The position numbers and the translations under genes were made by a program. Source: Cirrosporium novae-zelandiae (Eukaryota). From it: 64,000 nt of DNA. This document shows, one piece after another, positions 1 through 64,000 of this stretch. Position 1 is the stretch's first letter; each line of letters opens with the position of its first letter. The DNA lies in the NCBI GenBank assembly GCA_026023565.1, contig JAPETS010000036.1, forward strand, positions 186,001 to 250,000, in the 5' to 3' direction. Under the pieces are notes generated by a model. That model was not told the origin of the DNA. It did not search any database and saw only the letters and a program-made list of their open reading frames with translations.

Positions 1-794
1 TTGGTGCTAGCCACATTGTTCTCGCAGGTGGCGCCCAAGCAGTTGCGGCAATGGCCTATGGAACCGCCTCCGTTCCTAAAGTTGATAAAATCCTAGGCCC
101 AGGGAACCAATACGTCACAGCCGCCAAGATGGTTGTTTCAAACGATACTTCAGCGGCAGTAAGTATAGACATGCCTGCTGGTCCTTCTGAGGTCCTGGTT
201 ATTGCCGATTCGTCATCCAATCCAGCATTCGTGGCCGCTGACTTGCTCTCCCAAGCGGAACATGGTGTGGATTCTCAAGTGATTCTCATTGCAATCGCTC
301 TCAGCGAGACTCAGCTTGAAGCCATTGAAAAGGAAGTACAAACCCAGGCAATGGCTTTACCAAGGGTGGATATTGTGAGAGGAAGTATTGCGCACTCCGT
401 CACCCTTGTGGTCAAGGATGTTGAAGAGGCCCTCAAGCTCTCCAATTTCTATGCTCCTGAACATCTTATACTGCAACTTCATGATCCACATGCCGCAGTG
501 CCTTTGGTTAACAACGCTGGATCTGTGTTTGTCGGTCCTTGGACACCTGAGTCTGTAGGCGACTACTCGGCTGGGGTTAACCACTCCTTACCCACATACG
601 GGTATGCAAAACAATATTCTGGAGTGAACTTGGGTAGTTTCCAGAAACAGATCACCGCCAGCTGCTTGACCGAGCATGGACTGCGAAATGTCGGTACTAG
701 CGTCATGCAACTTGCTAAAATTGAAGAATTGGAAGCTCACCGGAGAGCTGTGGAGATAAGATTACAAGGGGGAGCTGACGGCCCTAGGCTATGA
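1..794 (+). CDS. HIS4: Histidine biosynthesis trifunctional protein, C-terminal histidinol dehydrogenase domain (5' part outside window)
   Basis: HDH motifs [56 protein letters not shown]; the frame is open from the window edge. Confidence 0.96.
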
Positions 795-1596
795 AGAAAT
801 GAAATAACTTTACTGCGTAGAGGTTTTTTTATACTATATGATTTTAAGAGCTATGAATGACTACGGTGACCGACTGTGAGTGTAAGGTATTCACCAACAT
901 TATAGGGTACCATTAACACCTCAAAGCCTAATTAATGACCGTGTGGTAAAGTAAAGAGGAGATAAAAGCCTCTCTTTTCCCGTTGTGTCTCAACTACTTG
1001 TTGAGGAATGGAGATTAAGTTACACGTCGGCCACCATTTGACACTTTCCTTGCTTTCTGCAAGTAATTTATCAGGACCCCTTGGCGGGATAAATGAAGGT
1101 GGCATCTTTTTTAATTCTCCGGTCTCATATCCAGGAGAAAACCCTTAGCTTTATGATGAAGTCTTTGATAATCGCCACTGTAAAATCATGTCGTTTATAC
1201 CGAGGTCTTTTAGTAATAGCAATAGCTTGGAGCAAAGGTTTGGCTGGAATTTTTGTCTACTATGTAGTTATGACTTGTCGCTTTCGCAGCGCCATGGATG
1301 ACGTGGTGGATGATTTGAGCAAATGTTGGCTGTTCGATAACAAATAGGGCAAAAAGAACATGTTACTCTTCAGCCGAGACCAGGGGGAGTTGTTGATTGC
1401 CATCAAGAAATAATTTCTACAAATACAATGATTTGTGATACCTTGATTTTCAGGCATTACAAACATGCTTCAAAGTTTACTGTTGTATTACTTTGGTAGG
1501 CTTTAGTTAGTAGGGGATCATCCCTCCCCCCCGCCCGTTCCACACTCACTTGTCTTCAGCTGTCTTGCTGTCTTGCTGTCCTGCTGGCTTGAGCTT

Positions 1597-1635
1597 GAGC
1601 TTTAACCCTGAGCTTTAACCCTGAGCTTTAACCCT
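1597..1635 (+). repeat. Three tandem copies of GAGCTTTAACCCT upstream of the TRK gene
   Basis: Exact 13-nt unit at 1597, 1610 and 1623; preceded by about three copies of GCTGTCTT at ~1559-1585. Confidence 0.85.
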
Positions 1636-1856
1636 GGCCTTTTTTTTCGAAATTAAAGTACCTCATTGGCCACAATGTCTCCTCTCAACGCATACTCACG
1701 TACATCTTTCTTCCAGAGAAGAGAAGGGCTGTTTTATGCGACCATGCATTCTCTTCTCTCCATCACCTAATTGTCTAGCAGTCGCTTCCTTCATCTCTCC
1801 TTTCTTTACTGTACAATCTCCGCATCTGTTTTTGTGCTTGGTCCCTTCCCTTGATC

Positions 1857-4126
1857 ATGGCAATGAAAATGGGAGGTAGGTTGTTCCTGTATCAACAAGA
1901 ATTCATACATTGAAGCAAAACTGATGCTGTATAGTCTCGACTATATTCCACCGACTTTCGGGCCTCTGGCACCTTGTACGACCTTACCTCCCTCCCATGA
2001 ACTTCATTACCCTACATTACCTCTACTTCATTAGCGTCTGTTTCCTGGCTAGCGTCATCTTCTGGGGATCATCAAAACCAGCACACAGCATAGACTATAC
2101 CGATTCGCTTTTTCTGGTGGTTAGCGCGATGACCGAGGCAGGATTGAACACTGTCAATTTATCAGCCGTTACAACTTTCCAACAAGTCATTCTGTTCCTC
2201 CTCATTATGCTCGGCTCGGCCATATTCGTCTCGGCGTTTGTCGTCCGGGTTCGAAGGATGGCTTTTGAGAATCGTTTTCAGGGAATCGTGGAAGAAAAGC
2301 GGAAGAGAAGGAAAAGCCTCTCGCGAAGAACATTTACATTCTCACGAAGCCGGAGCCAGGGAGGGCAGCCTGTGACTACAGGCAGTCAAGTCCCTGAGGT
2401 TGATGGAATAGTTGTTCGAGGACGAGCGATCAAGGAACAGGGCCCTGTCGTAGACGGACCCTCTAGCACGCTCCAAAATGAGGAAATTAGACTTTCCATG
2501 TCACAGCCAAACGGGCATGTCGAAGAAGAACCCAAATTTTCAGCGGCGAATGATGCTAAGGAAAATGATGGTGCCACGCAGGTCGATGGATCAAGCCTGC
2601 ATCAAACAATGTCCCATATCCATTTTGACAACCGTCAAACCAAGAGACACACTCAAATATTTAACATGGCAGGAATAGGAGCCCGACAAGGTCTTTCTAA
2701 TGACCCCACACTTGCGCCGAGCCTAACTTTGGTTCGGTCATCAACACGAAGAGGGCAAGATCCAGAAAAACAAGGCTCAAGTAGTTTATATAAGTACCTT
2801 GAGTCTGCTAGATTAGTCGCCGGGTTTGTTGGACGAAATTCTCAATTTCATAATTTATCTTCGGAAGAGCGCGAACAGCTGGGAGGGGTCGAATACCGAG
2901 CAATTACATTACTGGAAATCATTGTCCCCCTATACTTTGTGTTGTTCCAGCTTCTGGGTAGTATAGGTATCGGAGCATGGATTACAGTGAACCGACCTTC
3001 TATGACCAAGGAGAACGGATTGAATCCCTTTTGGACAGGAGTATTCATAGCTGTTAGTGCTTTCAACAACTCTGGAATGTGTCTTCTTGACGCAAATATG
3101 GTGGCTTTCCAAACAAGTACTTATGTTTTGATCACGGCGGGCTTTTTGATATTAGCAGGGAATACTGCTTACCCATGTTTCCTCCGCCTCGTTATTTGGA
3201 CGTTGGAGAAACTTGTCCCGAAGAATGAATCTTGGAAAGATGAGAAGCTCGCCCTTCAATTTCTTCTTGACCATCCCCGTCGATGTTACATGACCCTTTT
3301 CCCGTCCATGCATACCTGGTACCTACTTGGATCACTGATCGTGCTGAATGGGATCGATTGGGCGGCTTTTGAAATCCTCAACATTGGAAACACTAATCTC
3401 GACCCCGTCCCCGTGAATTATCGCATTCTCGATGGACTGTTCCAAGCGCTAGCTGTACGTAGCGGCGGCTTCTACGTCGCAAACATCTCCGAACTTCGAA
3501 TTGGGCTCCAAGTCCTCTATGTGCTGATGATGTACATCTCTGTATACCCCGTCACCATAACCATGCGTAACTCGAATGTCTACGAAGAACGGTCCTTGGG
3601 CATTTACGGAGAGGATGAAGAAGAAAACACCTCCCCCCAGGAACCCGAATCTCAACACAAATCAAGATTCTCAGGATTCAAACACCGCTTCCCATTTCCC
3701 TCGCTCCCAACAAACCAACCCGAAACCTCTCACTCATATTTCGTCCGCCAACAACTTCGTTCCCAGCTCGCACACGATCTATGGTGGATCTGCCTCGCCA
3801 TTCTCTTCATCACCATCATCGAAACCGGGCAATTCGAACGCGACCCCAAAGCCTACTCCGTCTTCAATGTAGTGTTCGAAGTCGTTTCCGCGTACGGCTG
3901 TGTAGGCATATCGGTGGGGCTTCCTGGCGAGAATTACTCGTTCGCTGGAGGATGGCATAAGCTAAGCAAGCTCATACTATGCGCGGTCATGATACGAGGT
4001 CGCCATCGAGGACTTCCGGTCGCTATCGATCGCGCCGTCCTGCTACCCGGTGAGCATCTGGCTGCGGCCGAGGAAGAAGATGCAGCGAGACGGTTGGAGA
4101 GGAGATCCACAAGGATGACTCAGTAG
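1857..4126 (+). CDS. TRK1: Trk-family potassium transporter
   Basis: ATG 1857 plus intron 1876-1934 gives MAMKMGVSTIFHRL...YLPPMNFITLHYLYF; pore loops SAMTEAGLN, SAFNNSG, VRSGGF, SAYGCVGIS; C-terminal IRGRHRGLP. TRK1 versus TRK2 not resolved. Confidence 0.93.
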
Positions 4127-4673
4127 CTAGCTAGGTTTTTCATTTTGGTTACGGAATGCATATAAATGATTTCTTTCCTTTTTTACCTTTTGCCTTTTCG
4201 TATAGTCTATGTATTAGCGGGTCGGTGGATTGGTCGGAGGGCAAAGGGCCAGCCTAGGCTATGGGGGTTTATAACCCGTTGGGGGCGAATACCTCATACT
4301 CTATAGGAAGGGATGTTTTGTTTTATAGAGAGGGACTTGGTGTGTTTCATGTCAAATAGAGGAAATGGAGGAAGGTGGATGGTATGGCATGGCACTGGCA
4401 CTGATATTGGATCAGACGGGTGGATGGGTGGGGGTACCATTGGATTGGGTTTGTGCTAGCATGCATACAATACAAACGATATGGATGGCCCTGGGCATAA
4501 TGAAATGACCGGCTGGGGGGGTATTTATTATTATTAAGGACGAAGGAAGACATTAACTAGTAATGGACCTCTGGGGTTTGATTGATTGTAGCTTTTTGTT
4601 TCCTCTTGTTTGTTTTATGTTGTATTGTAGGGCACCCACTCCGACTATATCTCCAACTTCACCTCACTTCACC

Positions 4674-6429
4674 TCACTCCAGCCACCCCCCATATCCCCC
4701 CACCTCCTCCACCACTAACCCCTCCTGCTCCTGCCTCACATCCAACACCCTCACCCTCCCAATCACCCCCTCCGGATCTCGCCACCCATCCGCCAACTCC
4801 CTCAACCCCGCAACCACATCTTCTTTATCCTCCACGAGTAATGCGATGGCATCGAACCCCCCGGCGCCTGGAACCACGCCCCCGATTACACCGGGGATTG
4901 CGGAGCAGGCATCCAGGAGCGCGGTTTGGGAGGGGGGTTCGATGGGCACGTGTGATTTTTCTGACATTTGGCGGATGTGGGTACGGGTTTGGGAGATGGT
5001 GGTTTGGAGGTGTGCGAGAAGATCGGTGGAGGAGTTGTTGTCTGTGTTGGGGTTGGATTCTTCTTGATGGGCTAGCTTTGTTAGGTCTTGCGATATCGCG
5101 TCTATGGACTCCTGGATACGTGACCAGTGCGCATCACTCTCCTCGGGGTTCTTAGCACGCCATTCGAGGACCTTTTTGACCATTCCTGGGGTTTTGGAAC
5201 CACAGTCGACATCGCACATGAGCAGTTTTATGTGCTTGGGGATGATGACTGCATTTTCCGAGATTTCGGCGTCTAGCCGGATGGACGCGTCCGCGCCTTC
5301 AACTATGTGTTGTAGGGCTGAAGGGAAGGTTGGGCTAGAGGGTTGTGGGATCCCTGCGAGGCGGGAGGGCGTGAACCGGCGGTAGAGACATGAGCCGTAG
5401 ACTGCGGAGGCGACGTCGAAACCCGAGCCGACTTTTCCTTGGGCGGCGCAGTGGGCCGCTTGGGCAAGGTTGTGGATTTCGAGCTTGTGAGTTTGGACGG
5501 AGAGGGAGTGGAAGAAGCCCAGCAGGGCTGCTGTCAGTGCGGTGACCAGGGCTGCGGAGGACCCAAGACCCGTTTTGTGGGCCGAGAGGAGGGGCACGTT
5601 GAATGACGAGAATCGACCGCCGTACGGCTTGGTGGATTGCGACTGCGTGTAGTAGCCATCGTCAGCTAGAATTGTGATCTGGATGGGGGTTGAGCCGATG
5701 GAAATGTTGTGGGTTTGGAGGTAGGCCAGCGTGTAGGTTATGGTGGTCTCGACAAAGGGATTGCGAGCTGTGGATGCACTATTGAGAGGAGTGGGAATAT
5801 TAGTGACTATCGGGCTTGGAGCTGCTATTTGCTTGACGGATAGAAACTGTCTCGTTTGATAATCGACGGGCTCAAGCTGAGAGAGCTATAGCGCCTATAG
5901 TGTCTATAGCATTCAGGACAAGCCAGGCCAACTACTTTGACCTTGCTTGGGGCTGCCTGAAACTTTTGAGCGTTATCCCCAAATGTAGCCACGAGGAATA
6001 AATTCCAATCCATTGTTTGAAGGCATCTTTAGCAGGACTATTCTTAGATCTCTTCACATGCCTGGATTGAGGTTGGCTTGGCTTGTCACTCACTATAGCT
6101 ACAGAAATATCAAACGCGTAAAACCAAAATTAACGCACGCGTAAGGTTTCAAGGAAGCTGAGAGGAAAATACACCTACGCATGTGAAAAAGGAACGGCCA
6201 CGACTCCATCAACATTGTACTGCCATTCGGCCCCGACAAACTGAGGGGAGAGAACGGTGATTTGTGGAGTGGCGCTGGAGGGAGAATTTTCCTGTTCCTT
6301 AATAATGACATGCATACGAGCATTCAGGGCAAAGACCAAACCAGTATGTTTCCGATCTAAGATCAGATATCCTCCGGCCAGGAGAACTTTACCTGGAGTC
6401 GAGACGGCATATGGTTTTTTTGATGCCAT
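4674..6429 (-). CDS. ERG8: Phosphomevalonate kinase
   Basis: Exon 1 (6429-6179) STPGKVLLAGGYLILD; 400-nt intron 6178-5779; exon 2 RNPFVET, KTGLGSSAAL, AHCAAQGKVGSGFDV, VPGAGGFDA; spliced frame is continuous. Confidence 0.95.
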
Positions 6430-7012
6430 ATTCTTTCTACACAAGATCGGTTGAAGCCTTGAAGGTAACAATTGATGGGTTTCTTCCTTTACTGTGTAGG
6501 TCTGTCTGTCTGGCTCGCTGCTGTGGTCTACGGAGGGAGATCTAACATCTAAAAGATTTAGAATAGTCGGTAAATCCCAACTGATTCACAGCCATGCCTA
6601 AAAGGATGATATAGTGGGGGCAGTTAATCGACTTACCAGATTGTTGAGACCACAAGGACCAAAGGGACCGTAGAGACTGTCGAGGACCATGCGCTGGTCT
6701 TTGATATGGCCAACTCCGAAACAAAGACTCACAGGCCTCTTCAGGCGTCCCAGATCAGCTACCAATGATAGTGTTGAAAGCTAAAACAAGCTCGAAGTAG
6801 CAGATGCTCAACAATGGAAAACAGATTGACCGATAGTTGAGAGATTATTGGCACTTGATTTGATTTGAGGTAGTTGGAGAGGATTGAGAAGATTCAATGG
6901 CAAATAAATGAAATAATTAACCTGACGGAAGAATTTGCGGAGAGAGACAGAAGTGTGAGAAATGGCCTCTGGGAGTTTGGAGAAGCGAGTGGTGCGACTT
7001 TTTATTGACATG

Positions 7013-7107
7013 TGATTGATTGATTTGATTGATTGATTTGATTGATTGAAAGATTAGATTAAATCACAAGGCACCAAGGCACCAAGGCATTAAGGCATTA
7101 AGGCATT
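7013..7107 (+). repeat. Simple repeats (TTGA/TTTGA)n followed by (AAGGCAYY)n
   Basis: Seen directly in the intergenic region between ERG8 and the PPR gene. Confidence 0.8.
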
Positions 7108-8614
7108 ATTGATAACATGTTCAGGCATCACCTTTTTATTAGACTCATCCTTCAGGGCAAAATACGACGAGGGGAAGAAGGACCCTGGATGTCCCTTCCC
7201 TTCGTCCTCGTAAATCCTCATGCTCATCCTCCACCTTATCTTACCTTACTTTATTATTGTCAATTATAGTAAGACGCTGCTTTTACTTCTTTGTTTATTT
7301 TTCCATCTGATGATGAACAGATCCTCAAAGAATCCTTATACTTGAATATCTGGTGACGGGATCTACCGAGCAAGTCAGCTGTGGCTACTATCGGAATTTG
7401 GCGTGAGGCGCCCTGGTTGAGCGACAATTAGACTTTCGGTAGAGTTTCGGTGCATAACCGGCACTGCCAGCAAATCTTTAGGTCCGAACAAGTTGGTTCC
7501 AAGCAAATCTGAAAATGAATTTTATAAATGAATTTTATGAATATCAAAGAAAATTAACCGGGCGAGCCATAGCCAATCAATGAAGAATAAAAAAGAATCT
7601 CGAAAACTTCCTGCATAGTCACTATTCGAGTACATGGTAACTTCAGACCCGACCATGTTGATACCATGACCCTTAGAACCAATAATACCTCTCAATCATA
7701 CATATTTCCCTGTAAAACTTGTACCATGAAATACAAATGTGACTTCAGAATACTACGAGTCCTACAGATTCATACTTCAGCTTTTCCGAAATACTCCTAA
7801 CGAAAAAGCCCTAACGATATTTATGCGAACTTGGTGTTTAAACCTCTCAACCTTTTAGTCATCGACCTATACTGTACCTAACCCCCCCCCCCCCCCCCCC
7901 GGTCGTACGAGAACCCTCTCGGTTATCACCTCACCCCCCCCTCCCCCCCAAAGAATCCCCAATCCACCCAGCTTCTACTTCAAGCCAAGCTCTGATTTCC
8001 TACTACTCCAGGCTGCAAAGAGTACTCGAGTACATTGCTTAGTTAAAACTACTCCACCACCACCATCTTTTTGTACCTGGTTTTTTCAATCTTCAACTTC
8101 TACCGCTTTGAACTAAAAATTATTCTCTCTGCTCCCTTGTTGTTTTTTGGTGGGACGTACGTCTCGACTCTCTTCGGATCCGGTGCGTCCTGTTCGCATC
8201 CATATAATGTACCTCTCAATTTCATACTGATATTTTTAATCATCAGTTCAATAGCTCCTCTCTTGCTAGAACATTTCATCACTGCTTCTAGTGCAAGCAA
8301 ACCCGTGTCCAAGATCCAACCACCACTCATCCAACTTTAATAAAAAAAACCTCACACAAGGGACAGTCATTATCTAAACTCCAATCTCCATCTCTACCTA
8401 AATCCCATCTTTACCGATCAACTCAATCATCTCTACACACACCTCTTCAAACTCATGCTGCGATAGACACAAGGTTTAAACTCTTGGAAAAAAAAAAAAC
8501 TGTCTGGAATAAGAAAAGTCCATTGAAAGCTGGACTTGATTACAAGAGACAGAGTCTATCGATTGATATCACCGCTCACACTACCTATCCGCTGGCGGCT
8601 TGTGCAGTCGTCAA

Positions 8615-8780
8615 ATGAACTTGATTTGCGAATATTTGAATTTTGTCAATCTGTGAGTAAACCAAAATTACACCGGGTGCTCCTGATTCTGCGAGAAAAG
8701 GTGGGCGCCAGATTTGCCGGTGCAATTTTGCTCATTCACTGTCCAGTGTCGCGCCTCCTCGAACAGGAGGTAATCACTAA
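8615..8780 (+). promoter_or_regulatory. Putative spliced uORF and 5'UTR intron of the PPR gene
   Basis: ATG 8615; intron-like GTGAGT(8653)...TGCTCAT...TCCAG(8746); spliced peptide MNLICEYLNFVNLVAPPRTGGNH* ends 5 nt before the main ATG. Confidence 0.45.
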
Positions 8781-8785
8781 TCTGA

Positions 8786-11700
8786 ATGGTTTTCAAACCA
8801 TTCACACGTATTGCCCATCAGGGGTTCAAAGGAATTACACATGGCTATGCTCAAACTGTAGTCGCCGCCTCTCAGCAATCGCATGGCGCCGCAGCAAATT
8901 CTTTCGGCTCCTTCGGATCCAATGCTATCACTAGATTCGGAAAGACCGGTCCGACCTCCCACCTCCAGAATGCCTTCCAACATGCATCGAATCAAGCTGG
9001 CCCTGGAGCAAAGACCGGTCACTCCGGGACTAATACGGGAGGAAATGATGGAGGATTAGCCGCATATTATGCAGCATGGCAGCAACAACAAAACAATGGG
9101 GATGAACAGGAATGGAAGCAATTCCAATTCGCAAAAAGAATAGGGTGGACTCCGGGACAAAAAGATGCAAAAGGCAAGGAAAAGGATCTTGACTATCATG
9201 GACGAAGAATTCCCGTCGACCGGACTTATAGTGCGAGTGCTGCCGATGATCTTAAGAAAAATGTCGACGCGGCTGCTGAGGCAGAGGCTTTGGCCAAAGT
9301 CGATGAAGCCATTGCGCAGGAGATGGAAGATGCTAACCAGAATGGCGTTGCAACCGGAAACGATAAGGCCGCCACTGGCTCCTCGGGGCGAGAGGAATCT
9401 ATGGGTTCTGATGATACAGCGCCTACATCGGTAACGATGGAAGATCTGTCAGCGAGCGAGGAATATGCCCAACAGTTGACGAGACTAAGCTCTACACAAC
9501 GGTATTCCGAAATTCCAGCTGCCTTCGAGGCAATGCTCAATGCAGGAGTAAAGCCCACAGCTACCGCATACAATGCCCTCCTTGAAGCGGCTATCCATTT
9601 GCCAGCTGCCAAGCACCAAGTGATCCCGAAAGCACTAGATGTTTATGCGGATATGCTTCGCCGTGACGTCCAGCCAGACCTAACCACCTATTCCACTTTG
9701 ATTCAGTTGCTAGCTTGCCGAGCCAACGATGTGACAGCGATGAAGACAAGACTTGAACAAGTCCGGGCTCGTTTCGGGGGAATGCATGATCCAGATCAAT
9801 TCATGTTCCGCTCCAATGAGGCAGAATATGATCTGCTGGCCGAAGATAATGCTCTTGACGTTGCAATCAAGCTCTTTAGAGCAGCCACCGGCACGCAATT
9901 GGACCAGCAATTTTCTCCCGAGGTTTATCGTGATCTGATCACCGCATGTGCAGCACAGGCTCGAGTCGATGATATGATCCATATTTATGCCCACATGGAA
10001 CTCTCTAAGGCTATCCCCTATGCTGCCATCTTTGGCCCTATGATTGAAGCCTTTGCTGCATCCGGAGACCTTAACAGCGCTGTCGAATGCTACAACGAAT
10101 ACAAAAACTTGGCCATCGCCGATGACAAGGGAACCTTTGGTATTATTGATCGACGCGATAACGATGTCTACGCTGCACTGGTTAAAGCTTATGTTCTCTG
10201 CGGAAAACGTGATGGTGCCATGCGCTTCTTCACCAAGATCTATGATTCTTATGATGGCGTCACCACCGATCGTGATGTCCGCCTTGAAACCATGCAGGAT
10301 ATCGTCGTCATCGAAGCATTGGTGCAACAGAGTTTGGATAAGCGTGATTATACCGAAGCCATGAAATGGGTCCAGGAACGTCCCGTTAGCTCTGGAGCTC
10401 GTACCAATGCATTGGCCCAAGTCTGCTGTACCGCTGCGGATAACAATGATGGCGAGATTGCAATGGAAGCCTACAAGACATTGTCTTCAGCAAAACTTGA
10501 TGTAGCTGAACCTGTAATCGCACTCTTGGCCTACCATATCCGCCAAGGGAATGTATCTGCCGCCAAGGAATTCTGGGGTGTTCTAACATCATCCCACGAC
10601 GTGACATCGGCATTTGTGGAACCAACTGCGATGTATTCGGTTGCCCTCATGGGCAGTGGTTTCGTGGAAGAAGGTATCATGCAAGCTCGCCAAATGTTTG
10701 CCCGGATCCGCAACTCCATCAACGCACCCAAGGCAAGGCTAGATGTGACTGAAGATATCGATGAAGCCATCGATTTCATTGGACGATTCCTTGTCAAAAG
10801 CGCCATCGTGCCTGCGCCTAACGCCGCCCTGACTCTGCTGTGGATGATGGTCGAGAACGGAGGACTTGTTTCGCCTCTTGCTGAACATGCCCTTGCAGGT
10901 CTTGGTCCTGAAGCTATGGCCCAGCTTAGCTGGAAAGATCTCGAGTTGGCCCTCCAAGTTCAATCTGGCATGGTCATCAACGGGTCTACCGTTCTTGATG
11001 TCGCTCACTCAACAAGGTTTTCCCATCTTGCTAATGCCGCCATCACCGCCGGTCTCCCAATGGACAAGCGCACTCTACAAATGGTTGAACAAATCTTGAG
11101 GACTATGGGCAGTCAATTCCCGGAACTGGCTCAGAAATGGGAAGGCTTCAAGCGCACTGTCGCGCGTTCTTCCTATGGATCAAACTTCAAGCCTCGTTCA
11201 GGATTCTCTTCGACCCCTGCTGCATTTGAGGATACTTTTGACCCTTATGCCAATACCACTGACTACAAGGGCTCTGCAAGCATCGCCGACGAACTGGAAA
11301 AGAATATTGGAAGATCTGATGCACATCTCAGCGAGGCTCTAAGCAGATTCAGGAACATGCGTCGCGTTGGCAGACATCCCCGCTATATTACCTATGCTAA
11401 ATTGATCGGCGCTGCTGCCAAGGAAGGACGTATGGATCTAGTCCATGATATTCTCGGAATGGCTCGACAAGATATGCCTTTACTTCCTCAATACCAAGTC
11501 GTCAAACACGGTTGGATTTCCATTCTTGATGCCATGGTTGGAGCTTGCTTGACATTGGGTGACCGACCTCAGGCTGGGAGATTCCACCAGGAACTTCTCG
11601 ACATGGGCGCCGCACCAACAGCCAATACCTTTGGTCTTTACATTACCACACTCAAAGAATCTACAAAGACTTACGATGAAGCTACCGAGGCTGTTAAGAT

Positions 11701-12682
11701 CTTCCACCGTGCCATGTCTGAAGGTGTCGAACCCTCATCATTCTTGTATAATGCTCTTATCGGAAAGCTTGGGAAAGCACGCCGTATCGATGACTGTCTC
11801 TTCTATTTCGCCGAAATGCGCTCATTGGGCATTCGTCCTACCAGTGTCACCTATGGTACCATCGTCAACGCTCTCTGCCGTGTGAGCGATGACAAGTTCG
11901 CCGAAGAGCTGTTTGAAGAGATGGAATCGATGCCAAATTACAAGCCACGACCTGCCCCGTACAATAGTTTGATGCAATTCTTCCTTACGACGAAGCGAGA
12001 CAGGGCCAAGGTCCTTACTTACTATGAGAGAATGAAGTCGAAGAACATCCAACCGACAATGCATACCTATAAGCTTCTTATCGACACATATGCCACATTA
12101 GAACCCATCGATATGGCTGCAGCTGAAAGTGTTCTAGCCACCATCAAGAGTACCGGACATCATCCTGAGGCAGTTCACTACGCATCACTTGTACATGCTA
12201 AAGGATGTGTCCTCCATGACATGGAAGGCGCCCGATCATTCTTCAATGCAGCTTTGGGTAATGGACGTATTAACATCCAACCATGCCTCTACCAGGCTTT
12301 GTTTGAGGCCATGGTCGCAAACCACCGCGTTACAGATACTCCACCACTACTTCAAGACATGTCTCGCAGAGGCATCAAGATGACACCCTACATCGCCAAT
12401 ACCTTGATCCATGGATGGGCCATGGTCAAGGACATTGTCAAGGCCCGGGCTATGTACGATATGGTTGGAAAGGAAAAGAGAGAACCAAGTACATATGAAG
12501 CCATGACCAGAGCATATTTGGCAGTCGAAGATCGTGAGACAGCCAGCCACGTTGTGCAAGAAATGCTTTCTAGAGGCTATCCTCCTGCTGTTGCAGGCAA
12601 GGTAGTGGAGTTGATCGGAGGTGGTAGCACGTATAGTGCCAGCCATGCCCCATCCGAATCAGAGGCTGCTTCGTCAGCTTAG
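8786..12682 (+). CDS. Large pentatricopeptide-repeat (PPR) protein, probably mitochondrial RNA metabolism or translation
   Basis: 1298-aa ORF with no intron needed; PPR motifs such as PTATAYNALL, PDLTTYSTLI, PSSFLYNALIGKLGK, PTSVTYGTIVNALCR, PTMHTYKLLI; basic, acid-free N-terminus resembles a presequence. Confidence 0.9.
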   Translation: MVFKPFTRIAHQGFKGITHGYAQTVVAASQQSHGAAANSFGSFGSNAITRFGKTGPTSHLQNAFQHASNQAGPGAKTGHSGTNTGGNDGGLAAYYAAWQQQQNNGDEQEWKQFQFAKRIGWTPGQKDAKGKEKDLDYHGRRIPVDRTYSASAADDLKKNVDAAAEAEALAKVDEAIAQEMEDANQNGVATGNDKAATGSSGREESMGSDDTAPTSVTMEDLSASEEYAQQLTRLSSTQRYSEIPAAFEAMLNAGVKPTATAYNALLEAAIHLPAAKHQVIPKALDVYADMLRRDVQPDLTTYSTLIQLLACRANDVTAMKTRLEQVRARFGGMHDPDQFMFRSNEAEYDLLAEDNALDVAIKLFRAATGTQLDQQFSPEVYRDLITACAAQARVDDMIHIYAHMELSKAIPYAAIFGPMIEAFAASGDLNSAVECYNEYKNLAIADDKGTFGIIDRRDNDVYAALVKAYVLCGKRDGAMRFFTKIYDSYDGVTTDRDVRLETMQDIVVIEALVQQSLDKRDYTEAMKWVQERPVSSGARTNALAQVCCTAADNNDGEIAMEAYKTLSSAKLDVAEPVIALLAYHIRQGNVSAAKEFWGVLTSSHDVTSAFVEPTAMYSVALMGSGFVEEGIMQARQMFARIRNSINAPKARLDVTEDIDEAIDFIGRFLVKSAIVPAPNAALTLLWMMVENGGLVSPLAEHALAGLGPEAMAQLSWKDLELALQVQSGMVINGSTVLDVAHSTRFSHLANAAITAGLPMDKRTLQMVEQILRTMGSQFPELAQKWEGFKRTVARSSYGSNFKPRSGFSSTPAAFEDTFDPYANTTDYKGSASIADELEKNIGRSDAHLSEALSRFRNMRRVGRHPRYITYAKLIGAAAKEGRMDLVHDILGMARQDMPLLPQYQVVKHGWISILDAMVGACLTLGDRPQAGRFHQELLDMGAAPTANTFGLYITTLKESTKTYDEATEAVKIFHRAMSEGVEPSSFLYNALIGKLGKARRIDDCLFYFAEMRSLGIRPTSVTYGTIVNALCRVSDDKFAEELFEEMESMPNYKPRPAPYNSLMQFFLTTKRDRAKVLTYYERMKSKNIQPTMHTYKLLIDTYATLEPIDMAAAESVLATIKSTGHHPEAVHYASLVHAKGCVLHDMEGARSFFNAALGNGRINIQPCLYQALFEAMVANHRVTDTPPLLQDMSRRGIKMTPYIANTLIHGWAMVKDIVKARAMYDMVGKEKREPSTYEAMTRAYLAVEDRETASHVVQEMLSRGYPPAVAGKVVELIGGGSTYSASHAPSESEAASSA

Positions 12683-13555
12683 AGAATGACGTGTTGATTT
12701 TCCCGGACCAGAGTCTGCCGATTCTTTTCGTTGTACATATTTACAGCATTGAAAGGTGTTTGGGATACTGGGGGAGTTTGGCGCACGATACCCGGACCTG
12801 ATCATGGAAGAGGCCCGTCGTCATTGTTTTTAGTCTACAGTCACGTTGAGCGCTTTCGACTTCACAGTCGCTACCTTTTCTGATATCCCTCAGTTTGAAT
12901 CAGATCTATGCTGGTTAAGGAGCAATGAGGAATGGTAATGCAGCGATTTCACGGGTTGAATATAAAACCTGGTTAGCCAGAGGCTCCGGGGGGCATGGGC
13001 AATCATGTTTGATTTTTAATGCATTTTTCAGCGCATGTATTTTATAGATTAGACCGACGATCTCCACTCTTGTCTAGATATGATTTATGATCTAGATAGC
13101 AAATAATTATTACAAAGATACAATCATCCACGTGCCCTCTAAACAAGCATTGATGGTGGCGATCTTTCCGCTTGTCCCGTCTTGGTGAGTACGCTTAAGC
13201 CACCCGACGCCGAATGGCTGGTATTGGCACTAATTTCATAGGATAACTTTAGACATAATTCTGCTTCCACCTTTCAGCCTTGGAGGATGAATATCCTGGG
13301 TCCCACACCAGTCATGATTGGTGAAGATTGTTCCTACACAATGATTTTCACGGTAGTCTGCACTTTGGCTGAACCATTTGGTTTCAACCAAGGCACACTC
13401 ACTCTACTTTACCATTCCCTCGGTCTAGGTCAGTATATAAGCTAGGGCCTTTTCTCTTTTCGCAGCCTTTCTGCTGCCCTTGATCATGCTATGCTCTGCT
13501 GTAGTTAGTCATTTTTCTCTCCCCTAGGTATTTTTTACCACCCTTGCTAGTTGTC

Positions 13556-15738
13556 ATGTCGTACTGGCCTGTCCGACGTGGGGAAGGGGAGGGTGAATTC
13601 CAACCGTACAGCCAGGAGGATACTAGCAGATCTGAACAAGACATTTCTTATACGTCTGTTGATCCCATGGTAACGGAGGATATGATCGGACAGAGAACAC
13701 TTGACAACAGCAGCCCCCCAAAATCAACTTTCAAAGACGACAACGCCTTGGTGGATGGATATGAACTTGGAAGCCAGGAAACTCCCAGGAAGTCGGATTC
13801 CATTACGACCTCGAAATGGACAATTGGATGGAAGATCCCATCGTTAATAATTGGATTCTACTTCCTAGGTGCGATAATACCATTTTCTGCCTTTTGATGA
13901 CTGCTGAAAAATTTACAGCCCTGGCAATTGGTATTGCTCATCTTGTACTTTTTCACTGGCTAGACGGCCAAAAGGTGACCCAAACCATTCCTCAGTCATA
14001 CGTTGCAGCGATTTCCACTGCAATGGTCACCGCCTTCCGGATCTTCCTCGTGACATCTCTAGTCATTTCGTTTACTCAGTTAGTCTGGCAGAGGCTGCGA
14101 GGTCGACCGATGAAGGTACTCACCATTGATTCATTATTCTCTATCACTTCAAATCCCTTCAACTTTGTTTATCCAGATGTTCTTGCTAGTGCACCTCTAC
14201 TCTGTCTTTGTGCGGCCGTGTGCTGGTGTGTGCCAGTAGCAATGATATACCCTCCTGGTGCTTTGACGGTGGAACCAAGATCTTTTCTACAAACAGTAAA
14301 CATGAGCGTACCAACATTTGATCCAACATTTCGAGGTAATGGCACACTCGCTGATCTAGAGAGGCATGCCCTTTACAAATTTGACGATTTTATGAATTAC
14401 GAGTAAGGGTCCCTAGACACTCTATACTTGATTATGCGCAGTACAGTTAACCATCCTACCAGAAACCCCAAAATCAAGTTATCTAGGCTAGGCATTCAAA
14501 CCATTGTCTCCGGCAACTATCAGACATCATCATCTCCCTGCGGCCAGAACTGTTCCTATACCCTCGAAGTGACTGGGCCTGGTTTCAAATGTGAGGACCG
14601 GATTTATTCCGACCTACAGTCCTTAGTCAACGATACAGTTTACGGCACATATAGCTACGATATCACTGATGGGGCTATATACCTGGCCGGTGAAAATTCA
14701 TCCGACTCTGTGAATTCCGACGATATGTTCTACCGCTTCGAGCTGCAGTGGAGAGATACCGGAGTCGGACAGGCTCAGAATTTAAGCTGTCTTCTTCACG
14801 AGGCCTCCTACAAGATGAATGTATCTTATCTGGACGGAGTACAAACGGTGGCTGTGAAGAGTCATATCGGAAAAGTGCTGGATAGCACAGATATCTATAA
14901 TGATTTTGCACTGCTGCCCAACACGACGAAGGAGTACGAATCCTATGAATTTATGGTCACAAATTCGACCATCGGCGAGAGCGGAACCAATATTGCGGAT
15001 CTTTTCAAAAGATGTAACATCCTCGCCGTGAAAGACACGCTTGTAGACGGATTATCAGGTTTAGTAGGACAAAACGGTACGTTTCAAACAAACCACCCCA
15101 ACCCATCTCACCCAGGCAGATTCCTTACTTATTCCCCTCCCTTATAAAAAATAGTAATGCACAGCCAACCCGTCTACAAAACCCTAATCCAAGAATCCTC
15201 TCTCGCAACCGCCCCCCTCCTCTCCCAATCCGACCCGACCTTCAACATCTCCGCCAAAACTCTCCAATCCCTCCTCCTCAACATCACAATCTCGATGCTC
15301 ACCCTCAACCAAACCCACACCCCCGCCGCCGTGCAAACCACCACCTTCGATAACGTCTTCGCCTTCACCCACCCCCTAAACCTCATCCTCCCTTACTTCC
15401 TCTGCCTGGCCGCAGCCCTAATCTTCGTCATCGCGGGTGGCATCGCACTACTCCGAAACGGGGTCCCCGCGAGCTCGAATAGCTTTCTGCAGCTGCTGTG
15501 CACGACGCGCGGGAGCGAGAGGTTGGATAAAGCGGCTGCGGGTGGGTGTTTGGGAGGCCCGGATAATGTGCCGGAGGAATTGGGGAAGTTGAGGGTGAGG
15601 TTTGGGGAGTTGGTGCAGAGGGATGGGGATGGGATGGTGCAGAGGGATAGCGAGGGGATGGTGGTTAGGAGAGCGGGGTTTGGGACTGTAGATGAGGTGG
15701 CGCCGTTGAAGAGGTCGAGGACTTATGGGTTGGGCTAG
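13556..15738 (+). CDS. Fungal-specific membrane protein of unknown function (family often annotated formylmethionine deformylase-like)
   Basis: Four exons joined in frame (introns 13869-13918, 14403-14462, 15077-15154); N-terminal TM segments, PPGALTV, CGQNCSY..GPGFKC, C-terminal TM, SFLQLLCTT, LRVRFGEL. Confidence 0.75.
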
Positions 15739-16425
15739 TAAGCATGCATATAGATGTATATTTGTAGATAGAAGGAGGAAGTGAGGTAGGGACGTACGTA
15801 CGTAGGGTTCCGTGCGTGTACGTATGCGTGTATGCATAATATAATGGTTTTATTTTATGGTATGTACATGTATAAAGTGATTAAATATCCATTATCATAT
15901 TGCTATCCACTATCCACCATCCACCATCCACCCATCACCAATCATCTCATCCGCCAAGAGCGAAAGATAAAAAACAATCGACCAACCTGGTGGATATAAA
16001 TATAAATATAAAGCAGACATAAAGTTAGACACAGAAGTTTTGGTATAAGAAATAAAATATGAGAATTAAATCATACACTTGCACTTTAAGGCTGTCATCC
16101 CTCCTCCCATCCTCCCTGCATATAGATGTATAGATAATAAATATATATCTGTAGATAGATGGAAGGAAAGGGGGGAAGCGGGGTTTTGGGTATGTATTGT
16201 ATAATATAATGAGTTTTATTTTATGGTATGGTATGGTATGTACATGTACAAAACGATCAACATGAAGTTTAAATATAAGCAATATGAGAATTATACAACC
16301 TTGAAAATCTCACCCCCAACCCCCTCAAAAATTCTACAGGATATCTTCTTTCTCTCTCCATTCTTTTCTTCCTTCCGTTCTTCCTAACAAGAAAATCTTC
16401 AGACCCTCCCAACTTTCCAAAAACC

Positions 16426-17691
16426 CTAAAACCCCATCCTCCCCAAAAACCCATGCGCAGCTTCAAAGCTCACATTAGCCGAATAATGAAAATTCAAACA
16501 ATGGCCCGTATTCGGCACATCCAGATACTCAAACGGTCTCGCATTGGGATACAACTCCGCCGTCTTCCCCAAATACCCCTGACTCCCATTCCCGCAATTC
16601 GTGGTCCCCAGCGCCGGCAGCGAAAGGCCACAGAAGATTTGATCCTCGTGACCTGTGAGGACGAAGACGGGGTTTGTGTAGTTTTTGGCGACGTCGGTGA
16701 TGAAGAGGCCGCTGACGGCTTCTCCGAGGGTTACGGTCCCCTGCCGTGCCCAGTCGTAGGAGGCGATTTTTTGGTCCCAGTCGGAGGTGGAGGGGGACAT
16801 GAAGAGGGAGATTCGTCCGCTGAGGGAGCTGGTGGCTAGGTATCCGAGGGGCAGGGAGCCGAAAGTCGAGGTGTCGACGAGGGCCGCGGGGATTACACCG
16901 CCTGTGAGGACGACGCCCGGGATTGAGGGTTTCAGCGCGCTGGTGTACCCCGTTAGGACCAAGGCGTCGGCGTCGGCCGGGTAGCGCGAGGAGAGGGTGT
17001 TGCCCATTACGGAGCCGTAGGAGTGCCCGACATAGATGATTTTGGAGAAGCTTTGGTTGTTTAGCTCTGAGATGGTGCCGGAGCGTAGCGCGCGGATGAT
17101 TTGGTGATGCGCTTCTACCTGTGCGGGCACCTGGACTACGAAGGTCGGGTCTGGGTGCGAGGAGTTCCCGCAGCCGAGGCGGTCGATCGAGAGGGTTGGG
17201 TAGCCGTTGCGTGAGGCGTGGTCGATCCAGGAGTAGGTGGTTCCCGAGTAGCCGGGGAAGCTGTCGCCGGACCAGTAGTTTTTCGTGTAGGTGATGCCGT
17301 GCACGAGGAGCTGGATCGTGGAGGTGCGGTTGGCGATGATGGTTTCTGGGGCGCAGTAGCGGGCGGAGATGTTGTAGGTGCCGCTGACGAGGGCGTTTTG
17401 GAGGTCATCACCTAAATTGTTGAGGAGGTTTGAGAGGGTTGTCGAGGTTAGGGTCGTGGTTAGGGCGGAGGTTAAGGTCGTGGGGACTTTTTTGTTCGAG
17501 GCGTTGATGGTTACGGGGATCATGAAGTCTGTGCATGTGGGGCCGTTACTGGTGGTGGTGTTGGTGGTGGTGCGTTTGGATATGTAGGGGGGGTGTTGAT
17601 GGTTATGGTGGTGGTCGGCGGTGGCTCGGTTGCTGAAGCCGGTGAGGAGGAGGAGGAATGAGTAGATGAGGAAGGAGAGTGGCGGAGGCAT
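16426..17691 (-). CDS. Secreted alpha/beta-hydrolase (lipase/esterase-like)
   Basis: Signal peptide from ATG 17691 (MPPPLSFLIYSFLLLLTG); LLVHG oxyanion motif, DRLGCG, GHSYG nucleophile, GHED acid, TGHCLN His. Confidence 0.88.
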   Translation of the reverse strand: MPPPLSFLIYSFLLLLTGFSNRATADHHHNHQHPPYISKRTTTNTTTSNGPTCTDFMIPVTINASNKKVPTTLTSALTTTLTSTTLSNLLNNLGDDLQNALVSGTYNISARYCAPETIIANRTSTIQLLVHGITYTKNYWSGDSFPGYSGTTYSWIDHASRNGYPTLSIDRLGCGNSSHPDPTFVVQVPAQVEAHHQIIRALRSGTISELNNQSFSKIIYVGHSYGSVMGNTLSSRYPADADALVLTGYTSALKPSIPGVVLTGGVIPAALVDTSTFGSLPLGYLATSSLSGRISLFMSPSTSDWDQKIASYDWARQGTVTLGEAVSGLFITDVAKNYTNPVFVLTGHEDQIFCGLSLPALGTTNCGNGSQGYLGKTAELYPNARPFEYLDVPNTGHCLNFHYSANVSFEAAHGFLGRMGF

Positions 17692-19734
17692 GACTGTGGT
17701 GGTTGGTGGTGGTGGGATGGAGTAACTCGGTTTAGAAACCCAATGTGTGGGTGTGGGTGTGGATGGCGATATCAAGTAATCAACGAAGAACTCGAATTTT
17801 CCCCACAGCAATACTCCAACGCAATGATGACAATACAAGTCTTTTGTATCTATATATATAGATATATATAAACGATCAATGATCAAACGCGATCGATCTT
17901 CCTCCAGAAAAAACAGCCACTTTAAACCGAATCAATCAAAACGCGAAAGATGGAAGGCGGTGTAAACGTGGATAGATGAACAGATGGAGAGAGATTAGAT
18001 TCTTTTGAGATCCACAATCCTGTTATGTTAATTATTATTTGCTTTATATCATCTGTTCTTTATTTTGTTCTCTCTTTCTCGTATATATATATATTTTTCT
18101 CCGTCTTCTTCCTTCCCGTAAACGTAAATTATCAAGGAGAGTAGAGTAGAGTAGATCTGTTTAAAAAAAAATAAATAGAGAAAACGAAATCGCGCACACG
18201 TCTTTTTTCCCTCAACTAGCCAATTAGTTTGGGATCAAAACATCCCACATCCACGTGCGGTGGTTGAACAGAGATCTTATTCTGCCGATCAATTCCCCCT
18301 TCTTTCCTTCTACCTATGAAAGGATTTCCATGGAGTAAAGTGGTAAAGTGGGTAACGTGATGCGAACCGGACTAGCTTCAACTTAACTATTCCCTAATTA
18401 ACAAAAATCCTTTTTGGCTTTCTTTGTCTGTAAACAACCCCCACCAAAGGAGAGGGGGAAAAGAAAAAGTGATAAGCATATATTTTAACCATGTAAAGGA
18501 AGGTATGGCAGTGATAGCACAATGGGACGCTATTATAAAATTATACGAAAAAGGGGTTTTTGAACGCTTGAAGGTATTTCCACCGCTTTTCGGGTGAGAT
18601 GTTCCGGGTGGAAATGCTGCCGTCGGATGCCATAAATACTAGGTCGGGTTCGATTCCCAAGAGCGTTAGTGATTGATCGCACTGGTGTCAGTGTTTTTCT
18701 ACTGCAATCTGTAAGTCTGTAACTGACACTACTGGGGCCCGTGGAGGGAGGCTTTGACACGAGAAGCTGATTAGGAGCCGTTAGCGCCGATATTTCCGAC
18801 AGGACTGGATCGGTAGCACGCGGAGTTTACTAATTAGCTTTCGGTAGTTTTGCTGTTGGTTGGTTGGTCGGTTCGCAATTAGATATGTCTATCAGTTATC
18901 ATTTGGTCAATGAGTAGAAGTTAAAACGCTTAGATCTACCGTGCCTTGCGTACGCCATTAGGTTTTTATGTTTTTCTTGACAGATGTACGCCCGCCAAGT
19001 CGAAATGTCCCGAACATCAATTTTTTTACTTTGGCCGGTTCGGGAGCCCATGATACCCGGTGTTGTTGTGAAATTTTGTATTCGGTATTATACTTCATCC
19101 ATTTCCTTCCTGATTTCTTAGGACGACTTTGGGTGTTTGGTCGATCATTGTGAAAAATGAAACTGTTACCTCGGTACGTTTGTATATTGCAACGCCAAAG
19201 TGATTGACATGTTATAGGGGTTTGTTATTCGAATGATTCAATATAGTATGCAAGCGTTTTGTTATACATTAGTCATTTTGAGGGGGAGTTCACTTGCCTG
19301 TATTTATCATTAGATACTTAGATAAATACTATGAGTACCAAGAAATCACCAACAGCTTGCTATCCGATAAAAGAGACATGACGATAACTTCTACTCATGA
19401 ATCGTACTATACAATCCCATTCTAGACATCGATGTTTATCCAAGTCTCATTCCCGAAAATGCAATTGTGGTAAATCAATCAATCGCATTGTGCAAAAATT
19501 TATAAAAGCAAAGATAAAAGAGTAGTTAATGAATACTAAATGCCAATCTTCAAGAAAGGCTAGGCGCAGAAGCACAACGGAAAAAAATAAAGAATGTATA
19601 ATTTGGTTGCAAGCTCATTAAAACGATGGGTATCTCTTTGCGTGTCATTTAGTCACTGCTGCCGTTAATCGGATGTCATCTGTCAAATCAGCATCAACAC
19701 CCCAGGACCAATCGACTTTCACTCTTCGACATCA

Positions 19735-21172
19735 TCAAAGTTTTACATCATTTCTTACAATCGAAACCTCGTCGGTTATATGGATTTGAGCCTGTTTCCT
19801 GGGAAGCCCGTCTTTCCCTAGTCCTGTCTGCTGTTGGCTTTCCAACAGATCCTCATTGGATCCATTCATCTTGAACCTGAGGTCGGTTGGATGTGCAGAA
19901 ACGGAGACACTGATTTCAGATATTGCCATTTCGTAGTCATTGCGCTGTGTCGATAACATCTGACTTCTCATGGTCGAGAGCTTAATTCTACTTCCTCGTG
20001 GTTTTCCCTTGTTGTTTGTCGATAGACTCTTGCTTGCGGAGCCAGATTGGTAGACACCAAGGTGTGAGAACCAGGAACCGAAGAGGGGCTTCAGCGCTGG
20101 TACCGAAAGTGCGATTGCGGTGCCGGCAATCTCGGCGTTCTCAATTCCCAGCATAGCGTTGTAGGCCCAACTACCGTCTGTGGCCCATTGGCCAACAACG
20201 ACCAGATGGATTCTGACGCAGCTAATAATAATAACTCTGTTGTCAATTGTTAGTTAGTAAACCTAAAAACAGGAATGAATAATCTAAAGCAATCATGGGA
20301 AGGAATACTCACAGAATACCAGGAAACAAGACAAATGACAGTTGAATCTTATGCCTTTGATCTACACGAAGCCTTGTGATAAGATAAGCTGGAATGATGA
20401 ACATGACCAGATCACAGATAAGAGACAAGGCCGAGTTAACACTATACACAAGACCCCAGCTGAGGCATGTATAGTTGTCGGCACCAGACTGCCATGAATA
20501 AGGCCACAAGCCTGTGACAGGGCTGCAGTGGAATATCAAGAGGAAGATTTGGGGCAAAAATGCGGCAATCAGAAAACCAAAAGTGAGTTTGATGATCAAC
20601 TGAAATTTCTCATGGCGACGGGTCAGTCTCCGGTAAAAAGCAAGACCAGATAGCCGGCAGACGAAGAGAGCGGTTGTATACAAGATGTGAGCGGCAAAGT
20701 CAAAGACCTCCGTCCTCTTTACGTCGGCAAGAGATAGCACATATTGAATATATTCAATATGTCTGCCGCTCCCTAGATGAATTAAGACAATGCAGAGCGC
20801 AATGAAGGAAACGTATATAGTCTATGCGTGTCTGGTTAGTTTGGACAGTAAAAGGTTTCTGGATGAATTCTTGTTTGGAGGATTGCACCCCTAGAGTCCT
20901 CTCTTCTCATCTCTTTAAATACTAAAGATGATAGGGAATATAAAGCATACCATGGTAAACACGGCCAGTGCGTCATCGAAGCCGAACTTCTTGATAAGCA
21001 AAAGACGGGCATAGCAGCGAAGAATAACTATCAAGAGCGTCAAGGCGCCAATAAAATAGATGGCGATAATGGCTGGCTTATCATTGGATTGGGCGAGGTA
21101 GGAAAGACTGACACTGTCTGGGATTCTACCGGCTACCTCAGCAGCAGCGATATCCGCAGGCACCTTGGCCAT
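19735..21172 (-). CDS. PTH11-like integral membrane protein (fungal rhodopsin-domain GPCR-like, no CFEM seen)
   Basis: LRCYAR...FGFDD, multiple TM helices, FHCSPV..LW..C, DLVMFIIP, ENAEIAGTAIALSVPALKPL; three exons (introns ~20823-20950 and ~20237-20312). Confidence 0.85.
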
Positions 21173-22331
21173 CCTTGGATCCTTGGAGGACAAAGGAAAG
21201 CAAAAACGGGGAGAAAAAGGAAGCAAACGAATGGAGATGGTAAAAAATGGAACAGCTGGTAGGGGTAATGATCGGCTTAATAGTGATCAATGGTTAACGG
21301 GTGTCCCCCTCCCATACCCTACCACGGTATATCCCTCGATATGGGGGTCAAAGGGTTCATGCCATGTGCAATTAGGGCGAAGCCACATTTTGCCTTCTTC
21401 CAGAATCTGTCATGGTGAGATATGGTGGGATAGGGTCAGAATAGTTTAGCTGATCCTGTCCTAAGTTCCCAACCATTATAGGGGCAATCGCCGATACAAG
21501 TAAATGTTAGCAAAGTAAGAACTACAGAATAAAACCCACCGAACAAGTTAGAACTTGTGAAACTAATTAGCTCTAGCCACTATTTCTAAGAGATTGATGT
21601 ATTGTGCTATTGGTGTGGCTTGTATTCTGACAGGTTGAAGTAGGGGCCGTTTCGTTTGATCGTTGCATCTCTCGATGCGTTGAACCTAATGAGGAACTCC
21701 TTAGTAGTTCTTAGAAAAAGAAAAGATGAAAAAGAAAAGTATATTTACATTGTACTTTGCTTGGACGAGGTATGTTACTATACTAGATGTGTCATCGAAA
21801 CCGAGGACGGATAGACTATGGGCCTACTCAGATGGAGGCCCCGCTAAACACGTGGAATTGATCTTGTATGTAGATCGAGATCTATTGAGTATAGCTTTCG
21901 GTATTTGCTCGTTCCTTAGAGAAGACACAAAAAGCACGGAGTTTAGAAGACAAGCATTTGTATAATATCTGCGTTATACGCAGTAAGGAAGGTAGAAAAT
22001 ATCAAAGAGATTACTTTGATCCAAAATCGGACCACAATCGTGACCCGAGTGAACGGACCCACTACCGACTATCGGTAAAATAACTTTAACGGTAAATACG
22101 CGTACCCGAAAGGTAATCAATCATACCATACACCATACACCATACACGTAATTATAATTCCGAATCATGCAGGTCCCGAAAATGTGCCTGCAGTAATCAC
22201 CAACCTTATGAATTCTGACCGACTTCAAGATATTTAAATGTAGTCCATCATGCTACTTTGAGATGGTTGGAATGTCGATCTATCTCATCTATCCATCCAT
22301 CTGTCAATCCTAATATCTGAGGTGTCCAATC

Positions 22332-24194
22332 ATGTCTCCAACTGCTATAGCTGCTGCCGTGACAGTCCTTGGACTGGTTAATCTATCAGTGGCCACCACC
22401 AATGATAGTTTAATCACCTCACAAATACTTAGCGACCCCTTTCCTTACTATTTCCCGCAGGAGAGCAATAATGCCTCTTCCCTGTTTCCCATGTCGCTTT
22501 GTCATGGCTTCAAACTGGAAGAGGCCACCATCGATGAGATCCAGGATCAATTGGATGCAGGAAATCTGACCAGCGTTGACCTTCTTCACTGTTATTATGA
22601 CCGAATTTACCAGGTCGATAGCTATACAAAGTGAGTTGATCAAACCCTACAACTATTTTCTACTAACATGTCCTTCCAGCGCTATCCTGCAATTCAACCC
22701 TGATGCTTTCAAGATTGCCGAGGCTCTTGACGATGAGCGTGCGCAAGGGACCGTTCGTGGTCCCCTTCATGGCATTCCTTTTATCGTCAAGGATAACATT
22801 GCCACCAAGGATCGCATGGAAACCACCGCAGGTAGCTGGGCCCTTTTGGGTTCTGTTGTTCCCCGTGACTCTTATGTTGTCAGCAAACTGAGGGAAGCTG
22901 GCGCCCTACTTATGGGCAAAGCTGCTCTGAGTGAGTGGGCAGACATGCGCAGTAATAACTACTCTGAAGGTTATTCTGGCCGTGGTGGGCAATGTCGCAG
23001 TGCCTACAACTTGACAGTAAACCCTGGTGGGAGTAGCTCCGGTTCTGCTGTTGCAGTTGCTGCAAATATGATCACTTTTGCCCTTGGAACTGAAACCGAT
23101 GGTAGTGGTAAGGCTAATTTGCTATGAGTTTTGACATTTTCGTTCCGCTAATTATTGTAGTGATCAACCCTGCTGAGAGAAACGCCCTGGTTGGTATCAA
23201 ACCAACCGTTGGATTGACATCCCGTAACGGGGTCATCCCCGAATCAACTCACCAAGACACAGTTGGAACCTTTGGTCGTACTGTTCGTGATGCTACTTAT
23301 GCGCTCGATGCCATCTACGGTATCGACGCTCGTGACAACTACACCTATGCTCAGTCTGGGAAGACTCCCACGGGAGGTTATGCACAGTATCTAACCACCA
23401 AATCCGCACTCAAAGGTGCTGTTTTTGGACTTCCATGGGAATCATTCTGGATTTATGCCGATAGTGCCCAGCTCGCCCAACTCAAGGAATTGATTGTTTT
23501 GATCGAGAGCGCTGGAGCTACCGTTATCAATGGAACTGAATTACCCAACTACAAAACCATTGTCTCCCCAGATGGATGGAACTGGGATTATGGAACCACC
23601 CGTGGATATGCGAATGAATCCGAGTACACATACGTCAAGGTTGACTTTTACAACAACATCAAGACCTACCTTTCTGAACTCGAGAACACCAACATCCGTT
23701 CGCTCGAGGACCTCGTTCAGTACAACATCGACAACTATGGAAGCGAAGGTGGCTACCCTGACATCCATCCTGCATTTGGATCCGGTCAGGATGGCTTCCT
23801 AGCTTCTCTAGAAACCAAGGGCGTTATGAATGAAACCTACTGGCAAGCCCTTTCTTTCTGTCAGAAGTCCACCCGCGAAGACGGCATCGATGCCGCCCTA
23901 AAATACAGCAACTCCACATTGGACGGCCTCCTCGTTCCTCCAGACGTTGGTCAGAGCTACGAGATTGCTGCCCAGGCCGGTTACCCCGTCATCACCATCC
24001 CTGCGGGCGTCAACGCAGAGTCAGGAATGCCATTCGGATTAGCCATCATGAACACCGCTTTCTCCGAGGCCACGCTAATCAAGTACGCCAGTGCCATTGA
24101 GGATTTGCAGATATCTACTGGTAGCAAGTACCAGAGGACGTATCCTGCGTGGCGGGGTTACCTAGAACGAAACCTCCCCGTCATCAACGCATAA
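22332..24194 (+). CDS. Secreted amidase-signature family amidase
   Basis: Signal peptide; GPLHGIPFIVKDNI (Lys), PGGSSSGS, GTETDGS (Ser-cisSer); introns 22631-22679 and 23108-23160. Confidence 0.93.
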
Positions 24195-24899
24195 ATGTCG
24201 ATTCTCTCCTTGGAGTCAGGCTAGGCAAAAAAAAAATCATATACGATATTGTGTCTAAAATAATATAGAACGAATAGCTGTACATACATATACATAATTA
24301 ATATAAATAGCGGATTCTAATTTCTCCTATCTCTTATTTCATTTTGAAAACTTTCCCAGGAAGTAATCACACTAGTTATAACCTTGGAGAAGAATGGTCT
24401 TTTCAAGCTTCATTTTTAACAACCGCGGCATATATCGTCGAGAGCCCTTTTATTCATTAAGCAAGTTTTAATTCCAACCTTTTGTTCTTTCTTTTTTAAA
24501 ACGAATAACAGGAAATATGCTCAGGGGATCGTAAATCGAGTTTGCCGGCTTGCATAGTAACCAGGCAAGGTTTATTTATTCACAAAAACCCCACACCATG
24601 TCCTCTTCGACAGCAATATCTCAAGTCATAGTCAGTTATCCCCCAGGATATTTCATCAAAAAATAAAAAAATACGCCTCTTTCTCCATGACCCAGACTTT
24701 TTGCGTCTCATCAAATTTCCGCGAGGTTCTTTTTTACTAGCCTCAAGCTTAGTTAGCACTTTAAGCTTCCTCGCCTGGAAGTCACCAAGATTTTCTTGAA
24801 GGTGCTGGCTGAGTTGTGAGTAAAAGTAAGGATCTCTGTTATAGCGTAGCTAGGTTAGCTTATATATATATCCTAATACCGAGTAACCTATCCGCTCAA

Positions 24900-26540
24900 G
24901 TAGCGGATGTCCTTTTTGGTTTAGTTAGGTAACGAAAGAGTGTGTGTTGTTGTTAGCTTAGACTACATTCTAACAAGTAACACACACTTAGATATAAAAA
25001 CCTTGTTGTTTTATTTTCATTGATCCCTTTAGGGTAGGTATAATTTATTAATTATTACTTTTTTTAGTAATTAATTTGGTTTTTCATTGAGGTAGAGTTA
25101 TTAATTAGAGACCCAGAGCAATGTAGATAGTGGATGAGATTTTTTTTTTCCTATATAGATGAATGAAATTGGAAAAGGGAATGGAGGGGGAAAGAAGAGG
25201 AGAGGGGGGGTTTTGATCATAAGTGTAAATGTAAATACCTCTCCCCTCCTTTTTCTTATATTGTCATTAAATGTTCTATTCCTTCACACTCGTACTTATG
25301 ACCAAATCAAGAAACCAGAACCAGAACCAGAACCATGCATCCCCTTAACGTTACCTTCTCAAACCCTTTATAGCCCTTCGATCCAAAAAACCCCTCCACC
25401 ACCGAAAAAACCACAACCCCCCCCCCTCCCCCCTCCATCCATAAAACGCAACAACTCAACTTAGATTGCTCAACCGTTCTTTATTGTTAGTATTGAAACC
25501 AGACGAGACGAGATTTATGTTTAAGGGCTGTTTCTTGTTCTTATTGTAGTTGAAGAGGAGAAGGAGGAGGAGGGGGGGGGGGGGGCATTTGTTGTATGTA
25601 TGTTGTATGTGCATGTCATCATGGTATGGTGGTGGGGTTTTGGAGTTTTGGGGAGGGTGTGAAACGGTAGGTGTTGTTATTGCTATTATTGTTGAAAAGG
25701 GTATTTGTTCAAAACCTAACCAAGCCGAAGAAGAAGAAGAAACCAAAAATATATAGATAGATGCAAAAACGAGGAGGTAGTAGTAATAATAATGATAAAA
25801 CATCCTCCTCCTCCTCCCCCCTCCCTCTGGTACAAAAAATAAGAGTAAGATCTTACAGTCTTACAGGTATCTAATAGCAATAGCAAACAGATATAAAAAC
25901 CCTCGTTACCTATTTTTTTTTTATTCAAGTTTCCATTTATATATATAATCCAATGACTTTACTTGATTTTGAAACTTTTAAAACTTTTTGATATTAATTA
26001 CTTGTAAAGGCAAGGTAAGGTAAGGTAATTAGGGATTGGAAAGGGAAAGGGAAAGGGGTGTTTTGGTGAGTTAATGGGAAGGGAAAGGGACCTTTATGTG
26101 CCCTTAATTAGACTAATTAGACTAGAGTACAATACTGATATATGACTTGTATGTAATTATGTATTATATTATATTATATCCACCCAGAGACTAACGAATT
26201 GCTAGACGAAAAAAACAATACCGACGAGCTTTATATTCTCATTTATTTCCATATATTTTCATATGTGTTATTTTATTTTTCTTTCTTTAGTGAATGAAGA
26301 ATTCTTGGAAGAAAGCGGGTATCATCATGATGGTATGTTTTATTATACTAACGTTGCATTTTAACCACTTTTTTTCTTTTCTGTGCCTTTTTTATTTTTT
26401 TCTAGATTTCTAGGTGGGGTTGGCTAAGCTAAATGGAAAGCATGGGAAACAAGCAAAAGGGTGGGTGGGTGGTTAGTTGGTTGGGGGGTGTTGTATATGT
26501 GTGTGTTGGGTTTGGTGTGGGTGTAAGTGGGTGCGGTGGT
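24900..26540. repeat. AT-rich low-complexity tract with homopolymer runs and short microsatellites
   Basis: Poly-G/C/T runs, (GAACCA)n, (GAA)n, (AAGGT)n, (GGGAAA)n; the ORFs here are low-complexity artefacts. Confidence 0.7.
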
Positions 26541-26847
26541 TGATAGGTAAGTGAGAATGAGGTCTTTATGTTTTGGATCATATTGGAATGTTTAGTTGTG
26601 TTGAGAGGGGTTATTGTGATATGCTAATAGGTCTTCTACAGTGTATATCAGAAGATGGAAATGATACACCGATAGTGCCTCAAGATAATTAATTGGTTCT
26701 TACACCAGAAGAGGAGAGCGTTAAATTCCCAAAGCCTTCAAGAAAGAAGAAAAAAAAGATATTATATATTTACATGGGGTATATCATTATTATTCCAATA
26801 CAAATTTTTTTCGTTAAACCGAGCAACAGGATTTCCAACCCTCCTAC

Positions 26848-28319
26848 CTAGTGAATTTTGATAGCCAAATCAATAACCTCCGTCTCAACGGACAGCCGTC
26901 TGGGCTGGAACATTGCATCGTCAATTAGTCTTCTCAGACGTCTATGGCCTGAGCACGCCTGGATGAAGGCGTCGATCCGTTGGTGTCGCTCATAGTCGTT
27001 GAGGCGTGTTTGCAGAGCGTCTGGTAGTGTTTTTTCTGATGTCAATTCATCAACACTCCGTTCGATGTCCGCGAATTCCTTTGCCAGGAGAGCGAGAACT
27101 GCAATCCGACATTCTGTTAGGGGGTCGGGGAAGGAGAAAAATAGTGTTTGGAGGCACATTATTTTATCTTGAAGGGTCAGGAGAGCAGAAATTGTAGCAA
27201 ATCTGGATTGGATGAGTAAACTTGTGTGGAGACGCACTGATAAGGGGTGGAAAACATGCGTACGTGGTAGGTGTGCTCTGGGGTATTATTCTTGCTTGGT
27301 AACTATAAGTTATGTTCCAGGGTTCATCATATGACGGAGCAGGGTCATACTTTAGCGATCCTACAGATGGAATAAGTAGTTAGCGAGTTCCTCCATCCAA
27401 TGATGCTAATTAAAATCAAAACGCTTCGAGGGGATTTGAAGGTCAAGTGCTTATAGCATGGGATTTAGGGGGGGGGATGGGGAACGCTCGCTTCCTCACC
27501 TTCAAAATCACTGTGTTCACGATGAAAACTCAGTTTCAAGAGAAGATAGTCGATATAGTTGTTGTTTAGCAGTCTATATTCTATATTCTTGTCAGCATAT
27601 TGCCACCTCAGTCAAAACCTAAATCCACAAAGACCTCATTAAGTCATCATCCAATACGATCACCTCTACTTCTACCCCAATCCCATTTTAAGTACCATCT
27701 ACCTTAAAAGCTGTACATACCTTTGCATTTCAGTCCAGGAAAGACTGGCCTCTCCCTTAACTGAACCAACCATCCTCCTAAGCCATCACATACTTCCCTA
27801 ACCGTACTTGGATGCCCTTCTCGCATCACCGTATGAATTACAATCAAAGCTTTGAATACCATGAGCTCAATACCCAAGTGTTGAGTATAAGCTGTCGAAC
27901 CGGCAAATGCCGAAGCGTTTCCGTACGGGCTAAATGCATCGGCCAGGGATGAGGCCATTGGTACATAAGGCCTTCTCACCGTCGCCTTTTTGAGGATTGA
28001 CCAGAGAGGATGTGGAGCAGGTTCCGTAAATGTACTTAGGATGAGAGCCCGGATATGTTTGCCTGGTTTTTAGTTAACAAGTCTGTAACAAGGATCCGAC
28101 GAGACAAAGGAAGAGGCTGACTTTTTGGCGCATCTTCGTCTATGGTTACAGTCGGATTGTTAGTACAAATATTCTTGGTGGGCTCAAATGTGAGTTAGGA
28201 AGCACACCTGCCCTCATTGCCTTTTCGACGCTGATCCGCAAGTCAGGATGAGTATGGGAGGCATCCTGAGGAGAGTTCGGCCCACTTGAATGTTTGATAT
28301 TGAGATGAAGGATACCCAT
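26848..28319 (-). CDS. Divergent Sla2/End4-like ANTH-domain-only protein (334 aa)
   Basis: Six exons (28319-28208, 28139-28122, 28062-27721, 27580-27500, 27360-27264, 27202-26848) splice to a stop-free 1005-nt CDS. Sla2-like motifs: DLRISVEKA..DEDAPKSKHIR, FKALIVIH..REGHP, YLLLKLSFHREHSDFEG, LLTLQDKI, ECRIAVL. Confidence 0.82.
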
Positions 28320-29733
28320 TCTATCTAGTTAGAGTTGAAATATAGCTTTAGGTTATGCAACGCCTCGTGGTAGATGTTGTGGGGTCAAAAAGGACTTGTG
28401 GGGTAGAATAGCAGTATGGAGAAGCTTAATATCTCTTTTCAACAAGAGGATCAAGAAATTTCAAAACATGACTCTAGGGAGAAAGAGGATCTTGCTGGAT
28501 TTATACGGATTGTCAGAAATGTACGTGCAACGGGGAGCTCCTTGGAAGCTGACACCTGACGAAGCTTTGTTCGGGTGACACAGCTGTGGATATAGGATAG
28601 AGTATAGAGCATCGAGCGATAGCAGACATTCGACTCGTTGAGACATTGAATATGTGCATAGTGTCTATAGGATATCAAGGTTATGGATTCCTCAAGCACT
28701 GGGAAGATGAAGAGGAGGTCGAGGTAGGATAGATTTCCGAAATAGGTTAAGATGGCCGAGGAAAGCGACACCGCACAGTTGCAGGCAGCGCAGTCGTCAC
28801 ATGGTTGAGGAGGACTGGGAGGACATGTTACTTAAAGAAGAAAAAAGGGCAATTGGGGTTTCGTAAAGAATATCCAGCAGACGGTTGCATTCCAGTGGAA
28901 TTGTACAGGGAAACCCATCCGAATTGGCTCAAGAAACTCAACGAAGACACCCAAGGGATACCAAGAACACGAAGAACACCTCAGGAAATGCAACCGAAGT
29001 AACAGTAAACAAGGTATGGCCCCCACTATCAAATGTTATGTGGATCGAGCTTACTCACTTGTGAACGATAACAGTATACGCCTGACCATATTGTCTATGG
29101 TATTATCACATTATCACATTACCTCGAAGACATTCAAACGGGTATTGATGTGCAAGATCAGAAGTTGAAGGGTTGAAACCGTTGAAATCTGTGGAATTTC
29201 TTCTCGCTTAAGCCGGGGAAGTGGGGAAAACTCGGGGGATAATCGGCATAACCTCCATAACATAAACATAACATACACATAACATAATCATAACCGGGGG
29301 GATGAGACAATCCCGGCAATTCAAGTAATAAAGGCATTTGCCGCATCAACCGAGTGCTAATTTCTGACTTCTGGCAAGCGAGCAATCGAGCAATCGAGCA
29401 ATCGAGCAATCTGACAGCTTCTCTCTATTACATTTATCTATCCATCTATCCATCCATCCATCCATCTCTCCTACATCAACTATTTTATGACCACTTTCTA
29501 ACCTTCACCTTTTTTTATAACCTTTATTATCTTGTAGCCTGCTCTATTTTCTGACCATCATGATGCGCTGGTACACCAAGCAAACATGGCCTCTATATAT
29601 TTTCTCTCTCTTTGCGAGTCTTGATTGCTTTGTCTTGAATACTGGACAAAGATCTTTTCATTTTACTCTCTACTGTCATTCAACTCTTTACTACTATCTC
29701 ATTTAAACTGGACCAACCGGGAAAATTATTCTC

Positions 29734-30931
29734 ATGGCTCCCTTCCAAGTCTCCGACATGCCGGACCTGACGGGTTACGTGATTATCGTTACTGGGGGTG
29801 CAATACAATCCATTCATTTCCTGGTACATTCACATATTGACCAGCTTTTCTCCACCAGGAAACTCAGGAATAGGCTATGCAACCACATGTGAGCTCGCTG
29901 TTCGAGGAGCCCGCGTTTACATTGCCAGTCGCTCCGAAGCTCGCGCAAGTGAAGCGATTGACAAGATGCGCAAGTCTACCAAAACATCCCTCGACCTACA
30001 TTTCCTTGAAATAGATCTGCAAGATCTCAAAAGTGTGGGTCGAGCAGCTCAATCGTTCCGAAAGATTGAAACCCGACTCGATATCCTGATCAATAATGCA
30101 GGGGTAAACCTACCACTGGATCATAAAGAATTCTACATCTGCTAACATTAAATGAAGATAATGGCACTGCCTTACAAGCTCACAACAGATGGCTTCGAAT
30201 GCCACTGGCAAGTAAATCATCTTGCGCACCATGCTCTCTTCATGGGTGTCCTGCCGCTCCTTCGATCAACTGCAGCCGCCAGCGGTACCGCAGATCGCGT
30301 TCGGGTTGTAAATGTCAGTAGCGCTGCGGCATTTGCCTGGGGCCCTAAGGATATCAGCTGGGATGATGTCAACATGACAAAATTATCTGGATCGACTGCC
30401 GATTGGTATGTACCGTCTCTTGCCAAAAGTAATGGTAATGTGTAAACCGACTCAATACTTATCCGTCACCACCTAGGCGACGGTACGGCCACTCCAAATT
30501 AGCCAGCATCATGCACGCGCAAGCCATTCACCTACATTATCATAACGAAGGTACATCCGTCTACCCACCTACCTACCCACTAACCTATTCCCCTCAAACC
30601 TAACCCCCTCCCAGGAATATCATCCTACTCCATCTCCCCCGGCGTAATAAAAACGAACCTCCAAGCCGCCAACCCCAACCTCTTCGGTGCCATAATCCGC
30701 TTCGCAACCTCACACCTCCCGGGAATCATGTCCCCAGCAGACGGCGCGCGAACGACGCTCTACTGTGCCACGAGTCCCGCGGCGGCGCAGGATAGCGGGA
30801 AGTACCACGAGCCGTTTGGGGAGGTGAAGAAAAAGGCGGATAAATTTATTGGGGATCGAAAGAGGGTGGAGAGATTGTGGGAATTGTCGAATGAGGAGTT
30901 GAGGAGGTGTGGTGGTGGGTTTGAGGTTTGA
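29734..30931 (+). CDS. Short-chain dehydrogenase/reductase (retinol dehydrogenase/WWOX-like)
   Basis: MPDLTGYVIIVTGG|NSGIG, LDILINNAG, NHLAH, RVVNVSS, YGHSK catalytic YxxxK, PGVIKTNL, GARTTLYCATSP; several short introns. Confidence 0.92.
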
Positions 30932-31255
30932 TGTTCCTGGGTGGTGTTTTTGTTTTTTATAGATATTGTATATTTTGGATCTGTCTTAATAAATAAATAG
31001 AAATGAAACGCTGCAAATAATGCCCAAGGCCTCAACTTATATACTGACTCAGTAGCTGACGGTAGGAATCACTATCCCTTCGTACTCCGGCCTCCCCAGG
31101 TCAAAGGGCCGAGCACCCCAAACCCCAAAATCCGTAGGGCGCAATTACAATTACCGACCTACCTAATCCATCTAAATCCCTGCTCTTGTTCCCGCCAACA
31201 CCCAAAAAGCTCTTCCTGAGAAGGATGATCCAAAATGAATCATCCCTCCGCCAAG

Positions 31256-32170
31256 AATATCTTCACCCGTTTGTACACACATGAACATGCACACGAATAT
31301 GCATGCATGCACACATCCATCTAATCTACCACCCACTTTGCGACCTAGGGCCAGATGCAATAGATGATTCATTCTTCTTCATCCCCCCTCTTCCCCTCAA
31401 TTACCTAGCACGTGCCTAGGCAGATACGAAATCCAAACCCAAGGTCAAGTTATTGATGCAAAACAAAAGGCAAGGATAGCTTCCCTAGTCGACATGGATA
31501 TACATATGTATAGAGAGAGAGGGAGATCTAAGAACTAAGAACTAAGAACCAAGAACTAAGCATGCTACGACTTACGATTAGGACCAGATGCAATACAATA
31601 GATGAAGAAGGATGGATCATTCCAAGTCATCGACGCCAAAAAAAGGAGCCAAGAATGCATTCCCTCGTCGACATAGACATATGCATACACAACACATGCA
31701 CACATCCATCTAATCTACCACCCACCCGTCCGCCGTACGACCTCGCCACCTAAGAACCAAGACCTAAGAACCAAGAACTAAGAACTAAGAACTAAGAACT
31801 AAGCATGCTACTTACTACTGCACCTTGCGATTAGCCCCAGATCCAATAGATGCAATGGATGAGGAAGAATGAATCATCCCCCCCCCCTCGCTTCCCCTAA
31901 ACTACCTGGGTACCTGGGTAGATACGAAATCCAAGCTCAAGTTCAAGTTATTGATGCCGGAAAAAAAAGAGGCAAAGATATCTTCACCCGTCTACTGACA
32001 CGAACATATGCATACGCGAACATATGTATACACGAATATGCATACATCAAATCATCTAATCTACCATCGGTTTGGGAACTAAGAACTAATCACCAAACAA
32101 GCATTCCCACAACCCCTACTTACTACCGTACTTACGATTAGGGTCAGATGCGATAGATGATTCATCCCCC
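31256..32170 (+). repeat. Array of about four degenerate 230-310-nt direct repeats with embedded (AAGAACT)n
   Basis: Shared motifs: CATCTAATCTACCA (~31318, 31708, 32053), AGATACGAAATCCAA (~31422, 31920), CAAGTTATTGATGC (~31446, 31944), TAGnnnCAGATGC/CAGATCC-type motif (~31345, 31579, 31832, 32139). Confidence 0.85.
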
Positions 32171-32832
32171 ATCACCAAATACCACTCCACACTATGCCGT
32201 GCCCATGCCATGCTTATACAACATAGATATCTGGATGATTCATTCTCCTTCATCCCCCATCATAGTTTCATCATCCATAGTACTGCATATGTACCTTACG
32301 TTGTGGGGGAGGAGGATCTTTAGGTTGGTTTCGTATTGTATGTATTGGATGTATAGTATAGGATATGGATATTGTATGGTAGGTATTGTTCGTTATTGGG
32401 GGTTGTACTGGATGTGTGTAGACTATAGGAATTAGCAGTGAGGAACCAGTCAGTTAGCATATTCGCCTGTGCGAGTTTGGTTTCATAATGTGTAATGTGT
32501 AATTCTCGTTCGTGTATGTATATGTCTGTAAATATGTTATACCCCCATCATCATCCCAGATACATCCCCCCTTCCAACACGCTACCACCACCACCATCAG
32601 AAACCATCACCAGGTACATACGTACGTACGTTACGTGCATAGATCCCTAGACTCCATCTCGTGTCCACCAAACTAGAGATCGGGAAATTAAGATGGCATG
32701 GCATGGTATGGTATGATCGGAGTAAGAAAATAGTATATAGCTATAGAAAGTATAGAAAGTATTCTAAGAAACTATAAGAACTAGAAGCTAGAAGAGAGAA
32801 TATAAAACCCCATCACTTTTCCTTTCTTTCTC

Positions 32833-32834
<2 letters not shown>

Positions 32835-32894
<60 letters not shown>
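32835..32894 (+). repeat. Compound microsatellite (AG)n(TG)n
   Basis: Seen directly. Confidence 0.95.
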
Positions 32895-33485
32895 GTTTTT
32901 TCCTTCTTTAGTCTTTGAGGGGCATTGGGGAGATTGTGGGATTAGTGATGGATGGATATAAAATAAAAACCACCAAGTAAGCCAAACCCCCCCCCCCATC
33001 CCCATCCCCATCCCCATCCCTATCCCCACAAACAGACAAAAGCGTGAAATGAAGAAAACCCCCAATTCGAGTAACCTAAGAAAAGAAGAAACAATATCCC
33101 CCCCTTTTTTCTATGCTATGCCTTATTCAAAAAGAAAAACGCAAAGCAGAAGGAAGGGATGGATTTTCTATGAAGGATTTTTTTTTCTCGAGCCGACATC
33201 GTCTGATATTCACACTTTACCTATCTTTGTGATATATATATAAGAATCAAAAGTTTTTTTTTTTTTTTTTGGGTTCTATATGCTAATTGGAAGAGGACTC
33301 ATAGTTTTTTTTCGGGGGGGTTAGTTATGATGGCTGTGGAATGTTTCATTTGAGGACCTTAGGGTTCTGCGACTTATCGGTTGCATTGGAAATTTGATCG
33401 TGTATACTCTAATCCAACAAAAACATGGTTAAAATTAAAATAGGACAAAGCTATATCTCCTCCCTCCCTCCAGCCTTGTTGTCAA

Positions 33486-34376
33486 CTAATCTCCCTTTTC
33501 AAGCAAACCCCTCAACGCCTTAGCCTCGCCTTCCCACCTAGCAGCTTGTACTTTCAACTTGTCACGTTCTTGCTTTATTGTTTCAAGCTCGGATTCAAGT
33601 TCTGCGATTCGGAAAAGTGGCTTCTGACGGTATTTCTGTGCTGCGATTTTATTCCGTTGTCGTTTTCGGATGCGAGGATCCGATGTACTCGTTAAAGAAG
33701 ACGTATTATTGTGAGAACGAGTTGGGGAAGAATGGGTAATAGAGCAGGGGGTAGGTGTCGTAAGTTCTGACGGGTGCTCGGTACTCGGCACATTGCTAGC
33801 ATGGGAGCTTGTCATAGGCCGATTGTTTGTAGAAAGAGGGAGAGAAGATGGATATGTAGGCGCATGTTGGTTGTCATTTGTTGCATTGTTCGAAATGGCA
33901 TCATCCAATAAATAAGAAACAGTTGTTGGAAGTAGCTCGTAATCTTGCTCAGTTGGTTTCTCTATGTAGTCCTCAGCCAAGGGGGTCGCCCCAGATGCTG
34001 TCAATGGCATATCCCCAGGTATATCCCCAGGTATATCAATAGCATAATTGGGTTCAATAGGCTGGGAATTCGTAGTCAAGGAACTTGGCACATAGTTTGG
34101 TATGGAATTTGTGGTTTGTGTTGTCGGAAAGCTTGGGTCAAAGAGAGTGGTGAACGGGACAAAGAAGGATGGCTCGACCTCATAATAAAATGGGTATTGG
34201 AATGCGGAAAGTTGGTTCAATGAGGTAGTATACGGTTGGTTGGAGTCGAAGACGTGATACGCTTGGTCTGAAGAGCAGTGGTTATCTGGGATAGTAGTCG
34301 TTAAATGTCTGCTGGGGGCAGTACTGGAAGATTGAGCAGGTGTAGGCCATGGCTGAATGGTGGGGGATTCAGACAA
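33486..34376 (-). CDS. bZIP transcription factor, JlbA/IDI-4-like
   Basis: S/T/P-rich N-terminus; C-terminal RKRQRNKIAAQKYRQK basic region and leucine zipper IAELESELETIKQERDKLKVQ..EGEAKALRGLL. Confidence 0.85.
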   Translation of the reverse strand: MSESPTIQPWPTPAQSSSTAPSRHLTTTIPDNHCSSDQAYHVFDSNQPYTTSLNQLSAFQYPFYYEVEPSFFVPFTTLFDPSFPTTQTTNSIPNYVPSSLTTNSQPIEPNYAIDIPGDIPGDMPLTASGATPLAEDYIEKPTEQDYELLPTTVSYLLDDAISNNATNDNQHAPTYPSSLPLSTNNRPMTSSHASNVPSTEHPSELTTPTPCSITHSSPTRSHNNTSSLTSTSDPRIRKRQRNKIAAQKYRQKPLFRIAELESELETIKQERDKLKVQAARWEGEAKALRGLLEKGD

Positions 34377-34760
34377 TATATATTCAGAAATGTTAACAAA
34401 TCGCTCAAGAGAGCGGGATCTCGATTATGTTGAATGCTCAGGGCATGCAGTTTTAGTGTAGAGGATCTGTTATGTTTAGGAAAAGATGGTGGGAAAATCA
34501 AGGAGTTGCTGATTTGTCACGTGATAGCCAATCCTCGGTAGCCGAAGGAACTTCTCAGTTTCCACTCATCCAACTCTCTAAATTACCTAGCTATTCAAAT
34601 AATTCTTGACATTTTCTATCTTCTTGACCGTTACGGAACCGCTGTGTTCTGGCCTTTTTTATGGATAGTAGCTACCTGATCACGACTGGCCTTGAGAATG
34701 AGCCTCAAAAGTTTATAAATTTCCATCCCAAAAATAAGAGGATATAAAATATCCAACCAA

Positions 34761-35690
34761 ATGGCCTCAGAATATTTCGAACTTGATCCTGATGGAGATG
34801 TTACTTTGGCTATGCTAAGACAATGCGAGGAAAATGAGGATAAACCTTCGGGGAAATCCAGTCAGAGTGACAAGGCAATAGAAGGCATCAGCAACGACAA
34901 GTCCATCGTGAAAGCTAGAGACGCATCTAAACCGACTGAGGTCAAGATGCTTGTTTCTTCCAAGCATCTACTCCTTGCTTCACCTGTCTTTAAAGCCATG
35001 TTGCACGGGGGAGTCTTTTAGGAAGGTGGGGACCTTAATGATAAGCTCGACGTTGACTTCGATGATTACATTGTCCCTTGGATGTGGATCTCATGGGTCT
35101 TCAAGTTTAGGGATGACTTTCTATCTACTACAAGTTATGCAATGCACCAAAGCAATGGGATATTCGACGTCATAGACTTTCCACTACCACGTTCAATTGT
35201 TGGTTAGTTGAGAACCCTAGCTCCCATCCCCGAGTTGCTAATCTATTGTAGGTTCAATCAACTACGCCCGCGAAGAAGCCTTCCGAAGATTTATTTCGTT
35301 TAGTGTGAATTTGTTACAGTCATATCAGTTCGGTTCAAAAACAATATGCTCTGACGAGTGCGATTCAATGGTCCTAGGTGGCCTAACAAGATGCTTTGCA
35401 GAACTTCACATTCTGGTGACCCCTTCTCCGTATGAAGGCCAAAGCTTTAGCGAGCTCGGATCTCGTCTAAATGCTTGCAAAAAGGTACTTTCATTCTGTT
35501 CCTATGTTAAAGAGCTTGGTCTTCTTGAAAAAAAAAGACAGCAGATGGGAAATTATGACTACCACGATGAAGATCAAAAAGTCAAAGGCGTACCATCAAA
35601 ATGTAGAGACATCAACCTTCTATTAAAAGGCGAGGTGGCCTTCATTTCTGGTAGTCTCGGTGGCCTTCATATCTGGTAGTCTCGGTGGTT
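34761..35690 (+). pseudogene. BTB/POZ-domain protein pseudogene
   Basis: LDPDGDVTL and LVSSKHLLLASPVFKAML BTB motifs; in-frame TAG at 35019-35021, after which the frame continues (WMWISWVF..., then an intron, CSDECDSMVLGGL); central BTB helices appear deleted; 25-nt tandem duplication at ~35634-35688. Confidence 0.78.
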
Positions 35691-36140
35691 TAAGGATAGG
35701 ATCCTTTTCTCTATCGAGTAGGTTCTAAAGCTTGATAAAGCGCATAATCTATCGTCTTGTGCAATCTCTCCAGTCGCGATGGGTAGAGCCTATGGCACAT
35801 ATGCCAGAATGTCTTGAAGCTGTTTCTATTAATTAACTAACGCCAATACATAGGGCCAGTAGTAGAACTGAAAGCTGACTGATAGTAATAGATTTATCCT
35901 TTTATATAGGGAAAGCCACATCGGCCACTCACTCACCTATTTATTTAAAAACCTCTCCAAAACCCGAACTTTGTCTTTGATTATGTTGTTGACGATGCAA
36001 TTAGGCCATGGCTATTGAGGCGGGTAATTCATCCCTCCCCTCCAACAGAGAATCCAGAGACATTACACATTACAGTATAGAAAGCTTTATATGATCTATC
36101 TACATGTACTGCATTAAAGTAAAATTTGTCCTTGCTTATA

Positions 36141-37844
36141 TTACGCGCTTAAACTATTATTATTATTATTATCAGCCACCACCACCTCGGCAGCAGCACC
36201 AGCCCGCCAACCACCCTTTTCCTCGATCCTAAACTCCGTATCCAGAGTCTTTCTCAGCTCCAGCCCTTTGACGAAGAGGGCCACGAGAATCCCCATGCCC
36301 GCAAACACAATTGACACCTGCCATACCGTCTTCAAGCTCCTCACATAGATCATCAAGATGTAATCTCTCAGCACAGGTGAGTCCCCGAAGGAATCCACAA
36401 ACCCTTTCGCCGCGTGTTCGTAGGCCCCGCCGTTTGCGAGCAGCTGGCGTATAGCGGCATCGGGGATCGCATCCAGGAAGCCATTGACGCGGGAATTGAA
36501 TATCGCGGCGGGGATGGCGGTGCCCCAGGTGGAGCCGAAGCTGCGGAGGAACGTCGCCGTTGCGGTGGCGGTGGCGACGTCGGATTCCGGGAGGCCGGCA
36601 AGCACGGTGGGCACGACGCTGGTGTAAATGAGGCCCGCACCGACGCCTAGGATGAGCGGGAATACGATCCAGTAGCTCATGGGGGAGTTTTGGTCGAATA
36701 GGGTGAAGAGGCCGCAGGCGAGAGCCATGAGGCCGAAGCCGAGGAAGTGGAATATGCGGTAGTGGCCTGTGATGGCGATGATGACGCCCGTGAGGATGCT
36801 GAAGGGTGCGGTTGTCGCCGTGATGGGGAAGGATAGGACTCCGGACCTGGTCGGGGATTTGTTGAGCACGGCTTGGAAGTACACGGGCAGGAAGTAGATG
36901 ACCCAGAAGAGGACGAGGCCGTGTAGGAAGGTGAGGATGAAGCCCGCGGCGGAGGTGCGATTCGAGAATAGCCGGAGTGGCATTGTTGGTTCCTTGCATA
37001 GCTGGGGGGTGTCTTGGTAGAGTAGGAAGCACAGGAACCCGACGCCGCCGAGGACCAGGGGCACTATGCTGCGCCAGGAACCCCAGGAGTGTTTTGTGCC
37101 GCCCCAGGCGAGGGCGAGGAGGATGGAGGTTACAGAGAGGATTAACAGAGCATTTCCGATGATGTCGACGCGGAGGAGCCGGTCTGATATGGATCCTTCC
37201 CTTGGGTATTCTAGCCTCAGGAAGGCGATTACTAGAGCTAGCGCGGCGGCGCATAGAGGCAGGTTGATGTAGAAGATCCATCTCCAGCTGAGATGCTGTG
37301 CGAAGACTCCTCCAAGGACGGGGCCGAGGACCTACTCAGGAGTCAGCCTTATCTAGCTTCACAAGGACTAGCGCTAAATCCAAAAAGAAAAAAAGACGGA
37401 CATACAGTTCCTATAGCCCAAGCCCCCCCAAGCACCCCCGCATACTTCCCCCTCTCCCGGAGGGGAATAATATCACAAGTCACAATCAGCGTCAGCGAAT
37501 TAATCCCCCCACCCCCCAACCCCTGCACGGTCCTCCCCGCAATCAGCATCCCCGTCTCCTTCGCCGCCCCACACATCGCACTACCCACAAAGAACAACAC
37601 GATCGACAAGATCGTCAGACTGCGGCGGCCGAAGATGTTGGCGGCCTGGCCGAATAAGGGTTGTACGGCCGTCTGGGCTAGGAAGTAGGACATGATGACC
37701 CAGACGTAGAGGATTTGGGAGTTGAGCGCGTGGACGATTGTGGGGAGGGCGGTGGAGATTATGGAGGCGTCTAGGGCGACGAGGAATTGGGAGACGAAGA
37801 GGGAGGTCATTATTAGGGTGAAGCGCCAGTCGTTGAAGTTGGAG

Positions 37845-37876
<32 letters not shown>

Positions 37877-37972
37877 ATGGGGGTTTGGTACTGCTGCTGC
37901 TGCTGCTGCTGTGTCCGGAGGTGATGAGGCGGACAGGAGGTTGGTTAGGGGTATATCTGTTGATGGAGCCAT
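36141..37972 (-). CDS. MFS drug:H+ antiporter-type transporter (about 14 TM, DHA2-like)
   Basis: LVALDASIISTALPTI, QPLFGQAANIFGRR, GRTVQGLGGGG, LRERGKY, intron 37332-37405, WRWIFYINLP, FLPVYFQAV; poly-Ala and poly-Asn near the N-terminus. Confidence 0.93.
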
Positions 37973-38611
37973 AGTAAGTGATGAAAAACTGGTGTGGGAA
38001 CCAGGTGTGTGTATAACAGTGAACAGAGAAGAAAAAAACATTTTTGGGAATAATTGAGGCTTCTATTTATTCTTGATATTGATAATGTGGGAGCCTATTT
38101 TGTTCCACGTTGGTTAAGAGGTTACGGCCGTATAGCTGTATAGCTGTCAAATCATAATGTTAATCTGGAGATGTTATTAATGCCGATCCCGATGCTTCAT
38201 GCTTTTATCCTATCATAGTTAAACGCATACAAAATATCACGAGAAGGCGGGAGATGATGGATATAATTGCATCTTGTCGCTGTTTGTCGCTGTTAATATA
38301 AGATTAATCACGAGTCATGAACTAGCTAGCCAGTCGGACAAGAAAATATATCGCCGTTCGGCTCACCTGTGAAGTGCTGCTTTTGCCCCATCAAAAATGC
38401 TAAATCCAATTCAAACTTCCCTTTAGTGATTTCTATATCTTCCAAAGACATTTGTGAGAGAAATACCGGCCTGGGGTCAACAGGACTTGATAACTACCGA
38501 CATGTGGATAAACTTCCACGTCATCTTAGTACCAAGGATATAATATTTAGAACCTGCAAATTTACGATGCAGCTATCCCCGTGACCTAGTATCTGGTATG
38601 CTGGAGCCTGA

Positions 38612-40381
38612 TTACTTCTTCTTGAAAAATGACATAATGTTTCCCTGGGAAGCATGTGCCTTGCTACCCGATTTCCCGCCTTTGGAAGATGAGGACGGTG
38701 GGTGGGTATGCGTCTTCTTGGAAGGTGGAGGTGCCTCGTCTTCCGAAAAGGACTCCCACACTGCTTCCTCCTGCGTCACAAGATAGCCCTCCTCGTCTTT
38801 GATGACCTTCTTCTTCATCACCTTGCGTTTTCCTCGTCGTCGGCTTGTGGATGCAGGGGGATTATGGGCTTCCTCCTGCTCTTCCTCTCCCCTCTCTTCC
38901 TCTTCCGGCGGCTCCTCTGCTGGGGGTGTGGGTTTCGTTGATGATGATGCATCTGGCATATCTTCATCTTGGGAATTTTAGCATGGGGTTATAGTAATAT
39001 ATAATACACAATTCATAAACCTACCATCATCATCCATCATTGCCCGAAGCTTCTTTTCTCGTTCAGTCCTCGCAGATGGGACTGGGGGAGTATCCTTCTT
39101 TGGCTTGTCTAGATAAACATCCTCCTCATTATCCCCATCATCAGAGAGATCAGGCATAGGGCCTAAATGTAATGAGCGAAATTCGCATTAGATATTCAAC
39201 GAACTTACTATCTCCATCTGTTTTGCCTTTGTCCTGAATTAAAGTCAGCACATTACATAGAGAACTGGTAGCAGAGGTTAAAGATATACCGAGTCTGCAG
39301 TAGAGATTGCTGGTGAGGCTGCAGCGGATGATTCTGTATCCTCCTTCTTGCGCTTCGGTTTTGTCTTGGCAAAAGCTTTGAAGATGTCCGATCCTGACCG
39401 CCGAGGTTGAGTTCTCTCTGCCACTTTGTGTGTAGCTTCTGATGCAGACTTCTGCTTAGACTCTGAACTTTGAGTTGATGTCTCTTGTTTCAAAGGTTCC
39501 GGCTGTGAACTTTTCTTAACGGTGATAGCATGTGGTCCTGGCGGAGCCGATACGGGCAGTGGGACGCGCATCTTTCTTCTCTGGTGGAAGTCTTTAGCTG
39601 CCAGCATTTACGTGTAGAGACTTAACCCTAACCTTAACGTTCTTATTCTGTATTACTCCATATTGCTTCCATGCTAGCATAGGATCTTCATTCCGGTATT
39701 TCGTCCTTGCATCTTGGTTTATTACTCCCAGAATTCTGATATCCTAAATTATTAGCTTGACTGGGTGATGAGCCACAATTTTTTCTTCTTACTTTCATAC
39801 TGCTTGGCTCAAGACTATAAATATGTATCGCCGTAATAGTTTCGTAGAGTTCCTTGACATCTTTCACAATCATAAGCACGTCTCTACAACTGTTTAATTG
39901 CGTTGCTCTCACAATCTAACCGCTCTTCTTTCACCAGGGTGATGGACTTGACTGGTATTATTTCATCCTGGTTTTCCATGTCTGTCATTGGGGTTCCTAT
40001 AAAGGGGCTGCTCTGCATGGGTGTGTCATCGTCGTCCTTATCCGAAGCAGACGCTGACTGCAATGAAACTGGTTTGCGAATGCCGGTAATCAAATATGTC
40101 GCATGGACACTGCCGGGCTTCCTGCTATTTTCGTTGTGATGAAATTCATATAGCATCCTAAGTATTTCCAGTCAATACCATCGACTCCAACAATATAGAG
40201 TGGAACATGCATACTGCTTCGCAAGGTTGACATGGACCTTCAGTGCCCTACTTAAAGAACGGTAGTTGACCTACTCTTGAAAGTTAGTTTCTACCATGCT
40301 AGAGAAATCGGGGAATTGACTGACAGCATTCTTATCGCCGAGGATTTCAGCTGCAAGAAACTGCTTATAATCAACAGCCAT
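38612..40381 (-). CDS. POL32: DNA polymerase delta subunit 3 (Cdc27/Pol32/POLD3)
   Basis: N-terminal VNYRSLSRALKVHVNLAK|MLYEF..VHATYLITG; C-terminal RGKRKVMKKKVIKDEEGYLVT and PIP box QGNIMSFF; multi-intron. Confidence 0.93.
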
Positions 40382-40452
40382 TTCGATTTTATGAAGAATC
40401 TTCGTTTTGAAGGTTGGTTTTGGATTAAAGTTCTAACTGGAGGTTAATGGAG

Positions 40453-40458
40453 ACGCGT
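40453..40458. promoter_or_regulatory. MCB-like element (ACGCGT) in the POL32/RAD18 divergent promoter
   Basis: ACGCGT at 40453 and a second CGCG core (TCGCGA) at 40473 within the 340-bp gap between the two ATGs. Confidence 0.5.
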
Positions 40459-40721
40459 TTGATCACAAGGATTCGCGACACGTAACTAATTATTAACAAA
40501 GCTTGATTACAGGCCTTGTCTTTATTTGATTTATTCCAAGCCCAGAACAAACAATAGTCTCTAGTACCATTGAGCGGCTTCGACAGTCCAGATTATTTTA
40601 TCAGGTCGATGACTTGATATCCTCTTCCGCCTACTTTCCTCGGTACAGATATAATCTCATTTCCCGCCTCCATCGCCCAAACTATTTGCCACACCATTTC
40701 TACTTCTCCCGTTCCGCATCC

Positions 40722-42240
40722 ATGGATCAAGGCTTCGAAGTTTCCGACTCCACAGACTGGTTGAATACTCCTCTGTCGCCCCTCTCCCAGGTTGAAATTC
40801 CTCTCCGCTGCCAGGTCTGCAAGGATTTTTTCGATACACCCATGATAACAAATTGTTCGCATACCTTTTGTTCACTCTGTATCCGACGCGCTCTTAGCTC
40901 TGATGGGAAATGCCCTGCTTGTCGTTCCGAGGAGCAAGAACATAAATTACGTAGGAATTGGACCTTGCAGGAGTTAGTTGAATCATTCAAGCAGGCTAGA
41001 CCTAGCCTTTTACAACATGCTCGAACGGTGGGAAATAGCGAGAAACGGGATACTCGCACTTCATCAAAGCGCAAGTTATCGGACACAGAGTTAGAAGCTG
41101 ATGAAGCGGAAGATGGATCTCAGACAAGAAAAACAAGAACATCTAGTCGCAGAGTAACTAGGAGTCAGTCAGGGACAAATGATTGGCAAGCTTCTTCCGG
41201 GGAAGCAGAAGCTGAACCAGGTAAATAAAATAGTTCGCATTGTCTAATCACGGTTCTAAATTTGTCTATAGATGATGGTCTTATTGCATGCCCTATATGC
41301 AATCAGAGAATGAAGGAGGAAGCCGTGTTTGGTCACCTTGATATTTGCGGCACATCCACAAGACCGTATACAAGCCCCTATACAAGCACCTTACAAACAA
41401 GAAGGTAAAGAGACAGGAATTTACACGTCCATCTATAAGCCGGTTCTATCGATTCTAACATAGCGCAGTACTTCACTCAGGTCACATTCCGTATACCAGA
41501 GATCGCATTCTGACCCTGTCACCAAACCTCAGCAGCCTCTTCCAAAACTTCATTACTCTATCCTAAAAGAGAGGGACCTAAGGAGAAAATTGATAGAGTT
41601 GGGTATCCCGAACTGGGGCTCCAAAACTCTTATGGTCCGACGACACACTGAATGGGTCAATATATGGAATGCCAATTGCGATTCGTCAAGGCCCAAACCG
41701 AAAAGAGAATTGCTGCAAGATCTAGATGTATGGGAGAGAGCACAAGGCGGGCTAGCTTCTAATGCTGCTGGAGTTTTCAACTCAGCAAAAACAGTGATGG
41801 ATAAGGACTTCGATAGCGCTGGATGGGCTGAAAGTCATTCCGACGACTTTCAGCAGTTGATTGCAAATGCTAGGAGGAAAGTCACAGCACTACGGAGCAC
41901 AGAGCAGAGCGCGGATAGTTCCAATTCCAGGGATGACAAACATGACACAGCTGTTTCCGAAGGACTTCTAGGACGAACCTCCGAAGTTCCACCAAATCTA
42001 GCTGATAGACAGCCAGACCGAGAGGCAGGGGCTATGGTAAAGGACATCCCAGTTATCAATTTAGAAGAGTCCCCCGTCGAATCGAGAAGTGCCATTAATG
42101 GTAAATTGGTACATGGCGGAGAAGAATCAGGTACTGACCTTCCTGGAGTTGAGAAGGTAAATCAGTATCCTAATGTCGACGAAAGTGGAGGACCGCCGTT
42201 GGTTGACAGATCTGCTATTCAGCACATAGTAGACTCATGA
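40722..42240 (+). CDS. RAD18: Post-replication repair E3 ubiquitin ligase Rad18 (UvsH/UVS-2)
   Basis: [46 protein letters not shown]...[18 protein letters not shown]...[16 protein letters not shown]; two introns. Confidence 0.96.
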
Positions 42241-42471
42241 GCCGATATGACGGATATTCCATAAATGCATTATGTCCGTAGAGAAGTTGGCGCAAAGCCA
42301 CATGGCGTTGGCCGATACCAAGAGTTCGAGGCTGACATGCTTCTTACTATGCACAATTCATATCGACATTCAGCTCAGGAGATCGAAACGAAACCCACCG
42401 CCTTTCACGCGCAACTCCAGGCATATAGCCATTTGCTATCATTTGGATGAATACTTAGTAGGCGTTAAGCT

Positions 42472-44111
42472 TTAGGCTGTTTGTGCAATATCCTGCTTCT
42501 TCTTGTTTGCTTGGATATTGCTATCCTGTTCTTGGACTCTGTCAATATCCATTGATATTTGGGCAACCCCAGCGGTGGTCTCGTTCACATCGTCCTGGTT
42601 CACAGGCTTCTTATTTCCTTGTGGAGATGCTGTAGCAGGGCCCTTTGGGGGGACATTTTGACCCTCTACTATAGGTCTAGATCCTTTGCCGATCTCTCCA
42701 AGTCTGCGCTCCGTTTCCATAGCTTCTTGCTTCTCCTTCTCTTCCTTCGCTGCGCCCTCCATTGCAGCGAGTTCATCATCCAACTCGTCCTCGTCAATCG
42801 CTGCCTCGCTAGTCAACGGTTCCGATATAATCTGGCCAATCTCATTGACATTGCCTATTTCCTCCCTGAGACTTTCAATTATGTCTTCAACCCTATCCGC
42901 CCCTCCTATTTCAGCATGGAGCCCCTTTAAGACCCGCGCACTAGCTTCCATGATCTGGACGACCTCAACCTGGCCTGTAGCTTCTTCGATCTTTGTGTAA
43001 ACTTCTTCTAGTTGCGCAAGGGTATCCAGACGCGTTTTGAGATTCGAATCCGCGAGTTTCTTGGAACGCAGAGCAGCAAGAGCAGATGTTCGGTTTCCTT
43101 TCGCCACCAATTCTTTTGCTGTTATTGAAAGTTTCTGGACCCTATTTGTCAAAGAATCAACCTGCGTTGTCAAGTTGGCAATGAGCGACTTAAGTGAAGC
43201 AATGGTGGTATCCTGTTCATCGATTCCAACCGTGGATTCGTCCAGACGCTTGAATTTGATAGTACGTCCATCATAAGCAATGGAACCCTTATCCCGAGCC
43301 AGGAATAGTAGTAGCACGTTGATATCAGATTCCGATAGCGTATGTTCCTCACCCAAAACCTTACTATACTGTTTGATGAAAAGGTCCTTCGAGAGTACTC
43401 GGTCAGTTCTTGAGCTGTAGGTAGAAGCTTTACTCAAGACTTTAGTTGCAGCCTCCTGTTTCCAATTAGCATCCATTTCATTGACTATCCATATTTTACG
43501 TACTTCAACATTTCGGATAAGCACAAATTGCCCTATAGAAAGCCGATCTTCCCCGTAGGATCCACCAGCAAGGCCCAGTTGTTTCAATCCCCATTTAAGT
43601 ATTTGCCATGGTGTGATAACCCAGCTTCGGTTGTATATGCTTGTGGGTGTAGTAAGGAATTCTTGAAACGGAATCATTTCCTTCCTCTGGATACCTTCAT
43701 TCTAGGAATCAATGTCAGCTTAGGATTCCTAATTGTACAACGGCGTCCCTACAATTACAGCCCCGAGCGCAAGTGGTCGACCGTACTCTTTCGTCTCTAG
43801 AGCTCGTACAAGCTCTTGGCCCGTCTCGAGTAGTAGCAAGTCATTCTGGGCAGAATGTGTCGGCAATTTCCCAGCACTGGCAGCACCTGCTAAAGCCTCC
43901 AGCCACGTCGAGATATTTGCTTCATAGCCGTCTGGATTTATTGTTCGTTGAACACGAAAATCGGAGTATAACGATGGAAGCCGCTCCCTGTCATGACGAT
44001 GAGATGAGAAGATTTGACATGGGCCTCACAGAGGAAATGCGGGGAAAAGTAGGCAACGTACCTGCGAAACTTTGCTTCATGGGCGAAGATGAAGTTCAGA
44101 AGCTCGCTCAT
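42472..44111 (-). CDS. CMP7: ESCRT-II/III hybrid protein CHMP7/Cmp7 (winged helix plus Snf7 domain)
   Basis: RLPSLYSDF..NPDGYEANI..W N-terminus; Snf7 helices ALAALRSKKL, LAQLEEVYTKIEEA, IDEDELDDELAAME; several introns. Confidence 0.88.
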
Positions 44112-44604
44112 GGTGAGCCCCACTAAGGAGGTTATCTGGTTCAAAGCGGTGATCTCAATGCAAGTGGTCGTTGGTATTGGGGATAGATGGGGAACGAGCA
44201 AAAGCTCGAGTCGGTTGTTGATATCATCGCCAAGGTGCACGTGCCAACCACTCATTTACTCGAGTCCTCGAGTCCGTTGGACTATGAATTACAAAGTTTA
44301 AGGACCTTGGCTTCAACTTTCTTCAGGATTCTATTAAGAAGTATAGTCTAAGGCCTGAAAAATATACCTCATTATATTTATAGTTACACTTCTAGTGTAA
44401 ATAACATTTGAAAATTGTATGTAATTAGTGGACCTTAGATATCATTAGGCAAATCTCTAGCAATGCCTTTTTCCCTAGATGAGTTGGTCAAACTTCTGAC
44501 CTCTACCCTCCATGATTACCACAAAACGCCATGGTTATGCATGTTTGATGTTTTCAGTGCCAGTGAACGCCGCCCCCCATAATATTCATCATTACTCCAT
44601 GCAA

Positions 44605-47032
44605 TCATTCAAAATCATCATCGGCGGCTCTGTTTTCAGCCAGTGGTGAACGGGCCGCGCCGAGAGGGCCAGTGTCTGCAGTATTTGACATATAGGGTGC
44701 GCCTGCACCAATTATAGACCGTCTATGCCGCTTAGTTTCGAACACTTCTGTTGGCTCTTCATCAACAGGTTCTTCAATGTCAAGAGTTCCGTCTTCACCA
44801 GAAACTGGACCGTCAAAGGAACTGGTATAAAGAAGTTGTCGGAGATCTTCTAGAAAAGCTTGCATCTCATCAAAGCCATGGTAGTCCCTCGCTCTCTTAG
44901 ATTTAATAACGAGATCATAGAGAGCATCTGCTTGCACCATGCATTTCCGGGCTTGAGGTAGTCTTTCCAGCTTCACCCACGCATCTGCTGCTAGAACACC
45001 CCACATGGCTGCTTTCCGATGTCGAGCTCCTAGTCCAAAACCACCAATGTCCTCCCTTGATGCATAGCATGCGGACATGCGCTCTTCAAAAAGGACAGTA
45101 CCTATCTCTCCAACAAGTCCCATTTCGAGAATACGACTAGCCCACTTGGCAGCATCATCTACCCAAGAACCATTCCGTGTTCTCATCAACTCAAAGCACA
45201 GAATCAAGCATCTTAAAGCCCCATAAGGGGCTGAGCATCTCGTTGCATATGAGTAAAGGGCGGTGTCAAGGGATTGCTCCAGAGCTTCATATTTTGATTT
45301 TGTTGAAGATGGCGGAAGTAGCAAAAGGCTCACTGCAGACATTTCATTAACCCCTGCTAGATACATCCAGGCTTTATCGTTATTGAAATCGTTCTTGAGT
45401 AGGTCATAGGTATTCAGGGCAAATTTCCAGTCTCGTAGCATGAATGAAAAGTCAGCCAGTTTCCGCAAGATCGCCTCCGGTGCGTCTGCCTGATAAAAGC
45501 CATGGTCAGAATCATAATTTCCGCTTGCGCCTCCATTTCCAAGGGCAGATCCAGGGGTATTCTTGGAATTGTTCGATCCAAAGACGGTCCATCGTTTTGA
45601 TAGCGAGATAAATCTCCCGCTTATCCCACGGCGCCTCGAAGCCACTTGATCATTCCATGCGGCAACTCGATGTTCCATAAACGGAACAACCGATTGGGTA
45701 ACTAATTCCCGTACAAAGGATCTCAAAGCTGCCGCATCGGACTCAACCAGATAGAAGGCCGAATCATCCATCACATCCACTTCTACATATAATAATTTAG
45801 TGAATAAACTATTTGGGAGGGTAATCAGTCTTACCTTTATTCTGCGCGCTTGCCAGATCCTCAGTAGAAGTAATCCATTGAGACGGCTGTATTTGGATAC
45901 TATCGTCATCTGACGGTAGGCATTGGATACTTCGTAACCGAAGGAGGTGGCAATTCAGTCCGAAATGTCGTTTCATTTGCTGAAATAATGCAGTAGACCT
46001 AACGATATCATCTCTATCCTCATCATGAATAAACAAATAATATCTCAAATACTCTTGATTAACCCATGATGGTAATCTTTTTTCTCCTTGCGTAGTATTG
46101 GCATATAATCCCCGTAGTTCTTCGATCGGAGAAATATTTCGAGAGCTGACTGCGATGACACAAGTAACTGGATGCGAAAATGTTTCGTGGGGTATAAGAG
46201 ATGGAATAGAAAGTAGTCGTGATAGATACAACGAATAAAGTGGCGATGGCAGAATTTCTTTTGTTGCATCCATGTCTTCCACGTTGGCTATGTCAAAAAC
46301 GCTTGATTCTTGGTCGTCAGACGCATCAAGATGGAGCTTGACCGCTTCATCTGTTGCAGTAGCCTCCCATGATGAGAACGGAGTAGCAGGTTGTAGTTTA
46401 CGTATATCATCCACAACAGGTCCCGAAAAACGTTGAGAAGCTTCAAGACCGCCAGGTGGTTTTTGATTCCATGACCCTCTGGCTCGAGTTTCAAGAGCAC
46501 AGAAGCGTATGCTATAGTCATCGCATCCTTTGCTAGTTCCTATGCTATCCCTTATCACAACTTTCCCCTGCACCTTATCGCCAAAAGGCCGTAGAAGGCT
46601 TCTAAGCCCACTTCGGCAACCCTTATCCACAGCCAATTCGTCAGCATCAGGAGATGCATACACGGCGATATGTGGCGCAAAGGATCGAACTATTAACGAT
46701 CGAATGTCATCATGCTCAGGATTCTGTGGTAGTTGAAGGGTCACGGAGGCTGAGAGTTCAGATGAACTTCTAGCACTTGCAGGACTGTTGCGGAGTTGGG
46801 AAGATGCCCTCCTTCCATTAGACCCTAGATACCCCGGTGATTGCGACTGTACAAATGATGAGGACCGGGAGAGGGGATCCTCTGTCACCCTCTCAATGCT
46901 CCCATGATATCTCGGAGCGGGTCGTGGCGACTGGGTTCGACTTGAGGGTGTGGACTTTGGAATTTCGATGGGAGTTCCGGGAGCAAGCGACGGCAAGGGT
47001 TTGACCGGCGTAGCACTGTCTGGAGATGTCAT
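44605..47032 (-). CDS. TRS85: TRAPP III subunit Trs85/TRAPPC8
   Basis: PHETFSHPVTCVIAVSS, LRYYLFIHD, MKRHFGLNCHLLRL, SVVPFME..WNDQVASRRRGISGR, EAILRKLADFSFMLRDW; intron 45783-45834. Confidence 0.92.
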
Positions 47033-47569
47033 TAACGCCGGGCGTATCTTGATAAAAAGAGAATGGTGACTGGAAATTAGGGAGCATCTATGGATTTGAA
47101 GGTCTAGCACTGAAAGTCGTAGCGACTAGGGTGAACTGTAGAAATTGCCAGATAAAGAGTAGTCAGAAGTCGATATTAGTCAATGGATGATGGAACCAGG
47201 TTAGAGAAATGTCAAAAAAGTAGTATGTAATTCTAAAATCATTCCCAGGTCAATGAACTTTTTGCATCGAATACGAGAGATAATGAAGCACTAAAAGGGA
47301 GCGTTTGGGAGTGTATGGGGGGAGTATGAAGGCATGGGATGTCTGGGTACCTCTTGGGTGGGTTTGGGGTTGCGGGAGATTGACATTTCTGCTCAAGGGA
47401 CTTTCCGTGTGACGTACACATAATAAAGTGGCCTGAGGCCAAAAGTAATGCTAGATTTATTCAAAATTCATTACTTCAAGAATTATTATTTCCTCCGCCG
47501 ACTCATGTGTATGGGCTTTTCCCAAGGAGGGGAACCATGTTAACCATCCTTGATTCCCAATCCAAATAA

Positions 47570-49552
47570 ATGTTTCTAACCAACCGCATATTTGCTCCAA
47601 GATTGCCTACTTTTCGCCGATTTGACGGATTGCTGGTGCATATAATGTCCTTGAATGTTAAAGCAGAAACTTCCAACGTACTTAATCCCTTCAAAAGAAC
47701 TGCAGTTACCCGCAGTCCCTCTCCTAGTGCGGCAGAATCATCAAAAATCAAACGAAGAAAGTTGAGCCATCTGACACATCAAGAACCCATGGGGCCAGCC
47801 GCAATGGATCCAGTTATACAGCTCACCCCAGAGGAGCAAGAGTTGAAAAAATTATTATTGGATGTAACAAGTTGGGTCCAGAGAAAACCAGACACGCCGC
47901 AGTCGCGAGACGGGGAGATTCAACCGCCTGACACAGCCCTAGAGCTTCGTTTTGCTGGAGGATGGGTACGAGATAAATTGCTCGGAGTTAATAGTCAGGA
48001 TATTGACGTTGCCTTGAGCAGTATGACTGGAGAAGTATTCGGGGAAGCTTTACTGGAATACTTGGAGGATCCTGATAAGGATGGGGATCGGATTCTTGGA
48101 GGTCATACTCTACATAAGATAAAGGCAAACCCGGAGAAATCAAAGCACCTAGAAACAAGCACAATGAAATTGCTAGGAATAGATGTGGATTTTGTGAATC
48201 TACGAAAAGAGACATACACCGAGGACAGCAGAAACCCCCAGATGTCATTTGGTACTCCAGAGGAAGATGCAATCCGACGTGATGCGACCATAAATGCTCT
48301 CTTCTACAATATACACACTTCAAAGGTTGAGGATTTGACCGGGAAGGGGCTCGCAGATATGGAACTCAAAATAATGCGTACCCCGCTTCCTCCTTATCAA
48401 ACATTCAAAGACGACCCACTTCGTGTAATGCGCTTGATCCGCTTTGCAAGTAGACTTGATTATACGATTGATGAGGAAGCTGGAGAGGCGATGAAAAATA
48501 AGGATATTCAAGAGGCCTTTACGGCCAAGATCAGCCGTGAACGAGTTGGCATTGAGCTCCGGAAGATGTTACGTGGCCCTAGCCCATTATCTGCTTTGCG
48601 TTATATCCATAATTTTGGTTTGTATTCCACCGTGTTTGTAAATCCAAAGATACTTCAACAATACCAGACAATAAAACTTGGGACAACAGTGTTTGCCACT
48701 CCTGAAAGTGCTCATTTGGAGCCAGCTATTAAGAACTGGGAAAAAGCATACACAGCGTTACAAGAACTTATGAAACAACACCCTAGTGAGAGCAAAATAT
48801 ATAACGACATCCGATCGATACTGATTGTAAGCCCTGAACAGCAATATCATTGTTGGCTGCTCGCCTCACTTGTTCCATGGATAGTTGTCCAGCCTCCGAA
48901 AGATGAAAAAGAAATCAAACAGATACCATCAGCTGCAAGCACTGTCGCGAGATATGCCATCGATGCCCCAAATGAGGAATGTTCGATTATTGATGGAGCT
49001 GTCAAAAATAGAGAAGAAATAGCCAGAGTGAAGGACCTGGTGGCTGGCATACAAACTTTGAGCGAACCCGAATCAGATATGAATAACCCGTTGTCACGAA
49101 GCAGCCTAGGAGTGGCTATCCGTAAATGGGGCTCCCATTGGAGATCCCAGATAGTCTTGCTATATTTGATGGATTCACTAGCTGCTGATGATCGTAATGG
49201 TAAGGTCTCTTTCCTAGCAGGACAAAGAATTTCTCTAATCCCAATCTCAGGGCGAAATAATATATTACAAGATTATCTGAAGCTAGTTTCCAGGTTCCGG
49301 GATGAAGATCTATTGGACGTATGCTCCTTGCAGCCCATAGTCAGCGGGGATGACCTGATGAAGGCTTTGAATTCCGGACCAGGCAAGTGGCTGCAGGCGG
49401 CCAAAGACATGGCGCTACGTTTTCAACTCGAGTATCACGAAGCTAAGCCCGAGGATGCCATCAAGTTCGTGCTGGAACATAAAGCGGAGCTCAACATTAG
49501 GGGAAAGGTGCAGAAAGCCAAGAAAAAGCAAAAGACTAAAAAACAGACATAG
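47570..49552 (+). CDS. CCA1: CCA tRNA nucleotidyltransferase
   Basis: FAGGWVRDKLLG..DIDV, KSKHLET, DFVNLRKETY, EDAIRRDATINALF, DDPLRVMR, KISRERVG; probable in-frame 51-nt intron at 49200-49250. Confidence 0.95.
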   Translation: MFLTNRIFAPRLPTFRRFDGLLVHIMSLNVKAETSNVLNPFKRTAVTRSPSPSAAESSKIKRRKLSHLTHQEPMGPAAMDPVIQLTPEEQELKKLLLDVTSWVQRKPDTPQSRDGEIQPPDTALELRFAGGWVRDKLLGVNSQDIDVALSSMTGEVFGEALLEYLEDPDKDGDRILGGHTLHKIKANPEKSKHLETSTMKLLGIDVDFVNLRKETYTEDSRNPQMSFGTPEEDAIRRDATINALFYNIHTSKVEDLTGKGLADMELKIMRTPLPPYQTFKDDPLRVMRLIRFASRLDYTIDEEAGEAMKNKDIQEAFTAKISRERVGIELRKMLRGPSPLSALRYIHNFGLYSTVFVNPKILQQYQTIKLGTTVFATPESAHLEPAIKNWEKAYTALQELMKQHPSESKIYNDIRSILIVSPEQQYHCWLLASLVPWIVVQPPKDEKEIKQIPSAASTVARYAIDAPNEECSIIDGAVKNREEIARVKDLVAGIQTLSEPESDMNNPLSRSSLGVAIRKWGSHWRSQIVLLYLMDSLAADDRNGKVSFLAGQRISLIPISGRNNILQDYLKLVSRFRDEDLLDVCSLQPIVSGDDLMKALNSGPGKWLQAAKDMALRFQLEYHEAKPEDAIKFVLEHKAELNIRGKVQKAKKKQKTKKQT

Positions 49553-49998
49553 GTCATAGAAAAGTAATAAATACAATATCTTGAGCAGTGCCTTTTTGCG
49601 GGGTAGCTGTCGTTCAATCCCTTCTTTATTCACGAACCTATGTAATCGTCAGAGGAACCCGCCAAATATAATTTTGAGTTAGAATAACCATTTCCAATAT
49701 TTCAAATGTGAAAGATGGTTGACCTAGAGGCTTAAAGCATAGAATAACTGACTGTGCCGAGCTTCGATAACTGTAATCCGAAATTTGTGTATTGCGGGGA
49801 GATGTAAGCCAGCAAACATAAATATTTAGCATAAATATTTATTTATATTGAACATCAACAACAACAACCCTCCGGGCCTTACAGCAACAACTAATTAATA
49901 TTAAACCCTCCCCCCCCCCTAAAAAAAATCAACAATACAATAATCTAGCTCCACCCAGCCCCACCAAACACCAAACCCATCCACCAAAAAAACAAACA

Positions 49999-51691
49999 AT
50001 GTCCCCAACCCCCCCCTCCCCCTCAGACCTCCAGCACCAGCACCAGCACCAGCGTCATCTACTAACCACCCAAGCCTCACAACTCCTCACAATCTCAAAA
50101 CCCCACCTCAACCCCCCAGCCCTCAAGAACCTAACCTCTCTAGCCACAGCACCCGAAATCGAAAGTATAGCTGCAAGTCTAATAGCATTTACAGACGACC
50201 GCGACGCATGGACAACGGCTGCTAGCAAGCGGCTGGCTGAAGTGGTGCTTGAGGGTTATCTCCGCGAGGGTAGCGGTGGTGGTGGTGGTAGTAGTGGTAG
50301 CGGGGTGGAAGGCAGAGAAGAAGAAAAATCTAGTAGCAGCGCTGGCAATAGTGACAGTGCCACCCTACAAACCCTCCAATCTCACCTCCTCACCCACATA
50401 ATAAAACCTGCATTCACCCACTCATCCTCCAAGAACAACAACCCCCTCCTAACCCCCTTGGGCCGAAAAGCCGCATATCCAATCCTCCCCAAGAATGCAA
50501 ATATCGATTTCTCCGACGACAACGACGACAACGGATCCAAGAAGAAGCCGTGGAAGAATTCAAAGATTTATGTCCCTACGGTCTTGAGATGGGTTTTGGT
50601 GCATTTGGATGTATGTACGGATGGTTCTCTCTCTACTCTACTCCACTTTCCCCCGTCTTATAAAAAAAATTTCATTATTGGGACTTTTTTTTTTTTTTTT
50701 GGCTATCTGGTGTGTAGGGTGCTTGCTTGGCAGCTACAGTAAGCCTAAATGAATATATGGGAAATTAACATGTATACAGGCATCTCTCGTAGAGCAATAC
50801 TGGCCACTGATTATCCCACCACTGCTAGCGCTTCTCGATGATGAAGCAATTGCTTCCAAGACCAAGGGCTGTGAACTAATTCAAATCCTCGTATCTAGAT
50901 CCCCCCCCAGCCTGCTTGCAAAGACCGGATTGGGGGACCTATTCGAAGATGCTTTACTGCCATGTCTGCTCTACCTGCCTACGTTGATTTCCGAAACGGA
51001 GTCTCTGCAATTACTACGCGCAGTGTATCCGGCTCTCATCTGTTTGGCGAATGCTCGCTGGGAGGGCGGCGAGTCCGGCCAGGAGAAGAGGCTCAAAACA
51101 TTCGACAGGATTTTACAGCAGGGTGTTCTGGGTGGTCACCAGCAAGCTGGCGATCATGTCAAGATCGCGGATGTGCTGGTTGAAAACGCTGGGATTATTG
51201 TGGACGAGATGGGGATTTATTCTGTAAAATACCTAAAGGTACGTACTACCATCACCATCCTCGAAAGACAAAAATACGGTGAAAGAAGAGTAAAAACAAA
51301 CTCGCTTCCGTGAAGTCATGCTCATTAAAGTCATAAGGTTCTTCTCCCTCTGCTTTCAGACATTTTAGCAGCTCCATTTGCAACAGCATATCCACCATTA
51401 CTGTTAACAACGGCAAAGACTCTGAAAACAATTATTCTCAATGACTGGCCACGGATAACCTTTCATGAAGGGGAACTCCTGCGTGGCTTAACGGTGTGCT
51501 GGTGTAAATTGAAGGAGGATAATATGGATGACAAAGACAGGCAGAAGGCCCAGGAAGATATCAAAGGTACTGTAGCGCTCTTAATCAATGCAACCGGCGG
51601 TCACGAACGCTTCCAATCTATCCGAGACACCCTAATAAACGAAGACGACCGGCTCAAGGACCTCTTTCTCGATAACGTGCACAAAGCCTGA
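49999..51691 (+). CDS. TTI2: TEL2-interacting protein 2 (TTT complex)
   Basis: PWK..VPTVLRW, WPLIIPPLLALLDD, TGLGDLFEDALLPCLLYLPTL, YPAL, WPRI; exons ~49999-50609, 50780-51238, 51339-51691. Confidence 0.78.
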
Positions 51692-51871
51692 AAAACTCCC
51701 GATACCTCAACTTCGGCTCCCGAACCAGCTCAAGTAGGGTGAATACTGTTCGACCGTTTAAGATATTCCGAAATCTTTGCCACCACCGTTATGCTATGAT
51801 CTTGCCCAATATTATCCCGGATGAAGCCTTGCAACCAACTCCTCCAACCTCCTAAAGTGTATGTGACTAGA

Positions 51872-54800
51872 CTATTCCGTCCGGTTTTGCTTAAACAACG
51901 ACTTGCCCCTCAACCATTGACGATATGCCTTGTACCTTTTCTGGGGAAAGTCTGAATCCGTTACTGTCAGCGGGTTTTCCGACACATATAAGAATTCTGT
52001 ATAATCGGCAAGATCCTCTTCTGCAGGTTGCATCTCAGCAACAAAATCCGGTGATATGCTGTTGATATAACCAAGCACATCTGGGCTCGGATCTGGTATT
52101 ATCTCCTCGGAAGTGACCAAAGGTAGCTTGAGCGGATGCATGATATATCTTTCGTATTCTTCAGCTTCCATCCTTGTGACCGAGGGATTAAGAGAATCCG
52201 TCACGAATTGGTCCAATGTCCATTGGGTGATGAGCGACTTATCTGCAGGTGTACCTGATGGTCTTCTGGGCGATATATGGGCCTTCAATACTTTTTCGGG
52301 ATTAGGTTCCTTCATGATACTAGAACGGGTCTGATATATCTCGCCCGGCTGATGTTGCGACAAGGCATGCAGCTGTCTTGGGAATATTGCTATTCCTTCT
52401 GTGGGGGTTTGAGGTGTAGAATCCATGTCTCGATCATCGACGATCTTTACACGCTTTTTCTCGATGGGATCATGTTCGTGTCCCGCTCTCACGTGGAATG
52501 GACTCAAATCATATCCGAATTCCTGCATCGTCTTGAATGGAAATGGGGTGTATCGGAGCGTCGAGTTCATGCGATAAGACAGTATTTTATTAAAGGAGGA
52601 TAAGATGGCAGGCCGGTAGTATTCAAGCCAGTATTCATCAAAAAACTTCAAAGGCTTATCGGCTACCCTTCCATGAGGCTTCACCGCTGGAGACATTTGC
52701 CTGGGAGCAAGGAATTCAGGCGTGAACCAGTTGATGTAGCTCCGTTGCGATTTTTCTGCCCAGGTTCGGGGATCTGCGTGATGTAGATAATAATCTGTCG
52801 AGAGATCCCAAAGCATTGGCTGCCCTTGTGCGAATATGTAGTTACCAAGGAATAGATTGTAAGCTTCCTGTCGCTGTCCATCGAGAAAGGAATTATTGTA
52901 ATAACGTTTGAAGCTCTCAACCATATCCCTGGAATGGCTTGTCCATTGATTGATCTTCCTATATGTTTCCATAGTGTTGACTAGATGTGACCCGCCATAT
53001 TGAATGGCAATCGTATCGCCGTGGTCATGGTACCTGGTGGTGATCAATGAGTGACTTGGGTAGCTTGGTAAAGGTCAGAGAGGACAAACATGTGCGTGAA
53101 TAGATTGACAACATCGGAATCATATTTGATAGTGGGGTTGTCAATGATTCCCAAAGCATGTAGCTGGTGCCCTAAAGCCCTTTTCCCTATCACAAATTGG
53201 GCAGCATTTGTTCGATCGAGACAATCTATACAATTAGTCCTGCCAACACCGTTCTGGAGTTTCAGGCCGCCGTCTTCAGCCTGTCCATTGCGGAAGAAGC
53301 TCGTCTTTGACATGACCTCTTCCGCAATCTCTTCTAGCTTTCCTATGACATCCTGGTCACGACTTGAGTAATATCAGTTCAGGGACAACAGGAGGGTTGA
53401 AGGTATTCAGCGTTACCTTTTTGATGCGCGACTCATGTCCCATGCCCTATATATAATTTGCTTTTCTTGAGGTAGGAATTGATTGAGATATTTTACGGCA
53501 GTCGTGAACTCCTTCAATAGCTTTGACTCCCGTGGAGTCCTTTCACGAGCCTAATTATAATCAGATCTGTTCTTTTTAGAATAGGATAAAATGCTGCCAT
53601 GCCTTTATTAGATTCAACACGTATATAGGTGAACCGTATCTCTCGAATAAATTGTCAAAGTGAATTGCAGCAGCGCTATAATATGGGTCGTTTAAGTTAA
53701 CTAAAGGGCTTAGCAGATACCATGCTACACTTTGATAGGGTCATTACGCTCGATATCTGGCTTGGGAGAAACACCAGTATTATCTTGAGTCCAGTACAGT
53801 GGAATGCTTCCCCGATGTTGAACATAGGAAGTATAGCATGGATTGGCGTATAGTTTGGGTCCTGGAGCATGAAAGGAAGTCGTTAGCATCTCAGAGACGA
53901 TTTGCTCGGTCTCGACGTCGTTTGCAACATATCCCTGTCACGATCTGTCAGCAGCGAAATAGAAGAAGAAACAGGCTTTATCCCGACCAAGTCATTCGCT
54001 CCTCGCTTCAAAAATCTTGCACCAGCAAAATATCTTGACCTCCTAGCAATAATCGTAATGTAGACAGGACGTCCAAATACATCCATGGCTATCAACATCA
54101 GCTCTATTTTATGATTAAATAATTTGCTAGTAAAATACATACTGGCTTGATCCACAAATCCATGAATTATTGGCAAACACCAATCATATACATTCTTCAA
54201 AGCAGCTATTGCCGGTTCAAGGAGATAGTGATTCCAAATAAACATTTCATTGAAGTCATGCCTGGAGGGCTGCGCTAGACCTGCCTCAAGAGCCTTTCGC
54301 TCTCTTAAGATGTTGTATTGTAGAGTGTGTGTAATGTCATAGGAATAGCTAAAGTAGAAAGAACGCGAAAGATCAAGATTGTTTAGAATACCAACGAAGC
54401 GAGCTTCCTCGGGATTCTTATCTAGTCGAAAACGTGAGGATGAAGTGGTTGTTAATGGGATTAGCTCTGTCCCGTCGATTTGATAGATGTAATGACCTCC
54501 TATCATGGCAACTTGGCTTCTTTTCGTAATGAGTAACATATAATATGCCCCGGTAAATCTGATAAACCCTAACAACCCCCAACTACTACATCTAGCTTTT
54601 AGGCCTCCTGTGCTTTTGTTGCCATCTTCAATAGCAAGAATTAACTGGTGCATTTCCTTCTTTGTGTAGACAATGTCGTCTCCATCAATAACAAGCTCTC
54701 CCGAATCGGCGGTCCGGTCTATCTTTAAGATCCGGTGTCGTGTTTCGGTAATGTCAGTGCCTACCATATAAAACCTGGTGGCGGTTTCGTAGACAGTGAA

Positions 54801-55106
54801 CTTGTAGATTTTAGAGATGCCATCTTCACCAACCTTCTCGTACGCAGCACCTCGGTTTCTTTGTAGAATAGAGATGGGGGTCCCTGATCTATCAAAAGAC
54901 TTGGGAATGTTTGAGTCTTCTTCTCCTGTCGAAACATCGCCGAGATCTAATGGAGTTGCTTCAACAGGAACTGGGAGACTGAAGGTTGGCTCTGGACGGT
55001 CAGAACTAGATGCTGTGTCTGGGGATGGAGTGACGAGAGATCGAAGATCTTCGTTGAGACTTTCAGGTGCGGGATTGTGAAGTGGAGCAGGAATATTGGT
55101 ATCCAT
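51872..55106 (-). CDS. FIG4: SAC-domain PI(3,5)P2 5-phosphatase Fig4
   Basis: [37 protein letters not shown], catalytic [24 protein letters not shown]; multi-intron. Confidence 0.96.
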
Positions 55107-56342
55107 GATTTGACATCAACTACCTATGGTTCAGATAAATCAGTGGACCATCCCGTAATGAATGGCCAGTCAGGAGAATAGATTGAGGCGGCTTGATGGC
55201 TTGGCAGAGGATTAGGTTGAAGAGATGAAAGTTGAACCGTTGGAGTTGGAGGTCAGTCAACAAGCCATCAAGTGGTCGTTGCAGGAGCAACAGCCAAAAA
55301 GAGAAAGAAAGATCTCGGAGAATCTGAAGAGCTCGGACCGACCAGTGAGAAGGGATCCGATGATCTCGGCACGTTGTCGGAAATAATCAACGCGGAATAT
55401 GCCGTGACCGGGGTTCCGAATCCCTGTCCTCTCCTCTCCCCTCTCTCTCTCTCTCTCTCCTCCTCCAAGGCTCCAACATTCAACAACGTGGCTTCTTAAT
55501 TAATATAATTAATCATCTCATCTTATTTGTCTAATTATGCTTCATTAAACTGAAGAATGTGTTCCGTCGGGATTTGTTTATGCTGGGAGATGAAGAATGG
55601 TGGTGCAACTGTTTAAACAAAACATCATATTTCTTGGCCTCATTGGGGATTTGTTGAACTCCGCTGTCGGCGATCTTGGCGTGTCTTGGCATCACTATTT
55701 TCTGTTGGTTTGTCTTGGCAGTGTGTCTGGCTGTTTGACCAGTTTGACCACGCCATTTTCCGTTTCAATATTTCCTACTCAACGGCATCTTCTGTTCCTC
55801 CCGCTAATAGTCCATCCAGTCCCCGCTACTTTGCAGTTGGATTTATTTTCTCGTATCCATCTGTACTACTGTACCCCTTCTTTTAATGAATTCTTACCAC
55901 GTTTTTGATAGCTCCATCCTGAATGATAGCCCCACTGCTTCCCGCTCACCTTTCTGAGGAAACAGTGGAAATAGTCTGCCAAGAGCCAGCTTGCCAATCA
56001 GCTCACTTATATGGCGGAGGGGACGAAACGGAACGAATTCCCCATTAAGGAAATATCGGAAACTTCGATTGTTTCTCTGACACAGTTTTAACCTCCCTCA
56101 GGTATCATGACTAGCTATAGCTGTAAGATGAAGCGAGATGAGCCTGGTCATGAAAGAGTTCAAATACCTTGGGTCTTCCCTGTTTCCAACCTTCTTTTCT
56201 TCTCCAGTCGACGCCTTGTCTTCCAATTGTCTTCCACATTCTTTCTCTCTCTCTCTCCACTGCCAATATACTGAGTTCTTGGACTGGTTCCAATTCGTTC
56301 TTTACATCCAAAATAGCCTTTATTCTTTGATCTGCGATCATC

Positions 56343-57381
56343 ATGAAGACTGCATCCACTCTTTCCACCCTCGTCTTGGGTCTTAGCTCCCTTGTCTCTG
56401 CCGGACCTATCCTCAGCAAGCGTTCTGCTTCCTACGATGACACTTGCACTATCGGTTACTGCACCTTAGGCGACGGCACTACGGGCGGCAGCGGTGGCAC
56501 TGTCACCGAGGTCAGCACTCTCGATGACCTTGTTTCTGCTGTTGAAGGCGACGAATCTAAGATTGTCGTTATTACTTCATCCCTGTCCTCGGATGAGGAT
56601 GAGGGTTATGCTGTCAAGCCTGGTGCCAACACCAGTATCTTCGGTTCTAGCGATGTTACCCTAACCAACATCGGTATCCGTATCCTTGACACCGAGAACG
56701 TCATCGTTCGTAACTTGAAGATTGAGAAGGTTCTCGCTTCCACAGATGCTATTGCCATCCAGGCCTCCAACAATGTCTGGATTGACCACTGTGAACTTAG
56801 CAGTGATCGTGACCACGACAAAGACTATTACGATGGGTTAGTTTTTTCTTTTAGCTCCCCGAACGACCAACGATACTAACTAGAGCAGTCTTTTAGATAT
56901 CACACACGCAGCTGACTACGTCACTGTGTCCAACAACTACCTCCATGACCACTGGAAGGCATCTCTTGTCGGTCACTCCGACAGCAACGAAGATGAAGAT
57001 TCCGGCCACTTGACCGTGACCTACTTCTACAACTTCTTCGAGAACCTTAACTCTCGTGGCCCATCTTTCCGTTTCGGAACAGGCCACATCTTCAACAACT
57101 ACTACAGCAACATGAGCGACGGCATCAACACCCGTGACGGAGCCCAACTTCTCGTCGAAAACAACGTCTTCGTCGACAGCGACAAGCCCCTCTACAGCAC
57201 CGACGACGGTTATGCTGTTGCAAGCGGCAACGACTTCGGTGACGGTGAGAACACCGCCGAGGAAGGAACCCTCACCACCATGTCCGAATACGACTATGAC
57301 CTCATTGAAGCTACTTCCGTCACTTCATATGTCGAGTCCAATGCTGGTGCCGTCCTCAGCCTCACTGACTCCAAGTGCTAA
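56343..57381 (+). CDS. Secreted pectate lyase (PL1)
   Basis: Signal peptide plus KR site, GTTGG, NVIVRNL, DAIAI, VWIDH, DGLLDI (after intron 56837-56888), KASLVG, RGPSFRFG. Confidence 0.94.
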
Positions 57382-60187
57382 GAGATTTGTTTAAAAAAAA
57401 AAGAGGGGAAGAAAGGGTTCAAATTAACACAAAATAAAGAGAACCAAGCTCTCAAGGGAGAAGAGAGTTTTTAGGAAATTTTTGATTGCGCTTTTTAATG
57501 CCTCTTGTGGGTAGCATTTTACATAACTCATTACGAGTTTTCAATTGTAAATATTTAATATAAAATTGTTGCTACAAAAGGCATTAACACATAACATATC
57601 CCACCGTATCTTCGTTTTTTTGTCGTTTACCGTATATAAATAAGCCTGATAAGATCATCAACAACCATGACCAATCAATTCTAATTAACAATAATTCTCC
57701 CATCTTCAACAAAAATATACATGGAACTAATTAATGGCCGCTAATTACTTCCATGTTCGGTTCCGATGACTTTTTTATTCCATATTGAACTGTCACTAGA
57801 TATTAGCCATGGGACCCGGATGCTTCCTCTCCCTTTCTATGGTAGTTTTGTTTTTTGCACACCTAATTACAGTATCTCCTGAACTGTCCCTGAATGGCGC
57901 ACGATTGTAGGGAGGGGGGGGTCAATCGGCCTAATGAAAAGATTTTGAGACTCTCCAATATGGATTCAGTATCAATTAAAGAAGTTGATAAATCTGATTC
58001 TGCCTGATTCTGCATGAAAATAGTAATCTTATCTGATCTATCACAATCCTTATATGACATGACGCCTTGATGGCCCGTTCAGGAGATAACGTCAAATCCT
58101 CAGGCCAAATCTACTCTTAACCCATCGGTCTCAATCCATATCAATACCCAAGTAGGGTATTAGAAAGACAACCCAAACCTAAAACTTTCATTCATCCAAC
58201 TCACAAAAGGACTTACATGTACAATACAATATTAGCCCCCCCTCTACTCCACTAAATCCCTACTACTAAAATATCCATATACCCCATAGTAGCTCCCCCC
58301 ATAACCCCATACCACCAACCAACCAAGCACCTACCTTCTATAAACCCCCCATATATCCTATTTACCTTTTAACTCCAATTATCTAGGTATTTATAAACAT
58401 CTGCCAAAATCTATAGTAATAAATAAATAAATACATAAACCAGGGAGGGATGGGAGGACAGGAAGATGGGAGGATGGAACTTGGGAGGATGGATATGAGG
58501 ATGAAGTGTTGAAGCGGAGTGGAGTGGTTGGTTAGTTAGTTTTGTTTATTGAGGTAGTTGATGGAGTTGGTAGGTAATTCGTTATTGCGTTATTGCATTG
58601 CGTTTGCTGATTTAACTTTAATGTCTATTGATGTTCATATACGTATTCATCATATTCCACATGAACACGTACATGTATACGTACTGTACTATACCAACCC
58701 CCCATACCATCAAAACATTAACTATCCCCCCCAAAAAACCCCCAATTTCACATTTCATATCCCTAAATATTTTAGATCCGAAGAAAAATATCCCATTCCC
58801 CTCTACCTCGCCCTCTATATTCTTGATTTTTTTTTAAAGAAAAAATTCGAAAAAGTTGAAGTTGGGGTTGCCAGTGGGGTTTTAGAGGGAGGAGAAGGAG
58901 GGAGGGGGGGTTAGAGACATTTTGGGGAGGAGGGGGGTAGTTATGAATTGGTTTTGGAGAAGTGAAAGTGGAAATAAAGTAAAAGTGAAGTAGAAGGTGG
59001 TTGGCTTGAGCTTTGAGTTGGATTTTTAGGGGTGGGGTGGCGGGGTTTTGGTTGCCGTCATGATAGCAACTCCTTTTTATCCAGGACTTTCGTTAATTAG
59101 GAGGTAGTATTGGGGAGCATTAGTCCCCCATAGCAATAACCTTGGTCAAGTGACCTACAAATTGTATATCAGATTCATAGACCAGAGGAATGAAAAATTA
59201 TGCCTCTGCAACAAGTATGTAGGCCTCTTGAGGTGCAATAGCGACTTCTCGAAGTCTGGGGAGAAAGAGAGAGAGCGATGGATGTTATATGTTCACTCTA
59301 GCGAGTTGCGTCAAACGAAATAGATAGATGAAAACTGCTATTATTTTCGGGGGGCACGAGGAGATTGATTAAGGGCATATCTAGAGGATTGTTAGTTATA
59401 AAGAGAGAGAAGAAAAAGGGGGGTCGATCTAAAGGGAAGCAAGGGGAACCATATATCAGTGGTCCGTTGGCTATCTAGATTAAATATGGTCTTAGAGACA
59501 AAGAGAATTATAAGTTTGGGAACTTGTAGAAGGGTTAAAATTTGATAAGGGATTTGTGGGGGTTGATATCATGGTCTGTTTGATCTGGACTAACAGGCTC
59601 GTTGTGTGTGTGTATGTGTTGTTTTTGGATTATTCTTGTTAAGGGAGGGCAGGGAATGGTTGTAGGATATGGACGACGACTCATGTTGCACTGAAGGCGA
59701 AGAGTCAATGACGTCCGCATGGGTCAGTCGATACACCTACCTGTTCATTAGTATCCGTACCTCCTGCATACCCTTGGGCTCCTAGGTTTCTTGCGCACAT
59801 ACTTCACCGTAGAAAGGACTATATAATCATAACTTAGGGACTCATTTGATAGATTATAAGTAATGAACCCAAACTATGTAGAAGATATTGCAAGAGTGAA
59901 TGGTTTTTTTATACTACCTTAATACCGGCAGCGGCAGATAAGCTAAGAAAATAAAGGAAAAATTAGGTCAGGAGGTTGTTATATTAGCAAAGAGATATCA
60001 AAAAGTCTGGTTAGGAAATGAAGGACTGCTCATTGACGCCAACATTTAAGGCGCCACCGCCTAGAACTCCAAGGGAAAAGGTGCCGTATCTCTCTTGCCT
60101 AAACATATGCTCCTTGTGTCTGGAAGCTCTCCACAATCTCCTTCGGTTCCAAAGGCGATTCTTGATGAAATGGTTTTCGTCCTAGGT

Positions 60188-63100
60188 TTATGTTGTGTCA
60201 AGGTCCTTAACATATTTGTCTCTCAAGTTGCACAAATTATCCTTCCACCAATCGGGGATATCCTCTGTCCCGAGTATAGACTCCGCATGATAGGAGTGGA
60301 GGAGATCAACTAGTTGCTGAATATTCAAACCGTAGCTGGCAATATCATTCGCCATATACAGAACTGAGGGGCATTTCGTGTGTTCATTCACATCAGCTCC
60401 ATTCTCTAGTAGAATTCGGATTGTGTTTAATCCAAGTAGTTCCGAGAAGTCACCGGAAGGTGGACTTGTTGTTATACAGAAGGCCCAGGAGACTCCACCA
60501 GAAAGGGCATGTTGTAATGCAGACCCAAAATTTCCCAAGAGATTGACATCTGCCCCGAATTCAGTCAAAAGCTTTAAAGTAGAATTTTGGCCCCTAGAAG
60601 CTGCAGAAGCTAATGCAGTATTACAATATGCTGTTGTAGAAAGATTAATATCCGCCCCTAATTCAAGCAAAAGATTCACAGTAGAATTATGACCATTAGA
60701 AGCTGCAGCAGTAAGGGCAGTACCACGATATCCTATTTTAGCAGGATTAATATCCGCTCCTGACTTTATCAAAAGGCTCACGGTAGAATTTTGGCCTCTA
60801 GAAGCTGCAGCAGCTAATGCAGTACTAAAAAGTCCTTCTGTGGAAAGATTAATATCCGCCCCTAATTCAAGCAGCAATTCTATCGCGGAATTCTGGCCTT
60901 GGCTTGCAGCAAACTGTAATGCGGTAAGTCCTTTTGCTGTTTGGTGGTCAACTTCTGCGCCATTTTCAACTAGCAGTCTGATCATATCCAGGTTTCCATA
61001 GGACGCTGATACTGCCAGCGGTGGACTCTTATCCCCATAGTTGCAATTGACGTCAGTTCCTTCATGAACTAAGGATTTACCGGTCTTCCAAAGCTCCAGA
61101 ATAGATGCAAAATATACCGGAGATGGTAGAAAGGAACTTTCATTGGCAGTATTATTAATAACCATGGATACTTGATGCTCGCACAGCCCTGGTGATAGGC
61201 AATCTGGATGGTCACAGTGCAAATCATTTAGGCATAACGAAAGGGCATTTTTGATATTGTAGTAGTCTAGATAGAAGGAAGTTATATGCATGCTATCACT
61301 ATACACGTTGAGAAATTCAGCCCACTTTGTAACATCCAGGCTGTTATCCAGAAATCGGGCAATAAATTCAGGTCCAGGTGGAAGCGTAGTTTCATCTTTA
61401 ATTCTGCTATGATCTACCCAGTATCGCGCTGCATAAGCTAGAAATGGCCTACTGGCAAGAACTCCACTCCAGAGTTTTTCGATATTGCTAGTATTCTTGT
61501 TCGTGTTCTTCCCGGCTCCTAGCCAACTTTGAAGCCACTGGATGGTGTCTACCTCTTCCATAACTTGAATTAGATAAAATAGGCATGACTCGGCTATGTG
61601 GCTATGTGCGTGTAGTTCTTGAATGCGGAACCAAGTACCCTCGGATGCGCGGCTAGTTTCGAGGAACTCTTGGACAGAGAAGTGGGCTAATCTTATGTCT
61701 TTTCTTTCTACAGCAACGTCGGAGCTGTCTTCGGAGTTGTGCTCATAGATGACCTGGGTGCTCCATTCTCGACGGTACATTACTGAATTAGAAGTCACAA
61801 GGCCAGAACATATTCTCAGGATCTCTTCAGGTTCATGTAAGGAACGATCCGGATCGATGTAAGGAGGTTCATGAACCACTGTGAGGACTTCGGCTAGCTC
61901 GTCCAAGAAAAGGGGCCTCTGAGAGTAAGACAAGAATTGAAGGATTGTCTTCACTCTGTCAAGATGGATTTCATCAACCCGTTCTAGCATTCGTATATAC
62001 GTCTCATCTAAGGTTTTTGGCAGTGATTTGAGAGTTTTGCTGAGGTCAGCCTTGGAGGCGCATTTTTTGATCTCGTCCATCTGGCATACAACCCAGCGGA
62101 ACCTGGTAATGCATGAATCAGTCTGTGAACAACAAAAAACCTCAGAATGGCCCTATCTTAGGATCCTCCAGAAACATAGTCAATTGATAAGCATTCCAAC
62201 CAAACTACAAAACGACCCATTCTTCCTTCTGTAAAGGAAAAAGGCTTCGAGGGGACAAAATCATACATTCCTTGTGCACCACTCGTCAGAGCATCTTCAA
62301 TCTCCACTTACGTGCTGCGGGACCACCTTTTCAATTTGCCATCGCATAAAATATTTTCATGGACGAAATATCGGATATCGCTATCAACAACAGCCTCTTC
62401 AAGGCATACTATACTCATAGTAATATGGTCTAGACTCTCTTCGATATCGGTTTCTCTCCTGCTTGTTGCTAATATATGAAGACTTTCAATATTTTTTTCT
62501 CTTATATCAGCAATAATTTTCAGCATTTTTTCTCTTTCTCCACACTCATCAAGAGAGTCAATGACTACGTAGGTGCATCTTAAAAGGGAGGCGATATTTA
62601 AGAGCTCTGCGGTAAGATCGCTATTTGACGGTTTCATAGTCCCCGAGTTGCATTGTGAATATAGGCGAGTGAGAGAATCCGGAACGTCTCCATATTTATA
62701 ACAGAGTTGTTGGACTAGCGACCGTAGCATCCCTTCACATGTTTTTTTTGCCTACGACTGGAAGTCAAAGTAAAAGTACACGACTGCTTTTCCGACTGTC
62801 TGGTCATAATTGTCATGGAGATTCTGTATGATTGTTGAGCTAGAATTGGTCAGTAATTGCCTAAGGTATTTGATAGAGGATGAGAACGAGAAAGATATTC
62901 TGGTCGTGAATTAAAGAATGAAGTGGATGTTTCTGTTGCGTATGATCTCACTGACCTTAATATTGTCTTTCCGGCGCCAGCTGTGGCTCGTAAGTAGTCA
63001 ATCTCTATAATAGACGCATAGCTTTACCTTTCCCGTTCAGCCACAAGAATGAACAAGGATCACGTTGCCATTCTCTATATGTTTCCCCAACAAGAAACCA

Positions 63101-63945
63101 ATCTCCTGTTTTGTCCTGATGGCGGTCACAAGCAGCATTGAAGTTCGTCGAAGGATCAAGTTCTTGAGGAGCTAGCCAGGCTAGCACTGCTCGTTTGTGG
63201 TTATCTTCAATCTTCTATCAGCACATCACATTCACATTTGAGAACATGAATACTAAATTTGAACGGCTTCATATTTTCTTGCGCAGTTGATATGAAACAG
63301 AATAATGGTCCTTGAAGCCCGAAATACCGAGAGACAGGCCTTCGGAAAATCGCATATTCAATATGGAACCCTCCAACTCTTCATGAATAAACATTAAATA
63401 AAGACAATAGGATTATTTGCAGTGCAACAAATTCTGATAATTGAAGAGAATGGGTGTACTATACCTATCTTCATAGACTTCAGGTCATCCTGAATATCTA
63501 ATGCCACCGATGCGATGTCTGTTTCAATGGCCACTGCCATGATTCTATATCTTCCAATGTTTTCGACGTATTGCTCAACATCATCTTTCTTAAGCGGCCA
63601 TTTTAATGAATGTTTCACAACTTTCCATCGTCGTAAAGGCTTTGGATAACCCTTCCAACGAAGCCTCTCCCCTAGTGCTTGGACTTCGGCTTCGCAATCT
63701 CCAAGGGTTCCACCAGGTGAGGTAAATTTTTGCAAAGTTGGTAGGCGAGAGTTCTTCTTGTCCTTTTCTGCTTTTAAAGCTAGTTCCTTAATATTCCCTA
63801 GAACAACATTTAGTTCTTCAAGTGCTTTGATAGTCCTATTGATATCCTCAATAGCATGATGAGCATCCTTCGCGTATTGTCGGCACGTGGTTATCACCGA
63901 GGTGGTGATTTGAACGATTGCAATTACACTTGCCGCAACCTCCAT
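60188..63945 (-). pseudogene. Fungal NLR (HeLo-like/SesA N-terminus, NACHT, winged helix, ankyrin repeats) with two in-frame stops
   Basis: MEVAASVIAIVQI...LKWPLKK N-domain; spliced Walker A LWLNGKAGAGKTILSS; Walker B YVVIDSLDEC; ATSR; FRWVVCQ, LPKTLDETY, LAHFSVQEFL; ankyrin repeats; TAG at 62752-62754 and TAA at 62308-62310. Confidence 0.88.
60530..60930 (-). repeat. Ankyrin repeats with high nucleotide identity, 102-nt period
   Basis: On the + strand, TAGAAGCTGCAG at ~60595, 60697, 60799 and GATTAATATCCGC at ~60643, 60745, 60847. Confidence 0.85.
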
Positions 63946-64000
63946 AATCCAAGATTGGATCAGGCTGAGATGGAGAGTCTCGGTTTAGGAATAATTCTGT

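Follow-up and report, generated by a model that had tools for sequence, protein, structure and literature searches.

A six-exon gene for a diverged Sla2-type ANTH domain in Cirrosporium novae-zelandiae, probably a partial duplicate of SLA2

The endocytic adaptor Sla2/HIP1R is generally regarded as conserved, with a role that depends on connecting membrane PIP2 and epsin with actin. To our knowledge, SLA2 is single-copy in fungi. In the window analysed here (the whole 64-kb stretch of DNA), a locus on the minus strand at 26848-28319 appears to code for the membrane end of such an adaptor, and it raises the question of where this gene came from and whether it is still a working gene. The reading that we favour, at a probability of about 0.55, is that part of SLA2 was duplicated in the lineage of Cirrosporium novae-zelandiae (class Xylobotryomycetes), giving a fast-evolving copy that codes for a 334-aa protein with an ANTH domain only.

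The gene model and its public annotation

The six-exon, 334-aa gene model is confirmed as real. Spliced, the exons form 1005 nt, that is, 334 codons followed by TAG and free of internal stops, just as the sequence-only reading had reconstructed them, 18-nt DEDAPK micro-exon included. The five introns (68, 59, 140, 139 and 61 nt) are all bounded by GT-AG, several of them have CTAAC/CTGAC-like branch sites, and a TAA lies in frame four codons 5′ of the ATG. In the list of stop-to-stop ORFs the gene is seen, as had been noted, only as two large pieces, at 26848-27285 (145 aa) and 27704-28069 (121 aa). Its parts are the following:

28319-28208, minus strand: exon 1, with the ATG at 28319; residues 1-37, the final part of which, HTHPDLRISVEKAMRA, is homologous to the Sla2 N-terminus (HTK-SExELAINIRKA)
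28140..28207, minus strand: intron 1, 68 nt, GT-AG, phase 1, branch site TACTAAC
28139-28122, minus strand: exon 2, an 18-nt micro-exon, DEDAPK, corresponding to EETAPK of Sla2
28063..28121, minus strand: intron 2, 59 nt, phase 1, interrupting the codon that matches R of APK-R-KH
28062-27721, minus strand: exon 3, residues 44-157, SKHIR...FKALIVIHTVMREGHP, the strongest ANTH match of the gene
27885..27979, minus strand: extra in-frame segment within exon 3, at residues about 72-103, adding 93 nt relative to canonical genes
27581..27720, minus strand: intron 3, 140 nt, GTATGT...TAG, phase 1, branch site TGCTGAC
27580-27500, minus strand: exon 4, 81 nt, 27 residues, EYRLLNNNYIDYLLLKLSFHREHSDFE, homologous to GYGPLIKEYVNFLxAKLxFHxQHPxFN
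27361..27499, minus strand: intron 4, 139 nt, GTGAGG...TAG, phase 1, splitting the G codon of F-x-G, branch site CGCTAAC
27360-27264, minus strand: exon 5, residues 185-217, poorly aligned, with about 13 additional residues
27203..27263, minus strand: intron 5, 61 nt, GTACGC...CAG, phase 2
27202-26848, minus strand: exon 6, residues 218-334 and the TAG (26850-26848)

The peptide APKSKHIR, which had been read as the counterpart of a canonical Sla2 motif, is present and straddles the junction between the micro-exon and exon 3. The insertion of about 30 residues reported ahead of FKAL is also there, with about 31 residues (about 72-103). Exon 6 codes for the C-terminal ANTH helices (TLQDK, ECRI, RRL) and then for a novel tail of 17 residues.

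The gene had been called hidden, which it is not, as NCBI already has for this locus a 307-aa protein from C. novae-zelandiae named “sla2”. That model omits exon 4, and the six-exon model is better. Because an incomplete product carries this name in public data, wrong orthologue calls are possible; for instance, automated procedures that use SLA2 as a marker of the MAT flank could take the 307-aa gene by mistake.

Homology, divergence and extent of the product

As judged from its sequence, the product consists solely of an ANTH domain of the Sla2 type. The annotated product (P0001) scores 43.2 bits (E 3.1e-11) against Pfam ANTH (PF07651), whose gathering cut-off is 21.5 bits, and exon 3 alone scores 26.1 bits. 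In a sequence search of the PDB, the best match is the Sla2 ANTH domain of Chaetomium thermophilum (5oo7, E 6.6e-18), yeast Sla2 ANTH is found at about 1e-9 (Sla2 chains range from 6.6e-18 to 8e-10) and HIP1R at 0.023, and AP180/CALM chains give no match at E <= 10; by this search, the copy is nearer to Sla2/HIP1R than to AP180/CALM. Exons 1-3, 4 and 6 match the Sla2 ANTH domain colinearly, and the motifs follow the Sla2 order (K..APK-x-KH-x-R, FKAL..H....GHP, KL.FH, TLQDK, ECRI). A chance origin is excluded by this homology. The description of the product as Sla2-derived, ANTH-only and strongly diverged is upheld by these matches and by an identity of 34-36% to the ANTH domains of nine Pezizomycotina; to 21 other fungal ones, identity is 28-33%. 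The copy keeps 22 of the 37 invariant Sla2 columns and 41 of the 72 that are at least 90% conserved.

Sla2/End4/SlaB/HIP1R proteins combine ANTH, a coiled coil and I/LWEQ-THATCH. The copy resembles them in the N-terminal ANTH domain, which is homologous from end to end, as well as in its PIP2-pocket residues, its ENTH-contact Arg and two intron positions, but it has neither coiled coil nor I/LWEQ, shares only about 35% identity, and shows two insertions, changes at 15 of the 37 invariant positions and the novel tail. The other ANTH subfamily, AP180/CALM/Yap1801-2, would share its predicted ANTH fold and, with K..KKKH, its type of PIP2 pocket, but, in addition to giving no sequence match at E <= 10, it ranks below Sla2 in a fold search made with the public 307-aa product.

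The protein had been said to end right after the ANTH fold, and indeed the stop follows residue 334, just beyond that fold. Twelve proteins longer than 900 aa, 11 of them Sla2-like, were compared with the 64-kb window by tblastn; they match only exon 3 (10/12), exon 4 (5/12) and exon 6 (3/12), one of them (P0029) giving no match, and everything in the remaining window has E >= 0.42. With these queries, no coiled-coil or I/LWEQ (THATCH) exons were found in the window. An assembly error hiding downstream Sla2 exons, raised as a case that would overturn the reading, finds no counterpart in the contigs of the probable source run, a DNA run and the only one listed for the locus, which are not independent of the assembly: one Logan contig spans 25572-31000 with zero differences, the sole interruption between contigs falls in low-complexity sequence near 25572-25600, and there is no break within 1.2 kb of the stop codon.

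The sequence-only reading also held that the copy keeps the membrane- and epsin-binding module, and the alignment supports the first part better than the second. The basic PI(4,5)P2 pocket of yeast Sla2 is given as K14, K24, K26 and H27 (PMC8129110), and all four predicted pocket residues are kept, as K33, K43, K45 and H46, the equivalent of K24 being carried by the micro-exon. The Arg described as essential for ENTH contact, yeast R29 or C. thermophilum R37 (PMC5780493), aligns with R48 of KHIR. ENTH interface 1 is described as including R25 and W36, and interface 2 as K10, K13 and K14 (PMC8129110). Here, R25 has become S44, W36 has become F55 and K13 has become E32, while K14 is kept; at the K10 position the copy has Ile, likewise found in canonical Pezizomycotina rows. 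By alignment, the epsin interface is thus partly eroded. The 15 changed invariant positions include, besides these three substitutions, the Tyr of a Tyr-Leu pair in the subfamily-specific helix, where R-Y-L reads R-R-L (R304, R305, L306), so the Tyr is lost and the Leu kept; deletion of this Sla2-specific pair is reported to destabilise the yeast ANTH domain (PMC8129110). The ubiquitin-binding residues of Sla2 are given as L212 and D218 (PMC8648300), and both lie in the least conserved loop.

An AlphaFold model of the public 307-aa product, built without exon 4 and with Sla2 rows as a guide, has a pLDDT of 59.9 and a pTM of 0.55, with low confidence at residues 1-22, 75-99, 149-187 and 288-307. 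With this same model, Foldseek finds Sla2 ANTH chains as best matches, at a TM of only 0.47-0.55.

Intron positions and the origin of the copy

The introns were compared with those of ordinary Pezizomycotina SLA2 genes from metagenomes (76 loci in 38 de-replicated groups). The 80 canonical loci taken were the best contiguous matches, and the sample is consequently biased against intron-rich genes. Intron 2 has the same codon and phase as a canonical SLA2 intron in loci L058, L062 and L070 (3/76 loci; 3/38 groups), and intron 4, which splits the G codon of FNG in phase 1, has the codon and phase of an intron in L070. The extra segment of exon 3 sits at a canonical intron site, phase 2 within the V codon of KV|QPIL; 33 of 76 loci (20 of 38 groups) have an intron there. 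It encloses an intron-like unit of 88 nt, GTGAGA...ACAG (27979-27892). This unit is rejected as a present-day unspliced intron, because its removal would break the frame, and is retained as a relic; the insertion of about 31 residues is probably an ancestral intron turned coding.

Introns 1, 3 and 5 match no intron in any canonical locus of this sample of best contiguous matches, with its bias against intron-rich genes; the position of intron 1 is absent from 72 canonical loci and that of intron 3 from those sampled. The common canonical intron after RAMH is missing from the copy. A processed (retro-)copy is ruled out by the presence of five introns, two of them at canonical SLA2 positions and phases. 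As introns 2 and 4 are at SLA2 positions and the insertion is at an SLA2 intron site, the copy probably arose by duplication of the 5′ part of SLA2 at the DNA level. The two shared introns, the insertion at an intron site and the DNA-level origin are what is new here. The locus offers a clear, checkable case in which intron positions mark a partial duplication at the DNA level, and it also shows the probable conversion of an intron to coding sequence.

In the history that we propose, the duplication would have taken in an intron-bearing SLA2 as far as the end of the ANTH domain, beginning at the start codon. At least two ancestral introns would have been kept, while a third may have become about 31 in-frame codons, probably a disordered loop between helices. 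The copy ends in a new 17-residue tail and would then have evolved extremely fast.

A MAT-locus context as the source of a partial SLA2 copy was considered and rejected for the 64-kb window, as a scan of 89 ORF translations found no HMG-box, alpha-box or APN2. The partial SLA2 duplicates and pseudogenes by the MAT loci of budding yeasts are, like the present copy, natural partial copies duplicated at the DNA level (PMC6692504). The repeat that this source describes in detail holds the 3′ end of SLA2, lies beside MAT genes and is near-identical to its parent, and the remaining SLA2 copies that it mentions are pseudogenes near MAT loci. The Cirrosporium copy, by contrast, is a 5′ end and is extremely diverged.

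Alternative explanations and possible function

A partial duplicate that makes the six-exon protein is not the only way to read the locus. The true product could be the public form of 307 aa, with five exons and without exon 4, or a different isoform, with the micro-exon skipped or an in-frame piece of 99 or 114 nt of the insertion removed, so that the six-exon protein would not be made. The frame does survive the loss of exon 4 (81 nt) or of exon 2 (18 nt), and the insertion does hold in-frame GT...AG pairs of 99 and 114 nt. We consider this improbable, however, as exon 4 is colinear with the Sla2 helix ...YVxFLxAKLxFHxxHPxF, holds five of the invariant columns (Y, Y, K, H, F) and has its donor at the same codon and phase as a canonical SLA2 intron; the micro-exon codes for E-x-APK, including a PIP2 lysine; and the 99- and 114-nt sub-introns have poor signals and would remove part of the QPILADE homologue. 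Still more improbable, in our view, is that the gene is not a paralogue made in this lineage but a member of an old, separate ANTH family or a gene from another fungal group. In free ML trees the copy falls outside Pezizomycotina, in one beside another long branch and in a second within a yeast-like group, and its top matches in the full library are early-diverging fungi, a basidiomycete and a yeast. This placement is unreliable, though, because the end branch of the copy is 4.8, about 24 times the median of 0.2 for the short branches of canonical fungal Sla2 ANTH domains; constraining the copy to Pezizomycotina costs 0.8 lnL and is not rejected (p-AU 0.29). Moreover, identity peaks with Pezizomycotina, the top single score is a sordariomycete Sla2, and the copy and Pezizomycotina SLA2 have two rare intron positions in common. 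A second member of such a family is also absent, the copy itself being the sole match below 1e-10 among 1.84 billion representatives. Among 2725 candidates of near length, the copy itself is again the sole match, the gene is carried by a single assembly, and word-index protein searches, which brought up no full-length SLA2 of this genome, returned either the locus's own product or three full-length Sla2 proteins at 24-27% identity. An atlas look-up gave generic ANTH clusters only.

The alternative that carries the most weight, although we hold it to be less probable than a working duplicate, is a decaying or never-functional relic, that is, a partial SLA2 duplicate that lost its role at or soon after duplication and is now drifting, with a frame that is open only for want of a disabling hit so far, or through gene models that thread around damage. 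The copy is an orphan in all searches, the gene is truncated, the 15 lost invariant residues include fold-relevant ones, two insertions lie within the fold, and the structure model is of low confidence. Its codon-usage signal is the weakest of the genes in the window (log-odds of +0.09 bit per codon, below all 15 neighbouring-gene chunks, at 0.137-0.428), although the scores of the neighbours are inflated because the same genes trained the table. In addition, pseudogene partial SLA2 duplicates are known in budding yeasts (PMC6692504). Drift at about 65% protein divergence should, nevertheless, bring many stops and frameshifts, and shuffling the CDS 200,000 times never gave a sequence free of stops; the long exons were stop-free in 0.2-0.3% (392/200,000 for exon 3 and 636/200,000 for exon 6). 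Frame 0 has the best codon usage in six of six exons. The ten splice-site dinucleotides are all intact, and with two introns in ancestral places the gene model is not the result of free threading; the four PIP2-pocket residues and the equivalent of R29 are retained. The rapid change is not accounted for by RIP either. RIP is indicated when TpA/ApT exceeds about 0.89 and (CpA+TpG)/(ApC+GpT) is under about 1.03, and the exons, with indices of 0.65 and 1.34, like those of neighbouring genes, bear no such signature, which rejects RIP as the cause of divergence.

Returning to the partial duplicate that we favour, its gene structure, homology, truncation, shared introns and degree of divergence are shown, whereas we infer that selection keeps its frame, that a protein is made, and which partners it would bind. 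Its most likely working mode would be that of a monomeric PIP2-binding module, unable to dimerise through a coiled coil, to bind clathrin light chain or to transmit actin force, and its co-assembly with epsin would probably be weakened. Lacking these links, it would be a weak competitor of Sla2 at endocytic sites that bears no force, or it would use a new partner. The more specific proposal of an ANTH-only Sla2 descendant kept by selection as an actin-uncoupled PIP2-binding regulator or neofunctionalised membrane sensor, built partly from an intron-derived loop, seems to us rather doubtful.

Literature on ANTH-only Sla2 paralogues or partial SLA2 copies yielded only laboratory truncations and the MAT-linked yeast copies, with nothing relevant in PMC5358931. 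The truncations, yeast Sla2(1-360) and isolated ANTH domains, resemble the copy in having ANTH without the actin-binding end. Sla2(1-360) in sla2-delta cells is described as a read-out for ANTH function (PMC5780493), and isolated ANTH domains are described as co-assembling with ENTH on PIP2 (PMC8129110). These are, however, laboratory constructs of native sequence, whereas the copy is a natural gene, known from its sequence, with an eroded epsin interface. A natural copy of the membrane end only would parallel those experiments, and it could reveal which ANTH surfaces are free to drift when the protein no longer has to transmit force. Short ANTH proteins, of 330-374 aa, occur in plants and ciliates.

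Gene structure, domain identity and the public model

The sequence-only reading had described an intact six-exon gene at this locus, and the description proved right in every structural detail when the junctions were located in the reverse complement and the model was rebuilt. The existence of the following gene structure is, thus, confirmed:

28319-28208, minus strand, exon 1
28139-28122, minus strand, exon 2 (18 nt, encoding DEDAPK)
28062-27721, minus strand, exon 3
27580-27500, minus strand, exon 4 (81 nt, 27 residues)
27360-27264, minus strand, exon 5
27202-26848, minus strand, exon 6

The spliced CDS comprises 1005 nt (334 codons and a TAG), and its five introns, of 68, 59, 140, 139 and 61 nt, all present GT...AG boundaries; in several, a branch site resembling CTAAC or CTGAC stands some 17-23 nt upstream of the acceptor. 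The APKSKHIR reading spans intron 2, and only two sizeable stop-to-stop ORFs, of 145 and 121 aa, are found at the locus.

The gene had also been called hidden, which did not hold. When exon 3 was searched against a word index, it brought up a 100% identical 307-aa protein that NCBI already lists for the locus as "MAG: sla2 Src-like adaptor 2 [Cirrosporium novae-zelandiae]" (a species placed in class Xylobotryomycetes); its sequence agrees with the six-exon product except that it lacks the 27 residues encoded by exon 4 (window 27500-27580, minus strand), which that model skips. The "sla2" label could mislead orthologue calls, as the product is not a full-length Sla2.

The identification of the gene as a Sla2-derived ANTH domain was borne out by Pfam and by the sequences of solved structures. 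Exon 3 by itself scores 26.1 bits, above the Pfam ANTH threshold, exon 4 is a weak match (E 0.089, profile positions 102-125), and the 307-aa product reaches 43.2 bits. Exons 3 and 6 match 5oo7, the solved Sla2 ANTH domain of Chaetomium thermophilum, colinearly. With the 307-aa product, 5oo7 is found at E 6.6e-18, two yeast Sla2 ANTH entries at about 1e-9 and HIP1R at 0.023, while no AP180/CALM chain appears at E <= 10, which argues that the domain is of the Sla2/HIP1R type.

The truncation was examined by tblastn against the window with 12 proteins of more than 900 aa from a search of 1.84 billion representatives; 11 are Sla2-like, and the twelfth, P0029, looks unrelated and gave zero matches. 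Exon 3 was matched by 10/12 queries, exon 4 by 5/12 and exon 6 by 3/12. As all else in the 64 kb stands at E >= 0.42, these queries found no coiled-coil or I/LWEQ exons nearby. A single Logan contig, from the one public run found to contain this DNA, spans 25572-31000 with zero differences. The assembly was probably made from that run, so that the contig checks the assembler and is not an independent sample. The next contig break falls in a low-complexity stretch, 1.25 kb past the stop. Downstream of the gene, window 24200-26800 is AT-rich (GC 35-40%) and of low complexity, with a TpA/ApT of about 0.9-1.3 and repetitive runs, for example of GGTAAG or GGGAAA and of purines or pyrimidines; Logan contigs break within it, and one carries an extra G behind 25571.

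Relatives, introns and origin of the copy

Neither the word searches nor an exhaustive HMMER search of the 1.84 billion representatives turned up an orthologue or an ANTH-only family of this type. Among 2725 candidates of near length, a word search recovered nothing but the protein itself, and a longer-protein search found three full-length Sla2 (ANTH and I/LWEQ) at 24-27% identity. HMMER matched 53 proteins at E <= 1e-3, with self alone below 1e-10 and the next match at 2.6e-9. Ten matches were looked up by name: the eight with organism names are all fungal (Dissophora, Tephrocybe, Babjeviella, Anaeromyces, Gaertneriomyces, Coelomomyces, Nowakowskiella and Allomyces), the titles are Sla2-like or generic (ANTH/ENTH domain-containing, hypothetical), and one further match is a HIP1R-like fragment.

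The six-exon product was aligned with the ANTH domains of nine canonical Pezizomycotina genes, taken from loci free of introns and translated, and with the N-termini of 21 other fungal Sla2 proteins. It is 34-36% identical to the former and 28-33% to the latter, and keeps 22/37 invariant columns and 41/72 of those at least 90% conserved. Its end branch amounts to 4.8 changes per column, versus a median of 0.2, and free placements put it with another long branch in one tree and inside a yeast-like group in another. A tree constrained to group it with Pezizomycotina is worse by 0.8 lnL (p-AU 0.29), so the tree neither shows nor rejects an origin there. Such an origin is favoured by the shared introns, by identity being highest to this group and by the top single score being to 5oo7, from a sordariomycete.

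Three short HMMER matches (P0024, P0026 and P0032) look like gene fragments of Pezizomycotina Sla2, and their junk N-termini end just ahead of QPILADEV, which hints at an intron at that site. With their alignment, metagenome loci encoding canonical Pezizomycotina Sla2 were retrieved, and the best 80 of 257 confirmed loci, a sample biased toward long contiguous matches, were mapped for introns by motifs and tblastn, groups being defined by de-replication at 98% protein identity. A phase-2 intron lies in the V codon of KV|QPIL in 33/76 loci (20/38 groups, one of them mixed), and is roughly 60-370 nt long. The extra segment of the copy sits at this very site: from V codon to Q codon it has 93 nt more than canonical genes, opening with GTGAGA and reaching ACAG 88 nt later, and model confidence is low over it (residues 75-99). 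We infer that it is probably an ancestral intron turned coding, the alignment being uncertain by a few codons. Splicing out the 88-nt unit now would break the frame, and it was rejected as a present-day intron.

In three loci, L058, L062 (with a GC-AG intron) and L070 (3/76 loci; 3/38 groups), the R codon of APK-R-KH is interrupted by a phase-1 intron. Intron 2 of the copy has the same phase in the corresponding codon, which now reads AGC (Ser). In L070, the G codon of HPEFNG|TFEY is interrupted as well, by a phase-1 intron of 48 nt, and intron 4 of the copy, also phase 1, falls within the corresponding G codon of HSDFEG, with the same G|GA split. As this phase and codon are common to both, exon 4 is flanked by an ancestral splice site, and skipping it is very probably an error of the public model. 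Apart from L070, every canonical locus has the central ANTH exon in one piece. Introns 1, 3 and 5 were seen in none of the canonical loci sampled (intron 1 in 0/72), and the copy lacks an intron that is common after RAMH (19/34 groups, 2 mixed). The L070 gene (L070:3700-5032) carries more introns than the other loci: besides those that interrupt the R codon of APK-R-KH and the G codon of FNG, it has one in the V codon of KV|QPIL and another following RAMH. Taken together, the intron results argue that the copy stems from an intron-bearing SLA2 of an intron-richer, L070-like type and was made by duplication at the DNA level, not by retroposition. This intron evidence and the correction of the public model are the most useful results of the analysis.

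Coding state and predicted function

We consider it somewhat probable (about 0.55) that the locus is a lineage-specific 5′ partial SLA2 duplicate that retains the appearance of a gene encoding a PIP2-binding ANTH-only protein. The main rival, a relic without function, is considered less likely. In favour of a gene, 200,000 shuffles of the CDS that preserved its composition yielded no stop-free sequence, whereas exon 3 alone was stop-free in 392/200,000 and exon 6 in 636/200,000; the proposed frame is the best-scoring one in each of the six exons, no splice dinucleotide is damaged and the exons bear no RIP signature (TpA/ApT 0.65 and (CpA+TpG)/(ApC+GpT) 1.34, like neighbouring genes). A relic would, by contrast, agree with a codon log-odds of +0.09, under all 15 neighbouring-gene chunks (0.137-0.428, inflated by self-training), and with the weak AlphaFold model of the 307-aa form (pLDDT 59.9, pTM 0.55). 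Its best Foldseek matches are the Sla2 ANTH chains, at TM 0.47-0.55. The model misses exon 4 and drew on Sla2 rows, and so offers no independent or decisive evidence.

The residues of the copy were compared with those reported for yeast Sla2, where the PIP2 pocket is described as K24, K26 and H27 with K14, ENTH interface 1 as R25, R29 and W36, ENTH interface 2 as K10, K13 and K14, and a Tyr-Leu pair as required for folding (PMC8129110). R29 (R37 in C. thermophilum) is reported as essential for ENTH/ANTH assembly, and Sla2(1-360) has been employed as a functional fragment (PMC5780493). Residues were mapped by spacing on alignment rows and on the alignment with canonical Sla2 described above. 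K14 (K33), K24 (K43), K26 (K45), H27 (H46) and R29 (R48) are kept, so the predicted lipid pocket is intact on paper. R25 is replaced by S44, W36 by F55 and K13 by E32, which suggests partial erosion of the epsin interfaces; in the Tyr-Leu pair, R305 takes the place of the Tyr. The copy represents a new architectural variant of a well-known family, in one genome.

Genomic surroundings

The neighbours are ordinary housekeeping and metabolic genes, among them a divergent SDR gene about 1.4 kb upstream. The window also holds genes for Trk, GHMP kinase, a PPR protein, hydrolase, amidase, bZIP, MFS, a RING plus SAP protein, Snf7, Trs85, a CCA-adding enzyme-like protein, Tti2, a Sac1-like protein and pectate lyase, as well as an NLR-like gene with ankyrin repeats. 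An ORF scan of the window revealed no mating-type genes, which matters because partial SLA2 copies are known beside the MAT loci of budding yeasts; the copy described in detail in that account, in contrast, is the gene's 3′ end (PMC6692504).

ORFs at 60188-62751 (minus strand) combine an NPHP3_N (NACHT-associated) N-terminal part with ankyrin repeats and look fungal NLR-like. An ORF at 19735-20821 (minus strand) carries the Pfam 'Fungal rhodopsin domain' (PF20684) and adjoins a 172-aa ORF without any family match. Additionally, four consecutive ORFs of 130-246 aa at 13505-15738 (plus strand), with zero Pfam matches at E <= 1e-4, may be a single multi-exon gene.
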